36,560 nucleotides of DNA, taken from positions 1-36,560 of the IMG/VR virus record IMGVR_UViG_2724679539_000003. One strand, given 5' to 3'. The notes beneath the pieces were generated by a model. It saw only the letters and a list, made by a program, of their open reading frames with translations. It did no database searches and was not told where the DNA came from. This document shows, one piece after another, positions 1 to 36,560 of the stretch. This DNA comes from a virus. Taxonomy: Duplodnaviria; Heunggongvirae; Uroviricota; Caudoviricetes. Numbering within the stretch: position 1 is the first letter of the stretch; each line of letters opens with the position of its first letter. The position numbers and the translations under genes are program-made.

Positions 1-9795: not shown

Positions 9796-10369
9796 CATCC
9801 GGCGCGGTGCTGGTATCTGTTGCCGTCACCGTGTCAATGTAATCCAGCACAGCGTTAAGCCGGGTTGTTTCTGCCTGCGTCAGTTTCCGTCCGGCCTGTA
9901 ATTTCAGCTGAATCAGACTAATGGAAGCCATTGCAGCATCAATCAGTGACTGGCGCTGTGCTTCTGCCGCGTCTACTGCGGCGCTATGCTGTGCCTCAGT
10001 ATCCGTCACCCATTTCTCACCATCCCATTTATCGTATGGCGTTAATGGGGCGATAGTGGTTGTATTATTAGGGTAATCACCCGGAGCTGTGATTTCTTTT
10101 GATTCTCCTGTTTCGGTGCTAAAGACGATTTCACCGCGATGGTCTGGCACATATTCCCATGACTTAAAATCTGCAGAACGGCAGATTGCATAACCAGCTT
10201 TGTATGCGCCTGGAGCATCTAAACAGGAACATGCCGGAATACCGACGCCAACCGCAAGATATTCAGTTGATGTGGAAATATATTCCCGCGTTTCACCATC
10301 ATAATTATAAATGGTAATGTCTCCCGCTTTTATGGCAATGAGTTCGTTATTTAATACGGCTTTATTCAT
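9767..10369 (-). CDS. Tail fiber assembly protein (currently in the expressed orientation)
   Basis: 200 aa with Tfa-family C-terminus LDYIDTVTATDTSTAPDVIWPELP; ATGA overlap with the tail fiber stop. Confidence 0.85.
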   Translation of the reverse strand: MNKAVLNNELIAIKAGDITIYNYDGETREYISTSTEYLAVGVGIPACSCLDAPGAYKAGYAICRSADFKSWEYVPDHRGEIVFSTETGESKEITAPGDYPNNTTTIAPLTPYDKWDGEKWVTDTEAQHSAAVDAAEAQRQSLIDAAMASISLIQLKLQAGRKLTQAETTRLNAVLDYIDTVTATDTSTAPDVIWPELPEA

Positions 10370-11169
10370 CAGGCAGCCCTCACGATATAATTAAAGGCAA
10401 TGTTACGAGGACGGTTTTCGTTTGCAGTTGGAACAATTCTTGAAGCATCAAGGCCAATCACTTTTGGGTAAACACCGCCCTCGGACCTTTCTGTCACCAT
10501 ACTTCTGACTAAGGAGAAATAACTATTGTTCGTTGAGGGATTCAAAGGCACTACTGCCCCCTTAAACGAGCCTACTGATTCCCATATTGAATAATTTTCG
10601 GTGTTTACAGTCTTGAACTCACCATAGATATTACGTATGGCATCGCCCTGAGCTGATAATATTGCCCTCCCCGTATCCATACCACGTCCGTCATCCCAGC
10701 CACGAATAAACTCACCACGTAAATCAGGCAATTTATTTGTCGGGTAAGCCTTTGCCAGTTCCGGGTATTCTTCAACAGAAAAAGCTGCTCCGTTGCATTT
10801 CAGCCAGCCTGTTGGCGGAGTGGCTGAGGGCCACGGAACAGGTACGCCAACAGGCAATGCTGAGCCTTCTCCTAAACCAAGGTTTTCGAGAGCCGTTTTC
10901 ACCGTGCCATCCGATTTGATATCACCAAACGGATTCTTGCGGCTTAACAGCAGAGCACGAAGCGCGGTAAGCAACTGGTCGTTTCGCCCCTTCTCCAGGC
11001 TGGCACCGGATGCCTCCACCACGCTGCAGAGTTCTTCCTGCAACATATCAAAGTAGTCATCATCCAGATCGGTGGCAGGTGTGCCAGTCTGGGGGTTACC
11101 ACGGGTAAAACCGTTCTTACCCGCGCCGAACTTATCCTTCTGCGCGGTTTTCGTGTCTATACGATGCAT
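10369..11169 (-). CDS. Tail fiber protein with tail-collar domain (constant N-terminus outside, variable C-terminus inside the invertible segment)
   Basis: 266 aa; collar-like motif LKCNGAAFS...YPEL...[15 protein letters not shown]; crossover site lies at codons 93-101. Confidence 0.85.
10867..10892. other. Invertase crossover site 2 (inside the tail fiber gene)
   Basis: TTCTCCTAAACC AA GGTTTTCGAGAG on the plus strand, an inverted copy of site 1; it falls on the GLGE codons of the tail fiber. Confidence 0.7.
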
Positions 11170-11172
11170 GGA

Positions 11173-11757
11173 TTACTCCGGATATTTAAAAATTACGTAG
11201 GTATGCGACGGGCAGAGTTTGTTAAGCACACATTCGACAACGGTGTCGCCCCAGATACGCAGCGCGGAATCACAGGGATCGCCACATGTCATCCAGGTGG
11301 TGTTTGTGGCGGCTGGCATGTTGACCTGCCAGTAATACCGCCATTCCGGCGCATTCACCGCGTCAGTACAGGCCGATGAGCAGGTGAACGTGCTTTTGTC
11401 GTATCGCGTGATGGTGGCGTCTGGTCTGCCCAGGGCAGCAAGCTGTGCAAGATAAAAATTCTCGTTGATGCCGCCCGCCAGGTTAACCTTCGCATCCAGC
11501 CGTTGCTGACGCTGGCGAAGGGTCTGTGTCCCTGCGGGAATACATTCATCCGGCAGGCCGCACAGACGCTCCCAGCGATTTATCAGTTCGGTGGTGGTGC
11601 GCGGATCCAGCTCCCGCATCAGGGCATCCGCACGCTGATGAACGCGAGTTAATGAGGGTGCCGCACCGGCAATCGCCGGATCTCTGGCTGACCACGCCGG
11701 ACCGGGTGGCAACAGTGCCGACAACAGACGGATGTAATCATCGTTTGTCACGTCCAT
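11173..11757 (-). CDS. Mu gp48-like tail/baseplate protein (DUF2313, YmfQ/JayE-like)
   Basis: 194-aa ORF directly upstream of the tail fiber gene in a Mu-like baseplate operon. Confidence 0.75.
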
Positions 11758-12806
11758 GAAATCGTCCCCAGTACCGCCAGTTCATTTTTTGCAATGGAGA
11801 TATTGTCCGCCGGTGCAAGCAACTGATGGCTGTATTCCCCGTTCGCACCGGAAATCGCTTCACTGATACGTGACACCTTCAGTTCTCCCTGCGGATAACC
11901 ATCACGCAGCAGGAACGAACGCAACTCCGCGGTAATGGCAGCCCGTATTTCTGGTGTGTCCGGCGTCACGCGGATATGAAAATCCACCGTATGTGCCACC
12001 GGCCTGAATACATACAAATCAGAGCCTGCCACCGGGGCCAGTGGCCCGATATGTTGTCTTGCTGCCGTTTCCGTTGATTCTTCCGGAATGGGATTAATCA
12101 GGTCACTGCTGGCAATCATCACACCGACAGTTCCCGTTCCCATCCAGTGACGGTATGTCCATGCGCGGGTAATGCCGGGCACTTCTTTAGCCCAGACGAC
12201 ATAGTCCCCGTCAGCCCCGCCCTGAGGCGTCCAGTAATACCGCTCAATGACGCGGGCGCGCCACGTTTCCAGCTCTTCAGTATCAAATCCACCTGTCAGA
12301 GTGTCTGCCACGCCGGAAGACGGCAGACCATTCACCGGCGTGACCAGGATTAATGACGTACCGTCGTCAGCGTTACCGACCGCTCCTGCACTTGAGCAGG
12401 CGATCGGCACGCGCAGGACACCACCGGAGCTGGTTGCATCGGCAGTTGCCGTGTACTGCACCAGGTCATCGCGCTGAATAACACTCCCGGCGGTCACCTT
12501 CAGGCCATCGCTGACACCTTCCCAGCGCATATACCCGCTGGCAGCCGTGGCCCCCTTGCGCGGACACCGTTTCATCGCAGCATGTCGCGCCAGCCAGGAC
12601 TCATCGCACAGGTCAGGCAGCATGTTCATTGCCAGATAATCGATGTAACCGTAAACCGTATGCAGCGCCGCCGCATACACCTTTGCCCGCACGTCTTCAT
12701 CCATGCGCCGGAGCGTGTCGCTGACGTCCAGCCTGGCGAATAAATCGTTACGGAGCATACTGATATTTTCTGCCAGCGTCGGGCGCTGAAATTCACTGTC
12801 CGCCAT
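11748..12806 (-). CDS. Baseplate J-like protein (Mu gp47-like)
   Basis: 352-aa ORF; position and size in the Mu-like baseplate module. Confidence 0.8.
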
Positions 12807-13221
12807 GCGTTATCGCACTCCACAGATCATCAAAAGAGATTATTACCGGTCCGTCACGACGCCAGAGAGTGATACTGTTACCCAGTTCATTAATCCCGGT
12901 GCGGCGGATATCCAGATTAATACGGGACACCACGCCGTCATCAATCATCCATTGCAGGCATTCGCGGATATACCCCCTTACCGTCTGCACCTGCTGATTG
13001 GTCAGTTTGCTGCGCTGAAGCAGCCACAGTCGGGAGCCGTAACGGTCATTCTGTACCGCAGGCCAGGTATCCCCCCACCATCCCATCGGGACATCGGCGT
13101 TGTCATCAGGCTCCGCCCGCCGCCAGGTAAACAGGGAAATCACCACGGCGCGGGTCAGCGGATCCAGCTGTGCGCTGGTGCAGGTGCGTTTACCGTTCAC
13201 CGTCAGCCACAGTTCCATCAT
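12793..13221 (-). CDS. Mu gp46-like baseplate protein
   Basis: 142-aa ORF overlapping its neighbours in the baseplate operon. Confidence 0.7.
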   Translation of the reverse strand: MMELWLTVNGKRTCTSAQLDPLTRAVVISLFTWRRAEPDDNADVPMGWWGDTWPAVQNDRYGSRLWLLQRSKLTNQQVQTVRGYIRECLQWMIDDGVVSRINLDIRRTGINELGNSITLWRRDGPVIISFDDLWSAITHGGQ

Positions 13222-13766
13222 GCCTCCATCGCTTTATCAGGTTTGTCGGTGTTACTGCCCTGACCGTTCTCTCTGTGACGATGCCCGTTATAGGCAAGCC
13301 GCATCGCTGACATGGTGGTACCGCCGGAGTCGCACAGGTCTTTCACCTGTCCGGTCACTTCCAGGTCCATTTCAAAACGTGCTCTGGGCGCATTGCGAAA
13401 CGTGATCGTTTTACCTGCACCGTCCACCACGATCCCCTCCCGGGTCAGCGTCACAGACTGCCCCTGATCGTCATAGACAGCCACCTCACCCGTCTGCAGC
13501 CCTTTCAGGCGGTAGCGCCGGTCCGACACCGTAACAACCACCGCATGAGAACGGTCGCCATCCGGAAACAACACCACCGCTTCCGCACCGCTGTTTGCCC
13601 TTGCGGTAAAACCGTAGGGTTCAAGATGTTCAACCCCGGCTTTGGGTTCACCGGCAATCAGGGACACATCCACGGTCTGACATTTCGTGGCGGCACTGAT
13701 GCTTTTCACCACTGCCCGCCCAATCAGGCCGAGAAGTTGTCGCTGCATGGCTTCAATCGTCCTCAT
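13218..13766 (-). CDS. Baseplate assembly protein V-like (spike, Mu gp45-like)
   Basis: 182-aa ORF; operon position. Confidence 0.75.
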   Translation of the reverse strand: MRTIEAMQRQLLGLIGRAVVKSISAATKCQTVDVSLIAGEPKAGVEHLEPYGFTARANSGAEAVVLFPDGDRSHAVVVTVSDRRYRLKGLQTGEVAVYDDQGQSVTLTREGIVVDGAGKTITFRNAPRARFEMDLEVTGQVKDLCDSGGTTMSAMRLAYNGHRHRENGQGSNTDKPDKAMEA

Positions 13767-14845
13767 CAGAACGGGTCCTCCTGTACTCTGGCTTTTTTCT
13801 TTTTCCGCGCGCCGGGGGCTTCGGGTTCAGGCAGATAAGCATCAGGTGGGCCGACACGGATTTCCGTCAGGGTGCCGTTCTGGTCCTGAGTAAACGTGAC
13901 TTCCGAGACAAGCAGTTCGGTATTGTCGAAACCACAGACCGGATCGAAGACAATCACCCGCTGGTTGGGCTGCCACAGCGTACCGTTACCCTGTCGCCAG
14001 CCCTGCACCACATAGGTGGTTTCATCCGTCCGCGCCGCCCGTTGTCGGGCTTCAAAGTCAGCACGCGCAATACAACCTGCCCCCGTGGCCTGCCCTGTCT
14101 GCCTGATATACATCGGACGGTAACGGGCAATAAATGCGTCCTCTGTGCGGGCCCGCAGCGCGGTGGTGGTGGCCTCACCGAAATCATCGTCGTTTCCGGC
14201 ACGCTGCCCCGCCACCTGGTAAACAGAAAACCGCTCCCGGATACTCTTCTCCGTATCACAGGAAAGGATGTTTTCCCCAAGTACCAGCGCGGTATGTGCC
14301 CGCGTTGAGCCAATACCGCCAATCACCAGCCTGCCGTGCGGGTCGTCGTAAGCCAGCGCCTGCTGCTGACCGAGTATTTTGTTGATTACCTCAATCACCG
14401 TTTCACCGTGATCAGGCTGAACATCAGGAATAACACCCGACGGCGCACCGCTGTTCACCACCTCAATGCCGAAAGGCGCAGCAAGCGCCTGCGCAATCTG
14501 CACCAGCGAGCGTCCGTTAAACTGTGTCGGTTCGGCTGCACAGTCAATCAGGTCAGCCGTCAGACTACGTCCGGCAATACCGGTGCTGACCGAACGGGCA
14601 TCGTAACGAACGGGAGTCGCCTCCACCCAGCCGGTGATCACCAGCTCATCACCAATCAGCACTTCCACTTTTGAACCGTTTTTAATGCGCGGCTGAAGCA
14701 TGGTGATACCCTCATCTCCCGGCCACTGGCGAGTGATCTCCACACTGAAATCCCGCGCCAGCCGTTCAATACCGGCACCGATGCGCACCGATGTCCAGCC
14801 ATTCCACTCCCGGCCATTTACCCGTAGCGTGACATTGTCGTTCAT
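13766..14845 (-). CDS. Mu P-like baseplate hub protein (gp44-like)
   Basis: 359-aa ORF; operon position after the DNA-circulation gene. Confidence 0.75.
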   Translation of the reverse strand: MNDNVTLRVNGREWNGWTSVRIGAGIERLARDFSVEITRQWPGDEGITMLQPRIKNGSKVEVLIGDELVITGWVEATPVRYDARSVSTGIAGRSLTADLIDCAAEPTQFNGRSLVQIAQALAAPFGIEVVNSGAPSGVIPDVQPDHGETVIEVINKILGQQQALAYDDPHGRLVIGGIGSTRAHTALVLGENILSCDTEKSIRERFSVYQVAGQRAGNDDDFGEATTTALRARTEDAFIARYRPMYIRQTGQATGAGCIARADFEARQRAARTDETTYVVQGWRQGNGTLWQPNQRVIVFDPVCGFDNTELLVSEVTFTQDQNGTLTEIRVGPPDAYLPEPEAPGARKKKKARVQEDPF

Positions 14846-16170
14846 TGCACTGGCACCTTCAGAGGGATCACCGGCACAAAGCCGGGATGCGTAATGGCAT
14901 TACGCCGGATAATGTCCGCGTCACGCGCCGCGTTATCAAACCAGGTCGCCGCCAGCACCAGCGCGGGTAAAACCTCATCCGGCGTGCGCTGAATGATCCG
15001 TGCAGACTGTTCAAGGCGCGTGTTGATATCCGCATTCAGATCTGCTTTCACCCGGCGCAGCGCCAGAAACAGCGCATCACTGGTTGTACGGGACAACTCC
15101 TTATCAATTGCCGTATTCAGTGTGTCGCGAATGTCGGTCAGTTCTTCCCACGTTGGCAGGTCAACCGTGTTTTTCACCGCCGGTGCATTGTTCAGTGCCG
15201 GATGCGTGACAGAAGGCCAGCCGGTGCTCTGCGCGGGTGTTGTTGACTGCCCCACTGTGGCATTCTGCATCACCGCGGAAGTTGTGGGCGCAGGCAATCG
15301 TGTGACGGCATACGCCGCTTCGCTGATTGCGGTCGTACGAAGGGTGCTGGCAACCACGTTACGCTGCTGCGTCGCCGTGGCGGTGGTTTTACTGTCCGTT
15401 TTCCAGACGCCGCGCGGTTGCAGATCGCTGCCGAGGCTGACACCGGAAAGCGTTTTGATCATGGTGACCAGGTCGCTGGCGTTACCATAAAGGCGTTTCC
15501 CGGTACGCCACATTTTCTGCACCTGCTCAACGAAATTTTTGCCTGACGATGGCGGCGGCAGAAGTACCGAGATATCCCCCTGCAACAGCCTGGCGGCATC
15601 CGATACGGCAGAATCCACCACTTTCATCGCATCAGAAACATACCCAAGCATTGTGCTGGCATTACCGACGACGTCGTTCTGCACAAAATCTGCCACACCA
15701 TCGATACTGAAACCACTGAAGCTATCACTGATGCAGTCATCCAGTGCAGAACAGGATGACATCAGCGTCTGCGCCGTCGCCGCACCTGAAGTGGGGTAAG
15801 AGAGTTCTCCCGCTTCGACAAACTTCAGGTCAAAGCGGACAATACGCCCTTCACTCTTCGATGTGCTGACCCTAACTTCCCCGTCAACACAGACTTTCAG
15901 CTCACCGTAAGTCGGATGGACAAGCGTGCCAGGACCGGGTTTATTCAGCGCGTCAATCAGGCGATCGCGCTGGTCAAAGCAGTCATCTCCCACCACATAA
16001 GCTGTGATGGACGGGCGGAAAGTGATTTTCCCCAGGTCTTCGGTATAGGGTTTGTCGCGGTTCGGGTATTCGTGCGTTTCCACACGACGACCGGTTCCCG
16101 CACTTTCTTCTTCAACCTTAAACGGCACACCGCGAAATGACGCGTCCTGAAGTCTGTCTTTCCACGTCAT
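14842..16170 (-). CDS. Mu N-like DNA circulation protein (gp43-like)
   Basis: ORF 14842-16212; likely start ATG at 16170 (MTWKDRLQDASFRGVPFKV) with a GGAG RBS, just downstream of a hairpin plus T-tract. Confidence 0.8.
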   Translation of the reverse strand: MTWKDRLQDASFRGVPFKVEEESAGTGRRVETHEYPNRDKPYTEDLGKITFRPSITAYVVGDDCFDQRDRLIDALNKPGPGTLVHPTYGELKVCVDGEVRVSTSKSEGRIVRFDLKFVEAGELSYPTSGAATAQTLMSSCSALDDCISDSFSGFSIDGVADFVQNDVVGNASTMLGYVSDAMKVVDSAVSDAARLLQGDISVLLPPPSSGKNFVEQVQKMWRTGKRLYGNASDLVTMIKTLSGVSLGSDLQPRGVWKTDSKTTATATQQRNVVASTLRTTAISEAAYAVTRLPAPTTSAVMQNATVGQSTTPAQSTGWPSVTHPALNNAPAVKNTVDLPTWEELTDIRDTLNTAIDKELSRTTSDALFLALRRVKADLNADINTRLEQSARIIQRTPDEVLPALVLAATWFDNAARDADIIRRNAITHPGFVPVIPLKVPVQ

Positions 16171-16184
16171 ATAAACTCCGTACA

Positions 16185-16207
16185 TAAAAAATCCCACCGG
16201 AGTGGGA
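16185..16207 (-). terminator. Small intrinsic terminator-like hairpin between tape-measure and N-like genes
   Basis: On the minus strand TCCCAC-tccg-GTGGGA followed by TTTTTTAT; short stem, so weak or partial. Confidence 0.3.
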
Positions 16208-16230
16208 CTCATTAACAGATTAATTTTTCA

Positions 16231-18066
16231 TTACCTGCCAAAGCGCGTATAGCCAACATCATGGCTGACATCAAAACCGCTGGATCGCGTTTCCATAACC
16301 CGCATACCCGGAGGCGAATTCACAAAAGAGACCTTGATCTCACCATCAACTTTTGGCGCAGAAGCTTTGTTAATCATGAAGGGATTCGGGCCTGTGGCAT
16401 CGGAGGCGTTGTTTGACTGAGCCGGATCTACCGCCTGATAAGGTGTGTATCCCCGTGCCGGTATTCCCGTCCCATAAGCATCATAAGCACCCGCGCCCCA
16501 CTGCGCAGAGTTAATGGCATCGACCGTGTCACCGGAACTGTCGGTAAACCACTCAATAATTGGCTTCAGCTTGTCCCACATATCCTGAAACCACTTAACA
16601 ACCGGTCCCCAGTTATTGATTACCATCCCCAGCGGCGACCAGGCAAAAACCTTCTTCAGAAGTTCCCAGCCAGCCTCAAAATAAGGACCAATGGTTTCCC
16701 AGAGCTTCTTGAAATAAGGTCCGACAACATCCCAGTTAGTGATAATTAATCCCGCAGCCAGGGCTATCGCCGTCGCAATCATTCCAATCGGCGTCATCGA
16801 CATGATCCTGCTGACAATACTGATGGCACCGCCAACGCCCATCAATCCCAGTTTCAGAATCGCAAGACCGGCAGCAAGCCCGACGACGCCGCGAATAACC
16901 CGGGGATTTTCATCCGCAAACTTCGTGAATTTTTCCCCTAACTCCCCCAGCCATTGCGTGATATTTTTGGCGTCACCAGAAAATGCGCCGCCAATAGCCG
17001 CAAGGCCGTTAGTTGCGGTCCCCGTCATTGCCTCCCACAGGTTGGACAGCGTACCAAGCTGGGCCTGAACACGTTTATTCAGGCTGGCCTGTTTATTCAT
17101 CTTCTGCTGGATCTGATCGTAGCCATCCTTTCCTTTATCGATTAGTGCATTGACCACCTGAAGGGTTTCGGCATCATCACCAAATATTGCCTTAAGTACA
17201 CCTGTTCGCTTAACGTCGGTCAGTTTTCGCAGCTTTGCCAGTTGCCTGAACATGTTATCAAGACCGCCAAAACTCCCTTTGCCGTCAGTAAAATCGAGCT
17301 GCACTCCGAGTTTCTGGCGGGCCATGACTTTATTGACGTCCCTGATTTTCTTAACGCTTAATCCGGACTGGATAACTTTTCGCAGGGCATTACCTGCCGA
17401 CTCCCCGTTCATCCCCATCTGATCCATCATGACGCTGATAGGGGCAAGGCTCTGTGCAGCCTGAAGACCGTCCTTGTTCACCATCTTCAGAACAGAACTG
17501 GTTTTAGTGAAGAAGGACAACATGTTGGTATCGTCAACGCCCAGATAAAACGCCTTCTGGATAGTGTCGAACAGCCCCATCATGTCTTCTGACGCCGTTC
17601 CGGTAGCATCCTGCATCTTTGCAGCAAACTCAGCAGCCGCTTCCGGTGTTTTTTTCAGTTGTACCGCAAGATAAGCTGTCGCTTTACCCACACCACCAAG
17701 AATGTTTTCTGCCGGGATCCCCTGACGCACCAGCATCTGCATCATGTTCTGGAAATCAGCCGTTGTACCGGGTAGCTGGTTACCCAGGCCAATAGCCAGT
17801 TTATTGATGTCCTGAAAGCTCTTTCCGACCTCGCCGTTCGCATCCATCATGGCGACTTTCAGCCCGGTGGCGGCGTTTTCCTGATCGGCATAAGATTTCA
17901 GGGAAAGCGTCAGACCCGCTGCCAGTCCGCCACCAAGCGCCAGCCCACCCTGTGATGCTTCTTCCGCCTGGCGTTTAAATCCCCGGATTTTCTTTTGCAT
18001 TTTCGACAGCGCGGGAGAAAGTCTGTCGACACCGGTGATCAACGCCTTAAGCTCAAATTCAGCCAT
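16231..18066 (-). CDS. Tail tape measure protein
   Basis: 611 aa, Ala/Gly-rich with hydrophobic segments; directly downstream of the chaperone frameshift pair. Confidence 0.85.
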   Translation of the reverse strand: MAEFELKALITGVDRLSPALSKMQKKIRGFKRQAEEASQGGLALGGGLAAGLTLSLKSYADQENAATGLKVAMMDANGEVGKSFQDINKLAIGLGNQLPGTTADFQNMMQMLVRQGIPAENILGGVGKATAYLAVQLKKTPEAAAEFAAKMQDATGTASEDMMGLFDTIQKAFYLGVDDTNMLSFFTKTSSVLKMVNKDGLQAAQSLAPISVMMDQMGMNGESAGNALRKVIQSGLSVKKIRDVNKVMARQKLGVQLDFTDGKGSFGGLDNMFRQLAKLRKLTDVKRTGVLKAIFGDDAETLQVVNALIDKGKDGYDQIQQKMNKQASLNKRVQAQLGTLSNLWEAMTGTATNGLAAIGGAFSGDAKNITQWLGELGEKFTKFADENPRVIRGVVGLAAGLAILKLGLMGVGGAISIVSRIMSMTPIGMIATAIALAAGLIITNWDVVGPYFKKLWETIGPYFEAGWELLKKVFAWSPLGMVINNWGPVVKWFQDMWDKLKPIIEWFTDSSGDTVDAINSAQWGAGAYDAYGTGIPARGYTPYQAVDPAQSNNASDATGPNPFMINKASAPKVDGEIKVSFVNSPPGMRVMETRSSGFDVSHDVGYTRFGR

Positions 18067-18477
18067 GTGTGCGTTTCTCCTGCTCTATCCTGTTTGCCTG
18101 ACTGACCAGCAAGGGAATTTCACTGATCGGCATATTCAGCAATTCGAAGGGATTAATGCGCCAGTAGCTGGCGCAGTCAAAGAAGCGATCAGTGAGGTAT
18201 TCAGCCGTCAGGCCTGGAGGAAAAAACCAGCCACAAGCCACGCCGCAGCATTCAGGTCTGCCGGAGACATCTGGTCGACAGAGTTTTGCGGCACTTTCGC
18301 CAGCCGCACAATGTATTTCGATACCACATGCGCCAGAAGTCTGACGGACTCATCCTGATTCATCTGGTAGGGATACCCCAGCTCGCGGACATCTTTCCCG
18401 GTGGGCTCATCAAACTCCAGTACGGAGAGTGTCTCGCCATGAGCGGTAATCGGTTTCTTTAACTCAAGCTCTTTCAT
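18059..18477 (-). CDS. Tail assembly chaperone with programmed -1 frameshift extension (G/GT-like)
   Basis: Zero-frame 89-aa ORF 18208-18477 ends ...AGFFLQA. The slippery heptamer T_TTT_TTC (minus strand 18226-18220) opens the -1 frame, which continues FFPPGL... to a stop at 18059, overlapping the tape-measure start. Confidence 0.7.
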
Positions 18478-18833
18478 TACTGGTAATCCCCTTCTTCACC
18501 GTGGAACTCAAGATCAACCGTCCCTTCTTCGGCATTATGGTTCGCTTCGCCGTGCAGCCAGGCAGACGACAGTACATAGACCTGACCGTTCGCCAGCTCG
18601 GCAGTGATGGTCATCTCATCAGACGAGGTGATTTTGCTCACCGGAAAATTCTTCGGCACCTTGAAGGTCCCTTTAACATAAGGCGCACGGTGAGTTTCCT
18701 TGCGGTCCACTGAACCGTCCAGGCCGATGATGTCATCATTGACCGTCCTGTTCATGGGCACCTCAATGCCGCCGGTCAGCGATAGCTGCTGACCGTCAAT
18801 TTTGAAATAACAGGTTCCCCCGATACGGGCCAT
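18477..18833 (-). CDS. Tail tube protein (Mu gpM-like)
   Basis: 118-aa ORF between sheath and chaperone; TAATG overlap with the chaperone start. Confidence 0.8.
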   Translation of the reverse strand: MARIGGTCYFKIDGQQLSLTGGIEVPMNRTVNDDIIGLDGSVDRKETHRAPYVKGTFKVPKNFPVSKITSSDEMTITAELANGQVYVLSSAWLHGEANHNAEEGTVDLEFHGEEGDYQ

Positions 18834-20329
18834 TATGCAGACTCCTCTGAATACTGAAGACGGAACTGGTTAACCACGGCAAAGACACGCAACTGGTTAA
18901 CATAGTCAGGCGGGAACAGCGTGTTCAGGCGGTTCGGATCGCTGGCATCACGCTCCACAACCAGGTACTGCTTAAACAGTTCGTAGTTTTCCACGATCCC
19001 CGCACGCTCAAGCTGACGGTAGGTTGCCAGCAGTTCCCCTTTGATCACCGCCGGGGTGACAATCGCCTGACCGGGACCAAAGCGGATACCGTCGCTGGCA
19101 AGCTTGTGACGCCCGTACTTACTGGTAATGACGGATTTCAGTTTGCGCAGTACATACGCACTGGTATGCAGCGTCTCGCTGTCGAGGTAGCTGTTATCCG
19201 CAACCCCGTAAGCGTTTTTCCTGTACGTGGTGACATCACGCTGAATGCGCAGTACCCCGCTTTCGACATACGCCGTTGCCACGCCATGAGACAGCAGGGT
19301 CTGTTGTTCGGTCATCGTGAACCGTTTCCCCTTCGGCGCAGGCAGCATACCCACCAGCTCACCGGTCTGCGTGGGACGTGCCGGATCGTTGCGGATAAAC
19401 ACCGCTGCGCGGGCGGTACGGCTTGCCGCCAGCTCGTCGGCAGGCGTCTGGGTGTCTTTTTCGTACCCCGCCAGGGTAATGTGCTGCTGGTTAAACTGGT
19501 CACCTGCGGTCACCAGTTCTGACAGCGTGCCGATCTTTGCCGTATACACATGACCATACAGCTGACGCGCATAGCTCCAGCGACCGCTGGTATCGTTCAT
19601 CTCGGTCACCAGCGTGTTAACGGAGGCCGTGTCGTTGAACGGCAGGCCGATATAATCAAACGGCTCATCCGCCATTGCAGCCACCGCGCCGGTGAGAACC
19701 GGAGCACCCGTTCCGGCGGTACCCGTCGCCACGGCAATCTGTACGCCCGCTGGCAGCACTTCGCCCCCACCAAAGCCGTAGTAATTGAGGCTGACAGGAA
19801 TTTCATTCCCGCAAAGCCCCTTATGACGCGCGGTCAGTGTAACCACGCCTGCCGAAGATGAAGCCGTAAACGGCAGGGCCGGAACGGCATTGATGGCATC
19901 CTGGATACTGCTGGCAATCATCGTGACGTTATCGCCGTTAGTCACCGGTGCCTGCACGCGGGTACGTCCCACATACACATTCACCGTGCCGGTTTCGGTT
20001 GCCGCCCCGGTCACCGTCAGCGTAACCGTTGCCGCCGCGCCTGTGGATTCAGGAACGGCAATCACATACAGCTCGCCAAACGGGTCAGTCTGGCGATAAG
20101 CCTCGACCATACGCGCCAGCTGACTTCCCGCACCACAAATCTGGCGTGCATAGTCTGCCGACGGCATCAGTACCAGACTGTTGGCAACAATCTCTGCACC
20201 GTGATTGGCATGACCAATCAGCAGCGATGCTCCGCTGTCCTGTGCAGTATTCGCCGCCTGGTTATCCATTTCCGCATAAAACAACGGAACCAGCGTATTC
20301 GACGGAATGGTGTTAAAGCTTATCGTCAT
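18833..20329 (-). CDS. Contractile tail sheath protein (Mu gpL-like)
   Basis: 498-aa ORF; size and position upstream of tube, chaperone and tape measure. Confidence 0.88.
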   Translation of the reverse strand: MTISFNTIPSNTLVPLFYAEMDNQAANTAQDSGASLLIGHANHGAEIVANSLVLMPSADYARQICGAGSQLARMVEAYRQTDPFGELYVIAVPESTGAAATVTLTVTGAATETGTVNVYVGRTRVQAPVTNGDNVTMIASSIQDAINAVPALPFTASSSAGVVTLTARHKGLCGNEIPVSLNYYGFGGGEVLPAGVQIAVATGTAGTGAPVLTGAVAAMADEPFDYIGLPFNDTASVNTLVTEMNDTSGRWSYARQLYGHVYTAKIGTLSELVTAGDQFNQQHITLAGYEKDTQTPADELAASRTARAAVFIRNDPARPTQTGELVGMLPAPKGKRFTMTEQQTLLSHGVATAYVESGVLRIQRDVTTYRKNAYGVADNSYLDSETLHTSAYVLRKLKSVITSKYGRHKLASDGIRFGPGQAIVTPAVIKGELLATYRQLERAGIVENYELFKQYLVVERDASDPNRLNTLFPPDYVNQLRVFAVVNQFRLQYSEESA

Positions 20330-20483
20330 CGGTATTCACCTTTTTATTCACGCGCCGGATATCACCCGCTGCTTCACGGCGCAGCCAGTAGTTGTTCTCG
20401 TCAACATTTCGCCCTTCGGCGGGCAAAAGGTCGCCGCGGGCAGGATCAGGAACTGACCGCCCTTTAACAGGTTTGACAAACAT
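20313..20483 (-). CDS. Small basic hypothetical protein (56 aa, not in the supplied ORF list)
   Basis: ATG at 20483 with a GAGGA RBS 5 nt upstream, 8 nt after the upstream gene stop; translation MFVKPVKGRSVPDPARGDLLPAEGRNVDENNYWLRREAAGDIRRVNKKVNTDDKL; overlaps the sheath start by 17 nt. Confidence 0.3.
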   Translation of the reverse strand: MFVKPVKGRSVPDPARGDLLPAEGRNVDENNYWLRREAAGDIRRVNKKVNTDDDKL

Positions 20484-20491
20484 GAGGATCC

Positions 20492-21052
20492 TCAGGAAGG
20501 AAGGGTTATTTCGGTGTGATGTTCGATATCGCCGTCAGGCCCGTTACCGGGCTCGAGATAATCAACATCAATCGCCAGCGTTTGCAGTTCATCCAGACTG
20601 TTCAGATCATCCTGCTGGCGGGTATCGTCTTCAGTCAGCTCGCTGATGACCGAAAAATCGAACTGATAAATCAGCTCATGACGATTCAGATCCAGCAGCG
20701 TGCCGCCGTCATAGGTAATCGGGTTACCGCACGCCTCCGGGTTCCAGCCCAGCAGAGCCTTAAAGAGCATCTGCCGGACATCGTCCACCACATCATACGA
20801 GGCAAACTGACCGCGCTCATCACGCCCGTTACTCAGTATGACAACCACGGAGAAGCCCTCTTTCAGCTCCTGCCAGTAGTCGGTCTGGCTTTTGTTTTCT
20901 CCCGGAGAGTCATCACCCGGTACCACATACGCCGCCGGGAGTCTCAGCTTTCCGACCTCCGGCAGATTTTTGAACTGGGCCGCGCCTGCCACCCGGTTTT
21001 CAAAATACGGACAGCGGGCACGCAGTGCAGCAATAACAGGCGTCAGTTTCAT
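20492..21052 (-). CDS. Neck or tail-completion protein (uncharacterised family)
   Basis: 186-aa ORF between head-completion genes and the sheath. Confidence 0.55.
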   Translation of the reverse strand: MKLTPVIAALRARCPYFENRVAGAAQFKNLPEVGKLRLPAAYVVPGDDSPGENKSQTDYWQELKEGFSVVVILSNGRDERGQFASYDVVDDVRQMLFKALLGWNPEACGNPITYDGGTLLDLNRHELIYQFDFSVISELTEDDTRQQDDLNSLDELQTLAIDVDYLEPGNGPDGDIEHHTEITLPS

Positions 21053-21555
21053 CTGTGTCGTCGCTCCGGCTTCAGTGATTTACGCAATTCCCGCGCCAGA
21101 AAATAGCGTGTCCAGCTGCGGTTCTTTTCAAGCGTTTCCACCATGAAGTTATTACGTGGAGCCAGTCGCCAGCCGCTGCCACCGGATGCACCACGATGAT
21201 GACTACGACGACGTTTTGCTCCTCCCCGGACACCAAAAAACAGAAACGCCGGATAGAAGTCACCAGAGATCATCCGGTTCCCCTTCCCGTTGCGCTGGTT
21301 AGGGGCAATGCGTGTCATAAAACCGGCTCGCTTTTTACTGGCTCTCGGCACCATGTAACCAATCGAACGAGCCAGGCGTCCGGTCTGATAACCGGGGTTT
21401 TCACCCGGTGCCGACCGCGCACGGCGCATCACCAGCCGACGGGCATCACGCATATGACGCTGACCAATCGTGACAAACGCCCGCCGGACACGGGCGCGGT
21501 TAAAGCGCATCTCCGCGGGCTGCTGAAAATCAACGTGCAAAAAGGAAGTCGTCAT
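21049..21555 (-). CDS. HK97 gp10-family head-tail joining protein
   Basis: 168-aa Arg-rich ORF in the head-completion block. Confidence 0.65.
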   Translation of the reverse strand: MTTSFLHVDFQQPAEMRFNRARVRRAFVTIGQRHMRDARRLVMRRARSAPGENPGYQTGRLARSIGYMVPRASKKRAGFMTRIAPNQRNGKGNRMISGDFYPAFLFFGVRGGAKRRRSHHRGASGGSGWRLAPRNNFMVETLEKNRSWTRYFLARELRKSLKPERRHR

Positions 21556-21940
21556 TGTTGCCTCCGTGACTCTGCCTACATTCGCCCAGCTCCGTACACT
21601 CCAGCAGCAGAAAGCGCCGCGCCCCGTTCAGATCGCGCTGACGTTTCACCCGGTACACACTGTCACCGCAGACCACCTCATAATCAGCGGTGATCCCCCG
21701 GCGGTAACGAATGGTGATGTAATGGGTGATGGCGTCCCCGGTCTGCGCGGTTTCCTGCCAGGTGGTGGCACTGGTCTGGATAACCTTCGCCCATGTCCGG
21801 AACGTAACCGGGTATTGAGGCTCCACGCCAAAGTTATCCGCGGGCATATCCACCCGCAGGCGGATCAGGACGCGTTTATTCAGTTCACCGGGGTCCGGCA
21901 GAATGTAGGTTGCGCTGGTCTGCGCCTGACGAATTTTCAT
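21530..21940 (-). CDS. Head closure / head-tail adaptor protein
   Basis: 136-aa ORF; position. Confidence 0.65.
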   Translation of the reverse strand: MKIRQAQTSATYILPDPGELNKRVLIRLRVDMPADNFGVEPQYPVTFRTWAKVIQTSATTWQETAQTGDAITHYITIRYRRGITADYEVVCGDSVYRVKRQRDLNGARRFLLLECTELGECRQSHGGNNDDFLFAR

Positions 21941-22260
21941 TGCGGAAAGTACCTGTACGGGCCGACAAGCCAGCCAAAACTCTGCGGCATGTCGAGTTTC
22001 TCCACTTCCGTAACCGACGAGCGGTTTTCGTAAAAATGGCTGATAAGCATCAGCATCCCCAGACGAATATCATCCGGCAGGTGCAGCCCGTCCGGATCGC
22101 TGTCCGGAATGGTTTCATCCGGTGCATAGAGCTTCCGGTTCAGATACGTTTCCGTCCGCTTTTGTGCCGCACATGCCAGCAGTTGCAGATGGCGGTCATC
22201 AGTATCGAAATCCTCATCCAGCCGGAGTTGGGCTTTAATCTCTTCCATTGTCAGAAGCAT
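21937..22260 (-). CDS. gp6-like head-tail connector protein
   Basis: 107-aa acidic ORF downstream of the capsid gene. Confidence 0.7.
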   Translation of the reverse strand: MLLTMEEIKAQLRLDEDFDTDDRHLQLLACAAQKRTETYLNRKLYAPDETIPDSDPDGLHLPDDIRLGMLMLISHFYENRSSVTEVEKLDMPQSFGWLVGPYRYFPQ

Positions 22261-22262
22261 AC

Positions 22263-22463
22263 TCAGCCCTCTTTACTGGTCGTGGCTTTTTTCTCTTTTG
22301 CCGCTTTACTGCTTTTTGCACTGATTCCGCGCTCTGCTAACCCGGCCTGAAGTGCAATCTCCTGCACCCGGGCAGGAAGCGCCCCGTCGTCATACTCACC
22401 GGCCTGAATGACCTCAACACGCATACCGTCCGGTGACCATTTCAGATCTTGTTTCAGGATCAT
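22263..22463 (-). CDS. Hypothetical small protein
   Basis: 66-aa ORF packed between the capsid and connector genes. Confidence 0.4.
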   Translation of the reverse strand: MILKQDLKWSPDGMRVEVIQAGEYDDGALPARVQEIALQAGLAERGISAKSSKAAKEKKATTSKEG

Positions 22464-22484
22464 GATTCTTCACCCGTCAGAACA

Positions 22485-22506
22485 GGGGGCGCGGTTCCGC
22501 GCCCCT
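22485..22506 (-). other. GC-rich stem-loop immediately downstream of the major capsid gene
   Basis: GGGGGCGCGG-tt-CCGCGCCCCT, a 9-10 bp G/C stem 7 nt after the capsid stop, with no U-tract. Confidence 0.4.
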
Positions 22507-22512
22507 GAGTGA

Positions 22513-23718
22513 TTACGCCGCTGCAATCTTCAGCAGTTTGATGGCCTGCGAATCGACCAGCATCCCGCCGGTGCGCTTGGTGGTATAAAAACCGACAAAC
22601 GGTTTATTGGTGTACGGGTCACGCAGAATGCGGGTGCCGATACGGTCAACGATGGTGTAACCCCGTTTGAAGTTACCAAATGCAATGGCTTTCGCATCAG
22701 CGGCGATATCCGGCATCTGTTCGTTTTCAGCGATACCGTAACCCGCCAGAGAGGACGGCTGCCCCAGCTCCAGCCCCGGACGCCACAGATAGTTACCCTC
22801 GCTGTCTTTCAGCAGACGAATGGCAAACAGGCTGTTGTTGTTCATCATGAACTTCGCACCGGTGCGATGTGCCTTACGCAGCGTGTAAATCAGTTTGATA
22901 ATGGCATCAGCGGTCACTGCCGTCGCTTCACCGGATACAATATGCTGAAGTTTGCCAAACGCCCGGACCTTGTCGGTTTCATCCGTGGACTCATACGCCA
23001 GGAACCCTTTCGGCTTCTTGGTGCCATCGCCGGAGGTAAAGGCAATTTCTTCCTGTTCGGCAAATTCGGTTGCCAGCTCGCTGTTGATCCAGGCCTCCAC
23101 GTTGAAGAAGGCATCGTCCAGCATTTTCTGGGTGGCCTGCGGGTTGCCGTAGATTTCCCCCATGAGAGGTTCAATCAGCTCCAGTCTGGAGGTGGCAGTC
23201 TGGGATCGCGTATCCGTTTCCCCCACCCATCCGGAAGCCGTACCGCCCAGATTCACCAGTTTTTTGTAGTCGGAACCGCCAACGGTGATCACCGTGGCTT
23301 CCTGACGCATCACCACTTCATCTTTCAGCAGGGTCAGAATGTTGCGATCCAGCGCTTCCGGCACGGCATAGCCACCGTCTTCATCGGTGCCCACCTGTAA
23401 TGCCTTGCGCTCCAGATCGCGCAGACCATCTTCACGGCCTTTACGCAGGAAGCCCACAAACGCTTCTTTATGCTCGGTGGCCAGTTTATTTTGCGCACCA
23501 CCTGCCGGACGTTTCAGCTCAAGCAGCTCTTTTTCAAGGTCGCTTTTGAGATTTTCCAGCTCGCTGAGTTTTCCGTTCAGGGTTTCCACCTGCCCGGCAA
23601 GCTTGCCTTTTTCCTGCTCAATCGCATCCACGCGCTTGTCGTTCTTTGCTTTGAAGTCGTCAAACTTCTGCTGCAGCTCCTGCGCGACCTGTTCGACATC
23701 TTTAATATCTACCGCCAT
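22513..23718 (-). CDS. Major capsid protein, HK97 family
   Basis: 401 aa; N-terminal coiled-coil delta domain then HK97-fold-like body; AGGAG RBS. Confidence 0.9.
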   Translation of the reverse strand: MAVDIKDVEQVAQELQQKFDDFKAKNDKRVDAIEQEKGKLAGQVETLNGKLSELENLKSDLEKELLELKRPAGGAQNKLATEHKEAFVGFLRKGREDGLRDLERKALQVGTDEDGGYAVPEALDRNILTLLKDEVVMRQEATVITVGGSDYKKLVNLGGTASGWVGETDTRSQTATSRLELIEPLMGEIYGNPQATQKMLDDAFFNVEAWINSELATEFAEQEEIAFTSGDGTKKPKGFLAYESTDETDKVRAFGKLQHIVSGEATAVTADAIIKLIYTLRKAHRTGAKFMMNNNSLFAIRLLKDSEGNYLWRPGLELGQPSSLAGYGIAENEQMPDIAADAKAIAFGNFKRGYTIVDRIGTRILRDPYTNKPFVGFYTTKRTGGMLVDSQAIKLLKIAAA

Positions 23719-23732
23719 CGTATTTCTCCTGA

Positions 23733-24383
23733 TTAGAAGTTCAGATTTTTCAGTGCATTCAGTGCAGAGCCCACATCCTCAGCGTCGCGCAGGGACAGTG
23801 CGCCATAGCCCCCGGCCATGAATGCTTTGGCCTGGGTACGGGAGAGTCCGACATCACGCAGGACTCTTTCGATTTTTTTCTGTTCGGGGATTTCCCCGCG
23901 GGCCAGCGCGTTCTTGACGTCGCTGATCCGCGCCTCGTCGTTAGACGGAAACGTCACCAGACTGACTTCCCAGAGGTCGATTTCTTTCAGCAGAAAGGCT
24001 TCTTTCGTCCGGTCGTATTCCCAGTCCTTCAGGACGTACCCAATAGAAAGGCCGGTTAACGAACCGGCCTTCATGTGTGCATGTGCGCGTTTTGCCAGGG
24101 GATCATCATCAATGAGCAACCGCCCCCTGACGTAAAGCCCGACATCGTCTTCCTTCATTTCGGTGTAAACACCGATGGGCTCATCCATGCGGTGCTGCCA
24201 GAGCAGCGCAGGTAACGCTTTTCTGTCACTCCACGCCCGCAGGGAAGCAGCAAATGCCCCGGACATCACCACATCATCGTGACTGTCCTTTACACCAAAG
24301 ACGGAGCCATACCCTTCAAACTCACCGGAGTCACTGACAGATTTCAGACTCAGCGGTACATCAAGACGTTGTTTCGTCTGCAT
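23733..24383 (-). CDS. Prohead protease, HK97 family
   Basis: ORF 23733-24419; likely start ATG at 24383 (AAGGA RBS), 19 nt after the portal stop. Confidence 0.85.
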   Translation of the reverse strand: MQTKQRLDVPLSLKSVSDSGEFEGYGSVFGVKDSHDDVVMSGAFAASLRAWSDRKALPALLWQHRMDEPIGVYTEMKEDDVGLYVRGRLLIDDDPLAKRAHAHMKAGSLTGLSIGYVLKDWEYDRTKEAFLLKEIDLWEVSLVTFPSNDEARISDVKNALARGEIPEQKKIERVLRDVGLSRTQAKAFMAGGYGALSLRDAEDVGSALNALKNLNF

Positions 24384-25602
24384 TGGCGTTATCCTTCTGC
24401 TTACCGGCTTTACTGCCATCGGAGGGTTTCGTGGTCATGTTCATCGGTGTGAGATAGACATCACCACCGGGACGCGGATTCATATCTTCCAGGTCGCGGC
24501 AGTCATTGGGAGAGTAAATTCCCCAGTTGATCCCGGTGGCGTAGGCTTCAAAACGGGACTTCATATCCCCGCGCAGTAACGCCCCGGCGTTAAATTTGGC
24601 GTAATAAACGCCCTGCTTACTTTTTCGTACCAGTCCGGTGTTGATCCGCTGTTCGATGCGGGTCAGATACGGCACCAGTGAATAGTTGATAAATCCCAGC
24701 CCCAGCTCTTCGATATTGTTGAAGGTGGCGCGATCGGTGTTCTGCACCATGTGCAACGGCACCCGGAACAGACGACAGATTTCTTCAAGCTGAAACTTGC
24801 GGGTTTCCAGGAACTGGCTGTCCTCGGCGTTCAGCGCCATCGACTTCCAGTCCAGCCCCATCTCAAGGATCATCGGGCGGTGAGCATTGCCAAGCCCGGT
24901 GTGACGCTCCTCAAAATCTTTCTTCAGGCGCTCATAAGCCTGATCTGACAGCGTCTGCTCTGTACGCAACACACCCGACGTCACCGCGCCATTGCTGAAC
25001 AGTCTGGCCCCGTGTTCTTCGGTCGCTGCCGCCAGCGATATTGCCTCGCGGGCATAGGCGATGGGATTCAGCCCCACCAGTCCGTCCAGCGTCAGCGTGC
25101 GCACATGCCAGATATCCTCCTGGCTCAGTACATCCGTGGAGCCATCCGGGAATGTGACCTGATAGATCGGCTCCCAGCTACTGTTAAGCTTCGGTACCAC
25201 ACAGCCGGGATCGACGGGCAGCAGTTCAGCCACTTCGCCAAATGCTTTCACTTTGTAGGCGTAAAAGTTTCCCCTCAGGCACAGACAGGTGACCACCAGC
25301 TCCCAGAACTCCTGCGGCGTCATATAGCCATTGGGATGCGTGGAGATCAGCTTATGCAGACGTTCGCCGGTGGCTCTCTGTTTCAGGCTGCCGTTCAGGT
25401 GATACAGATTGCAGGGCAACATCCCGACCGACTCTGCCAGCACCCTGACGCAGGAAAAAACCGCCGTCAGTCGCATGGCCCGCTGGCTGCTGATCTGCTT
25501 TCCGGTATAGGTGTCATATGACAGCCCGATAGCATCCGCCAGCTCTGCTGGCGTAGTCACCGGTGCGTCACTTTTTCGTTGAAATAATCCCGAAAAGAAC
25601 AC
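24361..25602 (-). CDS. Portal protein, HK97 family
   Basis: 413 aa; GTG start at 25602 preceded by GGAGG. Confidence 0.88.
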   Translation of the reverse strand: MFFSGLFQRKSDAPVTTPAELADAIGLSYDTYTGKQISSQRAMRLTAVFSCVRVLAESVGMLPCNLYHLNGSLKQRATGERLHKLISTHPNGYMTPQEFWELVVTCLCLRGNFYAYKVKAFGEVAELLPVDPGCVVPKLNSSWEPIYQVTFPDGSTDVLSQEDIWHVRTLTLDGLVGLNPIAYAREAISLAAATEEHGARLFSNGAVTSGVLRTEQTLSDQAYERLKKDFEERHTGLGNAHRPMILEMGLDWKSMALNAEDSQFLETRKFQLEEICRLFRVPLHMVQNTDRATFNNIEELGLGFINYSLVPYLTRIEQRINTGLVRKSKQGVYYAKFNAGALLRGDMKSRFEAYATGINWGIYSPNDCRDLEDMNPRPGGDVYLTPMNMTTKPSDGSKAGKQKDNANADETTS

Positions 25603-25784
25603 TATTTACCTCCGCCGACAGACGGCTGTGTACGGTCGAGATATCGCGCCACCAGCCACGACCAGAACAGGCACAGCGCCCCGGCAACAACAAAACCCGC
25701 CGGGGGATAAATCAGCCAGGCGCCATACGCCAGCAAAAGCGCACCCAGCACGCCCACCAGAGGCGCGAGAATCAGCATGATCAT
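25602..25784 (-). CDS. Small membrane protein (2 predicted TM helices)
   Basis: 60-aa hydrophobic ORF between terminase large subunit and portal. Confidence 0.4.
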
Positions 25785-25795
25785 AATTACCTCAG

Positions 25796-27529
25796 TTAAA
25801 GCGAGCGGATCCCGTAGGACTCAATGTGATCAGACAGCGTGTCTTCTTTCTCGTACAGCATGGCTCTGCCAACCGCCATAATCAGCGCAACTGCACCGTC
25901 AATTTTGTTTTCCGCCTGCTCTTTGACGGGTTTCACCACATCATCGTTACCCGGAATGGTTTTGCCGACCACGTTGCCGATACACCAGGTCATGATGGGA
26001 TTGCCGTCATGATGAAAGCGCCCCGATTCAATTGCCGCTTCCAGCTCTTTCATCGGGTCGGACATGTTGGTGTAGTTCTGAATGATAGTGATGGGGTTCA
26101 GGTCTTCATCAGCAAGGTCATGTGACAACCCGGTCGCCCCGAAGGGGTCGATGGGTGACTCACTGACCGGGCTGATTTTGTTCGCCGCTTTGGCCTCCTC
26201 GAGGATGTAGCGATAATCCACCTCCGCACCATCGGTAACGGTCAGAACGCCCATTTCCACCCATTTCTGAAAGCGTTCGGCTGTCCGTCGATCTTCATTT
26301 TTCTCGACGCTGTACACCGTGTCATACGGTACCCAGAAACGCGGGGCCACACTGTAGTAATGCGTTTTACCGTCAATCTCGCGGGTATAAAGTCGCGCCA
26401 TGCTGTTCATATCCAGCTTACGCGCCAGGTCAAAGGCCAGAATGCACGGCTGCCCCTCGAACTGCTCAAGGGTCAGTGATTTATCCTCGCAGCTCTGCCA
26501 GCTCACCAGGTTGAAATACGCCGAACGCGCCGACACCCAGATATTGAGGTGTTTTGTTTTAAAGACGTTTGCCAGACGGGCGTTATTTTTCGCACGCTGC
26601 TGCTGACTTAACAAAAATTCGCGATAAACCGACACGCCAATATTTGGATTGGCTTTTTCCAGCACCTGCGGGTCGGTCCAGTCGTCACCTTCATCAACGG
26701 TATAGATGATCCCGAACAGTTCATCGTTAGGCACCGAGCCGTTGAGCATCTCGATGACTTCCCGCCGTTTGTCGTAGCACGGCCCCTCAATGTTGTACCC
26801 GGCGGTAGTGATAGCCCACATCAGTGGCTGACGTCGCGCCCCCATCCCGGTAAGCATCGTGGTGTAAAGCGCATCTGTGGCGTGCTCGTGATATTCATCC
26901 ACCACCGCACAGTGGGGTGATGAACCATCACCGGGGTTACCGATCAGCGGTTCAAAACGCGCACCATCCTCCGGACGGTTCATGTTTGAGGCGTTAACCT
27001 CAATCCCGAACGCTTCCGTCAGCATGGGTGTGCGTTTACACATCAGTCTTGCCGGACGAAAGACTTCCCATGCCTGTTTCTCCGTCGTGGCACCGGAATA
27101 CACTTCCGCGCCGAACTCGTTATCACAGGCAAAACAATACAGGGCGACACCGGCAGAGATTGCCGATTTGCCGTTCTTACGGGGGATTTCGGTATACACC
27201 TCACGGAAGCGGCGCAGCCGGGAGCCTTTATTGACCCAGCCAAACGCGCAGCAGATCACAAAGAGCTGCCACGGCTCCAGCGTAATGGGCATCCTCTTAA
27301 ATGCCCACTCACCCTTGGTGTGCGGCAACAGCTGAATAAATTTGGCGGCCCGTTCAGCCAGGTCCTTGTCGAAGCGGTAACGAAACGACTTACTTTTTTC
27401 CGCCATCAGGTCATCAAGATGGCGCTGGCAGGCCTGAATCACAAACTGGCAGGCCACAATCTTTCCGCGAACGACATCCCGGGCATACTGATTGGCAGCA
27501 TTTACGTTGGGGTAAGATTTCCGGCTCAT
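25796..27529 (-). CDS. Terminase large subunit
   Basis: 577 aa; Walker-A-like [10 protein letters not shown] and nuclease C-terminal half; ATGA overlap with the small subunit. Confidence 0.92.
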
Positions 27530-28020
27530 GATTCGATGATTTTCAGAAACGGGTTAGTAGCTTTCTTCTGCCCCGCCAGGCCAATCAGACGCTGGCGGCT
27601 GCTGGGGTCGAGTCCGAGCATTGCCCCCGTGCTGCTCATCTCGGACTCCTGTTCTTTTTTGGCGGTCAGCTCAGGATTTTTGACCATACCGCCCATTGCA
27701 CCGGTGATGGTGTTGCCCTGTCTGGCAATATTTTTCACGGCACGTCGCCAGAACTCATAGGCCACACACCACCGCTCAAGCACCGCGAGGTCAGTCACGC
27801 ACAGCAGGCCCTGACCGCAAAGTTCTTTAGTTGTCAGTTGCCACATGATCGTGGCGAGAGGGAGATCTTCTTCAGCGAACCACTCCGGTGGCTCAACACC
27901 TTTGATGGGCGTAAAAACAGGTTCATCTTTATTCAGGGCTCGCTTGCCGGGGTTTCCGGCCAGCGCCTTGCGCGCCGTTGGCTTGGGGCGACGCCCGGAA
28001 CGCCCCGCCGTTCCAGCCAT
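27526..28020 (-). CDS. Terminase small subunit (P27-like)
   Basis: ORF 27526-28029 (GTG); likely start ATG at 28020 with AGGAG 8 nt upstream; basic N-terminus. Confidence 0.85.
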
Positions 28021-28070
28021 ATGCGGCACTCCTGGTTAAATTTCATTTTTCGCGGGTATAAAAAAACGAT

Positions 28071-28119
28071 GGGGCGGGCAGTCCGGAAGACGTCAGGTCA
28101 CAGGGATTTGACCCGCCCC
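28071..28119. repeat. 8-bp G/C inverted repeat pair with 33-bp spacer upstream of the terminase genes; candidate cos/terminase recognition region
   Basis: GGGGCGGG at about 28071-28078 and CCCGCCCC at about 28112-28119, in the 116-bp gap between the HNH and terS genes. Confidence 0.35.
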
Positions 28120-28145
28120 TCCCCTCTGGCAATGGGAACTGGTTC

Positions 28146-28496
28146 TTACTTCAGCCGTTCACGGGCCGTCTTCGCCTTATGACACGGCCAGCACAGACTC
28201 TGCAGGTTACTGTCGGCATCGGTGCCGCCATGCGCTTTGGGAATGATGTGGTCAACGGTTTTCGCCTCACCCACCACACCAGCATGCAGACATAATTGAC
28301 ATAAACCTTTGTCACGCTTCAGCACACGCGCGCGGATAACATCCCACTTCGAACCATAACCGCGCTGATGACGAGATTGCCCCGGCTTGTATTGTTTCCA
28401 GCCTTCGTTTTTGTGGCTTTCGCAGTAGCCTGACGGGTCTGTAGTGGTATTACGGCAGCCGCGAACGCGGCAGGATTTTGGGGTTCGTAGGGGCAT
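28146..28496 (-). CDS. Phage HNH endonuclease (terminase-associated)
   Basis: ORF 28146-28559; likely start ATG at 28496 (AGAGGA RBS); HNH motif CQLCLHAG...VDHIIPKAHGG...CWPCH. Confidence 0.85.
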   Translation of the reverse strand: MPLRTPKSCRVRGCRNTTTDPSGYCESHKNEGWKQYKPGQSRHQRGYGSKWDVIRARVLKRDKGLCQLCLHAGVVGEAKTVDHIIPKAHGGTDADSNLQSLCWPCHKAKTARERLK

Positions 28497-28646
28497 TGCA
28501 TAATCCTCTTGGATGGTTCGCGTACGATACGTGGCACCCTTCTCAGAATCGAATCGCACTCCATTCCGGTTTTGCCATAAACGATCTTTTATGCTTCGCT
28601 GGATGTAGTTGATAGTTGTTGAAACTCAATGAACAGGAGTTCACAA

Positions 28647-28982
28647 ATGAATAGTTATGAATGGGAATGGCTTTTGAACAAAGATGACACCCTATACTTT
28701 TTCCCCGTAGGCCATTCTGTAGAAGGTAATTACAAAATTCACTTTGAGTTGAGCGGTAGTTGTAACCTTAGAGTCTCAGATGCTGAATTGCATGGTAAAC
28801 CTGTACTGCTGTTCGAATACTTCGATGAAGATGATGACCGCCCTGCAATAATCGAAATATTAGAAACAACCACTACAACTGTGGAGGCGATGATCGCACA
28901 TCTGAATAGTATCGATAGTATTTACCATGAACCGATTTACAAAGCTGTTTACGAGTGGGCTGTAAAGTTTTTCTATCGATGA
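28647..28982 (+). CDS. Hypothetical small acidic protein (cassette A gene 1)
   Basis: ORF 28629-28982; likely start ATG at 28647 with AGGAG 8 nt upstream; AT-rich; opposite strand to the late operon. Confidence 0.6.
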   Translation: MNSYEWEWLLNKDDTLYFFPVGHSVEGNYKIHFELSGSCNLRVSDAELHGKPVLLFEYFDEDDDRPAIIEILETTTTTVEAMIAHLNSIDSIYHEPIYKAVYEWAVKFFYR

Positions 28983-29025
28983 TACTTCGTTATCTTTCTG
29001 GCATTCACAATACCTTTACATATTA

Positions 29026-29652
29026 ATGACATGCCAGCACAATACTGTCACTTACAACCGTTCGGATTACCTAGAGAAAAGTATGATTCAGGATTTACTG
29101 ATCGAAGCAATTAGTCACGATAGGATGCATAAAAAGTTAAATGAACTGAATGGCTACTTCTACAATCGCAAACATGACACACAAATACGTGATGAGTTAG
29201 TTGTTATACTCAATCAAATCAGCACACTAACTGCTTTAAGTGAGCATCCAAAACTCGGTATCGGCGCTGTTGACATATCACTTTATAACCAGTCGATATT
29301 AACGTCTGAACATAATGGCAATGTTGCAACCATCGAGATAAAACACCATTACCCAAAGGATTTACTTTATCGGCAAGTTCAAGAAGACATCATTTCCGAT
29401 ATTTCAAGAGTAATAGTTTCACCAACTACACACTTTATCCATATAATCCAGCAAAGAACCAAGATTAAAACTCCTTCTTTTGGTCAAGTGAAATTCCTTG
29501 AACGTGATGCAAGTGATATCAGCACTTATGTGCAATGTCTTGAGGAGCTAAGTTCATTTCCCAGTAATTTTCATAAAAAAAGTGTATGTATTGAGGTACT
29601 TGGTGAAATTATGTCGACATATACCTTTAACGTATATTCATTTGACAACTGA
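29026..29652 (+). CDS. Hypothetical protein, possible PD-(D/E)xK-like nuclease (cassette A gene 2)
   Basis: 208-aa AT-rich ORF (alternative start at 29083); possible motif GAVDIS...TIEIK; no confident family. Confidence 0.55.
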   Translation: MTCQHNTVTYNRSDYLEKSMIQDLLIEAISHDRMHKKLNELNGYFYNRKHDTQIRDELVVILNQISTLTALSEHPKLGIGAVDISLYNQSILTSEHNGNVATIEIKHHYPKDLLYRQVQEDIISDISRVIVSPTTHFIHIIQQRTKIKTPSFGQVKFLERDASDISTYVQCLEELSSFPSNFHKKSVCIEVLGEIMSTYTFNVYSFDN

Positions 29653-29673
29653 TTAATTTGACAATTTTATTGC

Positions 29674-29931
29674 TTAATGGTTAGTTCTCTCTGCATCTAT
29701 TTTACGAATATCAGCTTTATCCCGATTGCAGTTAGCCAGCGCAGACAACAGACTCACATTCAGCTCCAGACTGGCACCATACGTCAGCGGATTAGGTATA
29801 AACGGTACAGGAGTATCAGAAGTCAGGCTGGGTGGCAGTGGTGCCACCGGAACGCTCACGTAAACTGTCCGCGTACTTCCGCAACCGGTCAGCAGCGGCA
29901 GCAGGCACAGCACGTGAAGCACAATCATCAT
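29674..29931 (-). CDS. Rz1-like outer-membrane spanin lipoprotein
   Basis: Starts at the internal Met pair of ORF 29674-30159: MMIVLHVLCLLPLLTGCGS (lipobox LTGC), proline-rich, about 85 aa; +1 frame relative to Rz. Confidence 0.75.
   Translation of the reverse strand: MMIVLHVLCLLPLLTGCGSTRTVYVSVPVAPLPPSLTSDTPVPFIPNPLTYGASLELNVSLLSALANCNRDKADIRKIDAERTNH

Positions 29932-36560: not shown

What the first reader, a model, noticed from the sequence alone, without database searches (positions are those of the whole stretch)
18059..18477. Programmed -1 ribosomal frameshift in the tail assembly chaperone gene
The 89-codon chaperone ORF contains the slippery heptamer T_TTT_TTC (minus strand 18226-18220) four codons before its stop. 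The -1 frame is open from there for about 53 codons and ends overlapping the tape-measure start codon. This is the conserved G/GT-type arrangement of tailed phages and supports the tail-module annotation.
Basis: seen in the sequence. Interest (0 to 1): 0.45.

Follow-up and report, generated by a model that had tools for sequence, protein, structure and literature searches.

The report
Tail chaperone programmed −1 frameshift site
The small tail-assembly chaperone gene of this SfV-like E. coli prophage carries a conserved ribosome-slippage site that should make a second, longer protein, as shown experimentally in phage P2; this is an ordinary phage feature that public annotations of this phage group omit.

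Summary
On the minus strand, an 89-codon ORF (18477-18208, Pfam PF10109) lies between the tail-tube and tape-measure genes. It contains T_TTT_TTC (18226-18220) in the slippery phase. The −1 frame then runs 53 codons and stops at 18061-18059, overlapping the tape-measure ATG by 8 nt.

It is not chance. An in-phase T_TTT_TTN sits at the same alignment column in 10/10 diverged phages, in P2 (annotated E/E+E′ frameshift, GGT TTT TTG), in 80/80 species-level bacterial loci and in 66/68 unique viral contigs. The preceding codon always ends in T. The extension evolves like a protein read in the −1 frame. Most relatives have no start codon from which it could be made independently.

Best reading: a P2 E/E+E′-type programmed −1 ribosomal frameshift giving 89-aa and 139-aa chaperones. 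This is a known kind of element, unannotated in this phage group, where the extension is left blank or called a 60-aa hypothetical protein.

The only unusual point is an invariant hairpin 45 nt downstream. It caps a predicted structured domain and has no known role.

The parts
18208..18477 (-). Short (0-frame) tail assembly chaperone ORF, 89 aa, gpE-like; stop codon TGA at 18210-18208
   Evidence: ORF and translation. Pfam PF10109 Phage_TAC_7, E=3.6e-16, residues 4-86. RefSeq annotates it as 'phage tail assembly protein'.
18220..18226 (-). Slippery heptamer T_TTT_TTC (0-frame GGT TTT TTC). Tandem tRNA-Phe slippage would move the P and A sites from UUU UUC to UUU UUU.
   Evidence: sequence and phase. 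(script). Conserved in phase in 80/80 species-level loci, 10/10 phages plus P2 and 66/68 unique IMG/VR sequences. GGT, TTT, TTC and the next codon CCT are each a single invariant codon in 11 unique clade sequences, while other conserved residues use 2-4 codons.
18059..18220 (-). -1 frame extension (E'-like): 53 codons plus stop. C18220 is read twice, so the fusion CDS is join(18477..18220, 18220..18059) on the minus strand and encodes 139 aa.
   Evidence: tblastn of the fusion finds the extension in a second frame in phages with about 40% identity. There is a third-codon-position excess of substitutions in the -1 frame: 13643 against 5477 and 4348. It matches phrog_32181, E=4e-40. hhalign is collinear with P2 E+E' across the slip site, E=4e-4.
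18059..18066 (-). Overlap ATGGCTGA: the tape-measure start codon (18066-18064) and the extension stop codon (18061-18059)
   Evidence: The same 8-nt overlap occurs in P2 between E+E' and T. In 80 relatives the extension ends within a few nt of the tape-measure start.
18077..18081 (-). AGGAG ribosome-binding site of the tape-measure gene, embedded in the last codons of the extension (10-nt spacer to the ATG)
   Evidence: Sequence. The GGAG core is invariant across the SfV-clade sequences in alignment A3 and changed only in the divergent MAG row. Synonymous variation is reduced there. Its function is inferred.
16231..18066 (-). Tail tape measure protein gene (611 aa), the presumed client of the chaperone
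   Evidence: PF10145 PhageMin_Tail, E=1e-26. annotation.
18477..18833 (-). Tail tube protein gene (118 aa), immediately upstream; presumed partner of the extension domain
   Evidence: PF10618 Tail_tube, E=2.4e-33.
18157..18175 (-). Conserved hairpin U-GCGCCAG-CUA-CUGGCGC-A inside the extension, 45 nt 3' of the heptamer. Role unknown; it is too far away to act as a canonical stimulator on its own.
   Evidence: MFE.: -13.7 kcal/mol, reached by no more than 1% of synonymous recodings; four synonymous sites in the stem are invariant while flanking codons vary; in 66 unique sequences only the first loop base varies (C/T/A), while the 5 flanking codons show 17 synonymous combinations. An analogous hairpin is present in P2; none is seen in the ST64B/SfIV or Pseudomonas clades.
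18102..18211 (-). Predicted ~110-nt structured RNA domain. Its outer helix begins 8 nt 3' of the heptamer and its tip is the conserved hairpin. It is a candidate stimulator only.
   Evidence: -37.6 kcal/mol, z=-3.5, 0/200 shuffles as stable; 82.6% of cells paired against 77% in shuffles and 22-43% in slid controls; 12 pairs with changes on both sides against 5.7 expected. The structure was derived from this sequence and the sequences are related. Topology differs in EPP-1 and AH07.

Best explanation
This is a programmed -1 ribosomal frameshift site of the phage P2 gpE/gpE+E' type.

Most ribosomes translating the chaperone gene should read GGU UUU UUC in frame and terminate three codons later, giving the 89-aa chaperone. 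A minority should slip back one base on U_UUU_UUC: both tRNA-Phe molecules re-pair on UUU UUU. These ribosomes continue in the -1 frame for 53 codons and give a 139-aa protein with the same N-terminal domain plus a C-terminal extension. They terminate on top of the tape-measure start codon.

By analogy with lambda G/GT and P2 E/E+E', the shared N-domain would coat the tape measure protein. The extension would recruit the tail tube protein. The fixed ratio of the two products would be what the frameshift sets.

Shown here: the sequence anatomy, family membership of the N-domain, conservation of the site in phase, protein-coding selection on the -1 extension, and the absence of an independent start in most relatives.

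Inferred: that slippage actually occurs in this phage, its efficiency, and the binding roles of the two domains.
For: - Anatomy confirmed.
- PF10109 N-domain and tail-module synteny: sheath, tube, chaperone, tape measure, DNA-circulation protein, hub.
- P2's record annotates the -1 frameshift at GGT TTT TTG. Its product sizes are similar (91/142 aa against 89/139) and it has the same 8-nt overlap with the tape-measure gene (PMC3091744 citing Christie 2002 and Xu 2004).
- The slip site falls in the same alignment column, G-F-F/L.
- 10/10 diverged phages (33-76% identity) have an in-phase T_TTT_TTN, a 50-63-codon -1 extension and an end at the tape-measure start.
- 80/80 loci from different bacterial species (26 clusters at 90% identity) keep the in-phase TTTTTTN. 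The preceding codon is always NNT (GGT 49, AGT 29, CGT 2). Background usage is GGT 22% of Gly codons, AGT 29% of AGY and TTT 35% of Phe.
- The T-run never appears in the codon-aligned form GGC TTT TTT. That form would serve polymerase slippage equally well but not tandem tRNA slippage.
- 66/68 unique sequences from an independently anchored viral-contig sample keep GGTTTTTTC.
- Substitutions in the extension concentrate at -1-frame third positions.
- 50/80 loci have no ATG/GTG/TTG in the -1 frame upstream of the site.
- U_UUU_UUC is a measured -1 shift-prone motif in E. coli: 0.12% alone and up to 7.6% with a strong stimulator (PMC4066793 supplement).
- Stable in-frame fusions are essentially absent among 5.8 billion protein clusters. 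The few found are singletons on short, noisy contigs. This fits selection for two products.
Against: - No protein-level evidence exists for this phage or its close relatives. I could not confirm whether SfV was among the genomes listed by Xu et al. 2004.
- The extension does not match Pfam PF06528 (P2 GpE C-terminal region) at E<=1. A profile of 55 extensions scores P2 E' only at E=0.25. Homology of the extension to E' therefore rests on collinearity (probability 34%).
- The bare heptamer is weak in reporter assays (0.12%). No stimulator with canonical spacing is conserved across all clades, so the efficiency here cannot be predicted.
Confidence: 0.9

Rival explanations
1. The long form is made by transcriptional slippage. 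RNA polymerase would add one extra U on the T6 run, and ordinary translation of that mRNA gives exactly the same ...AGFFPPGL... protein.
For: - A +1 U transcript would encode an identical fusion, so mass spectrometry cannot separate the two routes (sequence logic).
- One public contig (SRR30949442, L176) carries T7 at this site.
Against: - Documented efficient slippage by bacterial RNA polymerase involves runs of about 9 A or T (PMC5009743). The run here is 6, and 6-7 in all relatives.
- The run is always placed in the X_XXY_YYZ phase (NNT TTT TTC). It is never the equally long codon-aligned GGC TTT TTT, which polymerase slippage would tolerate.
- The T7 contig has a second indel that breaks the tape-measure ORF 380 nt downstream, so it looks like sequencing noise.
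Confidence: 0.05
2. The -1 ORF is a separate small gene: the 60-aa GTG-initiated ORF at 18241-18059, as annotated in some records. It would be translated independently, not as a fusion.
For: - ON470584 and many NCBI entries call it a 60-aa hypothetical protein.
- PHROGs has a family built from such calls, phrog_32181.
Against: - 50 of 80 relatives have no ATG/GTG/TTG in the -1 frame upstream of the slip site. 46 of 80 also have none in the first 15 extension codons.
- In EPP-1 and AH07 the -1 frame opens only 43-49 nt before the chaperone stop.
- No AGGAG-like motif is visible by eye in the bases upstream of the GTG in the sequence; this was not formally scanned.
- This reading does not explain the invariance of the heptamer and its phase.
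Confidence: 0.03
3. The heptamer and open -1 frame are coincidental, and the 141-nt stretch before the tape-measure gene is simply non-coding.
For: Public annotations (PGAP, and the SfV, SfI, SfII and EPP-1 records) leave this stretch empty.
Against: - The site is conserved in phase across 80/80 species-level loci and in P2.
- The third-position substitution pattern is that of a protein.
- The extension is detectable by tblastn at about 40% identity.
Confidence: 0.01

Closest known systems
Phage P2 gpE / gpE+E' programmed -1 frameshift (FETUD tail operon; Christie et al. 2002, as cited in PMC3091744 and annotated in NC_001895)
   Same: - Same Pfam N-domain (PF10109).
- Same gene position, between the tail tube and tape-measure genes of a contractile tail.
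- Slip site at the same alignment column with the same GGT TTT TTN context.
- Similar product sizes: 91/142 aa against 89/139 aa.
- The extension stop overlaps the tape-measure ATG by 8 nt in both.
- A strong hairpin lies inside the extension, some 45-66 nt downstream, in both.
   Different: - The last base of the heptamer is C (Phe-Phe) here and G (Phe-Leu) in P2.
- The 0-frame stop is 3 codons after the site here and 6 in P2.
- Full-length identity is only about 21%.
- The extension does not hit Pfam PF06528, the P2 GpE C-terminal family.
- The surrounding tail module is Mu/SfV-like, not P2-like.
- There is no experimental demonstration for this phage.
Phage lambda gpG / gpGT frameshift (Levin et al. 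1993; Xu et al. 2004, 2013, 2014; reviewed in PMC5009743)
   Same: - Same logic: a -1 frameshift near the end of a small chaperone gene located between the major tail and tape-measure genes.
- Two products share an N-terminus and neither is in the virion.
- The ratio of the two products is thought to matter for tail assembly.
   Different: - The heptamer differs: G_GGA_AAG in lambda, T_TTT_TTC here.
- No detectable sequence homology; only PF10109 is hit.
- Lambda has a non-contractile tail.
- The lambda ratio is about 30:1, whereas P2-like phages are reported to shift 2-3-fold more.
Phage Mu gp41 region
   Same: The neighbouring genes of the window (sheath, tube, tape measure, DNA-circulation protein, gp44 hub) are Mu-like, and the chaperone sits in the same slot.
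   Different: - Mu gp41 is 144 aa and has no in-phase -1 heptamer.
- In Mu the +1/-2 frame is the open one: 55 codons, ending 15 nt before gene 42.
- This fits the literature statement that the Mu shift is -2 (PMC2628397 citing Xu 2004).
- The window therefore combines a Mu-like tail module with a P2-type recoding site.

Membership tests
P2 gpE/gpE+E'-type tail assembly chaperone with programmed -1 frameshift | N-terminal domain belongs to Pfam PF10109 (Phage_TAC_7: 'E, or 41 or 14') | tested here: met
   E=3.6e-16, 59.4 bits (cut-off 25), residues 4-86. P2 E+E' hits the same family.
P2 gpE/gpE+E'-type tail assembly chaperone with programmed -1 frameshift | Gene lies between the tail tube gene and the tape measure gene of a contractile-tail module | tested here: met
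   tube 18477-18833, chaperone 18208-18477, tape measure 16231-18066, all on the minus strand.
P2 gpE/gpE+E'-type tail assembly chaperone with programmed -1 frameshift | [quoted passage not shown] | tested here: met
   GGT TTT TTC here and GGT TTT TTG in P2, in the same alignment column. Conserved in 80/80 and 66/68 samples.
P2 gpE/gpE+E'-type tail assembly chaperone with programmed -1 frameshift | -1 ORF of about 50-60 codons with no start of its own, ending at or overlapping the tape-measure start | tested here: met
   53 codons and an 8-nt overlap, as in P2. 50/80 relatives have no start codon in the -1 frame upstream of the site. The window itself has a GTG at 18241, but that start is not conserved.
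P2 gpE/gpE+E'-type tail assembly chaperone with programmed -1 frameshift | Extension homologous to P2 E' (Pfam PF06528 Phage_P2_GpE) | tested here: inconclusive
   No PF06528 hit at E<=1. A profile of 55 extensions scores P2 E' as the best non-self target, but only at E=0.25. hhalign of the full-length profile is collinear through the extension: E=4e-4, probability 34%.
P2 gpE/gpE+E'-type tail assembly chaperone with programmed -1 frameshift | Extension is under protein-coding selection in the -1 frame | tested here: met
   pairwise differences by -1-frame codon position are 5477, 4348 and 13643 outside the dual-coded part; two-piece tblastn hits at about 40% identity.
P2 gpE/gpE+E'-type tail assembly chaperone with programmed -1 frameshift | Both the short and the long protein are made in vivo, and both are required for tail assembly | not testable with these tools
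   This needs protein expression and genetics. It is established for P2 and lambda only, according to the literature cited in PMC3091744 and PMC5009743.
Lambda gpG/gpGT family | Sequence homology to lambda gpG and gpT | tested here: not met
   PF10109 is the only Pfam family hit. PHROGs hits are phrog_166, phrog_103 and phrog_32181. The resemblance is functional and positional only.
Lambda gpG/gpGT family | Slippery sequence G_GGA_AAG | tested here: not met
   the heptamer is T_TTT_TTC.
Programmed transcriptional slippage sites | Long homopolymer run (about 9 or more A/T in bacteria), with no requirement for reading-frame phase | tested here: not met
   The run is 6 T here and 6-7 in all relatives, always in the X_XXY_YYZ phase. 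The run-length criterion is from PMC5009743.

The most novel reading that the evidence does not exclude
In the SfV-like clade, and independently in P2, the rarely translated -1 extension carries an RNA hairpin under strict nucleotide-level selection. In 66 unique sequences the stem is invariant and only one loop base varies. The hairpin caps a predicted ~110-nt domain whose outer helix begins 8 nt after the heptamer.

This could be one of two things:
- An unrecognised long-range frameshift stimulator. That would explain how intrinsically weak U_UUU_UUC/G heptamers (about 0.12% alone) reach the several-percent shifting reported for P2-like phages.
- A device that protects the ribosome-poor 140 nt before the tape-measure gene from Rho-dependent polarity or RNase attack.
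Probability: 0.2. Interest if true: 0.45.

Novelty: new member of a known kind. Interest (0 to 1): 0.2.

Why it matters
Biologically this is the expected tail-chaperone frameshift, so it mainly confirms the tail-module annotation.

Its practical value is for annotation. The same region is found in about 1100 of 5426 complete E. coli genomes. In the records inspected, RefSeq/PGAP and the SfV and EPP-1 GenBank entries leave the 141-nt extension blank. Other entries call it a 60-aa 'hypothetical protein'. PHROGs holds that ORF as a family of unknown function. Joining the two pieces gives that orphan family a function.

The conserved downstream hairpin is a small open question. It bears on what sets frameshift efficiency at P2-type sites, where no stimulator has been identified.

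Tried and rejected
- The search for related loci with the 11-sequence alignment that included P2 failed because no conserved stretch was found. A 5-sequence alignment worked.
- The IMG/VR scan by protein returned only 99-100% identical copies, which are uninformative. It was replaced by a DNA-pattern scan anchored at GYPYQMNQDE.
- The SfV genome paper and Christie et al. 2002 are not held. The PRFect supplement does not list the Xu et al. genomes. I therefore could not establish whether SfV was already listed as a frameshift case.
- The pheL paper concerns a +1 shift at CCC_UGA and is not relevant.
- Rfam: no family hit in the window at gathering score, and only a chance CRISPR-repeat match (E=0.57) near the site.
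- NCBIfam has no model for the fusion or the extension.
- PDB by sequence gave no meaningful hit.
- Pfam PF06528 is not hit by the extension.
- Search for a universal stimulatory structure: the Pseudomonas/Burkholderia consensus fold is negligible (-2.8 and -0.9 kcal/mol). ST64B, SfIV, phiP27 and the Bordetella phage fold no better than shuffles. No clade-wide stimulator is claimed.
- No convincing Shine-Dalgarno-like stimulator is visible by eye in the bases upstream of the heptamer (sequence); this was not formally scanned.
- Database proteins that look like natural in-frame fusions (P0002, P0031-P0033) were checked. Each is a singleton on a short or low-coverage contig with other indels, so they are rejected as evidence either way.
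- Structure prediction was not run. The extension would have had almost no admissible alignment depth, and a model would not test the frameshift.
Full report
**What is in the sequence**

On the minus strand the window carries a Mu/SfV-type contractile-tail module:
- tail sheath, 20329-18833 (PF04984, PF17482)
- tail tube, 18833-18477 (PF10618)
- an 89-codon ORF, 18477-18208 (PF10109 Phage_TAC_7, E=3.6e-16)
- tape measure, 18066-16231 (PF10145)
- DNA-circulation protein, 16212-14842 (PF07157)
- gp44-type baseplate hub, 14845-13766

The 89-codon ORF ends ...GCT GGT TTT TTC CTC CAG GCC TGA. TTTTTTC is at 18226-18220 and its first T is the wobble base of GGT, so the phase is X_XXY_YYZ. After a −1 slip the reading frame is CCT CCA GGC CTG... 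for 53 sense codons, with a stop at 18061-18059. That stop overlaps the tape-measure ATG (18066-18064) in ATGGCTGA. The fusion would be 139 aa with the junction AGFF|PPGL.

**Origin and current annotation**

The region is 100% identical to prophages in several E. coli chromosomes. It is 98-99% identical to Shigella phages SfV, SfI and SfII and to Escherichia phages 689R6 and SKA5. It occurs in about 1100 of 5426 complete E. coli genomes.

None of the inspected records annotates a frameshift. PGAP and the SfV and EPP-1 records leave a 141-nt gap between the 'phage tail assembly protein' and the tape-measure gene. ON470584 calls the −1 ORF a separate hypothetical protein. That 60-aa call exists on about 1000 contigs and forms phrog_32181, 'unknown function'.

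**Is it more than chance?**

Within the window, in-phase heptamers occur at about 0.3% of codon positions. Only 5.4% of positions have a −1 frame open for at least 53 codons (approximate gene set). The decisive evidence is comparative.

1. tblastn with the 139-aa fusion finds both halves, in two frames, in phages with only about 40% identity: ST64B, SfIV, phiP27, F1055 and Burkholderia BgVeeders33.
2. In 10 of 10 diverged phages an in-phase T_TTT_TT(C/T/G) lies at the homologous G/R/N/S/P/D-F-F/L position. It is followed by a 50-63-codon −1 ORF that ends at or overlaps the tape-measure start.
3. Phage P2 has GGT TTT TTG at the same alignment column, and its record annotates the E+E' −1 frameshift. 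It has a 57-codon extension and the same 8-nt overlap with gene T. A profile alignment is collinear from the N-domain through the slip site into the extension (E=4e-4, probability 34%).
4. In 80 loci from 80 bacterial species (Enterobacterales, Burkholderia, Pseudomonas; 26 clusters at 90% identity), 80/80 keep the in-phase TTTTTTN. The preceding codon is always NNT (GGT 49, AGT 29, CGT 2). In the same loci GGT is 22% of Gly codons, AGT 29% of AGY and TTT 35% of Phe codons.
5. In an independently anchored sample of viral contigs, 66 of 68 unique sequences keep GGTTTTTTC. The two exceptions are single contigs: a shifted run (GGG TTT TTT C) and a 1-nt deletion.
6. In 11 unique SfV-clade sequences, conserved residues normally use 2-4 synonymous codons. 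GGT, TTT, TTC and the following CCT are each a single codon.

**The extension is a translated protein without its own start**

Outside the short dual-coded stretch, pairwise differences among 50 unique 54-codon extensions fall 5477, 4348 and 13643 at −1-frame codon positions 1, 2 and 3. In 50 of 80 loci there is no ATG/GTG/TTG in the −1 frame between the preceding stop and the slip site. In 46 of 80 there is also none in the first 15 extension codons. Independent initiation, as some annotations imply, is therefore not the conserved mode of expression.

**Ribosomal or transcriptional?**

An extra U in the mRNA would encode the same protein, so the junction peptide cannot discriminate between the two routes. 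Three points favour ribosomal slippage:
- The run is only 6 T (7 in the ST64B group). Efficient bacterial polymerase slippage is described for runs of about 9 (PMC5009743).
- The run is always positioned as NNT TTT TTC. It is never the codon-aligned GGC TTT TTT, which would be equally good for a polymerase but not for tandem tRNA re-pairing.
- U_UUU_UUC is a measured −1 motif in E. coli (PMC4066793 supplement): 0.12% without a stimulator, 0.89% with the IS911 elements and 7.6% with the IS3 pseudoknot. P2's U_UUU_UUG gives 0.118%, 0.25% and 0.77%.

One public contig with T7 (SRR30949442) also has a second indel that disrupts the tape-measure ORF, so it is best read as sequencing error. Other apparent in-frame fusions in the protein database are singletons on short or 2.4x-coverage contigs, each with different indels.

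**Mechanism and function**

The best-supported model is P2 E/E+E'-type −1 programmed ribosomal frameshifting that yields an 89-aa and a 139-aa chaperone. In lambda the short form and the shared domain bind the tape measure protein. The extension binds the major tail protein, and the ratio (about 30:1) matters for assembly. P2-like phages are reported to shift 2-3-fold more (PMC5009743). These roles are inferred here by homology and position and were not tested.

The AGGAG at 18081-18077 inside the last extension codons is the likely ribosome-binding site of the tape-measure gene.

**Stimulators**

No conserved Shine-Dalgarno-like element or hairpin with canonical spacing is shared by all clades. 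The Pseudomonas/Burkholderia consensus fold is negligible, and the ST64B group and the Bordetella phage fold like shuffled sequence.

In the SfV clade, however, the 127 nt after the heptamer fold unusually well: z=−3.5 for the window, −3.9 for EPP-1 and −2.0 for AH07. In the window the outer helix starts 8 nt after the heptamer. The window-derived structure is kept better than shuffled or slid controls, with 12 pairs changed on both sides against 5.7 expected. Three caveats apply: the structure was derived from one of the aligned sequences, the sequences are related, and the predicted topologies differ between members.

The tip of the domain is the hairpin GCGCCAG-CUA-CUGGCGC (18174-18158), 45 nt from the heptamer, and it is clearly constrained:
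- It is more stable than at least 99% of synonymous recodings.
- Four synonymous stem positions are invariant.
- In 66 unique sequences only the first loop base varies, while the five flanking codons show 17 synonymous combinations.

P2 has an even larger hairpin at the homologous place. Its role is unknown. It could be a long-range stimulator, protection of a ribosome-poor stretch, or a DNA-level site.

**Comparison and novelty**

By family membership this is a P2 gpE/E+E'-type element (PF10109) embedded in a Mu-like tail module. It is analogous, not homologous, to lambda G/GT. Mu itself differs: it has no −1 heptamer and its +1/−2 frame is the open one, in line with the −2 shift attributed to Mu (PMC2628397). 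The extension is not recognised by Pfam PF06528, so it is a divergent E' family.

The finding is a new, unannotated member of a well-known kind. It is correct and useful for annotation but not surprising. Interest is low (0.2). The conserved hairpin is the only feature that might repay experiments.

Noticed in passing
window 18157-18175 (-); also L015 (P2) about 1745-1790: A perfect 7-8 bp hairpin lies inside the -1 extension, 45 nt after the slippery site. Its stem is invariant in 66 unique relatives and only one loop base varies. P2 has an analogous, larger hairpin at the homologous position. The ST64B/SfIV and Pseudomonas clades have none. Function unknown.
   Followed up: yes
window 18059-18241 (-): The -1 ORF is deposited about 1000 times in public databases as an independent 60-aa 'hypothetical protein'. 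It forms PHROG family phrog_32181 ('unknown function'). It is almost certainly the E'-like part of the frameshift product, not a gene of its own.
   Followed up: yes
L176 (SRR30949442 contig), L177, L178; proteins P0031-P0036: There are rare database 'fused' chaperones of 137-139 aa. One has T7 instead of T6. One has GGC TTT TTC plus TGA>CGA plus a +1 T insertion 30 nt downstream. One has an upstream indel. All are singletons on short or low-coverage contigs. A 113-aa TGA>CGA read-through form (P0035) has 15 member sequences and may be a real polymorphism.
   Followed up: partly
L252 and L298 (IMG/VR contigs): Two natural or artefactual variants of the slip site were seen. L252 has GGG TTT TTT C, where the run is shifted by one base and the tandem heptamer is lost but a U_UUU tetramer remains. 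L298 has a 1-nt deletion (T4C3) that truncates the chaperone.
   Followed up: partly
L014 (phage Mu, NC_000929 23552-24131): Mu gp41 has no in-phase -1 heptamer. Its +1/-2 frame is open for 55 codons and ends 15 nt before gene 42. This fits the reported -2 shift and shows that Mu-like tail modules use at least two different recoding solutions.
   Followed up: partly
window about 18440 (-); L006 (SfIV), L007 (phiP27), L008 (ST64B): There is a mosaic joint at the start of the chaperone gene. The SfIV sheath and tube genes are about 97% identical to the window. Identity stops about 37 nt into the chaperone, which is then only about 42% identical in protein. The chaperone and tape measure appear to travel together as an exchangeable unit.
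   Followed up: no
window 8274-10369: A resolvase-family DNA invertase gene (8274-8864, -) lies next to oppositely oriented small ORFs (8855-9795, +), a tail-fibre assembly gene (9767-10369, -) and a collar-domain fibre gene. This looks like a Mu Gin/G-segment-type invertible host-range switch.
   Followed up: no
window 940-6827: The left end of the window appears to be host chromosome: a 1090-aa inverse autotransporter/invasin-like protein and a PhzF-family protein. The prophage boundary would then lie at roughly 6.8-7.3 kb, next to an HNH-domain ORF (7339-8172).
   Followed up: no

What the first reader, a model, noticed from the sequence alone, without database searches (positions are those of the whole stretch)
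28629..29652. Second antisense AT-rich two-gene cassette between the spanin genes and HNH/terminase
A small acidic protein with a strong AGGAG RBS is followed by a 208-aa protein, both on the plus strand inside the minus-strand late operon and convergent with Rz1. AT-rich. The second protein has a possible PD-(D/E)xK-like D...E-x-K arrangement (AVDIS...IEIK), which would suggest a nuclease with a small partner (toxin-immunity, anti-restriction or defence). This is speculative.
Basis: partly seen in the sequence, partly recalled or inferred. Interest (0 to 1): 0.75.

Follow-up and report, generated by a model that had tools for sequence, protein, structure and literature searches.

The report
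Prophage cargo: orphan nuclease plus acidic protein
Two real accessory genes sit backwards in a known swap-in slot of an E. coli prophage; one encodes a stand-alone nuclease-like protein of a rare uncharacterised family (possibly an anti-phage weapon). The small acidic protein next to it is an independent passenger, not its dedicated partner.

Summary
ORF1 is 28647-28982 (111 aa, pI 4.6, AGGAG 7 nt upstream). ORF2 is 29083-29652 (189 aa, not 208). Both lie on the plus strand in a 1.18-kb, 37.5% GC insert between the HNH start codon and the Rz1 stop of an E. coli HK97/e14-like prophage.

The nuclease guess for ORF2 is supported:
- A confident AF2 model (pLDDT 84) has the alpha-beta-beta-beta-alpha-beta PD-(D/E)xK core.
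- Across 32 relatives, down to 18% identity, only K30, D64, E85 and K87 are invariant.

No Pfam, PADLOC or PDB sequence match reaches threshold, and Foldseek finds nothing. The family is rare: 40 representatives among 1.84 billion.

The "nuclease plus small partner" reading is not supported. The two genes co-occur only in one near-clonal E. coli lineage (about 1.4% of complete genomes). All 25 diverged ORF2 loci lack ORF1, and all 10 diverged ORF1 loci lack ORF2. A third small gene pairs with either one. No methyltransferase is linked.

Best reading: a composite moron made of two independently mobile cargo genes. ORF2 is probably a methyltransferase-independent nuclease that acts on foreign DNA; this role is inferred, not shown. 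Interest is moderate.

The parts
28497..29673 (.). Variable cargo insert (1177 bp, 37.5% GC) between the HNH start codon and the Rz1/lysC stop codon of the prophage late operon
   Evidence: Homology to related E. coli prophages breaks exactly at the HNH start codon. The same junction is empty (26 bp), a 290-bp spacer, a GrlR-like gene or a 169-aa gene in other prophages. GC is 37.5% against 54-55% in the neighbours.
28543..28578 (-). Eleven-codon remnant (MAKPEWSAIRF*) of the 5' end of a foreign small-terminase gene, carried in with the cargo
   Evidence: In loci where ORF1-type or ORF2-type genes sit next to a Terminase_2 or Sf6-type terS, that terS begins ATGGCAAAACCGGACTGG (MAKPDW). The window keeps only this stub, upstream of ORF1.
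28635..28639 (+). AGGAG Shine-Dalgarno sequence, 7 nt before the ORF1 start
   Evidence: Read directly from the sequence.
28647..28982 (+). ORF1: 111-aa acidic cytoplasmic protein (pI 4.56) of unknown function, predicted as five strands plus two C-terminal helices; RefSeq WP_001089763.1, phrog_14397
28983..29082 (+). 100-bp spacer joining the two modules; contains a weak promoter-like site TTTACA-17-CACAAT (29015-29043) and a 7-bp inverted repeat, but no terminator
   Evidence: One search gives the promoter-like site (2 found in the region, 4.4 expected by chance, so not significant). ORF1-alone loci carry hairpins and a terminator here that the window lacks. ORF2-alone loci carry a TATAAT about 40 nt upstream that the window lacks.
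29083..29652 (+). ORF2: 189-aa stand-alone PD-(D/E)xK-type nuclease candidate; RefSeq WP_000613842.1, phrog_12494
29272..29274 (+). Codon for D64 (GAVD), the candidate metal-binding aspartate just before strand 2
29335..29343 (+). Codons for E85-I-K87 (IEIK), the candidate (D/E)xK on strand 3
28146..28496 (-). Left flank: HNH endonuclease gene of the packaging module (HNH, terS P27 family, terL)
   Evidence: RefSeq annotation of the 99.9% identical locus L001.
29674..29931 (-). Right flank: Rz1-like o-spanin (lysC), convergent with ORF2, with 21 bp between the stop codons
   Evidence: RefSeq annotation of L001 transferred by the offset.

Best explanation
The 1.18-kb AT-rich insert is a composite moron. 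It consists of two independently mobile accessory genes joined into one antisense unit. They sit in the variable slot between the lysis cassette and the packaging genes of an E. coli HK97/e14-like prophage.

Shown:
1. Both ORFs are real genes under purifying selection.
2. The slot holds different cargo, or none, in related prophages.
3. ORF1-type, ORF2-type and a third 75-aa gene occupy the equivalent terS-proximal slot, alone or in different pairs, in many unrelated lambdoid backbones. The E. coli insert still carries an 11-codon stub of a foreign terS. It lacks the ORF1-side terminator and the ORF2-side TATAAT seen where each gene stands alone.
4. ORF2 has the fold and the invariant D...E-x-K signature (plus K30) of a PD-(D/E)xK nuclease. 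It belongs to a rare family that no library describes.

Inferred:
- ORF2 is an active Mg-dependent endonuclease. Because it is carried without a methyltransferase or any fixed partner, it must spare host DNA through its own specificity. Candidates are modified DNA, DNA ends or structures, or a rare site.
- Its most likely role is to attack incoming foreign DNA (superinfection exclusion or defence) when expressed from the lysogen.
- ORF1 is a separate cargo gene of unknown function. In E. coli it is probably co-transcribed with ORF2 only because the two modules were fused.
For: - Genes and starts.
- Selection.
- Hotspot: the empty junction L016, the 290-bp L018, the GrlR-like L017 and the 169-aa L015.
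- Composition.
- Same slot in Enterobacter, Yersinia, Klebsiella and Citrobacter backbones with different terminases and lysis genes.
- Dissociation of the pair:
  - ORF2 loci outside the E. coli type lack ORF1.
  - E. coli-type ORF2 occurs without ORF1 in L051 and L052.
  - Diverged ORF1 loci lack ORF2.
  - [75-aa][ORF2] occurs in Enterobacter and [75-aa][ORF1] in L116.
- Fusion scars.
- Nuclease fold and motif: plus convergent weak hits to PDDEXK-type models.
- No linked methyltransferase.
- Some remote relatives lie in defence neighbourhoods: Kiwa plus HsdM/HsdS on an ICE, and next to AbiU2.
Against: - No library model matches ORF2 itself: Pfam, NCBIfam and PADLOC give nothing. PDB sequence searches with profiles of the ORF2 family (A3, A4) give nothing either.
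- Nuclease activity, expression in the lysogen and any anti-phage effect are untested.
- No convincing sigma-70 promoter is found in the window.
- Other remote relatives lie in housekeeping contexts: directly after dnaE, and among metabolic genes in Acinetobacter. A defence role is therefore not a family-wide signal.
- No isolated phage genome in INPHARED carries ORF2.
Confidence: 0.55

Rival explanations
1. Toxin-immunity or toxin-antitoxin pair. ORF2 would be a toxic nuclease held in check by the small acidic ORF1, acting as an abortive-infection or addiction module.
For: - ORF1 is small and acidic, lies just upstream, and is probably co-transcribed.
- In E. coli the two are almost always together: 79 and 80 of 5426 genomes.
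- In Enterobacter another small acidic protein precedes ORF2.
Against: - ORF2 stands with no small upstream gene in Yersinia, Klebsiella and Pectobacterium, and in many IMG/VR prophages.
- Even 96%-identical E. coli-type ORF2 occurs without ORF1, in L051 and L052.
- All 10 diverged ORF1 loci lack ORF2.
- The E. coli co-occurrence is one near-clonal lineage at 95-100% identity, so it reflects descent, not selection.
- ORF1 is kept when IS3 disrupts ORF2. Orphan immunity genes also behave this way, so this point is neutral.
Confidence: 0.1
2. ORF2 is the endonuclease of a type II restriction-modification system whose methyltransferase lies elsewhere.
For: - The best structural matches are type II enzymes: SwaI, BglI and EcoRV.
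- One UniRef relative is named 'restriction endonuclease', and one relative sits just upstream of HsdM and HsdS.
- Some E. coli prophages with the cassette carry a DNA methyltransferase between the holin and Q genes.
Against: - That methyltransferase has no homologue anywhere in the window, and lies near only some cassette copies.
- No methyltransferase neighbours ORF2 in the Enterobacter, Klebsiella or Pectobacterium loci. Yersinia and Citrobacter have methyltransferase-type genes only 3-4 kb away, beyond the lysis genes.
- One relative lies directly after dnaE with no methyltransferase.
- A mobile restriction gene without a linked methyltransferase would kill new hosts.
Confidence: 0.05
3. 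ORF2 is a free-standing homing-type endonuclease: a selfish gene that cuts ORF2-less phage genomes near terS and spreads by recombinational repair, dragging flanking DNA with it.
For: - It is a stand-alone intergenic nuclease with no partner.
- It lies at the same site, next to the terS start or after the lysis genes, across very different backbones.
- The E. coli copy carries a stub of a foreign terS 5' end, as co-conversion would leave.
Against: - Non-nuclease cargo (ORF1 and the 75-aa gene) uses the same slot with the same terS stub. The conserved terS 5' sequence alone can therefore explain the exchange.
- Relatives also occur outside phages.
- No target site is known.
- AT-rich antisense orientation is typical of lysogen-expressed morons. 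This point rests on general knowledge and on the moron definition in PMC2629481.
Confidence: 0.1
4. ORF2 serves the phage's own lytic cycle or DNA metabolism (recombination, repair or host-DNA processing), or is a decaying passenger with no current function. Neither gene affects superinfection.
For: - One remote relative is directly downstream of dnaE and one lies among housekeeping genes.
- No promoter is evident in the window.
- IS3 insertions in ORF2 are tolerated.
Against: - The catalytic-type residues are strictly conserved and dN/dS is well below 1, which argues against decay.
- Antisense orientation within the late operon argues against late lytic expression.
- The gene is absent from most related prophages, so it is not needed for the phage life cycle.
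Confidence: 0.2

Closest known systems
Type II restriction endonucleases of the PD-(D/E)xK fold, EcoRV-like branch (R.SwaI 5tgq, BglI, EcoRV, HincII, MspI)
   Different: - Only 13-17% identity in the structural alignments, and no sequence or profile match.
- Foldseek finds none of them.
- There is no cognate methyltransferase.
- ORF2 is smaller at 189 aa.
- It is carried as solitary prophage cargo.
HSDR_N (PF04313) and related stand-alone PDDEXK-clan domains (PDDEXK_9, DUF234, Mrr-like)
   Same: P0043, a relative 47% identical to ORF2, matches HSDR_N over residues 9-93, the segment from helix 1 to the ExK strand. Other relatives give weak PDDEXK_9, DUF234 and DpnII-MboI hits over the same core.
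   Different: - All hits are below the curated cut-offs (22.2 against 25.1 bits at best).
- ORF2 itself gives no hit.
- There is no helicase or translocase module.
Shedu (SduA, DUF4263): single-gene PD-(D/E)xK anti-phage nuclease
   Same: It is a single-gene nuclease carried without a methyltransferase. One family member matches the PADLOC SduA model at E 1e-5.
   Different: - ORF2 and 31 of the 32 members scanned do not match.
- ORF2 is, from memory, about half the size of SduA and so would lack its N-terminal sensor region.
- No phenotype is known.
Lambda bor and other morons at the lysis-packaging junction of lambdoid phages
   Same: Position just after Rz/Rz1, orientation opposite to the late operon, presence or absence among related phages, and deviant base composition. 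The moron definition comes from PMC2629481. The position of bor is from memory.
   Different: The products are unrelated; bor is a lipoprotein. Here two separately mobile genes have been fused.
Nuclease toxin-immunity pairs (for example the CdiA-CT/CdiI EC869 PD-(D/E)xK toxin)
   Different: The pair is not conserved. There is no delivery domain, and the nuclease is frequently solitary.

Membership tests
PD-(D/E)xK nuclease superfamily (ORF2) | Alpha-beta-beta-beta-alpha-beta core | tested here: met
   In the AF2 model (pLDDT 84, pTM 0.85) the elements are H29-46, E50-53, E65-68, E80-89, H97-107 and E117-127.
PD-(D/E)xK nuclease superfamily (ORF2) | Conserved D ... (D/E)-x-K on strands 2 and 3 | tested here: met
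   D64, E85 and K87, with K30, are the only invariant columns in 32 sequences down to 18% identity. E32, E54 and P56 are nearly invariant.
PD-(D/E)xK nuclease superfamily (ORF2) | Significant structural match to solved members | tested here: inconclusive
PD-(D/E)xK nuclease superfamily (ORF2) | Significant sequence or profile match to a curated family of the clan | tested here: inconclusive
   No hit for ORF2. Relatives give only sub-threshold hits: HSDR_N at 22.2 bits against a 25.1 cut-off, plus PDDEXK_9, DUF234 and REase_II.
PD-(D/E)xK nuclease superfamily (ORF2) | Metal-dependent nuclease activity | not testable with these tools
   This needs biochemistry.
Type II restriction-modification system | Cognate DNA methyltransferase genetically linked to the endonuclease | tested here: not met
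   There is no methyltransferase between HNH and Q in the window. The methyltransferase of the sister prophage L001 is absent from the whole window. None lies next to ORF2 in the five other genera; the nearest methyltransferase-type genes, in Yersinia and Citrobacter, are 3-4 kb away beyond the lysis genes.
Toxin-antitoxin or toxin-immunity gene pair (ORF1 + ORF2) | The two genes are conserved as a pair across lineages | tested here: not met
   IMG/VR and genome loci show none of 25 diverged ORF2 loci with ORF1 and none of 10 diverged ORF1 loci with ORF2. L051 and L052 carry E. coli-type ORF2 without ORF1.
Toxin-antitoxin or toxin-immunity gene pair (ORF1 + ORF2) | Toxicity of gene 2 neutralised by gene 1, through a physical complex | not testable with these tools
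Known anti-phage defence systems (PADLOC-DB v2) | Match to a system protein model | tested here: not met
   There are no hits for ORF1 or ORF2 at E up to 1. One of 32 relatives matches SduA at 1e-5.
Moron (independently acquired accessory unit in a phage operon) | Present or absent at one site among otherwise related phages, and not needed for morphogenesis or lysis | tested here: met
   The junction is empty or holds other cargo in related E. coli prophages. Only 75-80 of 5426 genomes carry the cassette.
Moron (independently acquired accessory unit in a phage operon) | Deviant nucleotide composition | tested here: met
   37.5% GC against 54-55% in the flanking genes.
Moron (independently acquired accessory unit in a phage operon) | Own promoter and terminator, with expression from the prophage | tested here: inconclusive
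   The window has only a weak promoter-like site at 29015-29043 and no terminator. A perfect TATAAT is kept upstream of ORF2 in 4 of 5 other genera, but the scan finds no -35 for it. Expression data are lacking.

The most novel reading that the evidence does not exclude
ORF2 founds a new family of compact (about 190 aa), methyltransferase-independent, single-gene anti-phage nucleases. It would spare the host because it recognises modified DNA, free ends or a replication structure. ORF1 and the 75-aa acidic protein would be further uncharacterised defence or counter-defence modules. Together they would form a combinatorial cargo set that lambdoid prophages exchange at the conserved terS 5' boundary.
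Probability: 0.3. Interest if true: 0.6.

Novelty: new member of a known kind. Interest (0 to 1): 0.38.

Why it matters
If ORF2 is an active nuclease that protects lysogens, it would add a very small, partner-free defence gene to the known repertoire. It would also mark the terS-proximal slot of lambdoid prophages as a place to mine for more.

The mix-and-match of three small genes at this slot is a clean example of how prophage cargo is assembled by recombination at a conserved gene boundary. It is also a caution: adjacency in one well-sampled species such as E. coli can mimic a functional gene pair.

As it stands, the finding is an uncharacterised member of a very large and well-known nuclease superfamily in a typical moron position. 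That is useful, but not surprising to a specialist.

Tried and rejected
- Library searches for both proteins found nothing meaningful. Pfam, NCBIfam and PADLOC had no hit above noise. PHROGs returned only 'unknown function' families.
- PDB sequence searches with family profiles A3, A4 and A2 found nothing credible.
- Foldseek against the PDB for ORF2 gave no significant hit. The afdb50 library was unavailable.
- No isolated phage in INPHARED matches ORF2, by DNA or protein.
- A literature search for the accessions and PHROG ids returned no papers. The Gifsy defence gene gipd474 is an ATPase and unrelated. The phage-hotspot preprint has nothing on this junction.
- Rfam found no RNA family, and the repeat search found no terminal repeats or transposon ends around the insert.
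- Promoter scans found no convincing sigma-70 promoter for ORF1 in the window, or for ORF2 in Klebsiella or Yersinia.
- PDB sequence searches could not annotate three other cargo genes found beside ORF2 homologues in L057, L066 and L074. I therefore do not claim that those neighbours are defence genes.
- Rejected: the 208-aa reading of ORF2 and the 117-aa reading of ORF1.
- Rejected: a link to the DNA methyltransferase seen in sister prophages.
- I did not run the expensive genome contigs or metagenome scans, because the viral and genome loci already answered the pairing question.

Full report
**What is there.** The window is an E. coli prophage. The region around the finding is 99.9% identical to the chromosome of E. 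coli UPEC_U013, among others. RefSeq annotates that locus, on the minus strand, as major capsid, prohead protease, portal, terL, terS (P27 family), HNH, then Rz1/lysC, Rz (DUF2570), endolysin and holin.

Two plus-strand ORFs lie between HNH and Rz1. The real starts are 28647 for ORF1 and 29083 for ORF2.
- ORF1 (111 aa): the AGGAG at 28635-28639 lies 7 nt upstream of the 28647 ATG and inside the longer reading.
- ORF2 (189 aa, MIQDLL): every homologue from other genera starts at MIQ, and the upstream sequence is not conserved as coding.
- RefSeq (WP_001089763.1 and WP_000613842.1) and the PHROG profiles, matched end to end, agree with both starts.

ORF1 is acidic, with pI 4.56. The insert 28497-29673 is 37.5% GC against 54-55% for HNH and terL. 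Both are genuine genes. Homologues at 58-77% identity keep frame and length, and non-synonymous differences (pN 0.16-0.24) are far fewer than synonymous ones (pS 0.62-0.91).

**The site is a cargo slot.** Aligning related E. coli prophages shows that homology stops exactly at the HNH start codon. Between HNH and Rz1 other prophages have one of the following:
- nothing (26 bp, L016);
- a 290-bp spacer (L018);
- a GrlR-like gene (L017);
- a 169-aa gene (L015).

Only 75-80 of 5426 complete E. coli genomes carry this cassette, at 95-100% identity. [quoted passage not shown]

**ORF2.** No Pfam, NCBIfam or PADLOC model matches it, and PDB sequence searches with profiles of its family (A3, A4) match nothing either. 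The family is small. There are 27 clusters in the 5.8-billion-protein index. A profile search of 1.84 billion cluster representatives found only 40 with E at or below 1e-3.

Three lines of evidence point to a PD-(D/E)xK nuclease.
1. An AlphaFold2 model built on 13 homologues is confident (pLDDT 84, pTM 0.85). Its order of elements is H29-46, E50-53, E65-68, E80-89, H97-107, E117-127, which is the classic alpha-beta-beta-beta-alpha-beta core of PD-(D/E)xK nucleases.
3. In an alignment of 32 family members down to 18% identity, the only invariant columns are K30, D64, E85 and K87. N28, E32, R36, E54, P56, D93 and D106 are nearly invariant. D64 lies just before strand 2 and E85-x-K87 on strand 3, exactly where the superfamily places its catalytic residues.

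Several relatives also give weak hits to nuclease models over this same core:
- HSDR_N at 22.2 bits (cut-off 25.1) in a 47%-identical relative;
- PDDEXK_9, DUF234 and DpnII-MboI;
- PADLOC REase_II, and SduA at 1e-5 in one member.

Against this, Foldseek finds no significant PDB match, and I could not inspect the model coordinates. I rate 'ORF2 is a PD-(D/E)xK-type nuclease' at about 0.75.

**The pair is not a pair.** ORF2 homologues (60-72% identity) sit in the same place, antisense between the lysis genes and terS or HNH. Their backbones have quite different terminases, portals and lysis genes.
- In Enterobacter an unrelated 75-aa acidic ORF precedes ORF2.
- In Yersinia, Klebsiella and Citrobacter no ORF1 homologue is present. 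Yersinia and Klebsiella have no credible small upstream gene at all.
- In Pectobacterium ORF2 is also alone, but in a non-phage chromosomal setting.

ORF1 homologues (58-77% identity) sit alone, 68 bp from the terS start, in other prophages.

A scan of IMG/VR makes this quantitative.
- Of 54 ORF2 loci, all 25 diverged ones (50-70% identity) lack ORF1.
- Two E. coli-type copies (96% identity, L051 and L052) have a 151-aa minus-strand gene in place of ORF1.
- Of 36 further ORF1 loci, the 26 E. coli-type copies all have ORF2 and the 10 diverged ones never do.
- The 75-aa gene that precedes ORF2 in Enterobacter precedes ORF1 in L116.

Three small cargo genes therefore occur singly or in different pairs. 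The E. coli pairing reflects one recent lineage, not a conserved functional unit.

**Scars of fusion.** Where ORF1-type or ORF2-type genes abut a terS, that terS begins ATGGCAAAACCGGACTGG (MAKPDW). The window, whose neighbour is HNH, keeps only an 11-codon stub (MAKPEWSAIRF*, 28543-28578, minus strand) upstream of ORF1. The cargo therefore came from a phage with that kind of terS.

ORF1-alone loci have two hairpins, one terminator-like, after the stop codon. ORF2 in four of five other genera has a perfect TATAAT about 40 nt upstream. The window has neither. It has only a 100-bp spacer with a weak promoter-like site, TTTACA-17-CACAAT at 29015-29043, which is not above chance. In E. coli the two genes are thus probably one transcription unit. 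The promoter is not identified.

**No methyltransferase.** Some sister prophages carry a DNA methyltransferase between the holin and Q genes. The window has no homologue of it anywhere, and only some cassette copies have it nearby. The window's holin-Q interval holds two other AT-rich genes without Pfam matches.

Nothing methyltransferase-like lies next to ORF2 in the five other genera. Yersinia and Citrobacter have methyltransferase-type genes only 3-4 kb away, beyond the lysis genes. A mobile nuclease carried alone must spare host DNA through its own specificity.

**Remote relatives.** Their contexts are mixed.
- In Tamlana one lies between Kiwa (KwaA, KwaB) and HsdM-HsdS on an RteC-type element.
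- In Tenuifilum one lies near a HEPN AbiU2 gene, with a 93-aa repeat protein upstream.
- In Acinetobacter a 311-aa form lies among metabolic genes, and some relatives are fused to DUF6508.
- One relative follows dnaE directly.

This is compatible with a defence role but does not prove one.

**ORF1.** It has no informative homology. The model is weak (pLDDT 66: five strands and two helices) and the fold search is uninformative. It is a conserved, acidic, cytoplasmic protein of unknown function and an independent cargo gene.

**Conclusion.** The finding is real. The nuclease idea is supported at the level of fold and motif. The partner idea is not supported.

The best reading is a composite moron. 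Its larger gene encodes a solitary PD-(D/E)xK nuclease of a rare, undescribed family. That nuclease most plausibly acts on incoming foreign DNA; this is inferred at about 0.4 on its own.

Rivals and their weights:
- toxin-immunity pair, 0.1;
- true restriction-modification endonuclease, 0.05;
- homing-type selfish nuclease, 0.1;
- phage-own or other non-defence function, 0.2.

This is a new member of a known kind and of moderate interest.

Noticed in passing
window 28543-28578 (minus strand): An 11-codon stub (MAKPEWSAIRF*) matches the conserved 5' end (MAKPDW...) of Terminase_2 and Sf6-type small-terminase genes. It was carried into an HNH/P27-terS backbone with the cargo. The conserved terS start looks like a recombination boundary for cargo exchange.
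   Followed up: partly
L003 5683-5907, L116 3657-3881 (IMG/VR), L002-L006: A third small acidic cargo gene (75 aa, pI 4.65) precedes ORF2 in Enterobacter and precedes an ORF1 homologue in L116. Three genes mix and match in the terS-proximal slot.
   Followed up: partly
L023 (E. coli PS1Thumoskin9) and L024 (E. coli CD45); also L082-L084: IS3 is inserted at about nt 112-115 of ORF2 in several E. coli genomes. In CD45 the sequence beyond the IS3 runs into icd, so part of the prophage has been deleted. This suggests that this prophage family sits at icd, as e14 does. Many 'partial' ORF2 proteins in draft assemblies probably reflect such insertions.
   Followed up: partly
window 31284-32898 (plus strand): This is the other antisense AT-rich cassette (30-35% GC) between the holin and Q genes, with 340-aa and 194-aa ORFs and no credible Pfam match. 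It occurs without the ORF1-ORF2 cassette in other E. coli genomes and assorts independently. No complete E. coli genome in the collection has both as in this window.
   Followed up: partly
L001 8676-9728 against the window: Sister prophages such as UPEC_U013 carry a 350-aa DNA methyltransferase and a small ORF between the holin and Q genes. The window has no homologue of it anywhere.
   Followed up: yes
window 7339-8172 (minus strand): A 277-aa HNH protein, which resembles e14's McrA (a comparison from memory, not tested), lies in an AT-rich stretch at the prophage end. A 185-aa tyrosine-recombinase fragment lies at 6270-6827. Beyond it are an inverse-autotransporter/invasin gene (940-4212) and a PhzF-family gene (5346-6173).
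   Followed up: no
L019 3244-8521 (Tamlana haliotis): A remote ORF2 relative lies between Kiwa (KwaA-KwaB) and HsdM-HsdS, with no HsdR in view, on an RteC/HTH_17 element and followed by a Fic gene. Relatives of ORF2 weakly resemble the HsdR N-terminal nuclease domain. A small nuclease working with a type I methylase would be worth testing.
   Followed up: no
P0109-P0116, P0143 (Acinetobacter and metagenomes): About 310-aa forms of the ORF2 family carry a DUF6508 (PF20118) domain. Its function is unknown, but it could hint at how the nuclease is targeted.
   Followed up: no
L074 2501-3610, L057 3080-3802, L066 2175-3068: Other unannotated cargo genes share the slot with ORF2 homologues. They comprise a 369-aa, a 240-aa and a 297-aa protein. 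The 297-aa protein has a trypsin-like GTGFF...NYHV motif. None has a PDB sequence match.
   Followed up: partly
window 29006-29054: An imperfect 17-nt direct repeat (CACAATACCTTTACATA and CACAATACTGTCACTTA, 32 nt apart) lies in the ORF1-ORF2 spacer and overlaps the weak promoter-like site. It may be an operator or may be chance.
   Followed up: no
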